From Malacoraja senta (taxonomy: Eukaryota), in assembly GCA_038087875.1 (NCBI GenBank), contig CM075989.1:16680001-16744000 (forward strand): a stretch of 64,000 nt of DNA, in the 5' to 3' direction. The notes under the pieces are model-generated. The model worked only from the letters and a program-made list of their open reading frames with translations. It was not told the DNA's origin and did no database searches. Below, one piece after another: positions 1 to 64,000 of this stretch (position 1 is the stretch's first letter; the number at the start of each line of letters is the position of its first letter). The position numbers and the translations under genes were made by a program.

Positions 1-2329
1 TTTTCTCCTTTACTTTCTTTTTGCCAAGACCACAAGGGCCAACATTGTTTGAAAGGCTCCTCTCATCTCAGCTGTGGTCTGAACTTCAGTTTCTCATTAA
101 CCTCTACTCAAGAAGAGGAAGCTGTTTCAATCTTAATAACAATGAAGTTCCTCACATTCATGGGGAAATAGGGAGGGGGGCTTTAGGAAGTCAATTCAAA
201 CACAGAAAAGAAGCTGGGTGGAGGTGATCTTGCAACACCGATCAGTTTTGCACTTGAAAGAGGTTCCAAGCGTTTTGTGATGTCTGTCAAAACTGATAGA
301 GACTTGCTGAATTATATCCGTTCAATTCTGCCTCCTAGAGGGAATGGCCGAGCTGCGAATAGTTTGTTTCAGTCCAGAATGGAAGAAGTAAAGGGTGGGG
401 TTGGGCAGATCAGTAGCCAAAGTAAGAGTCTGAATTGCAGTTGACTTATATAGAAGAAATGAGGTGACACAGGATGGGAGGATATGAATAAAAACGGAAT
501 AAAAGGATCCAAAATGGTCTTAACTTAATTGATGGCAGTAGCTAGGCCACAAAAGATGACAAGATCACAGGAATGGCCTTCAATTTTTAAAAGGGGAAAT
601 TTGTATGGATGAAATGATTCACACAGGATAGGAAAGCAATAAACCATGATGAATGAAGTGGTGTGATGAATTGAGATGAAGTTTCAATTCACTGTGCTCT
701 CTGTGTAATGATTTATAAATCATTGCAATATGCCTGAGAATAATTGCAATTAAAAGAACATAAAATTGACTCTTCCCCGCAGCTTTCAAATAATGAACTT
801 TGTTTTGTGATTAATCTCACTCTTTATGATAGGGGTTAGAATTTCACTGACCATAGCATTGGGGTTTCAATTATGAAGGCAAAGGCCAGTAAAACAAGTG
901 CTATTCCTGTCTTAATTAGCACAGTGCCTCATTTGCTCAATGTCTCTGTCCTTCATCACTTAAGTTAACTCCCCAGATCAACAGCACATTCTGAGAAATG
1001 TTATTATTCTGGTTACTCCCACTTGCTTGTTCTTGATCCCAGACCTTGCAGGCTATAGCTCTTCACACACTCCTCTCCGCACGTTTAAAGGTCTGTTTCT
1101 GCCTCTACCATCATTACAGCCTTTAAACTCCAGCCCCCCACTGCATTTCTGGTGAAACAGATATTAATTCAAATATCCCCCACCCCACAATCCTACAACT
1201 AATCCACGTCTGGATGTGAATCCTTCAATCCATGTCATTGAACATTCTACCAAGAAAAAATAGGACCTTTCTGTTTCCTGTGACAAGGCACATTGATTAA
1301 ATCTCCACTTGATCTCCTTTGCTTCATAAAAAAAGCTCTAGTCCAGAGATTACCTTAATTGTCCTGTTCATGCAACAACCATGCAAATATTCTCTACTTA
1401 ATAGATCAGAGGGAAATTTACATGCAAATTCTGCCTCTAAATGAAGAAAATCCTATTCAAATATACGAGAAAAGCATAGGCACAAATTCTTCCTCACGAT
1501 TTCCGACCTAGTTGTTGCAGAACATGCCTCACTGCCTCAGACTGTCACCCATTGCTCTACATCTTGCCCTCACTCCTTACCCACTGATTTCTGCCTTAGA
1601 TTGCCACCCACCCACCACTGCCCAATGCCGTATGCTGCAACCCCCACCCGCATTCACAGATTTGAGAAATACAGAACAGAAAAAGTTGACCGTGTTTGCC
1701 TGCTATCAGAAAACAAGCACCCAGCCATTCCATGCCCATGTGGCTTACAGTCCTGGCTGCATCAAGAGCATTGAACCTTTCTGATGATGATTCCTTGACC
1801 TGAAGCACTTCCTAGGGTTCCTTGCCAAGCTGCTGCACATTTCCATGAGCTGTTTCTGCCCAAAGATATTAGAGGAGCTCCTCTAGTATCTTTGTTTCCG
1901 CCTTACACGTGTCCTGTCCTCTCCTCCCGCTGTTTTTGGCCACAAAACGATAAAGGTCCAAAAGCGAAAAATGAACTTGATCAACATTTCAGATTTTATT
2001 TTAAAAAATACCCTTTACAAACCAGGCAATCTGGGTTGGGGAGAGGACGAGTCACATGATCACAGTACCAAGAAATAATGAGGAAGTCAAAGAATAGTGA
2101 AACAAAATTATCAAGGAAATTAAATGTAACAGTACAATACTCCACAGGGTAGGATGGTCATAGAGAAAAAAAGAGTGCAGTGCAGGATAAAAGCTCAGGC
2201 AGTGAAAGTGAAATGGCAGATGGTTAAATAATTACTTTGCATCAGTATCAGAAAGAGAATAGAAGGTCATGGCAGCGATGGAATCATGTTTAAAATGAAA
2301 GGAGCTGTAACATTAAAGAAGAAATGGTG

Positions 2330-2750
2330 TCTGGGATAAAGAGTTTTTGTTCTAAGGAAACACTGGACAGGCTGGGTTTATTTTCTCTGAGTGCAGGAGG
2401 CTGAAGGGATACCCATTGGAGATGTACAAAATTAAGAGTGGCATAGTGTGGATGGGAGGAAATGATTCCCTTCAGTAAAGTTGTCTATGACCAGAGGGCA
2501 TAGGTTTAGAGTAAGTGGCTGGAAGTTTAGAGGGGATGTGAGGAAAAAAAAATTTCACTCAGATGATGGTTAAAATTTGGTGCTCGCTGCCTGAGGAAGG
2601 TGGTGGAGGCAGAGATTCTCACATCTAGATGAGCACTGCAAACACTGTGCAGTTGATTGCTCTGAGCTGAGTGCTGCAAAATTGGACTAGTTGGTTCCTG
2701 ATGGCTGTCCCGAAAATGATGGGCTGAAAGGCCTGTTTTTGTTGTGGTGT
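2330..2750 (+). mobile_element. Degenerate CR1-clade LINE 3' fragment
   Basis: Decayed ORF2 C-terminal motifs (LDRLGLFSL..RRL.G, TRGH) followed by the typical 3' tail 'gggctgaaaggcctgttt...gtgtatg'. Boundaries are approximate. Confidence 0.7.
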
Positions 2751-2826
2751 ATGGCTGCAGGAGTTCAATCTTTCATGGCAGATACAACAAATCTTTGATT
2801 TTACTTCTGTTTTCCTTTTAACACAG

Positions 2827-3043
2827 AGAGGAACCCAAGAAATGGATGAATGGGAGGCTTTATAGCTGAAACATCATAACATGACAACCTATACATTCAC
2901 ATCCATGCATTCCTTTGAATGAAATGGAAGTGGGACCAGAAAGAGGAACAGAAGTTCATTTTGGATCACTTGAGGTTACTGCAACTAGTCCAGTCTGCAT
3001 ATGAAGGGATGTGGTCAAGATCAGATCCAGTTCATTGTTGAAG
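2827..3043 (+). other. Candidate non-coding exon (217 nt)
   Basis: Polypyrimidine acceptor 'ttttacttctgttttccttttaacacag|' and donor 'AAG|gtaaga'. No convincing ORF and no transcript evidence. Confidence 0.3.
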
Positions 3044-3237
3044 GTAAGATGGGAATGGTCAGCCTCCATCACTCCAACCATGAATGCATTTCAGAGGCTC
3101 AGCATTTTTAGGGGAAAGTAGCTCCAATCTATTCCTACTCTTGCAAGGTTGGGCTCATTCTTGCAGGTCCTCACGAATCTGCTAATCTGGATTTTTTTTA
3201 AACAATTAGGGATTATTTCCGTTACATTACGGGCCTC

Positions 3238-3656
3238 TATAGGGGGGTTGCACGCAAGGTCATCGGGTCAAAGGGTGTGACGCACGGAGCAGCTCAATCC
3301 ATGTGGAGTACATGGCAGCTTCCGGCATTTACTGTTAATACACGAAACGCGTACTTTCGTACCTGTTAAAAGCCGCCGAAATTGTCAATTTTTGCACTGT
3401 AAATAATTATGGAAATCGGGGTAACCGTGAGAGACATTTATCCTGCTTCAGAATTCTAAAAGTGAGGAGCTTACCCCGATTTCCATAATTATTTACAGCG
3501 CAAAAATTGACCATTTCGGCGGTTTTTAACGGGCCCGCTCCGCTGGAAACAATGGTAAGTGCTTACCTGCAGTTCATCGCGTGTACTCCAGTTGGCGTTG
3601 CGTGGCAACAGTACGGGTCACGGGTCGTGACCCTACTGCCGTGCCACCTCCCTATA
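3238..3656. mobile_element. Non-autonomous DNA transposon (MITE) with TIRs and a long internal inverted repeat
   Basis: Ends 'tatagggggggttgcacg' and 'cgtgccacctccctata' are imperfect inverted repeats with TA at both outer edges. Internal 60-bp inverted arms at 3365-3424 and 3471-3530. CpG-rich relative to the flanks. Confidence 0.7.
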
Positions 3657-4399
3657 ATGCTCTAAATAAATGGACCATTTATTTCTTTAAACATATCCAA
3701 TTTAACTAGAGGGTGTTATGTCGGACCTTATTAGGAAACGGTAAAACTGCGTGGCGTTATCCTCTCTTGGGATGCCTTTCCACTTAACATCTTCTGTACT
3801 CAGCTGTTATAGGAAAACCTTAGCAGCCTCTGGACTAAGAGCGGTACTTATTCAATGGCACACACAAAATGATGGAGTAACAAAGCGGGTCAGGCAGCAT
3901 CTCTGGAGATGCTGTGATTTCTCCAGAGATAGTGCCTGACCCACTGAGTTACTAGTATTTTGTGTCTATCTTTGGTATAAACCGGCATCTGCATTTCCTT
4001 TTTATTACTCATTTAGCGGTACTTTTCTAGCTTTCTTCCCCACCCCAATCAGTCTGAAGAAGCGTCTCGACCCGAAACGCCGCCTGCCGATTCCCTCCAC
4101 AGATGTTGCCAGACCAGCTGAGTTCCTCCAGTGTTCACTGATTGAACGCGCAGATTGGAACACCCATGTTCTGCTGTCGATGAGCCCTCGCCCTCCAATG
4201 CAGCAAAACGAGCCCTCTTCCTTGCAAAAGGAGTACATTGTTGAGACCAGTCAGGGGGGATTTTTGTTCTGGGCAATCAGAATGACATTTGTGACTCAAA
4301 GGACTTAGAGACTTACAGGAAAAAGTCAGTGCGCAGGTTGCCAGGTTGAACCTGCTTGCTCGCTGGATATTGGCTTCGGTTAAGATCATTTTATTCATC

Positions 4400-6400
4400 T
4401 GGACATCCAGGGAAATTGCACATCACTCAAAGCTTTTCGGACCAGCACACGCCTATTTTTGACTGGTTTAAAAAAAAGAATTACCAGCCTGTGCTTGACG
4501 CCCTAGGTACGCGGGCTGTTGTTGCAATGTAGATACGGCCGGTGAGCTTTCCTGACCTGGCGCTGTCTCTTGACTGCTTCATTGTACAACCTCCCCGAGT
4601 GCTAACCCAGCAGAGACGAGAGCCATGAGCGGCGGCGAGCACTGAAGCCACGGCCGGGAGCTGGAAAGATGAGCAGAGTGCCGGGTTGACGGAGCATGTG
4701 GTGCCGGATGGGCCGGGCGCTGTGGACTGTACCGAGCAGCCAACGCAGTAAGTGGCAGTCATACTCAGCCTAAGCCGGCGGAGGGGTTGAGTGAGCCAGT
4801 GAAGGTGTTACTCCGTGTGATTAGACAAGCCGGGCCGCATCCGACGGGATTAGCAGCTCTGCAGAGTGCGGCTTCAAGTCGATTTAATTCTGGGCGAAAT
4901 TGTTGGCGGCGAGACGTCGTCATGTTCTCAACACACGGGATAAAGTCTAATATTCTCAGTCGTAAACTTTAGGGAGATAGGTCAGTTCTTTTTTCTAATT
5001 GTATTCTTAAATTGAGACGGTATCAGTAAATATAATTCTCGACGTGAATTAATATTTAGCACTCGTCGTCGGCGTTATTTTTGTGTTCCATCAAATGGTT
5101 TCTGGGATAGGATGTAATGATATCGTTTTAAAGTTGTCCTGGTAGTTTGGAGCTTTGAGCTCGAGTTCTCTGGTAAAGTTATTTTGAAACATTGAAAGCA
5201 GAGGTTCTCGTTAGTTTAAGCAGGTTATTCCAACATGTGCAGGTGGAGACACCAGGAGTCAAAAAATCCTTCGCCGAACACACGTCAGTGGTTAGAGTGC
5301 AACGTGTTGGAGGATTTCTAACATGTCTCTTAGAATATAACGGTAGTAAAAAGAGAGCAAACGGTAGGTGGGATTAAAGGCGTGCTGGGTACCGAAGCAT
5401 TCTACTCATCATTACAGAAACCTCTTACCAACCAGTTAAGTGGCGAGTATATTATACAGCGGCGAATGTAAATTAATGTGATGAACTTCAGGAAAGAAAT
5501 GGACGAGGGATCCTAGATTTTACACCACAGCTCCCACCCACCTTAGAAAAAAAGTAGCTGGACCAGGTGAGACCCCGGGGAGGAATTGAATGTTTCCTCT
5601 TCTATATTAAAACACACCACCGTATTCTAAAACAGACGCATCTTGTATTGAGGGAAGCTTTTTCGGTTTCAACTAAAGCAAAGTTTGGTCGCCTGTCATT
5701 CCGTAACTTCTTCGAACGTGTTTCAAACCAGGATGGTCCCGGCGATGAATCCGTTCCCTTAATGTTATTAAGATGGTTAATTGTCTGAGACAGAATTGAC
5801 AGTTATAGTTTCCGAACTGACGGATTGGAGTTTAGTTTGCAATTGAAATCGGCGGACAGAGGAGCACGGATCCCGGTCTCTGCTTAAGGTAAAATGTCAG
5901 CTGCGGACTTGCTCATCCTTAATCTGAAGGAAGGAAGATTTCAACAGCGTAATGTTGGATCTTACTGAGATGGAAAAGCATGCCTCTCTTTCTAGTCAAC
6001 CGCCAAAGCTTCCCCGGAAACAAACCTAATATCACAGAGGCTGTATTTTATTTCCATACATTTATAATGTATTTATAATCAAGCATTAGCAAGATCGCTT
6101 TACGAATTTAAAGACCCCACCCCACGGCTGGTCCTTCCAATACAATTACAAGCCTGGAGGTTCAGCATTTATCCCAGTCTGCCGGCAGGCTGAGGTGGGC
6201 ACAAAAGCCACGTCGGACCACCCGTTCTCACCCCCTAACATTCATCCCGGCTGAGACAGGGCTGGAAACGGGCGGCATCTCCAGTCGGAACCAGCGCTCT
6301 TTTTTACAGGACCAGCCTCGACCGACAGGGAGGTGCTTTCCGTTGAGAGTGTCTCAAAACTTCACCGTACCTTAACATTTTAGCAACCCGCAATTCTTTG
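4400..6400 (+). promoter_or_regulatory. CpG-island-like region, probable promoter/first exon(s) of CTXND1
   Basis: Non-repetitive CpG-dense stretch in otherwise CpG-depleted DNA. Plus-strand donor-like sites 'gca|gtaagt' (4748) and 'aag|gtaaaa' (5889). Assignment to CTXND1 is inference. Confidence 0.5.
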
Positions 6401-8659
6401 AGACGGGAGCTGCCAGAGAGGGAGGGGTGGAGTGTAAGGCCCAGGCTGCTGGGTCCCCTGTTCCCAACAATCTGAAAGCTGAGAAGTTTCCAATTTACCA
6501 ACAGTATTTAATCACTAGCTCTATATGATGTCTCCTAAATATTTTTAACTATTATAATTATATTTCATTTTTTCTCATATAAATATCATTTCTATTTTCT
6601 ATTTAATTCCTTTACACGTCACCCTACTCAATGTCCTGCTTTATTGTAATAAATACCATTCCTCTAATATACTTCTGGTATGAGGATGTTTCTTAAATGG
6701 GGTAACGCTGATAGTATAACACAGGAAGGATATTGAGCCCGGCTTGTCTATACCAAGCATTGTGTTTCAAAGGGGCTTCTTCTTCTAACCCTTTTTCCAT
6801 ATCTCCGTTCCTTTCCCATACAACCAGTTATCTAGCCTATTGTGTGTGATTTGATCTTGCCTGCTGTGTCACAATTATATTTACACTTTGCAATCACGAA
6901 ATATAACCTTGGTTATGTCCCTCTGGCTGCACCGTGGAGCATATTGCAGATAGCTCAATTGGATATACTGCCTCTTTTTGTCTCAAAGTTAACTTTGTTA
7001 AGGTAACACAGCAAAGAATCTTTTCCTATATCAAGATAATCTAACGTGTCAAGAACCCGGAAAAGAAAGCAATAACGAGACTACTTGACCACCTGTAAAT
7101 CAGATGAAGCAGCATTCCACCTGACAAAGGAACCTCCTGCTCCTTGGCTGTAGTGGCAGTCTTGCACTTCATATTCCAATTGTAATAACAAGCAATTGCA
7201 CATGCTGGTTTACCAAAGAAAGATACAAAATGCTGGAGTAACTCAGCGGGTCAGCATTTCTGGAGAATATGACGAGGTGACATTTCTGGTCTGGATTCCC
7301 AATGCTTTCTTCTGATCAGAAAGATATGTTTGTGAATGGTTCTTCCCCCTCTGTCTTAGTACCTTCTCAAGGAATTAGAATTCAGGGGGCATTTGCTGAA
7401 TAGGTTAGGTGTCAATTTATATTCCAACTGTTTACAAGAGTGGCCCTGACTTTATGGTCACTAGTTAATGTGATATCCACCTCACCTCCACTTTCTATCT
7501 TCAGTCTCTTCCTTGTGCTGCTCCACTGGGGCATAATGACAAGTGCTTACTCTCATTTTGGTGTGTTACAGCCTTCAAGGCTCAACATTGTGCTTAACAA
7601 TTTCAGAACATTGCAGTGTTCTCACATTTCTATTGACGAGCTTGGTGGATGTTGGGAATAAGCAGGTATTGGTAAACATGTTGCTTTAACCACCTTCATA
7701 TTCTGTATCTGCCCACTACTATCTTTACTGCATATCTTTATCACTCTTGTTATGTAATATCTTCTTCCTCCCTTCACTGCATTTGTACTTAGACTTCTTA
7801 TACCTCCAACTTTTCTCAATTCTCACATTTAGACTTTAACTTTCCAGGAATTCTCCTGACACCCACAGTCTTGGGGAATAGTCTGTGGGTGTCAGGAGAA
7901 AGACTAGTATCTGAAGCTGGAGGGTTTTTGAGTAGCAGCCATCTACTTGAGTACAGTTAACTGTGAGCACAGTCGATAAATATGGTTTATTGTTACTGTT
8001 TAACTTTGAGCTAATAACAGGAGCTTGGTACTAGGAGAAAAATATATAAATTAATATTTGTCCAATTCATGCCCTTGAGGAGAAAAATAAGAGAATTGCT
8101 TTAATTTGTCATCCCTCATGGTCTAAGAAAGTCTTGAAACATTTTATGAGCACTGACACTGAAATGCTAAAGTAAGAAGAAATCATCTAGATCTGATCCT
8201 GAAATCTGCAAACATGTATTTCTATCAAACCTCTTCGTATCCTCAGGATGATCAAACATGTTTCTGTTGTGAAGTAATGTTCCTATTATAGCTGAGGTAA
8301 AGCATTTGCCAATTTGAGCACAACAATGTCTCAAGGACAATAGATGAAAAAGATTACCAGTTAATCTGTTTTCACGATGACAACAGATAAACTTATTTGA
8401 ACCATGTCATGGTTTCTTTTACATCCATCGGAATATATAGCAGGTCTGCTGCCTAATATTTTACCAAAGATACAATACTTCAGATAATACAACACTTGAT
8501 CACGTTCTCAAGGCTCCACATTGAGATTTGAACTTTCAACCTGAGCATTGAACCAGCACTGACAGCTTTGTAAGATGCTGTTCCAAAATTTGCCCTTTTT
8601 TAAACAATTTGAGAAGGTTATGTTGTTTTGGTATAAGAGCGATAATGTTGAACTGGACC

Positions 8660-8965
8660 AACACAGTTGTGTAGCTAATAGAGCCGGTGCCTCACTGTGC
8701 CAGCAACCCATGTTTGATCCTGACTTCTGCAGATGTCTGTGTGTAGTTTGCATGTTCCCCCTCTGTGAGTTTCCACCAGGCATTCTGGTTTCCTCCTACA
8801 TCCCAAAGACTTGCAGGTCAATAGATTTATTAGCCACTGTAAAATGCTGCTCATGTGTCGGTGAATGTCAACATCTAAAGGGATTGGATGGGATTGTGGG
8901 AATACTGTAGGTGGGTACTTGATGTTTGGTGCAGACTCAGTCGGGACAGTGCTGTATGACTATGA
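8660..8965 (+). mobile_element. tRNA-derived V-SINE (HE1-like), degenerate
   Basis: tRNA-like head, V-domain core 'ctgtgtgtagtttgcatgttcccc...gagtttcc' and CR1-like tail 'gtgctgtatgactatga'. Other copies lie near 24990-25140, 41060-41330, 43110-43440, 47120-47330 and 55845-55950. Confidence 0.7.
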
Positions 8966-9107
8966 ATACTTTTAATTCCAATTTTTCAGAATAGGATTAG
9001 CTTTTATTATAAAGAGAAAATTAATGGTTATAAGAACTGAAACAAGATGCAATCAATAAATAAGTATTCCACACTAGACAGTGTAACCTTTCCATATGGA
9101 GTATGAG

Positions 9108-9160
9108 GGGATGGAAGATTGCAACCTTCACGTGGTCCGCCCTGTTTCGACGAATGCAAT
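9108..9160 (+). ncRNA. HDV-like (CPEB3-type) self-cleaving ribozyme fold with minimal P4
   Basis: P1 GGGAUGG 9108-9114 / CCGCCCU 9137-9143 (G1.U wobble, one A.C mismatch). P2 AUUGCA 9118-9123 / UGCAAU 9155-9160. P3 ACC/GGU. L3 UUCACGU. J1.1/4 GU. J4/2 CGAA with putative catalytic C9151. Confidence 0.8.
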
Positions 9161-9251
9161 GAACCTGGCGTGCACAATCAAGTAAGATCAAATAGAACAA
9201 GTTGTCCTACAACTTTAGGCTGTGCACGCCATACGCAAGAAGAAGAAGAAG
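9108..9251 (+). mobile_element. 144-bp non-autonomous retroposon: HDV-like ribozyme head, 3' stem-loop and (AAG)5 tail
   Basis: Flanked by TSD atggagtatgag(g) at 9096-9107/8 and atggagtgtgag(g) at 9252-9263/4. Perfect 10-bp stem 9167-9176/9221-9230. (AAG)5 at 9237-9251. Confidence 0.85.
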
Positions 9252-10199
9252 ATGGAGTGTGAGGTAAAAGGAAAATTATACCATTTGGGATAGGCAGTAA
9301 ATTGAAGGACAATTGCCAGCCAAGGGTATGATCCAATTATTCCAATGTGTCCCTGGTTACCAATGTATCTGCCAATGGATATAGTTCTTCCATTTCTGGG
9401 TGAACCAAAGTGAAAAAAAGATGCAGGTTGGTACAGTTGCTGGCATAAAATATGGGCAGGTGCCATCTCCATGCAAGAGAGGAGCAGCTGTTTGCGCACT
9501 GAAGCAAATCCGTGGGAAGACAAACGGCCACAGCTTCAATTACGGTGCAGACAGGAGGTGCTGCTACTGTTCAGAAAGCTCCGTCAGCACAGTATTCTAT
9601 GTCCTGTAAAGGACATGTCTTTTAATCAAGGAGTTCTCACATTCATCAACATTATTCCATCAAAGGCGGCTGAGTACAATGCCTTCAGCAACTTTACCAA
9701 CCACATTTTTGTTTTGTCGCTTTGGTTCACCTGGAATTGGAAGGAGAAACTGTTTCCATTGGCAGATGCGCAGGTAACCAGGAACACATGAGTGGAATAC
9801 TTTCCCAAAATATCAGCAATGTGAGTTTTCTGCATAATCATCTGTGATCTAGAATACCCCTCATGAAATGGTGCTTGAAGTAGAATCTTTAATTGCTTTT
9901 CGAAAGGAAATTTTACTTCTAAAGTGAGCCAGTGTTTTCTCCTTCTCAAGGGTAAACAGCAGAGAATATGGTCCACAGCAAGATACATTAAAAAGAGTAA
10001 TGAAGTCCTCTAACATGAATTTAGGGAGCTAGGTAGCAAATGATAGAGCAAAACCTGTAAGGTATCATGTACAGGCAATATGGATCATGTACAGGCAGAT
10101 GAGATCAATATAACTGGGCATCGTGTGTGGGCCCAAGGGCTGTTCCTGTGCTGTACTGTTGTTTGTTTTTGTTCTAAGGTTGTAATTCTTTTGATTACT

Positions 10200-11700
10200 C
10201 CCATGGTGTACGATTTAGGGCTTGGATTTCTCGATCACTGTGACTGGTTCTGGAGAAGGTGGACTTTCACAAGCTGGACAGGTTGCATCTGGGCCAGAAT
10301 GAGTACAACATCCTTGAGGGAGGTTTACTAATGCTGATGGGAAGGGTTTAAACTAATTTGACAGTGAGTGGGACACGGATTAGATGTAAAGTTCAGAGAG
10401 ATACAGTCAAATAGAGAAGGAAATATAATTAATTGCAGAAGACAGATCAGACATGTCATGACATTAGACGCAAAGCACACTAAGGGAATTGAAGGCTAAA
10501 TTGCATCTATTTTAACACAAGGAGTCTGATTAGTAACGCAAGTGAACTTAGAATATTGAACAATGGGAAAATTATGTTGTTGGTATCACAGCGACATGGG
10601 TGAAAGAAGGGCAGGGCTGGTAACTCATCCAGGGTATAGGATCTTTAGGCACAACAGGTGTGAGGGTGTAAATGAGGACACGGCATTGCAATATTGATTA
10701 ATAGTGAAGATAAGATTTGAGATACATGATATTGATCAGTCAGTAAAATGAGCAAAGCAATGGAAAATGACATTTAATCCTGATAAGTGTGAGGTAATGC
10801 TCTTTGGGGGACTGACAGGGGTTACACAATGAATGATAGGGTCCTGGAGACTATTAAGGAACAGATGGGCCTTAATGTACAATGCCTAGCAGCCCTGAAG
10901 GTGGCAGCACAGTTAGAAAAGGAGGTGAAGAGTGCCTTAAATAACTGGGATACCGAGTATAAGAGCAGGGAGGTCATGGTAGGACTTTATAGAGCGGGAT
11001 TACTGGTTTATCTATATGTTGGTGCCCATACTAGGAAGGATACAATTGCACAGGAAATTATGCAGCGTAGATTCACTAAGATGCTGCTTGGGCTGGAATG
11101 TTTCAGTTACACGAAGAGACTGGACATGATAGGTTTGTTTTTCTTGAAGCAGAGAGGACTGACGGGGAATCAAAATTATGAAGGGTGTGGGTAGTTGGAT
11201 AATAGCCCCATAGCAGAGGGATTTAGGATAAGTTCTGCCCAATACACCATAGGAGATGATGCACAATAATTCACCAGGACATTGCCTGGGATGGAAGACT
11301 TCAGAAGAACCTCAGAGAGACAGATAGGCTTGGTTTGATTTTCTTGGAGTGGAGTAGGCTGCGGAGGGGATCACATGGAGGTATACAAAATTCTGATGGG
11401 TATAGGCAGGGTAAATAGCAATAACGTTTTCCCCATAGTAGAGATATCTGAAAGTGGTGTTTTTGTGTAAGTTTGAGGGGTCTGAGGAATAACCTTTTGG
11501 TTGAAATTTGGAATGCGCTGCCTGAGGGGGAGGTGGAGATTCTCGCAACTTTTTTAAAATGTCTGGTCCAGTCCTTGAATTGCCACGGCATGGAAGGCTA
11601 CGGATCAAGTGCTGATAAATGGGTTTCATATAGTTGAGTACTTGATGGTCAACATGGATGTGGTGGGCCAAAGGGCCTATTCCTGTTGTATATGACTGTA
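10200..11700 (+). mobile_element. Cluster of degenerate CR1-clade LINE fragments
   Basis: ORF 10829-11194 gives decayed CR1 ORF2 motifs (EYKSREVM..LYRA, QRRFTKML.GLE..SY.KRLD.IGLF.L.QR.L.G). A 3' tail lies at about 11650-11700. Confidence 0.75.
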
Positions 11701-11759
11701 ACAATATCTAGTCCCTTGAATATATTTATTGATTTTGAAGAAAATTATTTTCCAAATGG

Positions 11760-12600
11760 CTTACCTCCTATCCTCGGACTGTGACCCTTGAGTTTTAGTT
11801 TTACTCTCCATAGAGGATGTAATCTGATACCTGTTGGAATTTTGTTGAATGTAGTGGATCTTCTCTCATTCGGGAATACAAGTCTAGTTGACCCAATCTC
11901 TCTTCTCGCTGTCAGTGCTGACATCCAGGATCGAGTCTAATGAACGTTTGTTGCACTCCCTGCATGAACATAAGGAGACCAACACTGCAAACAATATTCA
12001 TGCTGTGGTATCACCAAGGCCCTGCGCAATTTCAGCAAGACTTTCCTATTCTCTAGTCTAGACAAATCCTCTCGTCATGAAGGTCAACATACAATTTTAA
12101 TTCTTAATCGCCTGCTGCACTTGCATGCTTCCCTTCAGCACTTGGGTCTTGTGCACCTCCTTCTTTCCCATTCTGTCATCATTCAAATAATAATCTGCCT
12201 TCCTGATTTTGCCACCAAGTGGATAACCTCACATTTATCCACACTATACAGCATCTGCCCACTCTGCCAACTATCCAAACCTACCAATCCTTGAGGCATG
12301 GTAGCTGGGTCCTACCCAGTTTTGTGAGATCTGCAAACTTGTAGACATTACAGTTAATTCCCTCATCCATACCATCATCATATACCATGAATAGCTGGGG
12401 TCTGATCCATGTGATATCCCACTAGTCTCTTCCTGCCACTCAGAATACAACCCATTTATTCCTATCCTTACCAGTACTTTACCCCAATCCCATGTGAATT
12501 TTGCATGCCAATTCCTGATATTGAACCTCATCAAAAGCTTTGTGAAAATCCAAATGCATCACATCCATGGGTTCTTCCTTGTCTATTCTGCTTGTTACTG
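11760..12600 (-). mobile_element. Degenerate CR1-clade LINE fragment
   Basis: Minus-strand RT-region remnants (V.INGLYSEW.E.TSG..HGS) with frameshifts. Confidence 0.65.
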
Positions 12601-15074
12601 CTGGAATTTAGGACAGAGAAAAACAGTTAATATTGTATTAATATTACGCCTTTTGCATCTTCAGGATTTTTTTGAGCACTTCATACCAATAATAGTTTGT
12701 GACCAATAAAGATTTAATGATTTAATCTCTGGGCTCAAGACTATAATGTAGGTGTTTATTTTCCTCTTGACATCTGTTTCTAATTATTCATTATTTGCAT
12801 GACAATCTTTTGGGGGCCGTACACACTTTGTTTGATGCAGTTGTTCATTTTTTAGTAATTTACTAGATTGATATGCTTTTGAAAAAATATAATTACTCCT
12901 TTTAATGTAACAGTGGCGCTCTACATCGGTATCAGATAATAACGCATTGTAATCATCAGATCGCAACCGCTTAACGTAGACATTCTCCCATCCTTAAACT
13001 TTTAATAAAAATTCTTATACTACACCCATTAAATAGCGAGCCAGGAACCAAAGACAATATTTAGTACAAAGGAGAGATGAAATGTAAATTTGATTGTGAA
13101 TGCAAGAGAAAGGAATTCATTTTGATTGTTGTGCGGTTAAATCCTGTCAACTGTAGAGTACGAAAATTTATTTATTGAAGTTAGTGTTCCACGGCATGAA
13201 CATTCTTGTAATTCCCTGCATGCTCATTTAATTATTGATTCTTCTGTCTGCGGTAAATTTAAATACACTCGCCTCTGCGATGAAACTGAAAAGATGATCA
13301 TCTGCGATGAAATACCTTATTCATTGTTGTCTATCTTCCTCTTCTAAACGTGGATACTGCAGATGCTGGAATTTTTTTTTTAAACGACAAAGTGCTGGAG
13401 TAATTCAACAGGCCAGGCAGCTGGAGAACATGGAACAAGTATTGTCTATGGTTCTAGGTTCACCATTTAGTGGTTGCAAGATAAGAAATTTTATAAATAG
13501 TATAAGGATGGGAGAATATGTACGTTAAGAGGTTGCGATCTGATGATTACAATGCATTATAATCTGATACCGTTGTAGGGTGCCACTGTTACATTAAAAG
13601 GTGTAATTATATTTTTTTCAACAGCATATCAATTCAGCAAACTGGAGAACATGGAGAGGTGACATTTTGGGTTAGGTTTGAAGAGGGGACCTGACTCAAA
13701 ACGTTACCTAATCCATGTTCTCAAGAGATGCTGCCTGACCCAATGAGTTAGTCCAGCACTTTGTGTCTTTTTGTATTCCTCATCTATATGTAGCTTTACA
13801 CACCACTACTCCCAACTTATAATTTACAGTTATTTATTGTGAGGAGATCTCTTCTGTCAGTGTGAATGCTCTTCCATCTTAGACCAATGATGGATGCTCA
13901 CAATAAAAAAACAGAAGCCTGTAAAACAAAACTATTAAAAACAGTTCAGATTTTGATCCTTTGTCGAAATTGGAAGAAATTTAATGGACAGCGTTTATAA
14001 AGGAATAATTTTAGAAGAATGAGAGATGGCCTCAATGAAATCTATAAGGCTCTGGGAGCCACTGACAAACTGGAAGGTGGGAGGCAGGAAAGTTCTCTTA
14101 CAGCAGTATCTAGAACTAGGCAACATGGTTTCAGAGAAGGGGGTTTCTCATTTCAGACAGAGATTAAAGATATTTCTCCTCTGAACTTTGAACTTTGGGA
14201 TTCTCCATCCCCAAAACCTGTTGAGCCAAGTCATTGTATGTTTCCATTCTAGAAACCTCGATGCCACTAGATGTACAGGGAGGGAGGGGGGAAGTGTTGT
14301 TGAAGCCAAGATTGGATCAGCCATGATCGTTTTGAGTGGAAGAGCAGGCTCAACAAGTAGATATGCCTAATCCTGCTCCTGTTCTCATTTTGTTTCCACT
14401 AACCCTTCCCTTTGATTTTGTAATTAGCCAGTTCTTTCTGGTATTTACAATCCAACAATCATCATAGCAGTTTCATTTGCTTTATTTTCTCTGTATCTCC
14501 TTCATCATCCAGGGATCCCCAGATCTGCAGCTTACACCAATTTTAAATCTCTTGCTCTCAGTTTTAATCTTCATCAGATGGTTGAATCATTTATCCCGAG
14601 ACTGGTCTAAATGAAACTAAATTGAAACACCAGACCCTTCTCTGTAAATTATGCTCTGCAATAATAAGGGACGTGCACAAAATGTGGGCTGTGTGGTAAA
14701 TTGTGAAAGGGGATATATCAACAATCACCCAGGAAAACTACTTTAGGGATGCCTGCACGCTCTATGATGTAAGGACATGATTGCACATCTTGGGCCACAA
14801 TATTACATTTGCTCGGCTGCTCAATTATTCAATAATTGCTGCTGAGGCAAACTGATCACGATCAAACTGAACCAGGAATATCCATCCAATATCCTCAGTA
14901 TACATCTGTAATGTCTGTAATCTGTAATACATCTGTAATCTGACAAGTTGCAGAGAGCTGGCAAAAATCAAGGCATGTAAATGCTTGTGCCTCAGAGATT
15001 TAAAGTAATTTTTGGAAGATTTGTGTTTGCGCAACATCAGGACAAACCTAGGTGCTTTTAAAAAAAAAAAAAAA

Positions 15075-15612
15075 GACACAAAGTGCTGGAAGAGCTCAAA
15101 GGGTCAGGCAGCATTTTTGGTGAACATGGATAGGTGAAGTTTCGGATCGGGATCCTTCTTCAGACTGATAGTAGTGGGGAGAAAGCTGGAAGACAGGTGG
15201 GAGGCAGTTGTGGGGGGAAGAAAAAAACTCTGGCAAATGATAGATGGATGCAGTTGAGGTGGGGGGGGGGGGGGGGGGTTAATTGACAGATGGATGGACA
15301 AAGGCCAGAGCTGGGGAAAAAACAAATGCCTGATAGATATGGAGAGAAGAGGCATGAAATGTGAGGCCAATGGTAGAGATATCTGCCATTCAACACCTCC
15401 CCACCCCTCACATTTATCCACCTATCACTTGCCAGGCTTTGTCTCACCTCCACCTCTCTTCCAGCTTCCTCCCCCATTGCAATCTGTCTGAATAAGGGTC
15501 TCAACCCAAAACGTCACCTATCCATGTTCTCCACTGATGCTGCCTGGCCCGCTGAGTTACTCAAGCACTTTGTGACTTTTGTTGTAAACTAGCAACTGCA
15601 GGTACTTGTGTC
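15075..15612. mobile_element. Penelope-like repeat with inverted terminal segments and hammerhead-like cores
   Basis: 15075-15165 is an inverted copy of about 15486-15575. Minus-strand core CUGAAGA-A-GGAUCCCGAUCC-GAAAC-UUC at 15136-15163. Confidence 0.6.
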
Positions 15613-17825
15613 TGTTTTTTTTTTTAACAAAGCAGGTTTCAAGTGTAATCTCATGTGTAATGTAGGAAACCAATTTATGCAACTTTCAGCCTGCACAGTT
15701 AGATAAAGTATGTGTCACCCTTCTCTCCAATGGTATTAGCACCAATTGCCAAAATGTGTTTGCGCAACATCAGGACAAACCTAGGTGCTTTTAAAAAAAA
15801 GAAAAGACACAAAGTGACCTATTTCCTTTGCTCCATAGATGCTGTTGCACCCGCTGAGTTTCTCCAGCATTTTTGTGTACCTTTGTGTTTGGTGGGAGCA
15901 GGTTTCCAGCTCCCCATGGATAGCAGCCACATATAAATGTTTAATAGATTGAGGAAACAGAGAAATGCCACAGAAGAGGAGTTGAGGCTAGCATAGATCA
16001 GCCATGATCATATTCAATGGTGGGGCAGGCTTGAAGGGACTGATTGCTTGCTCCTGCTCCTGTTTTATTGTGTGAATGTAGCAAAATGTCTCTCAAACTG
16101 GGCACAATGCCTGAAGCCATCCTCCACAAATTTGGTGCTGAAATAAACACTGACCTGACACCAGAGTGCATGTGGAGGGCCAACTGTTCTGCTAATTAAC
16201 TATGTGACTTCTGATTCTCATCAGAAGCAGGGGAGTAAGATCTCAAAGGTGGGATCACTGAAATGTCAGGTGTGCATCTTGGATCTTTTATAGTGCAGGG
16301 AAACCTGGGTCACTACCTCGAAAGTATACTGAATATAAACCAATGGTGTAATCTGTCAGAAAGCTGGGCAGAGTGACAATGCAGTTTACTGCAGTTTAAA
16401 TTACATGTCCACCTCGTGTTGATTCTTAATTTAGAAACATGAAAGCCTTCACTTGACTAAATCATCATTAAAGTACCATTCTGATCTCTGTGTGTATGTG
16501 ACTGAATGCCTCAGAACCACTTTGCCTGATGACAGGTCATGGATGTCAAATATAATTTCCCATTAAAATGCTAATGCTGTTGCCATGGCTGCAATCTCTT
16601 GGGGACCACAACAGCATTCTAATTATAACTGCAGCTATAAACTAGCAACCAGGCATATCACAAACTTGAAGAGAATCGGAATTTGAGAACGTATGAATTA
16701 TTGGTTTGATCAATGTGGATTGGCTTTAAATTGCCGTTGTAAGCAAAGTTTCAGCAGTGGTTTTATTGGCTGAAATTGCAGAATTGCACTGAAAAATCCA
16801 AACAAGATGTATAACCCAAAATGGGCGTGTGAAAATAACTGGCGGTACTTTTCATTAATCAATTTGATTTTCTATTTGACACAAGTTTTCCTGAGTGTAG
16901 CTAAACCCCCCAGACGGTCTTACTGAGCCACTATCATGTCTCTGGAAGGGATTAATACAAGTTCCCCACATCCCTCCTTCCCACCTGGGAGAAGTAACCA
17001 CATACTCTTTGAGTTTGTTATATGCATGAGTTATATCTCCAGTGAATTTGGGTTTAACAGCTGGTTAAGGAAGTGCTCCCTGATAGACATTTTATTAATC
17101 TCAAATCATCAATAAAGCTCAAATGAATGGGAAGAATTTGATGTGGAGGTGAAGGGTGTTAAAAGCTAGAGTACTGTCCGATTTGCCTCTACCCCATTGA
17201 GAACATTGGACTCTGCTTAATGTCTAAGCAGTTCTTGAAGGATAGTCATTTTGAAAGTTCATGCAGATTTTTTTTTATGACTGGATTTGTGGTGATTGCA
17301 CTTTTTTTTACAAAAACGTTGTCAAAACATTGCTGTTTACAGGCGCCACTCTTTGTAGTTCCTTACTGCCCTCTTTGTTACCTGTCGAAACAACACTAAA
17401 GTTCTTCTTTCCACAGGTGCTGACTGGCCTGCTGAGTGTATCCAGCATTTCCTGTCTTTATTTCAGGATTCGAGCATCTGCAGTATTTTTTATTGTAGCG
17501 CCTCATCTCAATAATTCCTGCTTCATTCTATCCCACTTCAGAGGTTTTCTTCTCTTGTCCTCTTGCTTCATAAAAATTGTTTTGCTCTAACTTTTCCCAG
17601 TTCTGATGGGAGGACAGTGATCTATTGCCTAACTGAATATTTCCAACATGATCTTTTTTATTACATTTCAGATTTTTTTGCTCCGTTGCACAAATGTTAA
17701 ATCCCACACCAACATCGGAAGCTGATATTTACGGTTCTGATATCAGAAATTGAGGCACTGAAAATCAAATTGAAGTCATTCTGATTTGTAACCATTAGGA
17801 CTGATAATCACCACACCATAATCCC

Positions 17826-18025
17826 NNNNNNNNNNNNNNNNNNNNNNNNNNNNNNNNNNNNNNNNNNNNNNNNNNNNNNNNNNNNNNNNNNNNNNNNNNN
17901 NNNNNNNNNNNNNNNNNNNNNNNNNNNNNNNNNNNNNNNNNNNNNNNNNNNNNNNNNNNNNNNNNNNNNNNNNNNNNNNNNNNNNNNNNNNNNNNNNNNN
18001 NNNNNNNNNNNNNNNNNNNNNNNNN
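17826..18025. other. Assembly gap (200 N)
   Basis: Run of exactly 200 N, typical of a fixed-size scaffolding gap. Confidence 0.99.
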
Positions 18026-18300
18026 AATCCCCATAATGTGCACCTGTAATTCAAAAGCAAATTGTTGCCTGAATGAGCAAAGCCAGCAATTGTGGCTCAT
18101 CAGTTGAGAAGTTGGAGACGAGTCTTCCCTTTCAACTGCTGCGGTTCATGAGGTAAAGATGCTCCTACGGTGTTTTTTGCAGTCGATATTGGAACCAATG
18201 ATCGAGAAAGAACTGCAATGTCGAATTTCTAATTCAGGATGGTGTCGGACTTGAAGGCTCTGGTGTTCCCATGTACCTCTTGGTCTTATCCTCTGTACAA

Positions 18301-19200
18301 TCAATTCAATTCAATTCAATTCAATTTATTTGTCTTTTGGACAAATTTGTCATTTGGACCCCTTGAGGTCCAAACGAAATGTCGTTTCTGCAGCCATACA
18401 ATACAAAACGAAGAAGACCCGAGACAGAACACAATTTACACATACATCCATCACAACACTGTGATGGAAGGCAAAAAAAACTTATCTCTCCACTGCACTC
18501 CCCCCCCCCCCCCCCCCCCCCCCCCCCGATGTCAGAGTCAAATTCAAAGCCCCCGGCGGGCGATGGTGATTATCCCGCGGCCATTAAAGCCACGCCGGGT
18601 GATGCAAGCTCGCGCACCGGGTCTTGGTGTTAGAGCCCCGGCGCGCGCCCGCAAAGTCCGGCGGCCATTCCAAGCCGCGCGGGGGGATAAAACCCCGCTC
18701 CAGGTGCTCTTCAACCCCGCAACTCGGGCGGGAGAAGTCGCCGCTGCGGAAGCCCCGAAAAGTGGTCTCCCACCAGGGGACCCACGGGCTTCCGGTGTTG
18801 CCGTCCGCCAGACCCGCGGTTGTAGCCTCCGAATCTCCGGCGGTCGGGTCGCAGCAGCGATTGTTTCCACCACAGCTCCACCCGCTCCGGACTCGGCCAG
18901 CCCCGCGACGGTGAGTAGTCCGCAGCTCCACAACTGGAGCCCCAGGTCGTTCCTGCTGGAGGCCGCTCCACGTTGCCCAGCCCCAACGACAACGGAGACC
19001 CGACAAAGAAAAGGTCGGGTCTCCCGTGCAGGGGAAAGATTTCAAAGTTCCCCCCCCCACCCCCACCCCCACCCCCCCCACCCCCACACACATACCCCGA
19101 CAAAAAAAAAAAAAAAAACTACACAAAAACGAGACAAAAATAATAAAAAGACAGACGGACTGCAGAGGCCGCTGCTGACGAGAGTCGCGCTGCCCACCCG
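18301..19200 (-). mobile_element. GC-rich non-autonomous retroposon with (TTGAA)n tail
   Basis: Plus-strand (caatt)n followed by 'tttatt' corresponds to a minus-strand AATAAA plus tail. 3' stem-loop 'tttggacc-ccttga-ggtccaaa'. CpG-rich body with poly-C tracts. Only low-complexity ORFs. Confidence 0.65.
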
Positions 19201-20562
19201 AGGAAATTGAACTGTAAAGAAGAAAAATACTTGCATTTAAACAGTGCCTTTTGTGTCCCTTGCAGGGTGCACTCCAGGTCCTGCAAACATGAGGTTTAGG
19301 TTTATCATGGTCACGTATACTGAGGTACTGAGGTACGGTGAAATGCTTTGTTTTGCTTGTTATCAAATCAGATTATACTATACATAAATACAATTAACCA
19401 ACTCAAGTACAATAGGCAGAGCAAAGGGAAAGATTCAGAGTGCAACATATAGTTCTCAGCATTGGCGGATTCCAGAGACAAAGTCCAATGTCAGCAAAGG
19501 GGTAGAGGTGAATCGGCCAGTATTCTAGCTTATGGAAGGATTGTTCAGAAGCCTGATGACAGAGGAGCAAAGCTGTTCCTGAGGAATAGAAGAGTGGTGA
19601 CAGAGGGGAAGAAACTGTTCCTGACAAGTTCAATGTACAGATTTTGTTTAAAGAGGTGTTGACTGAGGGGTAAATAATAGCCAGGTTACTGGGAATAACT
19701 TGCTTGCCCCTCTTCAGAAGTTTCATGGGATATTTTTATATTCACTTGGTTGAGCAGAAAAAAGCTTCGATTTGATGTCTTGTCCAAAAGATGGCACTGT
19801 CTTGACTCTGAACTCAAGCTTGAGTTGAGATTTTTGTACCCAGGCCTCTGAGGTAGAGCCCAAAGTCACAACCTTCTAACCCCAAGGTGTTCGCAGTCCC
19901 ACTTCCTCCACGTTAAGATGGCAGCTAAAAAATTAATGCAAACTTATAAACAAGACATTTTAATTTCCAGTCCCATAGATAGCTTTCGACTAGTCCCAGG
20001 AACAACTCCACTATATGACAATCTACAAACCTTGAGTAAAACACAAAGTGCTGGAATGGGTCAGGCAGCATCTGTGAACTCTATGGGTCTATCAGGCAGC
20101 ATCTGTCGGGACTCTACTTGAGACCGATGGAATAGAGGGGACATATATTGTCCAGTATAGACATATTCCCATCACTTCCATACAAATCAATAACAAAACG
20201 GTCAATTGCAAAGGATTAACTGCACCAGCAATCTCGGGTGATTCCATTAAATCCTTGCTCCTCATTAAAGAGCGATTTTACTTAAATTACTTGATTCTCT
20301 CCACTTTAAAAGATCTGCAGATGTTCGGCCAATTGAAGTGTTAATTAAGTGAACTTTTATTTTATTCTGCTGGTTGTTCACTAGGTACATCGGATCTGAG
20401 CAGCAGAGCGCTGCAGTAATGAGACATTGCCGCAGTGTGTATTGGGTGTGTGGTGATGAAGCAGCCGAGTGATGCTTATTGTTGGGGCTTAACTTTCGCC
20501 ACCCTCACTACCTGTGGATGCTGCCAAGTATTTGATGCTATTTGGGCTCAGATACTGGAGAA

Positions 20563-21135
20563 TAAAGGGCCTATCCCACTTGGCCATCATTTACATGACA
20601 GGCCGGTAGTGACTGACGCGCGACAGTCGCATGCGTCCACATAGCCGTCTGGAGCGCGTGACGTCATTTGAAGATAGACACAAAATGCAGGAGTAACTCA
20701 GCGGGACCGGCAGCATCTCTGGAGAGAAGGAACGGATGATGTTTCGGGTCGAGACTCTTCTTCAGTCTGAAGAAGGGTCTTGACCCGAAACGTCTTGGCC
20801 TCGCTCTGGGAGTAGGAGTGGGGGCGGATCCGGATCCGCAACAGACGTGAGCCCCAGGCCGAGCTCGGCGATCGTTTGCCTGCTTCTGCTGCTGTAGGAG
20901 GTGAGACGTTGCGACACGCCAGGGTCATGGGCCTGCCCCACTTTGGCTGTCAGTTACGCGACAGGCCAGTGGCGCGCGAAGATTTCATGCAGGATGAAGT
21001 CCACACTCCTCCACGCCACTCCACACTCCTCCACACCACTCCATGCGCCCGTCCCGCACTACCCACGCACTACCCACACGCTAGCAGGTCGCGTAAATGG
21101 AGCGCGAATGACGGCTAAGTGGGACAGGCCCTTTA
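20563..21135. mobile_element. PIF/Harbinger-type MITE containing a hammerhead-family repeat
   Basis: About 23-bp TIRs: taaagggcctatcccacttggcc and ggctaagtgggacaggcccttta, with TWA-type outer trinucleotides. Confidence 0.75.
20767..20794 (+). ncRNA. Minimal hammerhead ribozyme-like core
   Basis: CUGAAGA-A-GGGU(CUUG)ACCC-GAAAC-GUC. Stem III has no loop and stem I is weak. Confidence 0.55.
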
Positions 21136-22000
21136 GCGACACATGGGAAACTGGTACAAATCGTTTAGAGCAAATGGGAGTTAAGACAAGTGGACAATTT
21201 AGCACCAAAACTGACCTGGTAATATAAGGTGATGGTAGAGTGTTGCTGTTGAGATTGAAACCTGTGACCATTGGCACCAGAGGGATCCATTTTGGAACCC
21301 TCATCATTGGATGTATTCATGAACGATTTGGATATTTAGGAGATGTAATAGTAAGTTCACAGATGACACAAAATTGGCGGTGCTGTTAATAGAGAGGAAG
21401 GTAGTCTTAGACTACAGGATAATATTGATCAGTTGGCAATATGACAGAATAGTGGCAGATGGAATTTAATCCTGATAGGTTTGAGGTGATGCATTTGGGA
21501 GGGCTAATAAGAATAGGACTCAAATACTGGTAGCATTGTTGGAATAGAGGGAGCTTGGTGTACAACTCCAAGGTTCCCTGAAGGTGTCAGACAAGATGAT
21601 AAACTGGCTGTACAGGATATGTCCCTTCATTGGCAGAGGCATAAAAGTATAAGAGCAGGGGAAATATGGTATAAGTATATGACATTAGTTAGACCACAGC
21701 TGAAGCATTGTGCAGTTCTGGTCCCCACACTATAGGAAAGATGCGATTGCACTGGTGAGGGTGCAGAGAAGATTCACCAGGATGTTGGTTGGGATGTTGT
21801 GAGAGTGCAGCTTCCATCTCCACATCAGGCCATGGCTCCAGTTTTCAAATCATTAAAAAAAAAATCTTCCTCAGATCCTCACTCTAACCCCTTACCTTAA
21901 ACTCTTGCCCTCCAGATATAGATACTTCTGCTCTGGGATTTATTATCTCTCCCAACTATGCCTCTTACAGTTTTGTACACCTCAATCAGGTCCCCCCTCA

Positions 22001-23949
22001 TGGGGCTGTGCCACTGTGCGAGCTAATTCAAGAGTTCTCCCGAGTTTCCCCTGATTCGAACTCGGAGACTTACGGTAATAGCCGCTCGTAGGTACTTGGG
22101 GCTCTCGTGGACATTTCTCAACATGTTGAAAAATCTTCACGAGCCTTCCCGAGCTTACCGTGTTTCCCGAGTACCTGCCGTTAGCGTTACGAGCCGCTAA
22201 GAGACGTCCCGAGCTCCGACGTACCCGCAACGTACATTCTTTTTTTTTTTTTTAATATTTTAATTTTATTAGAAGTAAGTACAATTGTATACAATCATAT
22301 TTTCATAATACAGCTTCTTATTATTTTATTATAATAAAGAAGAAAAAGAAAAATAAATTAGATAATGAAGTATAGAAAAATATGAGATATATAGTGTGTG
22401 GAAAAGAAAAATAGGAAGTGAAAGAAGAAAGTTAAAGAATAGAAAATAGGAAAAAGAGAATAAAGAGAAGAAAAAGAAAAAAGAAGTAAGGAGATCTTAT
22501 TTATAATCTTGACCATCCCTCGCCCAATTACGAGTTAGCTTTTACAATTGTGTTGCACTATATGATTCCAAAAAGACGACAAATGGAGACCAACTCGTTA
22601 TGAATTGGTCAAATTTATCTATTAGGAGGAATCGCATTTCCTCAAGATGTGCGGTGTCCAACATACTTGCAATCCACATTTTGAGCGTTGGTATTGGTGT
22701 ATTTTTCCAAAATTTAAGTATTCATTTTTTTGCTATTATTAAACCATAATTAAAAAATAATTTTTGAGTTGGATTCAATTTATTCCCCTCTTCCATTACC
22801 CCAAATATAATCAATTCATTATTAGGTTCCATTTTTATCTTAAATAATTTTGTGAATATTTTGAAAATATCACTCCAAAATCTATAAAGTTTTATACAGG
22901 AAACAAAAGAGTGTGTTATAGTTGCATCTTGGGTTAAACATTTATCGCAAGTGGGGGATATATTTGTGTAGAATTTATTTAATCTTGTTTTTGAGTAATA
23001 TAATCTATGTAAAATTTTTAATTGAATTAGATTATGTCTTGCATTAATCGAACATTTGTGAATGTATGTCAAATACTTTTCCCATGTAACCTTCGTAATT
23101 TTTATCATTAATTCCCGTTTCCCACTCTTCTCTAAGTACCTCTGTCGCTGGTAAATCTATATTTAAAATACTATTATATAAATATGATATTAATTTTTGT
23201 GTATCAGCTTTAATATTCATTGCTTCTTCCAATAAATCAGGAGTTATTTTTTGATATCCTTGTATGTATGTCTTCAAGAAATCGCAAATCTGAAGATATT
23301 TAAAATAATGATTGTTTTTCAATTTAAATTTTAATTGTAATTGTTGAAATGATAGTAAATCTCCCATTTCATACATATCCCCGATCCTTTTAATTCATAA
23401 ACTTTCCCATTGATTATATATTTAGTCCATAAGAGATGGTTTAAATAAAGGATTATTCGCTATTGGTGTTAACAATGATAGGTTTCTTAATTTTAAGGAT
23501 AATTTTATTTGTTTCCATATTCTTATTGTATCCTGTATAATTGGGTTCTTCTTATATATTGTATTGTTCATTTTTTTCGGGGAGAAGAGGATCGTTCCTA
23601 TATTACAAGGAAAACAATCCTCTTTCTCCATTTTTATCCATTCTGTCTGTTAGGTAGAACTATCCAACCAGTAAATTATATTCTTAATATGTATTGCCCA
23701 ATAATAATACAGAAAATTCGGGAGTGAAAGTCCCCCGACATCTTTTGGTTTACATAAGTGTTCTTTTTTAATTCTATGTGATTTATAATCCCAAACAAAA
23801 TTAGTAATATTAGAGTTTAATTTTTTTTAAAAATATTTTGGTACATATACTGGTATAGACTGAAATAAGTATAATAACTGCCCACGAGTTTGATTTTTTT
23901 TTAAACTCAGGAGAGTTCTTGAATTAGCTCGTACAGTGGGACAGCCCCA
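22001..23949. mobile_element. PIF/Harbinger-type MITE interrupted by an L1/Tx1 fragment
   Basis: TIRs tggggctgtgccactgtgcgagctaattcaaga and tcttgaattagctcgtacagtgggacagcccca. 3-bp TSD TCA (21998-22000, 23950-23952) inside a CR1 fragment. Confidence 0.85.
22240..23880 (-). mobile_element. 5'-truncated L1/Tx1-clade LINE (ORF2 C-terminus, 3' UTR, poly-A)
   Basis: Frameshifted ORFs 23422-23631, 23044-23376 and 22722-23108 with motifs QLKILHRLYYS and CDKC...HSFVSC. Poly-T on the plus strand at 22240-22253. Confidence 0.9.
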
Positions 23950-25580
23950 TCAGTCTTCTCTGCTGCCAGGAAAAACAAACCAAGTTCATTTTAACAAAAA
24001 TAAATGAGTTCATTACAAACTGAGATTTAAAGATCATTGGAAATTCAAGGGATAGTGGGATATCGAGCAGGCTAGGAGAATTATATTGAACTCAAAAATC
24101 AACCATGATCTTGCCGATTGGCAGAGTATGCTCAAAGGGCCGAATGGTCTTCTCTTTATGCTATTTCTTCCATTCTTTTTGTCCTCTTCACCATCTGATG
24201 TGAAATCTGGCAGAAAGGATCATACAGGCATACTGGAAATCCAGCCTGATTCTTTAGTTTTGGATTGCAGATAAGGTTTTATCCATCTCCCAGAGAAGAG
24301 CACGCAGTCAGCAGAGATTTAGCAGGGATACCTGCAAAGGCAGGGCAGGTCAAGCCTGAACCCTCTCTTAATCTCCCCAGTCTGGTCACAGGATGCAACA
24401 AAAGCCCAAAGCTGGCATTAATGGTAACAAAAAAAAACCTTATTTGATTAATACTTCTGTTCAGTGTCCATCAATATAAAGGATTTAAAAAAGTGATTAA
24501 GAATCAATAATAGCTTCTGAATGTACTAAAATATTGAATTAAAAATTATTTTCTTTCCAATGAAGCACGGAGAGGTTTCAAGAAGTCAAAGAGCTCTGAT
24601 TTACGGTGTTATTCTTGGCTTGGAACATATAGTTTCAGTGCCAGTAATGATCCATGCGAAGAGATAATGCTGCATCAATCTGCAATCTGGCACAGAGCAT
24701 CACTTGAGGAGAGCGATCGGCTGGGCTATTGATTAGTCTGAAAGCATTAGCTGACGATTTCTCTAACGCTTGCAGAAAACCCCTGTGGGAGCTCCAGAGA
24801 GTCAGTTTTGTGTTATGTGCTCCTGTGGGGGCTCCGGAGCAAGTTTCTTTTGGGTAGCCTTGCCCACTGTAGCCCTGGCACAACAGCTGGGATGCCAGCT
24901 GCCTATGGGATGAAGCTGGCAAAATGGCTGATCTAGAATATTTCAGTACAATTAAAGTTGTGGGAAGAAATTTGTCTTTGGTCACTATGGCAAAGTAAGA
25001 TGGCTCGTAGAGCTGCTGCCTCACAGAGCCAGAGACCTGGATTTGATCCCAACCTTGGGTGCTGTCTGTGTGGAGTTTGCCTGTTCTCCCTATGACCACG
25101 TGGCTTTCCTCTGGGTGCTAAAAGACCTGTTTCCATGCTGTATCTTTCAATCAAACAAATATGACTGTAATGGCTGCTGATTCTAATTAGCTCCATGAAT
25201 TAACTTCTGTTCAATTGCAACTAAATCTGAGTCTTTTTGCCTTTCCTTACAGTAAAGATGAGCAGTGAACCCTGCTGGATGGGGTCAGCAGTTCCATGCT
25301 TAATTATTGCAACACAAAACGAGGCCATTTGGCCCATTGAGTTTATGCCAGTTCTGATTGTGCTTTACAAACTTCTGAGGGGGTACAAACAGTGTAGCTG
25401 GTGAGAAACCAGCAGACTTGGCAATAAATAAAAAGCACGAGTTTGAGATAAGTTGTAGGGGATTTAGAGAGGATATGGAATATATATATATATTTTCCAG
25501 TGTAATTAACAAACAAAGGTTAACATTTAAACAATTGAGAGATAATGGAGAACAACCATATACTGAAGGAATGCACCACT

Positions 25581-25888
25581 TTAGTTCAGTTCAGAGATAC
25601 AATGCAGTTACAGGCCCTTCAGCCCACCGGGTCCACGTCGACCAGCAACTCCAGTATACTAGCCCTATCCTACACAATAGGGACAATTTACAATTTTTAC
25701 CAAAGCAAATTAAGCAACAAACCTGCACGGCTTTGGAGTGTGGGAGGAAACCAGAGCATCCAGGGAAAACCCACGGGGTCGCGGGGAGAACGTACAAACT
25801 CCGTATAGACCGCACCCGTAGTCAGGATCGAAGCCTAGTCTCTGACGCTGTAAGGCAGCAACTCTACCGATGTGCTACCGAGCTGCCC
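25581..25888 (-). mobile_element. tRNA-derived V-SINE (HE1-like), near full length
   Basis: Minus strand begins 'gggcagctcggtagcacatcggtagagttgctgccttacagcgtcagagac..ttcgatcctgact', followed by the V core, a CR1-type tail and (tgaac)n. Confidence 0.8.
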
Positions 25889-26104
25889 AATGCCACCATG
25901 GGTGGAAAATATCAGCGACGTTAAAGCAGGGAAGTTCTTGGTATCCTTCATATCATAGCCAGATTCATGTTTTGTTATTGTTTCTTGGGAGACGTTTATG
26001 AAGATCACGCAGATTGTAACTGCTTAGTAAATTGTGTGTCTTCCAACAAGGCAACGGAATGATCAGAACCAAGTGAAGAAGGGTCCTAACCCAACACATC
26101 ACCT

Positions 26105-26227
26105 GAAGAAGGGTTTCGGCCCGAAACGTTGCCTATTTCCTTCGCTCCATAGATGCTGCTGCACCCGCTGAGTTTCTCCAGCATTTTTGTGTACCTTCGA
26201 TTTTCCAGCATCTGCAGTTCCTTCTTT
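26105..26227 (+). mobile_element. Short Penelope-like insertion beginning at a hammerhead core
   Basis: 12-bp TSD aacacatcacct (26093-26104, 26228-26239). Core CUGAAGA-A-GGGU(UUCG)GCCC-GAAAC-GUU at 26103-26130. Confidence 0.7.
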
Positions 26228-28289
26228 AACACATCACCTATCCATGCTCTCCAGGGATGCTGCCTGACCTGCTGAGTTACTCTAGAACTTTGTACCTTTT
26301 TTTGAAATTGCGCAAAGATTAGGGCTTTCTTAAGTGTGAATCAAATTTAACAAACAGTGGCTGTGTTTGTAGCTGAATGAAGAAGTTATTTCAAAACTGT
26401 AATTAGGTAACACAGTTGTTGAGGGATAAGTTAATGCATGGAAACAATGATAAGCAGTTTCAGTTGGCATTTCATGTCCACACTAACATTTGGTCCTCAT
26501 CTAAATTCTTTACATTTTAGATGATTCTTCCATCAATATTGCAAACTTACATGCCTGTTTGAACATTAAGTTGTGTATTAAGTAACTTGATCTTGATATA
26601 CTTATCCATTAGCTGACGCACAATCATATCTCAATCTGTGCAATCCAGAAACCCAGCATGGACGTAATATTGCAACAGCTCTCAGGAGCACCATAATATC
26701 ACTAATCACCTCTCCTGTCTACTGGTTATGGTCCCCAATGGAGCTCGATTTTAATGATTTTGTAACTTATCTACTACTTAAGTAAATGAACCAATGATTG
26801 GTCTAAAATGGTCAGGTAAATGTGTCAACATCACTTAAGTACCCGACTAAACATTTCCTAAGAAATTTGACTTCTTGCAATTTGTCCGAACCTCATTCCA
26901 ATTACTTTTTGCCATAATCTATAGTTCAATAGTGTCATTTATCATTCTAAGCAAAGCAATTCTCTCTTTGCAATTTTAAAATTGCAGGAGCAATGTAACC
27001 CACAAGGTTTTCAAATGGTTTTGATTGATAGAAAGATACAGCATGGAAACAGGTCCTTCAGCCCACCAAATACATTTCGACCATCAATCACCTGTTCACA
27101 CTGGCTCCATGTTATCCCACTTAAACATCCTAGTCAGCCGAGATTGTGAGTGGGTCTTAACCGCATGAGAATTATCTTTTCACTATGAAGTTGTTTTTCA
27201 AACATGCTCCTTTTGCTCAAGTACATTGCAATTGAATACTTCTAGTTCCAAACTTCATCCTGTAGGATCACATTTATGTGGGACGCCAACTTTTATTGTG
27301 CCCCAACATCAATCATAATCACGCCTGTTAAAGGAATGACCATCAACATACCGAGCAATTCTATTTTATTGCCTGAAAACTCAACCACTGCAGTATCTAT
27401 ATCTCTTGTGCCGTCGTTTCATCTGACCTTTCTCTGACAGCTGTGCAAAGACTGCAAATAAACCTCGAACAAGATATTAATGCATGATTTATGCAGACAG
27501 TCAATTTCCAATTCATTTTTACTTGGACGGAAGCCAGAGTTGAAGAGATCAGATTTAGCAGTTGAACAGGTAGGTTTGGCAGTTGAACTTTCTAACCAAT
27601 ACTTCACATTAAGGGAGCACTTTGAGAAATAGAATTAGACAGTAACAAAGTTAAGGTCTCATGGGATGTAGGACAAGTTGGCAATTTTGGATTCATAATC
27701 GGAGGCATAATTGTTGATGGAAGCAAGGTTTTTTTTATTTGTGATTGGAAGCCTGCAACCAATGGTGTACTTAGAGTGTTATATACATTCATGATTTAGA
27801 TGAAAATGTAGGATGTATGATTAATAAATACACAGGTGTTATGGAGGGGGGAGGTCAACCCCCACAATAGACTGGGCCATGTCCACCACTTTCTGCAGCC
27901 TACTTTGTTCTTACATGTTTGTGTTGTGGAACCAGAACATGATGTATCCAGTCAGTATGGTTTCCACTGTGCACTTGAAATCATTAAATCTGCTTTTTGT
28001 CTCCAAATATGCTGCCTGGTCTGCTGGGCATTTCCAGCATTTACTGCCCATATTCCCAGATTATATATGTAGAAACAAGGAACTGCAGATGCTGGTTTAC
28101 AAAAAAAAGACAAAGTGCTGGAGTAACTCAGCAGGCCAGGCAGCATCCCTGAAGAACTTGGATAGATGAAGTTTCAGGTCAAGACCCTTTATCATACTCC
28201 GCAAAGGGCTGGAGTAATTGAAGAAGGGTCCAAACCCCAAACGTCACCTATCCATTTTCTCCAGGGATGCTGCCTGACCTGCTGAGTTA

Positions 28290-28609
28290 TAGCCCTGTCC
28301 CACGTTGCGAGTTCATTCCAAGAGCTCTCCCGAGTTTTAAAAAAATCAAACTCGTGGTAAGCACGGAGAATGAACGTAGCGGGTACGTCAGAGCTCGGGG
28401 ACGTCTCTTAGCGCTAACGGCAGGTACTCGAGAAGACTCGCTAACGGCAGGTAAGCACGGGAAGACTCGTGAAGATTTTTCAACATGATGAAAAATGTCC
28501 ACGAGAGCCCCGAGTACCGACGAGTGGCCATTACCGTAAATCTCCGAGTTCGAATCAGGGCAAACTCGGGAGAACTCTTGGAAAGAACTCGTTCCGTGGG
28601 ACAGGGGTT
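28290..28609. mobile_element. PIF/Harbinger-type MITE (same family as 22001-23949, opposite orientation)
   Basis: TIR ccctgtcccacg / cgtgggacaggg. TSD TTA (28287-28289, 28610-28612) splits the host repeat 'gctgagtta|ctccagca'. Confidence 0.85.
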
Positions 28610-30831
28610 TTACTCCAGCACTTTATGACCCGATTATAAATGCTGTTTTAATGTACTTGGAAAAGGAGATAAATCCTTTTGTTGGGTTGAAATTGGTTTA
28701 ACGTCATGGATGAAATCAAATCAGCAGTATTCAGCTAAAAAGGGATGTAAATTTTGATCCATTACACTGAGCAGTGTAGCCTGCTGTCTCTAAAATACAA
28801 TCACCATGTGTCTGTCTATAGAACCGGATTCTATTAATTGAATAGATTCGAGATAACAATAGAATGTACTCTGAAGAATGCTTGAATAGTATTCCTAAAG
28901 CTTTTTTTCCCCAGACATACAGTGCTGAAAATAAATGTAATTATAAAGTTATCTCCAGCACAGAACGTTTGAACACATCTCTTAGAGCTTTCTGTTTGGA
29001 AGTGGAAAGGATTACAGAAGCACAGATAGTTGATTGATTTTGTCTGCCTTCCAAATGAATACACACCTTGGTCCTCTGTAGATGGACAAATTGACACAAC
29101 TGGGGAAATGCTGGCACTGAAACCTTATTGTTTTATCTGCGATTCAGATCATCAGGCACCGTGTGTGTGTGCACTGTTTGATGTAGAGCTTTTTGTTCCT
29201 GCGCTGAAGGTCAAGCCTCAGCACCAGGCTTTGGGATGAGGTGTCTGTGTGGGACAAGTATTTAAAATGTCAATATGACTGCCAGGGAGTTTCTTGACTG
29301 ATCTGTGAAATTAGAACTCAGGAGAAATTTGGACCACAATAGAAGAAAAAATGTACAAAGAAGTGATTAAATACATTAATGCCTTTCTGTGCTTTTCAAT
29401 ATTTGTGGTAATGCTTCCTGTTGGGGCACTTTGTTTCTGATAAACTCAGGCCTGTACTTCAACGGCCTTTCTGCAGCTGATAAAGCAAGTACATACAAGG
29501 TAGGCTGTGCAAACACTGCCTAATTGACAATTACAGACACGGAAAGCTACACAAGACTACATGGAAGTCACTGAAAGGCTCAAAATTCTAAGATGATGTC
29601 AAGACTTGCTTAAGAAACAACTATTCCCTCAGTTGGGAAATCCATGGGAGTAACGTGGAGGAGGAGAGGAACCTTGAATTCACAGCTTCTTAAAGGTAGA
29701 TTTCACAGCTTCTTAAAGGTAGGTGCAGACCAATAAGGTGGTTAAAAAAACATTTGGAGTGATTTTATTAGTTGCAGCACAGAGTATAGGGAACAGGAAG
29801 GTGATGTTGGGAACTGTGTACATCACGAGTTAGACTACAATTTGAGGACTGTGCACTGTGTACTGTAAACTGTCACCACTTTGTAGGAAAGAAGTGGTTG
29901 CATTGGAGAAACTGTTGACGGGATTGAAAATGATGTTGTCAGGTCAGGCAGAATATAGCTGCATGGGAAGATTGAATAAACTTGGGTTATTTTGATTAGT
30001 GGAGGTTGAGGGGAGACGTAATTGAGGTGTGTGTAACTAGGAGAGCATGAAGTTTACAGATAAACACTGCTACAGCCAGTCCCCTCCACGGGACACGGAC
30101 AAGAGGAACAGCAAGATCATCTGGTTGGAGACACAAGAAACTGCGGGTGGACACAAAATGCTGGAGTAACTCAGTGGGACAGGCAGCATCTCTGGGTAGA
30201 AGGAATGGGTGACGTTTCGGGTCAAGACCCTTCTGGAGGTGCTGGAATCTTGTGTAGAACACAAAGTGATGGAGTAACTCAGTGGTTCTTAATCTAGTTA
30301 GTGATCTAGTGTGAGTGGTGAGTTTGGCCACACAATGTTTTTGTCTTTTAAAAGAGACTTAGTTGAGATGTACAGAATCATGAGAGGCTTGGGTGAACAG
30401 CAAGTATCAGTTTCCTCCAGCAGAAAGATTAATGGAACTGTCAATCTAAAGCAACTAATCGAAAGATCGTGATGCGCAATTGTGAAAAACTATTGGTTGG
30501 TCTGGGATACATTGCCTACAGAGTGAGAGAGGTCAATATATTCCTCTCACTGAGGAATATCTGCATGAGCACTTGAAGAGCAGTAAATTAAGGACTACGG
30601 ACTGTGAGCTGGGGAATTGGATTCACAGAAATACCTCACCTTTGTTTGGCATGGACTCTCGGGCATCCTTTTGTAACATATATCTCCGTGCTTCTATAAA
30701 TACTCAGAGACTGGAAGGGCACTGATTGTCCTGTCTTTTGATTCCTGCGTCTTGCTGTATGAATGAACAGTGTTAAAGCTATAAACAGAACTTCTTTACT
30801 GAAAGCAATAAAACAGCAGCAGCTAGATGCA

Positions 30832-32097
30832 TCTATCTATCTATCTATCTATCTATCCTCTGATCTTGTGCTGTTCCGGTTTGCGTGGTTTTTCTATTTG
30901 CGCAAAAATGGTACGCGATAGCGCTACGATTTTTCGCCAGCTTACTAACCGTTCTCCTGTGCTGCGAGTGCAACAAGTTTTGTTCAGATCGATGGTATAT
31001 TGTAAAAGTTATTAAGGTTTATAAATCATGAAAAAACGCGCATACGCAGATTGCTGTCAGTCGCCGCCACGCAGATTGGTCTCTCCTGTCAGTCAGGAAG
31101 GGACGTGTCCGCTGTCAATCGGCTGGAGGTTGCCATGGTGAAGGAGTGGTGCCGCCGCCCGAGAAGCTGCGCAGTACCTGGTGGGGAGGGTGGTGCTGCG
31201 GGCCGAGCCCGGGGACTGGGCTTGGGCTGGATCCGAGTCGGGGATGAGCCCGGAGATGAATTCGGGGCTTGCACTGGAGCTCAGTCGTGCCCAAGCCCGG
31301 GGCCTAGATCAAGGTGTACTAGTGCGTCGGGGGCCGTCCGCCCGCCACCATCCTGCAGCACAGCCTCCGCTTCCTGCTCTGCGGGCAGCTCTGGCTCGGC
31401 CGCCCGCCACCCTCACCCCTCCCCCGGCACAGCGAGCCTGGCTTCGTCGAGGCCCATGTCCGTGAGTGCTTCTGCCGCCTCAGCCAGGGCCGGGCCGAGT
31501 ACAAGAACCGGGCACTGCTCGACGACCTGGGTAGGTGCTGGGGCAGGGAATGGGAGTGAGGGGAGGAGGGTGAAGGAAATGGGGCAGAGGGAGATGGGGT
31601 GGTAGAGAGAGATTGGGGGGGGGGGGGAAAGAGCCGAGACCCGCTGTCCCAGCACACCGCGGGTCCCAGGACGGGCAACAATCCAGCGGCTCCTGCCCGC
31701 GGACGCGGACTCCGGGAGCGGCCCTAATACGCCGCACCGTTACACGGAGAGAGGCGTCACAGCATGGTCCACAGCACAGGTGGGGGGAGAAGACGGAGGG
31801 AGGGAGATGGGAGAGAGGGATGAGGGAGGGAGAGGGGGATAAGGGAGGAGGGAGGGTGGAAATAGAGGAGGGAGTGGGGTAGAGGGGTGGTGGAATGCAG
31901 GGGGGCAAGGATGGGGGGTAGAAGGGGTCCGGGGTGATGGGCAAGGTGGGATAGAGGGAGGGGGAGTAGAGGGAGAGGGGGACAGGGAGGGATGGATTTG
32001 ATGGGAGGGGGATAGGCGTGAGTGGTGGAATATTGCGTTGGGGAACGGGTTCAGGCCTCCTGTGTGACAGGGACCCAACGGGTTCCACTTAGTCTAG
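30832..32097 (+). mobile_element. Non-autonomous Helitron
   Basis: 5' A|TC start with (TCTA)n. Subterminal hairpin gggaccc-aac-gggttcc (32070-32086), a 7-nt spacer, terminal CTAG (32094-32097) followed by T. No TSD. Confidence 0.8.
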
Positions 32098-33157
32098 TAT
32101 TATATAAATTGGACTGGAGAGTACAAGGGTGTGACCATATGTTTGCTGTAAGTGGCAGGATAGTGTTGACCCTGAGAAACAAGCAGTTTCAAAACAAAAT
32201 TTATCCAGTGCAGTCGCACTGCTGGAGGGGATAAATTCAAACCTAAATCCAGGAAATATTTTCAGTGAGAGTGATCCTCCTATGGAAATAGCTCCCTGGA
32301 GAGATGGTAGAAGCAGCTGTTATTGATTCATTCAAAAACACATTCAAAATTTTTTTACCCAGAAAATAATGATCATTGTATGATAAATGGAAAAATATGA
32401 GACTTGACATGAGGTATAATTTGCAGGAGCAGATGGTATCAGACCAGTGGCACATCCCTCCCAATGGTTCTGTTGCAGACTATTATGGAGGGATTCATTA
32501 TATGATTAGTCAATAACATCATTCTTATTATAGCATGGAACTACCAGGATGGTAGAAGTCAATCTTGATGGACATTTATCACCTCACCTGTGTCTGCAGG
32601 TAAATACTTTTCTCATTCCATTTATGTTGCCATTTATATCTTTTTTTGTATTGAGTATAGACTTCCATTTCTTCCTGCATTTAAGTGATCATTACCCTTT
32701 GCCTATTGGATGTACAAACACCATTGCTAGTGAGTAGAGCAAACTAAATCTTGAACTAAAACAGCGGATGGCTGTTCTCCATCTCAGGAACTCAGATGAT
32801 GGAACATTTAGGATAAAGTGCATGAATTATCTGAGTTCTCAGAAAGTGAGCAAGTGTCACGAGTTCTGAAGACCAGAGAGGCTTGTGTAAATATGTTAAA
32901 CGTCTTCCCTCAGAGCAACCTTGAGGAGCAAGAGTGGGAACATGGAGTCCATCAGGAAGTGTAGGTCTATCCTGGCCTTGACCTTAAACTCATCCTAGAC
33001 AATGCACCACTCATTGTCCAGAGCTTCCACTGCCCCAACAATTACCCTGGGTCTAACACTGAGAAACACTGGAGAGTAGCACACCAGGATGTTACTGGGG
33101 ATAGAGTTTTTCAGTTGCGAAGTGAGTCTGGGTAGGCTGTTTTTGTTCTCCTTACAG

Positions 33158-34198
33158 TAGCAATGTTACAAAATTTTGAGATTTTAAAAATAAAGTCTGC
33201 AATTTATCCCATCAGATAAAGCATAAAAAGAAGTTTAATTTGACACTTAATTCACTTTCATATCTTCAGTATTAAAAAAGTTATGGCCATTATCATACTC
33301 AGAAATTAGCATCTAGTTCCCTATTGCTTTTCCATTGACTTAACACAAAAGCTGTGATCGAGGACAGTTAAAAGCCCATAACTTTCTTAAAAATTATGGT
33401 AACTGAAATTTTTTTTCAAGTATTATAGATTGAAGCATTCTGAAACAAATATGAAACAATCTTACTTCGAAGACATGAAAGTAAAGCATATAATTAGTTA
33501 GTTACCTAATTGTAGCTAATTACAAAATTCAATTACTAGATCTAAACATCTATCAATTTCTTAAGAATAGATTAACATTTTTAAATAGCCTAAGTGTCCA
33601 AATAACATTCACACAATAATTCACAATATAACATAATTTTTAAATCTAATTTTCATGAATTTACAGGCCAAATGGAAGGAATTGAATGTTTAATACCTGT
33701 AAATTAATGGGGATTTAATTCATCTTGCGAGTGAGGATTACTGGAACGCGATCTTTTGGAACGTTGATTTGCGGTGAATTTAACCCCGTATTGGCATGAA
33801 AAATACTGCCGTTAATTCGGGGAATAAAATCACCGTGTCGCATGACAAAATGTGAATTAAAGGCTTCTTAAGAAGCACTTTTATACATTTAAAGAAAGCA
33901 CTTTCGTTTACCTGTCCATTGTGTGAAATCCGTCCCCGTTATCGGCGTTGACGCTTCAGGAGCTGCTTTTAAAATGACTGTAGCGCTGACATTGACGATT
34001 TAATAAAAATAAAAAATTCACAAAACGCCGGTAGGAACGATTTTGTCAGCCAAGGTTTGTACTCCAACAAAATATTTCCAGGACAAGGGAGGTGAAACCG
34101 CGTTTTAACCCCGCCCCCCCCTTAAAGGCGCCAAAATCGCGCACACGGCCAGTGGCAGAATTACAGCGCGACTGAAAGTAAGTTTTGTAACATACCTA
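33158..34198. mobile_element. Non-autonomous DNA transposon (about 1.04 kb, hAT-like/unclassified)
   Basis: TIR tagcaatgttacaaaa / ttttgtaacataccta. Flanking direct repeat cttacag(t) at 33151-33157/8 and 34199-34205/6, splitting a CR1 fragment. Confidence 0.8.
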
Positions 34199-35373
34199 CT
34201 TACAGTGGAGGAAGCTGAAGGACATCCTGATAGTTATGCTAAATTATGAGGAACATGAATTATTAGATGAGTAGAAAGCTTTCTTCATAGAAAATGTATC
34301 TAAAATTTGAGGATAGAGGTTGGGAGAGTTAAAGTGAAGTTAGGAGATTTGGTTCGTTGGGATGTGAGGAGGAATCTTAAGACACTGAGACCATTTGGAA
34401 TCTGAAATGCATGGCCTGAGGGGATGGTGGAAGAAATCTTGTCAAGCGCTTGGATTGCCACGGCATAGAAGGCTACGGACCAAATACTTGGAAAAGGGAT
34501 TAGTGTGGATGGCCACTGATGGTCAATATGGACATGATGGGCTGAAGGGCCTGTTTGCATGCCGTATGACTTTTTCATGTATTCCACCATTTTCCTCTTG
34601 TTTCTGGGCAGTGATCTGGAGATTAAACTTCAATCCCAGGAAACTTCCAGGATAGTCATACAGGGCTGTTGCAGTCTAAAATTGGATCTGTGGTTCAGCA
34701 GCATAACTTGCATGTCAATGGGTCAACCTGCAACCCAGTCCCTCCTGGAGTGTGGTGTTTGTATTCCAGCGCTACTGCAAGCCAGGGAATGGCTCTTGTT
34801 TTACAGGTAACCAAATCCAGGAAGCAGTTTGACGTTCCATTGTTCGTCCTCCACATCCACAGCTGCGAAAGGATTGGAGAATTTGGTGAGAAACATGAAG
34901 TGAACATAATGCCAGGAGGTGACACTCTTACCTGTAGGGCAAAATGTCTTGGGTTCAAATCCCACTGCAGAGACATGACCACAAACCCAAGGGGACCCCA
35001 CATGTCGGAAGCATTGCTCGTTGGGGTTTTTGGATGGGATTCTGAGTGGGAAAAAATTCTCCTGGTAGCATTCCAAATACTGCCGTGTTTTTGCCTACAT
35101 GGACTACATATATTCCTCCAAGAAACTCACACATTACTTGGGTACTTTTCCCATCACTGGTTGTGGATCGTTGCTGACAAATTACCTGTATAATGATAGT
35201 GTGCAGGCTTCAGAAACATTTCACCGAAAGTAAAGCTTTTGGGAAGATGATGAGTTAGTGCTTATAGAAATACAATTATTTTTCGTTTTATAGTCTTGCT
35301 CTTAAATCTTCATGTCTACCTCCGTTATATCTAGGAATTTCAGGATGGGAGCAGTGACTAGCCGACCTGATGA

Positions 35374-35568
<195 letters not shown>

Positions 35569-36043
35569 TCACGATGTGGGAGCTGAGGGAAGCCACCAGA
35601 TTCCTTCACGTGCAGCCAGGAAGGAACCCTGCGCAGTGGGACCCATTGGAGAGAACTCAAGCAATCACAATTACCAAGCCTAATATTAGAATTCTGTGGA
35701 AGTGTTTACTGAAAATTGCATGTGAATAAGTGCCTCACTAAAATATTGTGTTTGTCTCAAATGACCTTTGTGTTAATATTGTACAATGCACTGAATCAAT
35801 AGAACCGTACTGTATATCTGGCACACATCGTCTGTTGTCTTAGGGTAGCATAGGATAAACACGTCAATTATCTGCTATTGAATATCAAAATAACATAATG
35901 AAGTTTTGGCCTATGCCTGCTAAATTCTATGGTACAAGATTCTTCTTTTTTTTCTATAAGCAATATCTAGCTAGTAAAGATGTTAGTTTGGAATGCTTTG
36001 TAGCAATTGTGCTTACCTTGATTCAGGTAAGGTGAGGGAGTGT

Positions 36044-36462
36044 GGATTGTCACCTTGTCGTGGTGGAGAAGCTTCTGTGGCCCTGGATCCTGACAGCGAT
36101 GCCGTCTGGAGCTATGCTCCTGGTAGGGCCACCCATGGCAGTAAGGTCAAGGGGAGAGGTCTCTGACAAAGAGCAATCCAGCGAAGACCTCAATGGTGGA
36201 ACAGGCGGAGGACGATGGCTGACCTTAGTGGAGCGTCACAATGGCTGGGAAGGCGAATGAAGGCTGCAGCAGAAAAGGGTCTCTGGTTGTCTTGGACTCC
36301 ATGCCACTGTATCCTGACCCAGATCTGTCAAGGACCTGTCAAGGTGGCTGTCTGTGCACCAATCTCCCCACGTTAAACAAAGTCACGCACAGGGGTCCTC
36401 CATATAGGGAATAGCATCCTGGAGACGCCCATGGTCAGCCATGACCGAAGGGGGCCTAAGAA
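36044..36462 (+). mobile_element. Full-length RTE-related non-autonomous retroposon (419 bp)
   Basis: Perfect 10-bp TSD gagggagtgt (36034-36043, 36463-36472). The 5' part 'caccttgtcgtggtgg...ggtagggccacccatggca...gacaaag' resembles RTE/BovB-type 5' UTRs. Short AAG tail. Confidence 0.75.
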
Positions 36463-37408
36463 GAGGGAGTGTATTGAGAATCCAAATTTGTTAATGAAAA
36501 ATGTTTACAAACATTGGTGCTTTACCGACTTGTAACCTTGCTGACATTATATGCACACACGTAACTTTTCTTCAAAAGAATTGCTTCCTGTTTTATGACA
36601 GTAAGTCTCAGCAAAAGAATGATTGAACAATCCCTTCATGAATAACACACTGGTTTTCCAGGGGTTAGGTTTAATCAAATCATTATTTACACCCTGGACC
36701 ACATCACACGGTTCCTAGTTAGACGTAAGTTGTGTGTATAAGAACAATCAGCCATGCACTGTGGGTCTCAATGTCCTCCTGACTCCAATATGCTTAATAA
36801 AGGCAATTTTTAAAACTTTCAGTATGACTCACTCATTAAATAATAGCAGCTCAAACATACTGAGTGTTTTCCCCACACATCCAACAATGCCACTGGAGTG
36901 TGATGGCTGTTCCCTGTTGTGTTTGGATTTAAAATGCTTGCATACCTCAAAGTAAGTAGCATTTTGTTTCTCAGAGACTATATACACTATCGTGCAGTGA
37001 TGTAAAGTGATATTCAGCAGGCTTTAGTTGTCTATCCCGATGAGTATCATTTTACATTAGTGCAACATATTGTGCATATAATCTTCATTTATCACAGTAA
37101 GCGTGATTACTGTATTGTCTTTGTGTATTAATGCCCCTCAGTAATGATGAATCAAAAAGGTCTTTCAATGATTTTGCAGAATATTGCTCCGAAGGGTGTT
37201 TATTTAATTCTAAACGTTGGGGTAGAATTTCCACTTTGGATTTTTCAGCAATCTAAGCTCTGCTTGAAACTTTGTCTGTTTGAATTTTGCTAGAGAGCTA
37301 TTGTTTATCGTAAACTCCAGTCTCGAAGAAGTGTCCTGACTTAAAAACATCACCGATTCATGTCCCACCACTTCCTCTTTCAGCTTGTTCCATAAATGTA
37401 CCACTGTC

Positions 37409-37431
37409 TGTGTGTGTGCGCGTGCGCGCGC

Positions 37432-37467
<36 letters not shown>
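37409..37467. repeat. Compound (TG)n/(CG)n microsatellite
   Basis: Uninterrupted purine-pyrimidine alternation of about 59 bp. Confidence 0.95.
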
Positions 37468-37470
<3 letters not shown>

Positions 37471-37824
37471 CTCGGGTTCCTATTAAATCTTTACCCTCTC
37501 ATGCTAAACTAATAAACTAATTCTTTATTCCATAACCCTGGGAAAAAGATGATGTGCATTCATCCCGTATATGCTCTTCATGATTTTATACACCTCTGGT
37601 GAACACCCCTCAGTCTCATACCCTCCAGACAATAAACCAAATAACACATTAAATAAGACTGGTGACCACCTATTTTCCATGTGTTAAATACAGGTGAATA
37701 TTAGTTCCTGGCATTAGTTATACCACAGAAGGGCTAGGGGAACCTTTGCTTGGATCTCACTCAAACGATGGTGCTTCTGAAAATGCAGCACTTTCAGTCA
37801 GTCCTGCACTAGATTTCACCTTGT

Positions 37825-37941
37825 ATCACTGTACACTGTAAATGGCTCGATTGTAATCATGTATTGTCTTTCCGCTGACTGGTTAGCACGCAACAAAAGC
37901 TTTTCACTGCACCTCGGTACACGTGACAATAAACTAAACTG
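37825..37941 (+). mobile_element. LINE 3'-tail fragment (Rex1-like family)
   Basis: 'ggctcgattgtaatcatgtattgtctttccgctgactggttagcacgcaacaaaagcttttcactg..cacgtgacaataaactaaact' recurs at about 38630-38780, 43585-43736, 60310-60520 and 61300-61580. Confidence 0.7.
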
Positions 37942-40398
37942 TAAAACAGTCTTGATAAAGTACTCAAGACTCTGGAGTAAAACCCATATCCGTTACCTCA
38001 ATAGCAAATGTGTTATCCCACTACTAACCCAATACCCAGGGGCTAATTCTTTAAAGCTTTTGTTGAGTATTGAACTAATTAGATGCTGTGGGGACACAGG
38101 ACCAATTAACAGATATTTTGTGTAACTTTGTTTCAAGGGTTTACAGTTAGTCAATTCGTAGGGTTCTCCATCTTGCACAAAATACTTGCATTTAACCAGA
38201 GCAAAATGAAATCCAAGACATTACAGCCAAACTGAGTAACTAGTGAAAGTTTCGGCAGTGTCAGTTTGGTTTCTGTATTTACTAGCCCAGTCACATCCCA
38301 GCGTGAATTCCTCTCCCAATCTGCTGAACTCATCAGATGGAACCAAGTGAACACAATGGGAACATTAGAACAAGTAATTTGATTCTATTCTCTATCTGGG
38401 CAGCAACTTGCTATCCGAAGTTCACTGCTACAGATACTGACATTGGCCCATGGAGCAAAGACTTAGTAGTGTGGACATTCATTAGAATGAACCCTTCCTT
38501 CAACAATGAACAAAATCCTGATATCATGGGTCAATAGATGGTGACCTAGGTTGTGGTGTAATTAGATCCAAAAGACCTTCCTCTCCAGGAAACACGAGCC
38601 TTGTTTTCAGGGTTGTGGTCTTGCGCTAAATGTTATTCACATTATTCCCTTTATCATGTATCTGTACACTGTGGACGGCTTGATTGTAATCATGTATTGT
38701 CTTTCCGGTGACTGGTCAGCATGCAACAAAAGCTTTTCGCTGTACCTCGGTACACGTGACAAGAAAATAAACTCAACTCACCTCAGCATAGAATGTAATC
38801 TGAACCTTCATTCACTCTGCTCATAATCCCCTGCATTCATTGAGTACATTGAGGAGCCAGCATAAATCAGCCAAGAGGTTCGGGCGACCTACTCCTGTTC
38901 CTACTTACCTGTGAACTTATGTTCATGATTTAGGTAAGTTAATGAAAATTAATTGATAAATAGAAGTACTTTCCAGAATGTACCTACAATGGAAATTGCA
39001 TTGAACAAATATCAGGATGTTAAATCTCTACAGAAATAAGTTCAGCTGAGCTGGGTTCTGAGGCTCTCTGGACTGAAAATTAACCTTATGGAGTGGAACT
39101 GTGCCAGAAAAATGTTAGTTTGTGAAAGGAGACAAATTGCTACATGAGCCTCCAGACTGAATGTCACAGAGACCTGAATACTTAAGTGGTTATCTATTAG
39201 GTTTAATTCTGGCAATCATCCACAGTCGTTAATAAATAATTATGTTTTCCTTTCATTAAAGCAATGGATGAAGATACATGCCACATACCATCTAATTATC
39301 TATATTTACATTAAAGGACAACGGGAAACTTGATAAGATATAATGGAGGAAAATGATTACATTTGTGCTTGTATTTGAGGAGGCAGTCCCAGTGGAGCTC
39401 CGATGAATTGTTGCTACAGAAGATTTGGGTTCTGAAGATTGCTACTTGTTCGATGCAATTTCCATTGACTGGAACTCTGTCTCTGTAATTCATTAGCCTT
39501 CTGACCCTGGATCAATTAGTTTAATTACTAAAAATAAATATAAAGCGCTTTTGTTTGCATCATTTACGCACAACATTTGTAAGGACTGCTTCTATTGTAT
39601 CATACTGCCCTTTGACAATAAAGACAATACCGTGCCAAAAGTGGACCATTTTCCATCTCTCAGGAGCCACCTATGTGTGAAGATAGACATCGATCATAAC
39701 TTTCAGAATCGTCGTTGGTGGATTGAGGGAAGATCAAGACCCTCAGACCAGACACATATTTCATAGTCTTCAGGGCAGCAGTGATCCTGACCTTTCAATA
39801 TACTTACAATATGCCAGACCCAAGAGCAGCAGCCATTCCAAGGCACTGGAATAATGCAATTAAAGCTATCACCACGATGTCTTAGAGTTTTTGAGTTAAT
39901 CAGTGCATAAAAATAGGCTATCCTGGTAACATAATGGGATTTGGGATTTCCTTAATCTTGTCTGCCAGTGATATATGGTGCCAACTCATTCAAGTCATAG
40001 AGTTAAACAGATTGGAAACAGACCCTTCAGCCCAACCTCTCCATGCCAACCAAGGTGCATTACCTAAGCTAGTTTGTCCGAAGTTTTTTTTAATGTACCG
40101 TACACTTTCCTGCAGGTGAAAACTTAATCCCGCACTACACTATAATCCTGTAGAGTTTCCCTGCCTTTTCAATTATTTAAACCTGCCATATGTTTCTTTT
40201 TTTTTCATTATCCAACTTTCAATATCCCTTGACATGCACGGATCCATGGAATTGTTATCAATATCTTTCAATCTTACAGTAAAGCGTATCGGTCTTGAAT
40301 TCACACTGACTCCACCAAATTCACAGAAGGATAAGTGTACCAAAGTCTGTGTACTATCCAGGAGAACATGTCCAACACTGTCCAACAATGTAAGTCTT

Positions 40399-40605
40399 TA
40401 GATAGACACAAAAGCTGGAGTAACTCAGCAGGACAGGCAGCATCTCTGGAGAGAAGGAATGGGTGACGTTTCGGGTCGAGACCCTTCTTCAGACTACGAA
40501 ACGTCACCAGTTCCTTCTCTCCAGAGATGCTGCCTGTCCCACTGAGTTACTCCAGCTTGTTGTGTCTATCTTTGGTTTAAACCAGCATCTGCAGTTCCTT
40601 CCTAC
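40399..40605. mobile_element. Penelope-like insertion with inverted 5' segment (fold-back)
   Basis: 14-bp TSD acaatgtaagtctt (40385-40398, 40606-40619). 40400-40473 is an inverted copy of 40497-40571. Confidence 0.75.
40465..40492 (-). ncRNA. Minimal hammerhead ribozyme-like core
   Basis: Reverse complement reads CUGAAGA-A-GGGU(CUCG)ACCC-GAAAC-GUC. Confidence 0.55.
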
Positions 40606-41899
40606 ACAATGTAAGTCTTCATATCCTTAATTAAGTACAGTAATGATAGTTTGGGTTATTTTTGATGAACTTTAAAAAAAAGTATTTTCAAAAGATACTT
40701 AGTCAGGTACATGGATAGCAAAGGTTTAGAGGGATATGGGCCAAATGCAGGCAAACGGGACTAGCTCAGATGGTGCACCTTGGTCGCTGTGGACAAGTTG
40801 GGCCAAAGGACCTGTTTCCGTGCTGTATGACTCTATCACTCCATGTATGGACGGGTCACTTATTCCATAATAAAAATATTTGCCCTCAACCAAGTGTGTT
40901 TCCCTGACAGAGAGAGACAGGAGAATTTAGGATTGGGGGAATAAAGAAACAGCAGAGAGATTCAACAACTACTTTGTGTCTATATTTGTAGAAGACGACA
41001 CTTAAAAATCTGACAGAAATGTCAGAGAAGTAAAAATGAGAAACTAAAGATCCCGACCTTGGGTGCTATCTGTCGGCAGTTTGCACATTCACCATGTGAC
41101 CTCACGGGTTTCCTCTGGATGGTCCAGAACCTTTGCCCTCAAAGACATGCAGATTGGTAGGTTAACTGGCTACTGCAAATATCTTCTAGTGTGTAGGTGT
41201 CAAATCTAGGGGGAGTTATTGGAAGTGAGATTAAGGAAAAAAAATGAATGTAGGATTAGTATAAGTGAGTGCTTGATGGTTAGTGTGGACTCAGTGGACT
41301 GCAGGATCTGTGTGCATGCTGTATGACTCTGTAACATGCTCCATCTCCATTCTTACATCTAGGAAGAAGTTTCAATTCCACCACCTCTCTGGCACTGTCC
41401 CTTTTCCAATTAAATATTTGCCGTGTTGCTCGACTATCCCGTCCTGAGATTATCTTAACGTGTGGATTCATTTTGTCTACCAAAGAAGATCCCAATGAAT
41501 CATTCAAAAATGATGATCAACTCTGATAACCCACAAAGCTAAAACTCAATGCTAATTATATAGTTGTTCCAGGTGTGGACCTCAAGGAGAATGCATTTGA
41601 TCTATAGGCCTCCTCTGGATGGTATATCATTCTCTCTAGGAATAGAAGCACCAATGCATTTGTCCGTGTCCTCAGCCCACATCACTGAGACAGATTAGCT
41701 GCTGTTTGCAGGATTATGTAGCCAAATCAGATGATGTTTCTCAAGTACAATTCCTACTAAAATCTTTTGGAGTTTAGGATTAATTTTTGAGCCTCACATG
41801 GATCATGAAAGGGAATATATAAATGCAAGAATGTTCTCTTATGTACACCTGCAGAAAATCCAACCACAGGAGCAGGTGAACGACCTTACAATCACAATT

Positions 41900-41905
41900 T
41901 TTATT
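41900..41905 (-). terminator. FAH: Probable FAH polyadenylation signal AATAAA
   Basis: AATAAA on the minus strand about 290 nt after the stop codon. Confidence 0.6.
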
Positions 41906-42194
41906 GATGTGCCATCATTTCACTTCAGTTAATTCTCAAACATTCTACAAAGTTTTGCTCAAAACTCAACAAAATATTAACTTATTCCTTTCACACGATA
42001 CGGTAATTAAGATATAATCAGGCTATTTTTAAAGGCAATGACAATTCCAGTGTTGAATCATGACATGAGCTGTGCATAAAATGTTGTAGATGTGGACTGA
42101 GGGGTCACTCAGTTAACACCAGCTCTACCAAGCCATGGCCACAGGAAGGGCAGGGCTCCATCCCTCACTCTCCACTCACAGCTTGCTCAGCACA

Positions 42195-42271
42195 TTACTT
42201 CTGAAATGCTGGAAGAACTTTCCCCGCACATTCACCAAAACCTATTCGGTAACCATTGCCCTGGCAAAAAC
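42195..42271 (-). CDS. FAH: Fumarylacetoacetase exon 14 (last coding exon)
   Basis: ttttag|(G)[27 protein letters not shown]. Confidence 0.95.
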
Positions 42272-44000
42272 CTAAAAATAAAAGTAACATCGCATTAACA
42301 TTGGAGACACAAGGGACTACAGATGTTGCAATCTGGAGTAAAGTACTACAGTAAGTGCTGGAGGAACTGAGAGGGTCAGAGTTATCCCTTTGTTTCCACA
42401 GATGCTGCCTGACCTGCTGAGTTCCTCCAGCAGTTTGCTTTTTTTTTTAAATTTTGCTTTTAAATGCATTATGGGTGCTTAAAACCAGATGGACCAACCC
42501 TCCGATTCTAGTGAAGATAGACACAAAATGCTGGAGTAATTCTGTGGGACAGGCAGCATCCCTGGAGGGAAGGAATGGGTGACGTTTTGGGTCGAAACCC
42601 TTCTTCAGACCGATTATAGTTATAGATTCATAGTCATACAGCATGGAAACAGGCCATTCAACCCTACTTGCCCATGCTGACCAACATACCCCATGTCTCC
42701 GTTTGGCCAATGTCCCTCTAAACCTATCCTATCCGCGTACCTGCCCAAATGGTTTGTGACGGAGCAGATTTACACAGTGAATGCACTTTGCTGAGTTATG
42801 GTTTGTCCCTTGTTTCCTCACTTCAGATCGCTACCCTGCCCACCCGTGGCTGGGTAGCGATCTCTCCCTCTGCATCTAAGCATCTCTCCCTCAAACATCA
42901 GCACTGAGTCCAGACAGTACCTTTAATATATCTTCTCATTGAACAAATGTGGAGCTAGCCCAAATATCAGCTCGATATAAAGAACCCCTCATGGCAAAGA
43001 GAGCACAACCACAACACCAGGGATGATCCACTCCTGGACAGGCAAGGGTTTCACTCACAGGTTTTGCTTGCTTCATGTTGTCAACTGACTATCAAAAGTA
43101 GCTGGTGTGCCAGAGCTGTAGAGCTGCTGCCTCCAACTCCAGCAACCAGTGTTTTCCAAGTGGAGCTTAAAACGTTCTCCCTGGTGCTCCTGATCTCCAC
43201 TGCTGTCCGTGTGAAGTTTGCACGTTCTCCATGGGGTTTCGACCACATCTCAAAGACGTGCAATTTGATAGGCTAATTGACCACCATAAATTGCCCCTGG
43301 AGCATAGGTGAGTGGTTGAATCTAGAGGGGAGCTGATGGGAATGTGGCGAGAATAAAGTGACATTTATGTAAGTGAGTGCTTAATGGTTGGTACGGACTT
43401 GGTGGGCCAAAAGGCCTGTTTGCATGCATATGACCCTACACAGATTGAAGTCCTTTATTTTCTTCATTAGTTGTAGTGTTTATTACAGAATGATTCAAAA
43501 TTAGTAGTCAGCGGAACGACAATACATGATTACAATCGAGCCATTTACATCGTATAGATAGGAAAGGGAATAACGTTTACCTAGCACTAACGTTATTTCC
43601 TTATCATGTATCTATACACTGTAGACGGCTCGATTGTAATCAACTAATCATGTACTGTCTTTCCGCTGACTGGTTAGCACACAACAAAAGCTTTTCACTG
43701 TACCTCAATACACGTGACAATAAACTAAACTGAACTGATTCTGGATAATGTCGAGCTTCTTGGAGCTGCATGTGGAGGGTGTTCCATCACATTCCTGACG
43801 TGTCCTGTAGATGATGAAAAGATCTCGAGGTGTTTGGTGGTGAGTCACTTGCTGTAGGATACCCAGCCTCTGACCCACTCTTAATGCAGCAGTATTGGCA
43901 TAGCAGTCCAATAGTTTCTGACTAAAAGGTGACCCAGGGACGTTGATGATGATGAGACATTAGACATCTGTGTGAAACACTCATCGACTCAAATCTGAAT

Positions 44001-45480
44001 GTCAAGTCAAGTGAGTTTATTGTCATGTGTCCCTGATAGGACAATGAAATTCTTGCTTTGCTTCAGCACACAGAACATAGGAGGCATTGACTACAAAACA
44101 GATCAGTGTGTCCATATACCATTATATAAATATATACACACATGAATAAATAAACTGATAAAGTGCAAATAACAGATAATGGGTTATTAATGATCAGAGT
44201 TTTGTCTGAGCCAGGTTTAATAGCCTGCTGTGGGGTAGTAGCTATTCCTGAACCTGGTTGTTGCAGTCTTCAGGCTCCTGTACCTTCTACCTGAAGGTAG
44301 CAGGGAGATGAGTGTGTGGCCAGGATGGTGTGGGTATTTGAACTGAACTGAACTGAACTTTATTTATAGAGCACTTTAAAAACAACCACTGTTGCAACAA
44401 AGTGCTGTACATGACTAATCATAAACATAAAACCAAACAATAAAAACATTAAAGACAGTAAAAACAATAAAAAACAATAGAAACACTAAAACAGGAGCAA
44501 AGTCTCATGCAGGGTCAAAAGCCAAGGAATAGAAAAGGGTTTTAAGACAAGTTTTGAAAATGGACAGTGAAGGGGCCTGTCTAATGTGCAAAGGTAGAGT
44601 GTTCCATAATGTCGGAGCAGCAACAGAGAAGGCTCTATCCCCTCTGAGCTTCCGCTTAGACCTCGGTACCTCCACGAGCAGCTGATCAGCTGACCTGAGG
44701 CACCGAGCAGGAGTGTAGGGATGAAGCAGCTCAGAGAGGTAAGGCGGGGCGAGACCATTTAAAGATTTAAAAACAAATAAAAGAATCTTAAAACGAACTC
44801 CAAAGTACACAGGCAGCCAGTGGAGGGAGGCCAGAATAGGCGTTATGTGCTCCCTCTTACGTGTTCCAGTTAAAAGGCGAGCAGCAGCATTCTGAACCAA
44901 CTGGAGACGTGCAAGGGATGATTGGCTAACTCCAAAATATAGTGCGTTACAGTAATCCAGCCGAGACGTGATGAAGGCATGGATTACTGTTTCAAAATGC
45001 TGTCGTTCAAGAATGGGCTTCACCTTTGCCAGCTGCCTTAAATGAAAGAAGCTGGACTTAACTACCGTGCCTATTTGACGATCTAATTTAAAATCACTGT
45101 CCATCTTAAAACCCAAGTTTAAAACTGTTGGCTTCACATACAGTGCCAAGGGACCCAAGTCAACAGGGGGAGGTTCACGGGGGCCATTGGGACCAAACAC
45201 TATCACTTCTGTTTTCTTTTCATTAATTTGATGATACTGCCAGCCTTTTTGAGGCAGCGACTGCAATAAATCCCCTCGATGGAAGGAAGGTCAGAGCCGA
45301 TGATGGACTGGGCAGTGTTTACTACTTTTTGTAGTCTTTTCCTCTCCAGGGCACTCAAGTTGCCGAACCAAGCCACGATGCAACCGGTCAGCATGCTCTC
45401 TACTGTGCACCTGTAGAAGTTAGAGAGAGTCCTCCTTGACAAACCGACTCTCTGTAATCTTCTCAGGAAGTAGAGGCACA
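44001..45480 (-). mobile_element. Rex1/Babar-like LINE 3' fragment split by an L2 insertion
   Basis: LYFLRRL...NFYRCTVES.LTGCI.AWFGN...LQKVVNTAQSIIG (45231-45480) continues as PHHPGH...LPSGRRYRSL (below 44340). Tail aataaa(cttga)n at 44001-44021. Confidence 0.85.
44342..45225 (-). mobile_element. 5'-truncated L2-clade LINE with uninterrupted ORF2 C-terminus
   Basis: About 240 open codons (KTEVIVFG, HAFITSRLDYCNAL, LQLVQNAAARLL, LHWLPV, RAFSVAAPTLWNTLP). 3' stem-loop and (gttca)n tail. Apparent TSD atttga at 44336-44341 and 45226-45231. Confidence 0.9.
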
Positions 45481-46564
45481 TTCCATCACTTATTAGTTTG
45501 ACATCGAAGGCATGTCTGATACCTTACCCCTGGAACTGTGTTTCTGTCCATTTTGCATTGGAGCAGTAACGAGCCTGACAAGCCAAATTGAGCAGCCCTG
45601 ACAGATTCCTGGCTTGCTTGAACCTATTCTGTCACTTTGTTGATGACTGACATTAGTTTGTGGGCTGTGTAAGTGGACATATTGCATTCGCCCTATTCTT
45701 TGTGGACAGCACAGACGTGCTATACTTTGTTGCTGATGGCTTGGCAGGACGTGGCTGGAGACACAGGGATTGTAGAAATCTTCAATCCTTCAATTGGTGC
45801 TCTGTCTGAGCCTAGAAGCTTCACTTACCAGTGCTCTCAGCTGTTGCTTGAAATGCATTGATTTGGCTGCAGATAGGCTTAAGTGACACCGTCATTTCAG
45901 GAGGAAGCTGAGATGATCAGACCACCTAATGTCAGTGTTGTGGTCTAATCCTCAGCTCTGGCGGATGAATTGAGGTTGGATCCATCAGGGTCAATTGTAA
46001 TGAATTTGAGGCACTTCCATGAGGAGAGTTAATAGGACAAATGCACAGTCTTTTACCCAGGTCGGGGAATCAAGAACCAGAGGACATGGGTGTAGGTAAA
46101 ATTTAATAGGAACCCGAGGGGAAGCTTTTTCACTCAGAGGGTGGTGGGTATATGGAATGTACTGCCAGAGGAGCTGGTTGAGGCACATATAAGGACAACA
46201 TTTAAAAGACACTTGGACAGGTACATGGAAAGGAAAGGTTTAGAGGGATATGGACTGAGTGGGACTAGCTTAGATGGGCATCTTGGTCGGCATGGACGAG
46301 TTGGGCCAAAGGGCCCGTTTCCCTATTATATGAATCTCTGACTCCTACGCAGAGCTTTATGTGTCATGTACATAAACCAGGGCTGAGGGGCAGGGGGCTG
46401 GAGAACCGAGGACACACCTGACCAACAGCTTCAGCGGATGTGGGCCCAGGTTCGCTTTACACCTGATGCAAACCAGCCTGGATTCACAGCCCTGCACGAC
46501 TTGTCCCTGTAAGGACATTTAAGGACAAGGATGAGACCCAATGCCATTTTCTCTTTGAGCTCAC

Positions 46565-46682
46565 CAGTCATGATAACCTCATCACCATCATGAAGGAATT
46601 TGCGTTGATGCCCACTGCCCAGGTCGATGGTTTTTGTTCCCTTCCACGACATCTCCAGCATTGATCCAAAGCTGTCCGGGCT
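46565..46682 (-). CDS. FAH: Fumarylacetoacetase exon 13 (118 nt)
   Basis: [39 protein letters not shown]; cag|...|gtgag. Confidence 0.95.
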
Positions 46683-47507
46683 CTGGAAAACATGACCATC
46701 TATGTTCCATCACACGCAGCGTGACAACCTCAAGAATGTTTTTAAAAAACTCAAAAAAATGCCAATTAAGAATACTGTAAAACTATTTATTTTTGTAAGA
46801 AATGAAAACTTAAACACTATCGAACAATAACAAATATTTGATAAACTGAATTAATTAACAAACAGTATGTCAACAAATACTCATCCTTTGTCCTCATTAA
46901 GCAACTGCAGGGAAACTGTAGCCAGTGTGCGCTCCATGTTTCATGGAGATGTACAACATGGAAATAGGCACTTCGGTCCTTTATGTCCATGTCAACCATC
47001 CATGCATCATAGAGTGGTGCAGCATGAAATCTCTGAGTCCGTGCTGACCATCCATGTGTCATAGAGCCATACAGCATGTAAGCAGGCCCTTCAGCCCACT
47101 GAGTTCTAGAACACTGTCCGACTGGAGTTTGCACATTCTCCCCGAGACTGCATGGGTTTCCCCTGGTGCTCCAGTTTTCTCCCACATCTCAAAGATGTGC
47201 TGGCTGGTAGGTCAACTGACCACTATATATTGCTGATAGTGTAGGGGGGTGGCAGAAGAATCAGGGGACAGTTGATGAGCATGCGAGGGAGGGGCTAGGT
47301 TGATTTGAGAGTAAACATACGCTCAACAGGCCAAATAGCCTCCTGTTAGTTGTGAGAAACATATTACATTATTTAAGTTTATGTTAGAGGAGCAGAATTA
47401 GGCCATTCGGCCCATCAAGTCTACTCCGCCATTCAATCATGGCTGATCTATCCATCTTTTCATCTCAACCCCATTCTCCTGCCTTCTCCCCATAACCCCT
47501 GACACCT

Positions 47508-47965
47508 GATGGCAGGACTTTCATATGAAGAAAGACTGGATAGACTCGGCTTGTACTCGCTAGAATTTAGAAGATTGAGGGGGGATCTTATAGAAACTTA
47601 CCAAATTCTTAAGGGGTTGGACAGGCTAGATGCAGGAAGATTATTCCCGATGTTGGGGAAGTCCAGAACAAGGGGTCACAGTTTAAGGATAAGGGGGAAG
47701 TCTTTTATGACCGAGATGAGAAAATCATTTGTTACATGTGGAATCTGTGGAATTCTCTGCCACAGAAAGTAGTTGAGGCCAGTTCATTGGCTATATTTAA
47801 GAGGGAGTTAGATGTGGCCCTTGTGGCTAAAGGGATCAGGGGGTATGGAGAGAAGGCAGGTACAGGATACTGAGTTGGATGATCAGCCATGATCATATTG
47901 AATGGCGGCGCAGGCTCAAAGGGCCGAATGGCCTACTCTTGCACCTATCTTCTATGTTTCTATGA
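47508..47965 (+). mobile_element. Well-preserved CR1-clade LINE 3' end
   Basis: MAGLSYEERLDRLGLYSLEFRRLRGDLIETYQILKGLDRLDAGRLFPMLGKSRTRGHSL, then a 3' UTR with a (tctatgtt)n tail. Confidence 0.9.
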
Positions 47966-48069
47966 TATGGGACTAGCTTATGTGCTTCTTGGTAGGCATG
48001 GACGAGTTGGGTCAAAGGGCCTGTTTCCATGCTGTATAACTCTATTGCAGAAAGACCTCTGATACTCAC

Positions 48070-48171
48070 GGAGCCACTGATTGTTCCAGAGGCCAGCAGA
48101 TCTCCAGGCCTCACGTTGCACCCATTAACTGTGTGGTGAGCCAGCTGTTGTTTCATGGTCCAATACATGTT
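48070..48171 (-). CDS. FAH: Fumarylacetoacetase exon 12 (102 nt)
   Basis: NMYWTMKQQLAHHTVNGCNVRPGDLLASGTISGS; cag|...|gtgagt. Confidence 0.96.
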
Positions 48172-50165
48172 CTGAAGAGATGTGAAGATGAGAAGAAAGA
48201 TTCATTTTTGTTTAAAACGGAAAACCACTCAACAACAAAACCCTTTACTGTCATCTTTAATAATACTATAAGATCCAAAGACCATTCTTGAAGGCCTTGC
48301 CAAAAAACATCTGATACTGAGCTAGGTCAGGAGTTGAGGGAAGGCCAGGAGTAACTGAAAGGACATGGTTTAGGAAATGAAGTAGAGGGACATAGCAAGG
48401 GGGAAGGATTTATGGAGGGAATCTGCAGTTCAGGCCGGGTGGCTGACAGCGCGATTCCCAAGTGTGGACCGATGAAAATTAAGGATGGGCAAAATACCAA
48501 ATCTGCAGGAAGGCAGAGATGTTGGAGGGTGGTGGAGCCGGAGAAAATTCCACAGACAAAGTGAGGACGTGGAGGGGTTTGAGAACAAGGATGGTGTGTT
48601 GGATGAATGGGATGGGGGTGCATTAGGGTATGGGCAGAATCATCTATCGGTGTAGATCTCAATGTGAGACCTGCAGCCACCACTTTTTGGCCCAGTCATT
48701 TGATGGAACGTCAGCAAGATGTCCATCACTGCTCCTGACAGATGAAGCTTTGCATCAGCAGTGCTCATCCAAATCTTATTCCATGCACTTAACCAATAGA
48801 GTGTATGGACAGATCTACGCAGTCTTCCATCACATGAACTCACTCTATGCCTGTTGCTATTTGCTTTGAGCTCTTAAGATGTCCCACTATAGCTACAATG
48901 GCAGATCATAAAAATCCATGCAGAATTTGAGCTTGTTTCATTATCCTGCCAAACACTGTAGTTCCCACTAAAGGACCACCTCATGTAACCCACCGTGAAA
49001 CCCAACGTTAGAAACATTGAAAGTAAGGGAGCGTGCAGTAGCTATTCCAGCAGAGCCTCAAGAGGGCACAGGAGAAGATCTAACAAATTTGGCATTTAGA
49101 GACTCAGTAGTGTGGACAGACATGAGGAGCTGGGATTCTCTTCCGCCTATTGAAGATAAGGGATCATTTCACTAGGGTGATCAGATGTAGAAACTATCTC
49201 AATGGTGTAAATAGTTACCCATGAATTAGATGAGACAAGGTCTATTTGCATCTCATTTGTAGTTCATTGGGTGTAATGCAGGGTTCACACACAACTCCTG
49301 GTGAAATTCCCACCCCTCAGGAAACTGGACCAGACATTTCCTGGTGTGATTCACCCTAAAACCGTTCTCATTTTCCGTCCTTTGATGGATACTTGCTGAT
49401 CTTGTTATCATGCGGGGAACATTCTATTCACTTAATGGGAGATTTTGGATCAATAGGTTATGATTTATGATCTTAATCATTAGTACTCAGTGCAACAAGC
49501 TGCACTGTACCATGCAACTACTGAATCCTGCTTGTTGTAAAAGAACATCGCTGGAGCATATCTTACATAAAGCAGTCGGTATTTCAAATTAGTTTTATTT
49601 TAATGAACCCACTGCAGAGTTTGGGAATCAGAACACTGACTCATCTCCAGTCTGATCGTGACTACTGCCCATCACCCACCACCCACCTCTGAAAGTTAAA
49701 ATCACACTAATGCTTTCTTTAGGGAAGTTCATATTGTTTTGGGAGGTGGGGGGGGGGGGGGGGGGGAGTCTCAGATTTGGTATCGCTGTTAACTCTAGCA
49801 CCCATCCATTACCCCAAACTTATGTGCAATTCAACTTTGGGCATGTATTTCTTTGGGCTGAAGGCTGGGAGGCAGAGTACAGAGGTCTCAGGAATCACAG
49901 GGAGGATCAGGCGAGTTCACACAGCAAGTTTCGGGTCAGGGACATACTCCCAGAGTGGATGACAAAGCAGACTCAACTATAACCTTTACAAGGGAGCAGA
50001 AAATGTACTTGAATTTTTCATGGTTCTTGAAAAATTGCAATGGAATGGGACTGTTTGGATAGCTCGTGCAAAGAGCAGATTGGGAGAAGGTGAGCTGATT
50101 GAAATCTTGTAGTGCTACAAGATTCTATGACTGGATAATGAGAGGCTGCAGGGCCCCAATCTCAC

Positions 50166-50212
50166 CTTGAAGTTGGACCGGCAGATAGTTGCCTTTTCAG
50201 CCATTTCTTTGC
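50166..50212 (-). CDS. FAH: Fumarylacetoacetase exon 11 (47 nt)
   Basis: (G)KEMAEKATICRSNFK; cag|...|gtgag. Confidence 0.92.
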
Positions 50213-51673
50213 CTGCCTCCAACACAGAAAACATTCTTGAAGCAAGATTAAATGTTACCATTTTGAAATATCATATTAACAGATTCAAATGGAATAAAAA
50301 GTCACTCCAGAGAACACAGTCTATATTTACCTTCACTTCACTTTTAAACAGACCCTTGCACACAAGTGGACTGAACATTAAATCTTATGAAGTCACTGCT
50401 ATGTTACTCCCCCTCCCCAAAGCAATCATTCTCAGTATAAATAGAAGATAGATTGTCCCCTTAAAACAAATTGTGTGTTCCACCCAACTTTACTTCTCAC
50501 CAAGACAAAAACTTTCCAACAAAACAAAAGGTCATTTTCTCCGTCAACCCACTTCCAGTAAATCCAGTGAGGCATGACTGTAGAAACATCACTGGAGCAA
50601 ACTTGGCCATTCAGCCCAATTTGAATGCACCTAGACTAGCTCTTATCTGGTGTTGTCTTCTCTAATTCCTTTTCCAGAACTTTCTTTCCATTAATAATGT
50701 TTTTTCAAATATTCTTTTCTAATTCCTTTTTACATGACATTCTCGTCACTGCCCGAATAGCATCACAGAATGGTTACAGTACACGAGGCCAATCAGCCCA
50801 TCTTGTCCATGTTGGTACTTCGCCAGAGCAAGTTGTCATTCCTCCCCCTTGCCCTCTCCTGGTAGCTCTGCAAATTTTTCCTTACCATACATTTAATCAA
50901 ATCCTGCTTGAAGGCCACAATGGAATCTTTCCCCACCAAATCTCCACCGCCTAGTCTTATATATCTGTTGTGGTGCTACAAATAAGAATATCATTGTCCC
51001 ATTTTGGGACCCTCGTGATCTTGACACGTGACAATAATAAACCAATACTAAACCTGACTAAAAAATATCACCAAATTGATTATTGCCAAATTACCTTTCT
51101 GTGCTGGCTTTCCTTACTTAATCCACTTCCCTCTTGGTTAACCTTAATCCTATCTTGGATCAGTGTTTCAAAAACATTCCCACTAACTGGTCTGTGGTTA
51201 CCTGACTTATTCTTCCTTCTCCTTTGAACAAGGAACGCAACATTTGCCATTTTTTCAGTCTTCTGGACCCACTCCCGTGGAATATCATCCTACACTACAT
51301 CCCATCAGTCCAGCTGTTTACTTACTTATAGTTTAGCCAACTTTTCTAACACCTCCATGCTATTCATGTTATAAGTATAGAGTGTTTCAATTACCACCTC
51401 CTTCACTACTCTTAGTAAGCACTATCTTCCCTGCAAATTACTCATTTATTACCTGAACGCTGCCCGCAGAATTAATGTGTAAGTTCCAACTTTTATTCTT
51501 AATCAGAAACCAACTTTTTCCATCAGGGACTGAAATTATTCATCCACCTCACCAGGCAGGTATAATTTAACGTTAATAAAACATTCTTGTTTTTAAGATT
51601 TCTCAATTTAAATTGTTGCACCGAATTAAAATAAAATGATGTATGACAACTTAAAATTTTCTGCATAACTCAC

Positions 51674-51749
51674 CTTTAATAGAAACAAAAAGGTTGATGT
51701 CAAATGTATATCGATCATCACTGCACAGATAGGGCAAAGGCTTGGGATC
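51674..51749 (-). CDS. FAH: Fumarylacetoacetase exon 10 (76 nt)
   Basis: [25 protein letters not shown]; tag|...|gtgagt. Confidence 0.95.
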
Positions 51750-51816
51750 CTACACAGTGCAAACATCAATAGAATTAAGTGGGCAATCCAAGCTGCATTA
51801 GTAGATACTTAAAACT

Positions 51817-52047
51817 AGGGCCTGTCCCGCTTGGCGATTGTTTTGGCGACTGCCAGCATCATTGACTGATGTATCAGGTCACCGAAAAATTTGCGGCGTG
51901 ACGCAGCGTGATGACTTATGACGAGCGGTGTTTTTTCAAGTGTCGCAACATTTTTTTTGTCGCCGCTGGATCTTGAAATGTTCAAAATCTTTTGGCGACA
52001 CTGATATGACACTGGCAGTCACTGAAAAAAATCGCCAAGTGGGACAG
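51817..52047. mobile_element. PIF/Harbinger-type MITE, right end clipped
   Basis: TIR (agggc)ctgtcccgcttggcgatt / aatcgccaagtgggacag, the same TIR core as the other MITEs. Confidence 0.7.
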
Positions 52048-52715
52048 AATCGTTCCACAGAATCGAGACACTGTGCTTCGGTACAGTAGTGCTATTGGTC
52101 TTCTAAACTAGCAAGGGGGTCAAAGCTGAACTTTATAGTACTGTAAATAAGCACTGTGTAGACGTCTTTGCAAGGAAGTAAGATTGCGCCACAATCTGAG
52201 TGCAAAGAAGGTTTGCAGAGAAGACTGTGTTGAAACGTGACGAGGAGAAGGTACAGAGAAAACAAGCCACATTGAGGAAGGTGGGAATGCAGCTGTGGAA
52301 GAATGTGAGACAATTTCCCAATATTCCCTAGATTTAGAACTGCTGGAAAAGGCTCAATAACCCTTGTTCGAAACTGGATTCAAGGTCATGTCTGGCAACC
52401 TTGGGTGGGTGGGGGGAGCATCCAGGGAAAGTATGAGAGGCAAATGGAATTAGCTTGTTTAGGCAACTTGATTAGCATGAACGAATTAGTCCGAAGGGCT
52501 ACAATTTCCATAAGAGAGTGTTTCTGTGCTGTAGATATATCTGATTCTTTGCCTCTCCAATGACCACGTCAAAGCGAAGCTTTCATTCTAATCACATAAA
52601 TCGGATATGGTTATACTATAAATAGATAATACTTCTATATCTATCAAATCAGATAATACTTCTATGGTTAAATTGGTATAAATTCAGTTCATTACTCCGT
52701 AATCTTCCTGTTTAC

Positions 52716-52846
52716 CTGTACTGGATTGGACACCGCGAAAGGCATCAAAGCTTCCATTGTTATGACCCAGGGAGATATGGTTGTTCCAAAACTCTTCCCC
52801 AGAAATGGTCCAAGTGGAACGTACTCCCACTTTTGAATATCGCGAG
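52716..52846 (-). CDS. FAH: Fumarylacetoacetase exon 9 (131 nt)
   Basis: (A)[43 protein letters not shown]; cag|...|gtaaa. Confidence 0.97.
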
Positions 52847-53022
52847 CTGCAAAATACCAAACCAGTATCAGCGTGAAGAATTAGAATTGGAACAGTACAG
52901 CACAGGTACATGGAGGTGGGTAATTTGTGTTGGGGTCAAGTGGTTTGGCCTGCACATCCCTGGTCTGCTCCACATTGACACCACACCCGACCTGTCAGAC
53001 AATAACCAATAGTTAGTCTTAC

Positions 53023-53122
53023 CGCTCCAGTCATTCATGAGAACCATGCCAAAGATATGCTCGTGGGCCTGGGATACGGGGATAGGCTCTCCCAGCGTGT
53101 TGCCTGGTCCTACAAAGAAGCC
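53023..53122 (-). CDS. FAH: Fumarylacetoacetase exon 8 (100 nt)
   Basis: [33 protein letters not shown]; tag|...|gtaag. Confidence 0.97.
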
Positions 53123-55782
53123 CTAATTTAAGAAGAAACAAAGATGAAAATGACACATTTTGTTTTCATTCTGATTAATACAAGAACAAGGCATAGGTAG
53201 ACACAAAATGCTGGAGTAACTCAGCGGGTCAGGCAGCATCTCTGGAGAGAAGGAATGGGTGATGTCTCGAGTCGGAACCCTTCTTCAGACTGGAAGATAG
53301 AGAAGGCCAGAACAAAACAGGGCCAGCAACAGATGGTCAGGAAGGGTGGATTCCATAATGGCCCATTGTTATCTGGGGCAGATGTGCGAATGACAGGGAT
53401 ATAAGGATGCAAAACCAGCATCTGTAGTTACTTCCTACACAAGAACAAAGCGTGTTGAACAAACCATGTTTCTGGGGGAGTGTCACTATCAAGACTGGTT
53501 TCAAAATACCTCTGCCTTAGAAATTAAATGGGATGTCAGGGGACACCAGTGACATTCAGTACAACCTTCCTCGCCTTTCTTCACATGGATCCATTGGACA
53601 CTGGCGGAAGGGAGCCCTGGGTTTGATGGCCCATTCACAGGATGGCACAGCTGGCACAGCAGCAGACGCCTGGTTCTACCCCAGGCTGTCAGCCTGGAGA
53701 AGCACCTCAGAATACCACACCAACACACAGCAAGGTTCTGCCAACTCAGCCGTGACTACACTGTGCAGTCTTTGAAGATCAGATAATGTAAATCTAACAG
53801 ACCTCGAATATCTCGTGAATGTTATCAACGTCAGAAAATCCTGTGTCATTTTTTGAATTGTTGTTGATTTGAGGAGGTGAGATTTGCACTGACAGCTCGT
53901 CGGTAGGGAGTGGAGCCAGTGTGGGGTTGGGGTTCCAAGTGTCTGTACTCGAGATCAGAGAGTGCAGTAGTCAACATGTTCGGTACCTCGGGTGTTTAGA
54001 CTTTGGTGAGGGTGGGGTGCCAGCACCATGGTACACAAGATCATTTACCTTGTGAAAGTGCGAAGCAATAATTAGTGTGGGGGAGCAGTACAGCCAGTGG
54101 GGAGATGCACTTCAGCCACAAACATGAACCCCAAAGGCAGTGCGTTCTGGCTGGTGCTAAAGCTGACAACATGGACAGGAAAGGATCTGGGAAAGAGCAG
54201 GTAAAGATCCAGATATAGTGTCTATGTGGGAACCAACTATATAGAAAGGTGAGAAATGAGGGTCTGTTAAGGAAGTTTAAGCTTTAAGGTTCACATTTAA
54301 AAAGCAGAACCTCAAAGATAATCATTTCTGGACCATTGCCTGATCAAGTGATCAGAGAGTTGAATCTGTGGCTTGACGACTGATGAGGAAGGAATAGGTT
54401 TCAATTCATGAAGTGAAACATCAGGGAATGTGGAAGCTGTTCATTTCAGGGCCAGTCCTGAATTAGGATGGGACCTGCGTCTCAACAAGACTCACCCAGT
54501 CTATCTGCATCACCACTTTTGGGGAATTATGTACCGAGAACCAATTTCAGGAGAAGTTTTTTGCACTCAGAGGATGGTGAACCTTTGGAGTTCTCAGAGG
54601 GGTGTGGAGGCAGAGTTTTCAAATATGTTCAAGGATATCTAATCAGGCTGCATTTAAGGCTGTAAACTATTGGCTGGGAGAGGGGGAAGAGTGCAGCATA
54701 AGATGAGGCAAGTTTAGAAACCTAAAGAGAAAGGCCAAATGAAATGAGTAATGATTTCCGGAGACTGTCAGGAAGGGGACAGTGCATACAAAAGTAAGTG
54801 CAGAGATGGAGTAGGGAAAACATTAGAGAAACAAAACTGAAGGCCTTATCTGATTACATGCAGCACTTGTGAGAAGATAGACAATTTTTTGGCAGAGGTA
54901 TAAATAAATGGCCATGATCTAATAGCCATTATGGAGATAAGGCTGCAAAGTGACCAGGGCTGGGAATTAAATGTTTCAAGATACTTAACCTTTAGAATAG
55001 AGAAAGATGACAGGATGACATTACAGAGAAAAGAACTTGGCTCAGAAACATGAAAAGTAAAATTAGTAAGGTTGGAGCTAAGAAACAGCAAGGGGCAGCT
55101 AAACTTGGTTACAATCATCTGTAAGCTCCTAAACAACAATGATGATACAGGACGTTATATAAATCAGGAAACCAGAAGCACAATAGGGGTAACACAATTC
55201 CCATTGTGGACTTTAACAATATACAGAGCGGGACAAAGCATCTCAGTAATTCATAGAGATTATATGGGGTATGTGGGGTCAGGGATGAGGCCAGGTTTGA
55301 CAGTGACCACACCGACACTCGCAGTGGGGTGAACTCACGTGATATATTTTATTTAGAGTGGTCAGAGGGACCAGGACTACATGGGGGCGCTGTACCTCAT
55401 CATCAGGGCATGTGTGTATTGGCTGGCGATCTCAGGGTTGTCCCAGCAGTCCAGTCTTGTTGTTCAAAGGAGAAGGTGTGGTGATCTCAGACTTCTCCCT
55501 GCAGTTCACCATTGCTTCAAGAGGAGGTGCTGGCGGTCTCAAGTTTATCCTGGCGGCTCAGTCTTTGCCTCTGTGAGGCCACAGTCCCTCATTGCCCGTG
55601 GGCAGGAAGAGGCACTGGCATCTCAGGCTTGCCATTGCCACTCAGTCATGGCCTCAGGTAGAGGCACTGGCGGTCTAGGGCTTCTTCCTGGCTGTCCAGT
55701 CTTGAGCACACGGTGGCACTGGTGGTCTCAGGTTTGTCCCAGTAGCTGAGTGTTTGTCAAACCTGCGATGGGGAGAGGGAGG

Positions 55783-55797
55783 TCTCTCTCTCTCTCT

Positions 55798-55835
<38 letters not shown>
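55783..55835. repeat. (CT)n microsatellite
   Basis: Direct reading; one short interruption. Confidence 0.95.
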
Positions 55836-55840
<5 letters not shown>

Positions 55841-56288
55841 TGACAGAGTCAGGGAGAACATGCAAACCTTACACAGACAGCACCCAAGGTCAGAATTGAA
55901 CTGGGGCTTCTGGAGCTACAACGTTGTACCTGTACTAGTTGCACCACTTTAGCATTGAAACAGGCTCTTCAGCCCATGTTATCCATGCTAGCCATCGAAT
56001 ACCCATCCATATGGATCCCATTTACCAGCACATGGTCCATAGCCAACTCTGCCTTGATGATTCAAGGTAGTTCTTAAACATTGTGAGTGCCTCTGTCTCC
56101 ACCACCCACTCAGATTGCAGTTATGTTTCAAAGTGAATTCTCTAGTTAGCAGAAGCTTTTTACATTACATTATACTTCGACTCTCTGGGCTATCTGTAAT
56201 GAGTCTTGCTTCCAATCACTGGCCTACACCGTGGTTGAAAACCCACCTCACTGCTGCTCCATGCCATGATGGAATGAACGGGACTTAC

Positions 56289-56341
56289 CATCTCCAACTC
56301 AAAGTCCAGAAGTTTGCAAGCTCCAAATACCGGCGGCTTTG
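56289..56341 (-). CDS. FAH: Fumarylacetoacetase exon 7 (53 nt)
   Basis: (A)KPPVFGACKLLDFELEM; cag|...|gtaagt. Confidence 0.95.
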
Positions 56342-56389
56342 CTGCAAAGAAAACATTCTTCAGCCATAAGTGTCACCAAGACAATTATT

Positions 56390-57160
56390 AAGGTCATAAG
56401 GAATAGGTGTAGAGTTAGGTCATTCAGCCCATCAAATCTACTCCACCATTCAATCATGGCAGATCTATCTCTCCCTCCCAACCCCATTCTCATCCCTTCT
56501 CCCCATAACCCCGTACTAATCAAGAATTTATCTATCTCTGCCTTAAAAATATCCACTGACTTGGCCTCTGCAGCCATCTGCGGCAAATAAATCCACAGAT
56601 TCACTACCCCCTAACTAAAGAATGTTCTCCTCATCTCCTTCCTAAAAGAACAACCTTTAATTCTGAGGCTATGACCCCTAGTCCTAGACTCTCCCACTAG
56701 TGGAAACATCCTCTCCACATCCACTCTATCCAAGCCTTTTACTATTCTGTATGTTTCAATGAGGTTCCCCCTCATTCTTCTAGACTCCAGCGAGTACAGG
56801 CCCTGTGCTGACAAACGCTCATCATAGGTTAACCTACTCATTCCTGGGATCATTCTTGTAAACCTCCCCTGGACCCTCTCCCGTGCCAGCACATCCTTCC
56901 TCAAATATGGTGCCTAAAATTGCTCACAATACTGCCAAATGCGGCCTTACCATCGCCTTATAGAGCCTCAACATTACATTGCTGTTTTTGTATACAAGCC
57001 CTCTTGAAATAAATGCTAGCATTGAGTTTACCTCCTTTACTACCAATTCAACTTGCAGATTAACATTTTGGGAATCCTGCAACAACACTCCCAAGTCCCT
57101 AAGCACCTCTGATTTCTGGATTCTCAACCCATTTAGAAAATAGTGTACACCTTTATTCCC
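56390..57160 (-). mobile_element. CR1-clade LINE 3' fragment
   Basis: ORFs 56924-57163 and 56611-56904 (RDLGV, LRLYKAMVRPHL, ERVQGRFTRMIPGM, RTRGHSL) followed by a 3' UTR. Confidence 0.9.
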
Positions 57161-59580
57161 CAAAGTATTTCTTCAAAGTATTCATTTTGTAGCAATTTTC
57201 AAGCATGATAACAGTGCTGACATCTTCAATGTGCTTTCACTGGTAACATCTCTAAACAACATTCAACACAAAAATTGTACATAGGTTGCAGGAGGAGGTT
57301 CTGCATGGCTGAGGTGTCTAGTACTGGGGGACAGGGCCTCAGGAGTGGAGGTTTGCCATTTGGAGTCAGAGAGTTACACAGCATTGAAATAGGCCCTGTA
57401 GGCCAACTCGTCCACACCGATCAAGAAGTCCCTCTGTACGTCCCTTTTCTCCATGTTTGCCCTATATCCTTCCAAAGCCCTTCTATCCGCCTGTCCAAAT
57501 GTCTCGTAAACATTGTAATTGTACCTGCCTCTACCACTTCTTCTGGAAGTTTGTTCCACATACCCACCATCCTCTATGTGAAAATGTTATTGCTCAGAGA
57601 CCTTATAAACGATTCCACTCACACCCTGAATCTATGTCCACTGGTGTTATACTCCCTTACCTTGAATAAAGTGTGACCATCCACCTTATCTTTATCCCTC
57701 ATGATTTCATATCTACCTATAAAATCACCCCTCAACCTTCTAAACTCAAGGAATAAAGTCTATGCACCCTCTCCTTATAATTCAAGCCCTCTGGTCCCAG
57801 TAACATCCTGGTCAATCTTTTCTGCACTATATCCAGCTTAATGACATCCTTCATTTAGCAGGTCAAACACGACTGCACACAACATGCCATGGATCGTCTC
57901 ACCAACATCTTATAGATACATAGATACATAGACAATAGGTGCAGCAAGAGGCCATTCAGCCTTTCGAGCCAGCACCGCCATTCAATGTGATCATGGCTGA
58001 TCATCCACAATCAGTACCCCGTTCCTGCCTTCTCCCCAGGCCCCTTGATTCCGCTAGCCCTAAGAGCTCTATCTAACTCTCTTTTGAATCTTGTACAACT
58101 GTAACATGACGTCCCAACTCTTGTACTCAATGGGCCGACTGATGAATGGCCAACACTTCCGTCACCACCCAGTCTACCTGCATTGCCACTTTCATGGAGT
58201 TATGTACCTAGAACCAATTTCAGGAGAAATGTCTGCACTCAGAGGATGGTGAACCTTCGCAGTTCTCAGAGGGGTGTGGAGGTTTCAAATATGTTCAAGG
58301 ATATCTAATATACAGTAGATGTATATTTTGATTCTCAAAGGTTGGGGGGGATCTGGGAAGAAGGTGGGAATAGGGTAGTAAAGTGGATCAACAGCCATGC
58401 TACTACTGAATGGTGGAGAAGCTCGAAGGGCCGAAGGACCTCCTCCGTCTCCCATTTTCTATGTATCTATATAACCATTGCAATTGGCTCCAATTCATCT
58501 AGGAAATGACCAGCTCTAAGATCATTAGATCTGAACTGAGATTTAATGATTTAATTGCTACATCAGGGCAGGGCTCAAGTGCAGTCTAAAAACCAAAGCA
58601 AAACAACTAATTTCACAATGAATGTTCTCCCATTACTGGGAGCTTGAGATTTGCAGCACTTAACTTTCCAAATAACCTGTATGAAGTCAGATTGCTAGTC
58701 TTAATTTAACTCTGAGCAGGTCTGGTTTACAGAACAAAATCACTGCAGTAAGGGATGGGACTGGAAGCTTGATGGCCAGGGTCGGGGAAAGCCACGGAAC
58801 TGGGTTTAGAGAGAAGTAATGAGATTCTGCATCCAGTCACAATTAGAAACATACTCCATTCATCAAACCTGGCAGCCCTTCACTTGAATGAGCAGGAAGG
58901 AAAGGGATTAATGAGGTGACCTTGAAATTTTGCGATGCATCATTTGGCATTGAATGCTTAAACGGTATCCAAGCTACATGGATAGTCACACAGAAATGGG
59001 CACCTAGTCTATCCTTGTTTATGCCGATGTAGAGGAGGCCATAAATCCTTGCCTCCAAGACCTCCCTCTCATCAGCCTGTGTAGACCCTGTTTGCTGACA
59101 TCAAAGGCTTGTGATCTGAAATTTCACAAGCTTAAAGTTGATATCTTTATGTCCTAATCCCTCCACGACCGTACCTCGGTGTTTATAGCTGGAGGAATTG
59201 AATGCATAAGGAGGGACGTTATGTTTCAGTTGTATAGAGCACTGGTGAGATGATGCCTGCAGTATTGAGTCCAGTATGGGCTGTTATTGAGTTGGAAGTA
59301 GTTCAAAGGAGGTTTACTTGACTAATATACAGAACAAGGTGGGTTGCTTATGGGGAAAGGTTGGATGGGCAAGGCTTGGCTTGTATCCACTGGAATTTGG
59401 ATGAGTGAGTGCGCTTGAATGAAACAAATAATATCCTGAGGATTCTTGACTGAGTGGATGTGGAGAGGGCCTTTCCTCTTGTGGGAGAATCCAGAATAAG
59501 ATTTTTTTTTTTTAAATAAGGGACCACCTTATAAGACAGGGTTGAAATGATTATTTTTCCCTCAGAGAGACGTAAATCGT

Positions 59581-59883
59581 TAGACTTTAGACTTTCGAGA
59601 CATAGCGCGGAAACAGGCCCTTTGGCCCATTAAGTCTGTACTGACCAGCAATCATCCCGTACACTAACACGACCCTACACACTAGGGACAATTTACAATT
59701 TTAACAAAGCTAGTTAACCTACAAACTTGTATATCTTTGGAGTGCAGGAGGAAAACGGAGCAGCCGGAGAAAGCCCACGCAGTCACAGAGAGAACGTATA
59801 AACTCCGTATGATCAGCACCCGTAGTCAGGATTGAACCTGGGTCTCTGGCGCTGCAATCTACAGCTGCGCCACTGTGCTGCCC
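59581..59883 (-). mobile_element. tRNA-derived V-SINE (HE1-like), near full length
   Basis: Minus strand 'gggcagcacagtgggcgcagctgtaga...gacccaggttcaatcctgact', the V core and a (tctaaag)n tail. Confidence 0.8.
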
Positions 59884-60975
59884 TTGCGCCGCCCTCTTTT
59901 GAATCTTTAGAGCTCTCTTCTTCAAAAGATGGTGGGAGTTTTTGAATATTTTTAAGCAAAAGTATATGGATTCATAATAGAGTGAGGAGAATTGAAACTG
60001 ATCCATTGTGGGGAAGGGGAGGTGGAAAGGAGAGGAATGAAGAGATAAGGTCGTAATCTGATCAGCCACAATCTTATTAAATGGTGGGCCAGTATCGAGG
60101 GCCGAATAGCCTCCTCCTACTCCGGAGTCATTTGTTCACATGATCTCCTCCAGCATGACAGCCTTAAACCTGCACTCCTTCCATTCTGATATCAGTGCAC
60201 CCCTGCATTTACTCAGTCCATAATGGCAGGTCTTCAGTTTAGAAGGCTCTGGAATTCCCTCCAAAAACCCTCCCCATCTCTTGTACCTCCTTTAGATCAC
60301 ACTAAAAACCATCACCAAACAGAGAGCAGGGCTGAACTATCTACCTCTTTGATGACCCTCCCACTATCCTTGATTGGACTTTGCTGGCTTTACCTTGCAC
60401 TAAGCGTTATTCCCTTATACATTGTAAATGGATCGATTGTAATCATGTGCTGACTGGATAGCACACAACAAAAGCTTTTCACTGTACCTCGGTACACTTG
60501 ACAATAAACTAAACTGAACTCTCTCTCTAAGCTTCTGCTAAGCTGCCCTTAGATATCATCTCTTGTCTGACGCAAGATATTTTGGACATTGTGCACGTTT
60601 AGTTGAATTATTTCACCCTCTCACAAGTGTTTAGAATTATGAAGATAATTTTCTATTAAATGGTGTCAAACACTGGGTATTTTACACCTTCATTAGCAAC
60701 TGAAGGGCATTCAGAACATAAAATCAATATGATGGGGTCACATAGATCTATCACGATGACATCAGGAGAGGCAGATTCAACATCGATCAATAAAGCCACT
60801 ACATGTACAGGTATAATCCAAGCTCCAACTGCCCTTTCTGAAGTCACCTTGGATGAAATAATTAATTAATTCAACATAACTTTTTAAGTCGATTTTAAGA
60901 CGCATTCATTGTACTTCAAGAGCTCTCGCCAGCCAGCTATTCACTCAGATTAAATCCTCGTTGTCTCATACTTAC

Positions 60976-61073
60976 CATCATCGGGTTTCATCTGGCCCTG
61001 GGGTCTTCTGACGGAGGTCCCAGACACAATGACGGACGATGCGCGACCATGATAACCAACAGGTAGATGCAGC
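60976..61073 (-). CDS. FAH: Fumarylacetoacetase exon 6 (98 nt)
   Basis: [32 protein letters not shown]; cag|...|gtaagt. Confidence 0.97.
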
Positions 61074-61910
61074 CTGAGATTGTAACGCGCAGAATATTGG
61101 TTTAAAGTCTACAACACCAACCTTCATTCTGTGACCATACATGATAAACTTATTCACCTGGTTTAAATTGACTTCTGAACCCTGATATGTTAAGTATATC
61201 ATTCACAATATATTAAATTGGGAGAAAAGTTAACTCATTTCTGTTTCTCCATCCAGAAGCAAGATTCAGATTCGGAGAGTTTCAGAGACACCTCCAGATT
61301 CAGAGACAGTTTCTTTCCAGCTGTTATCAGACAACTGAACCATCCTACCAACAACTAGAGAGCGGTCCTGAGCTACTATCTACCTCATTGAAGACCCTCG
61401 TACTATCTTTAATTGGACTCTACTGGATTTTATCTTGCACTAAACGTTATTCCCTTTATCATGTATCTGTACACTGTGGACAGCTCGATTGTAATTATGT
61501 AGTCTTTTTGCTGACTGGTTAGCAAGCAACAAAAAAAATTTCACTGTACCTCGGTTCATGTGACAATAAACTAAACTAACTAACTATGTGAACCACTAAT
61601 GTTTTGTCTAAACTTTCCTGTTATTTGTCAAACCAACAACTTGGGTTTGTTGGCTAATTTTCCAAATCTATCTTCACCAAATCATTAACCATTTAATTAA
61701 TCTTCAAATATGGAATCACCTCCTTTTAAAGTCCAAAAGGTTGTTCCCCTTTCTTGCTCTCACACCAGAGATCAAGCTTCCATGTATAACTACTTACGGC
61801 AGTGTGCTTGCCTACACCAGGGCCCCCTCTGTTCTGCCAGTGCATTAGATTGTGGCTGATCTGTGATGCACTCTGTGCACGCCGTTGTAAAATAAATGTA
61901 AAATGGAAAC

Positions 61911-63516
61911 TGTGATGTTTGGTGGACTGTGTGGGGTAGGAGGACCAGTTGCTCCTCCTGTGCAGCAGGTGATTTTAAAACTCAATGCTGCGAAAAGTGC
62001 CAAGACAATGCGTTGTGGGATAGACTTGTCATGGGCTGCAGGCACACATTCATCCAGCAGGCGATTCTCAAGGAATCAGACGCCACATTGAAGAATGTGC
62101 TACAGTGTGCTAAGATGGCCGAGCTGCTAACTAAAGAACTGCACAAAATGGCCGGCGAAACAGCGTCGAAGCTCCCTCAGGAGGTGCATACAGTTTGTCA
62201 AACTCGTCCGCAACACTAGAAACCAGTTGATCGACCCAGAGCAAATCCGGAGAAGGTGGGACAGTTTCAGAAGAGCCGTCCCCCTGTGGGGAGAGGATCG
62301 AAACCCTGCTACCGGTGCGGCTCGAATGCTCATCATCACCGTGAGTGCCCATATATCAAGTCCGTTTGTTATGCCTGTTACCGAAAAGGTAATCTCCAGG
62401 TAATGTGTCAATCCGTAAGAAAGCTGAGAAAGGGCAAGAAAGCGCAAAACACAGTCGACCAAATCGCGGAGACCATTTCTATTGAAGTGCTCGGTGTGTC
62501 TACGATCACCGACAAGATGAGGATTTCGCTGCAGGTCTCGAACGTCGATCTACAGTTCCAGGTGGACACTGGTGCGGCTGTGTCGCTAGTTCAGGACATC
62601 TGGGAGAGGATCGGATTGCCGAAACTGAAACTGGCCAACATCCACCTTTTTGGATACGGACGACAGCCCATTCCCACGAAAGGCAAATGCACTGTTGCCG
62701 TTATCTGTAATGGTTTGACACAGATGTTGCCGCTGATCGTCGTTGGTAAAGAAGGTACATCCCTGTGCGCCATCGACTGGATCCATGCTTTCAAGCTTGA
62801 CATGAACGCCTTGATCTACAATGGATCAACAATGGCATTGTCATCTACCACGGATTGCAACATGGTCAGCAAGTGCGTGAACAACCTGCGAATGGCACTG
62901 GTCCAAAGAGTGTGACCATGCATTCACCAGATTGAAGGAGATGCTCGCCAAGAAGACGCGTTTGGTCCACTATGACCCATCGAAGCCGATCTCGCTGGCC
63001 GCCAATGAATCACCTTATGGTCTTGGAGCTGTAATCTCACAAACGGCGCCGAACAGCAAGGAAGAGCATCCATAACGCTGACGACCGGTAAGAAAAAGTA
63101 CGGCCAAGTGGAGAAAGAACAGCAAGAACAGATAAAGCAAATACTGATATCTCTTCAAACGAGAACACTGAGGAAAACTCTTTTGATTCTGAGCCTTTAG
63201 CAAGAGTTATGAAATGCAAAAAAGGCTGGAAAAAAAGAGTGAAGCAAGGTCCACTTGGAGACGTTCAAACTGGAAAGAGGGAATGTGATGTTTGGTGGAC
63301 TGTGCGGAGTGGGAGGACCCATTACTCCTCCCGTGCAGCAGGTGGCGCTGCACAGGACAAAGGGAGATGTTTTATATATAGTTTATCCTGTCTGTAGACA
63401 GGGTATGTGCAGCCATTTTTTGAGTAGTCTTGCTGCCAGCATTGAGTAAAGCATTAAAGACTTCTGTTGTAAATTGAAGATTCTCAAGTTTTGTGCAGAC
63501 CTAGAAAATGAACACA
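61911..63516 (+). mobile_element. Internally deleted Ty3/Gypsy (Mag-like) LTR retrotransposon in FAH intron 5
   Basis: Partial 5' LTR 61911-61971 matches the 3' LTR 63284-63516 (TGTG...CACA). PPT ggaaagagggaa precedes the 3' LTR. Gag has two CCHC-type knuckles (CYRCGSNAHHHREC; CYACYRKGNLQVMC). Protease VDTGA. RNase H remnant LVHYDPSKPISLAANESPYGLGAVISQ (62962-63042). Confidence 0.9.
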
Positions 63517-63772
63517 AAAGAAACTCATGGTCCACCGGGCACACAATGATCACTGCCCTTCTGTACATTTCTGATACTTAAAGCACCTGCAGCCGGCACC
63601 ACAAGGCATAGCAGAGATGCCACCAGACTGAGAAACGTCACCTGTCCATTCCCTCCACAGATGCTGCATGGTAGAGATGGGTACAATTACATTAGTGCAA
63701 TGCAGCTCTAAAGCTACATGTAGAACAGCCCAGCTGACGAATGTAGATGCAGGTGAGAGGAGAGGCACTAAC

Positions 63773-63863
63773 CAGTTGGGCATGAGGGCATTGTCCTTTC
63801 CTCGAAACATGACTCCAACATTTGTAGCGTGCTGACGGGATGAATAGAAGTCCGTGTAATCTC
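63773..63863 (-). CDS. FAH: Fumarylacetoacetase exon 5 (91 nt); exons 1-4 lie beyond the window
   Basis: (G)[29 protein letters not shown](W); tag|...|gttagt. Confidence 0.97.
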
Positions 63864-64000
63864 CTAAAAATCAGACAATACAATTAAACACGGAATGGCT
63901 CATGCTAATCAAACTCTCAGTCATTTCTACTCTCATAGAATATTTGATGACAAAGGTGGCAGCGAGAGGATGCCTCATCAATCTATCTGTCATTAGAAAT

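Follow-up and report, generated by a model that had tools for sequence, protein, structure and literature searches.

Short retrotransposons that carry a ribozyme at the head of an internally deleted LINE are already known, as R2 SIDEs and NARTc. The R2 SIDEs of Drosophila join a 5' HDV-like ribozyme to the 3' end of their parent LINE, are non-coding and are mobilised in trans (Eickbush and Eickbush 2012, PMC3414825, abstract). NARTc, RIME and SIDER of the trypanosomatids (L1Tc/ingi clade) are internally deleted LINEs of the Ingi group that have kept the 5' HDV-like ribozyme, and several NARTc/SIDER-type heads cleave in vitro (PMC4035085, relevant sections). Non-autonomous derivatives of Vingi-1_EE are likewise bipartite, with 5' and 3' parts from a Vingi-type LINE, and Vingi is one of the four clades said to form bipartite derivatives (Kojima 2018, PMC5786205, in the part of the text concerned). 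The element reported here resembles all of these in structure, but it differs from each of the first two groups. R2 SIDEs are rare, rDNA-specific and dependent on an RLE-type parent, whereas our element is dispersed in at least 6,100 copies, has an APE-type parent and bears a 54-nt head without P4. The trypanosomatid elements live in protist hosts with polycistronic transcription, their 77-nt head is also a promoter, and their parent has an RNase H (PMC4035085, same sections); the present element has an animal host, a parent without RNase H and an (AAG)n tail.

The head itself can be compared with three further systems. The CPEB3 ribozyme (RF00622) has the same length register over positions 1-38, the same L3, the same GU junction, a single P1.1 pair and CGAA, and by eye the family majority is identical to human CPEB3 at 21 of 38 bases over positions 1-38. 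In contrast, the CPEB3 ribozyme is single-copy and intronic with a 7-bp P4, while the element head lacks P4 and reaches 13.3 bits against a cut-off of 35. Minimal HDV-like ribozymes (drz-Mtgn and the theta ribozymes) resemble it in the absence of the P4 domain and in having the catalytic C first in J4/2; as far as the relevant text of PMC10879173 goes, these occur in metagenomes and gut phages, often beside tRNAs, whereas in the present case a minimal form stands at the start of an animal retrotransposon. Finally, SINE2-1_AMi of the alligator is also short and contains a Vingi 5' end, and both arms of its P4 match CPEB3; unlike our element, it has a tRNA head preceding the Vingi part, which is not called a ribozyme in the portion of PMC5786205 that presents it.

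The locus lies in a stretch of 64,000 nucleotides (the window), taken from a 1.94-Gb genome assembly (G000). Positions 9108-9251 of the window (144 bases, + strand) are one copy of a young repeat family, delimited as follows.

9096..9107, + strand: left target-site duplication (TSD), 12 bp, or 13 if G9108 is counted (an ambiguity of microhomology)
9108..9251, + strand: the whole non-autonomous element, a Vingi-like LINE derivative with an internal deletion, delimited by its copies, the LINE ends and the empty site
9252..9263, + strand: right TSD, from flank comparison and the empty site

Self-comparison of the 64-kb window found the element there only once. The 40 top matches to 9108-9251 in G000 were 97-100% identical, and a 29-base head pattern and a 29-base tail pattern, each allowing one mismatch at most, gave 6,107 and 5,213 matches in G000, with none for either reversed control. 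The tail count takes in LINE ends, and both counts are floors (at least 6,107 and at least 5,213). As the first-pass annotation had predicted, the sequence is therefore multicopy. The features that this annotation had named (P1, P2, P3, L3, the pair C9129-G9144 next to U9128.U9145, J4/2, the stem, its hairpin and (AAG)5) were all found where it had placed them. Its TSD of 12-13 bp is present (9096-9107/9252-9263) but contains one mismatch, at position 9103, because of which an exact-match search had missed the duplication. A contig of run X3 that leads from the left flank into the element carries the base at 9103 that makes the TSD perfect. In a contig of run X4, from another organism, the site is empty: 9095 is joined to 9252, and 156 bases (144 + 12) are absent. 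Near-identical copies were abundant in all four runs compared (organisms A, B and C). Many copies also occur in contigs of run X15; since its RNA status is a guess and contigs reveal neither starts nor strand, these copies carry no weight for expression or cleavage.

Two other structures were observed in the window. Just downstream of the element, 9335-9442 is repeated in inverted orientation at 9686-9802 (77% over 118 bases); the two arms are probably the termini of an old MITE or DNA transposon. At 17826-18025 the assembly has a gap of about 200 bases, where self-alignment breaks off.

The element is composed of the first ~77 bases of a LINE, a short linker, the last ~30 bases of the same LINE and (AAG)n. 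Its parts and its 3' structure are listed below.

9108..9184, + strand: segment taken from the LINE 5' end (element bases 1-77); over 76 of these bases (2-77) it has 85.5% identity with the start of the LINE copy L096
9185..9206, + strand: linker found in neither LINE end, which differs from one subfamily to another and forms the 5' arm of the inner hairpin
9207..9236, + strand: segment from the LINE 3' end, comprising the last three codons, the stop (9216-9218) and a short 3' UTR
9237..9251, + strand: (AAG)5 tail, common to the element and the partner LINE
9166-9176/9221-9231, + strand: 11-bp stem, in which an arm derived from the 5' UTR pairs with an arm derived from the 3' UTR
9199-9205/9209-9215, + strand: inner hairpin of 7 bp, enclosed by the 11-bp stem

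At the 3' side, element bases 100-139 were 97.5% identical over 40 bases to L095 and 89.7% identical to L097, the 3' end of the L096 copy. We are nearly certain that the element, with its minimal ribozyme head, is an internally deleted, bipartite SIDE of a Vingi-like LINE. The first-pass annotation had described a SINE in which a ribozyme was fused to a LINE tail; both parts are there, but they come from one LINE that shares both ends with the element, which makes it a SIDE and not a new class of SINE. Among the copies, L090 and L080 retain a longer stretch of the LINE 5' UTR and resemble early deletions. L082, L066, L070 and L078 fall in between, and the same 46-base middle is found in most other copies.

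The fold of 9162-9236 was more stable than those of its shuffles (z = -3.9; none of 200 shuffles was as stable). The 10-bp stem with an inner hairpin that had been proposed earlier is present in a slightly longer form, with 11 bp in the stem and 7 bp in the hairpin. In the LINE heads L094 and L096, pair 61-122 is an A.C mismatch, and the short copies mostly have G-C at this pair (19 of 24 in the tail-picked sample). The inner hairpin exists in the short element only and not in the LINE. These few copies suggest that the short element gained pairing relative to the LINE.

The partner LINE was recognised from both sides. An ORF ends ahead of the element's tail at L062; its stop codon matches 9216-9218, and its protein end is 63% identical to P0003, a protein of 1,019 aa with endonuclease and RT domains and without RNase H (Pfam). 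A LINE copy at G000:C8:19402166-19404966, flanked by its own 11-bp TSD, has the element's head and the element's tail and is collinear with P0003 except for one internal deletion. An autonomous-type, Vingi-like LINE that shares both ends with the element therefore exists, and the partner, which the first-pass annotation had guessed to be of the Ingi/Vingi or RTE type, falls on the Vingi side of that guess. Vingi elements are described as having a single compact ORF with an APE endonuclease and an RT, no RNase H and a length of about 3 kb (PMC13708176, in the text on Vingi). P0003 and the 999-aa ORF of a related family (family C, see below) gave Pfam matches to EN and RT only. By eye, the partner head matches the Repbase Vingi 5' ends in loops and junctions only. 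From its domain content and the likeness of its 5' end, we place the partner LINE near Vingi and call it Vingi-like.

Among the best 150 of 2,118 candidates the partner ORF was in no case seen intact, the longest listed frame being 449 aa, and every one of the longer partner-type protein matches in the P0003 search of G000 contained stops. To judge by these sequences, the partner LINE looks extinct in G000. A search for the LINE by way of heads that run on into sequence foreign to the family yielded 28 matches; almost all were short-element variants with indels, and not one had an ORF. A body-without-head pattern gave three matches, all of them headed. The top PF14529 family (1,277-aa ORF behind ORF1, (AAG)n tail) was rejected as the partner, its ends not being shared with the element. 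At L092/L093 (G000:C5:54190900-54195700) there is a young LINE with ORF1, a 1,277-aa ORF2, many intact copies and an (AAG)n tail, which we presume to be Nimb-like.

Several further observations concern the partner LINE. The copies L094/L099 and L098 have an inverted 5' part of the kind left by twin priming, and the two independent inversions both end near ribozyme base 10-11. The single copy L096 has an AUG at the border of J4/2 and P2 (element position 47; window equivalent 9154-9156), in frame with the ORF start and 42 codons ahead of the first conserved motif, as if translation could begin within the ribozyme. The C-terminus of the partner LINE is 80% identical to P0002, a protein that carries the name of the eel Synaphobranchus kaupii; this likeness may point to horizontal transfer if the host is not a teleost.

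The first 54 bases of the element can be folded as a P4-less ribozyme of the HDV type, with the parts below.

9108..9161, + strand: predicted P4-less HDV-type ribozyme, from sub-cut-off Rfam matches on the copy L007, the descriptor parse and copy statistics
9108-9114/9137-9143, + strand: P1, with G9108.U9143 at the predicted cut site
9117-9123/9155-9161, + strand: P2, 7 bp in the family and 6 bp in the window copy (9118-9123/9155-9160)
9124-9126/9134-9136, + strand: P3, 3 bp
9127-9133, + strand: L3, the loop in the HDV-type parse
C9129-G9144, + strand: P1.1, a single pair that adjoins U9128.U9145
9146-9150, + strand: P4 remnant, five bases instead of P4
9151-9154, + strand: J4/2, CGAA
9151 (C44), + strand: predicted catalytic cytosine, the first base of J4/2, a role assigned by likeness to HDV-like ribozymes (PMC10879173, in the text on minimal forms)

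The predicted cut site, directly 5' of G9108, is the 5' end of the family. An HDV-fold descriptor, written after the element had been seen, matched once in the window, at 9108, and never in 60 dinucleotide shuffles on both strands. When L007, a better copy, was scanned against 4,227 Rfam models, the two best were HDV-F-prausnitzii (RF02682, 14.4 bits, cut-off 44) and CPEB3_ribozyme (RF00622, 13.3 bits, cut-off 35), and both matches end at base 54. Both models are of the HDV type, and both scores are under the cut-off. These matches surfaced only in the short scan of L007; a scan of 1.2 kb around the window copy (8600-9800) gave no ribozyme match. Nested-only folding of the head, a model that leaves pseudoknots aside, was no better than for shuffles (z +1.8 and +0.9). 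The P4 region showed no stable local hairpin among its five bases, which fits the minimal HDV subtype. P4-less HDV-like ribozymes are known from metagenomes and phages and not from animals, in the account given in that part of PMC10879173.

Copy statistics were drawn from 91 loci; after removal of six duplicated loci and two LINE ends, 83 remained, and 76 of these had both ends and a TSD call. The family majority keeps P1, P2 and P3 intact. The pair G1.U36 is present in 67 of 78 copies and the P1.1 pair C22-G37 in 76 of 77; of 75 copies, 55 have U-G and 13 have U-A at P1 pair 5. The 7-bp P1 of the first-pass annotation applies to the family, but the window copy has 6 of 7 pairs because of an A9111.C9140 mismatch. 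A9111 had been predicted to be specific to this copy; G is indeed the family base at P1 position 4 (65 of 78 covering copies), although A recurs in 7 of 78. Similarly, the 6-bp P2 holds for the window copy, while the family has 7 bp, and G9161, the base that breaks the last pair, is a private change (1 of 68 copies). With mismatches in P1 (A9111) and P2 (G9161), the window copy may be slow, impaired or dead as a ribozyme.

Among 2,817 heads that were otherwise exact over a 34-base pattern, 2,680 had C at the catalytic position. The base that follows was G in 1,407 and non-G (mostly T/U) in 1,273, and Rfam consensuses of the HDV type include CGAA as well as CUAA. At the C44-G45 CpG, about 90 C-to-T changes stand against about 230 G-to-A changes (extrapolated from 100 rows each), and the neighbouring CpG at 9148-9149 has the same bias. 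Retention of C44 is no proof of selection, since conservation in a young family reflects ancestry and the neighbouring CpG is biased alike. When parses of the element and its sister family C were counted, 8 of the 17 pairs in P1, P2 and P3 had changed on both sides (three in P1, three in P2 and two in P3) and none was broken; L3, the GU junction and J4/2 (CGAA) were identical. On this modelled fold, there is good reason to expect that the source copies bear an active ribozyme.

The position of the 5' end was assessed in two samples. The first 30 loci had been picked by full-length likeness and were biased toward full length; the second sample was therefore drawn by the 3' tail only, as the first 30 exact matches to it. 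Of these tail-picked loci, 25 extend to base 5 or earlier, two are LINE 3' ends (L062 and L065), and the remaining three start at bases 10, 20 and 89. In the 76 copies with both ends, the left TSD ends exactly at G1 in 32, within one base of it in 59 and within two bases in 72, and the TSD is 9-14 bp long in 67, with a mode of 12. Extra bases lie between the TSD and G1 in 20 of the 76. Contigs of all four runs (144, 164, 286 and 25 contigs) depart from the element at 9108 into unrelated flanks, with a flank agreement upstream of 9108 of 0.35-0.38, which indicates that the copies have no common upstream sequence or transduction. The accumulation of 5' ends at G1, as proposed in the first-pass annotation, is thus seen both in the TSDs and in the contig breaks. 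The insertion sites themselves have a bias: in 66 copies, judged by TSD starts, T or C directly precedes the TSD in 47, and the first TSD base is A in 47, the latter partly an effect of the AAG tail.

Further Vingi-like families with ribozyme heads were found in G000, family B being about 48% and family C about 40% identical to P0003 in protein.

L100, L104, L105 and L106: family B loci; P4 long, L3 UUCUCGU, tail of the AATAAA type
L101, L102/L103, L107-L110, L112-L115 and L117-L121: family C loci, e.g. G000:C8:934560-937700

An HDV-type fold was recognised at the start of family B in L104 and of family C in L108-L110 and L119; 8 of 13 short loci of families C and D gave no parse, owing to point changes or absent P1 strands. 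The three family C heads scanned with RF00622 scored 64.2, 63.8 and 40.7 bits, all above the cut-off of 35, and the family B head scored 19.9 against the same cut-off. LINEs of family C truly begin with these heads: one TSD is common to L102/L103, and in L121 a 999-aa frame with EN and RT lies directly behind the head. Family C is low-copy, with 15 heads in G000 (up to two mismatches) and an (AAG)n tail. That three Vingi-like families of G000 carry HDV-type heads, and that one of them reaches 64 bits on RF00622, appears to be new. Two observations stand beside them. L111 and L116 represent a fourth head type with a CPEB3-like core, a different P4 and CUAA, in which the first P1 strand is missing from both copies. 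L102:69-216 and L115 (family C) start with three to four tandem repeats of the first ~22-28 ribozyme bases, suggesting repeated template jumps at the 5' junction.

The likeness of such heads to the CPEB3 ribozyme extends to published Vingi entries. The supplement of PMC5786205, in the part concerned, prints the first bases of the Repbase entries Vingi-2_Gav, Vingi-4_Crp and Vingi-1_BF, an internal stretch of Vingi-2_SPur, and SINE2-1_AMi; the human CPEB3 ribozyme is printed in primers of PMC5984629. By eye, Vingi-2_Gav was identical to human CPEB3 at 37 of 40 positions over 2-41, in the same numbering, and at all 14 over 54-67, from the end of P4 through P2, so that published crocodilian Vingi 5' ends agree with it at 51 of 54 compared positions; SINE2-1_AMi was identical to it at 25 of 29 over positions 39-67, with differences in the P4 loop only. 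Because Vingi-2_Gav and CPEB3 run in the same numbering, G1 of the ribozyme is the first base of that Vingi entry. CPEB3-like heads occur in lancelet, sea-urchin and crocodilian Vingi entries and in family C, whose head is, by eye, clearly like those of Vingi-2_Gav, Vingi-1_BF and Vingi-2_SPur. A possible identity of the tested ribozyme drz-Spur-3 with the Vingi-2_SPur head found no support, as the drz-spur-3 primers in PMC5984629 fail to match that head; the sequence of drz-Bflo-2 is not printed in the relevant text of PMC11662937.

The HDV fold has only about six invariant bases (PMC8256844, in the section on the fold), so the likeness between Vingi and CPEB3 is read as homology rather than convergence, and the wide occurrence of the head in Vingi indicates Vingi as the donor. 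The ribozyme of mammalian CPEB3 probably goes back to the exaptation of a Vingi 5' end, with the direction and the insertion event read from sequence comparison, and the CPEB3 likeness that the first-pass annotation had spotted in the head looks like common descent through Vingi 5' ends. We consider it likely, with a little less assurance than for the ribozyme activity of the source copies, that the Vingi clade starts with a CPEB3-type ribozyme, that the CPEB3 ribozyme was exapted from the start of a Vingi LINE or of a Vingi-derived short element, and that of all living forms of this lineage the 144-bp family, active, P4-less and with a tail that pairs back, is the most reduced. On the CPEB3 question only, it might instead be held that the likeness arose by convergence on the HDV fold or that a host ribozyme was captured by Vingi; folds of the HDV type occur widely and possibly have more than one origin (PMC8256844, same section), and the comparison with the Repbase heads was made by eye. 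We think this improbable, for with some six invariant bases Vingi-2_Gav nevertheless matches human CPEB3 at 37/40 and 14/14 positions, stems included, and similar heads are spread over lancelet, sea-urchin and crocodilian Vingi and family C, whereas the CPEB3 ribozyme is described as mammalian.

In a literature search lying outside subscription journals, patents, Repbase, Dfam and bioRxiv supplements, no paper was found that links the CPEB3 ribozyme with Vingi, and, within the same limits and in the text portions searched, none that ties Vingi to a ribozyme; among the matches listed for Vingi and sharks, no such family was reported. By term counts in the text available of PMC8233481, on CPEB3 ancestry, 'origin', 'retrotranspos' and 'transposable' are absent, and the text available of PMC10919898 names no donor of the CPEB3 ribozyme. 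A 2020 review suggests in general terms that this ribozyme was domesticated from mobile elements, leaving the donor unnamed in the passage concerned (PMC7761336). A Vingi trace, X12_LINE, is recorded for the human genome in part of PMC5753468. The CPEB3 ribozyme is conserved in mammals and has been tied to memory in mice (PMC10919898, same portion).

Given these results, the following cycle may be proposed. A copy of the element would be transcribed as part of a host transcript, either read-through or intronic. The P4-less ribozyme of 54 nt would cut directly 5' of G1 by means of C44 (9151) and so release a unit RNA whose 5' end is fixed. Recognition of the 3' UTR and tail by the LINE protein would follow, aided by the stem that joins the 5'- and 3'-derived arms, and the unit RNA would be inserted in trans by target-primed reverse transcription. 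Mobilisation in trans by the protein of the parent LINE is suggested by the shared ends, and release from host co-transcripts by self-cleavage is suggested by analogy with R2 SIDEs, the trypanosomatid heads and, in the passage on this point, the review PMC6765202. The head would belong to the lineage of Vingi 5' ribozymes, to which, in sequence, the mammalian CPEB3 ribozyme is the most similar. Taken as a whole, the explanation that the element is a SIDE of a Vingi-like LINE, self-released and trans-mobilised, with a head in the CPEB3-like lineage, is one that we hold with considerable confidence.

The same SIDE could also be imagined with a vestigial or secondary ribozyme and a 5' end fixed by an internal promoter like Pr77 of L1Tc. 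The L1Tc head is promoter and ribozyme at once (PMC8256844, in the text on L1Tc), the element head has lost P4, the 20 of 76 copies with extra bases between TSD and G1 would be in keeping with this view, and sharp 5' ends are also expected from a precise transcription start. Given the double role of the L1Tc head, the label 'promoter-less' in the first-pass annotation is too strong. We nevertheless judge it unlikely: the stems are compensated and L3, the junction and the catalytic C are invariant across three LINE families whose proteins are ~40-70% alike, which fits an RNA fold and does not fit a DNA promoter, and the 5' end of the element coincides exactly with the predicted cut site. Far less probable still, to the point of being negligible, is the idea that the element is an ordinary SINE of RNA polymerase III, its head a degenerate tRNA derivative and its ribozyme parse a coincidence. 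The element is indeed short, non-coding and high-copy with a LINE-type tail, and it has a TTCGA word reminiscent of a B box. However, ARAGORN found no tRNA in 10 of 10 loci and Rfam no tRNA, 5S or 7SL match, in agreement with the absence of such a head claimed in the first-pass annotation; against consensus boxes, the best A-box fit in the head has three mismatches and the 11-base B-box fit four. Above all, a protein-coding LINE begins with this head, and this 5' end, common to element and LINE, refutes a tRNA-derived Pol III head. The self-released SIDE of a Vingi-like LINE is accordingly the reading that we prefer.

With Vingi named as the donor clade, the origin of the CPEB3 ribozyme becomes testable by alignment and trees, and Vingi would join the LINE clades with 5' ribozymes. 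Gene-insertion systems based on Vingi would be affected, as their driver RNA is said to retain the native 5' UTR (PMC13708176, in the text on the driver). The family would provide a natural animal example of a predicted P4-less HDV-type ribozyme in thousands of variants, and it implies some thousands of potential self-cutting sites in the transcripts of G000.
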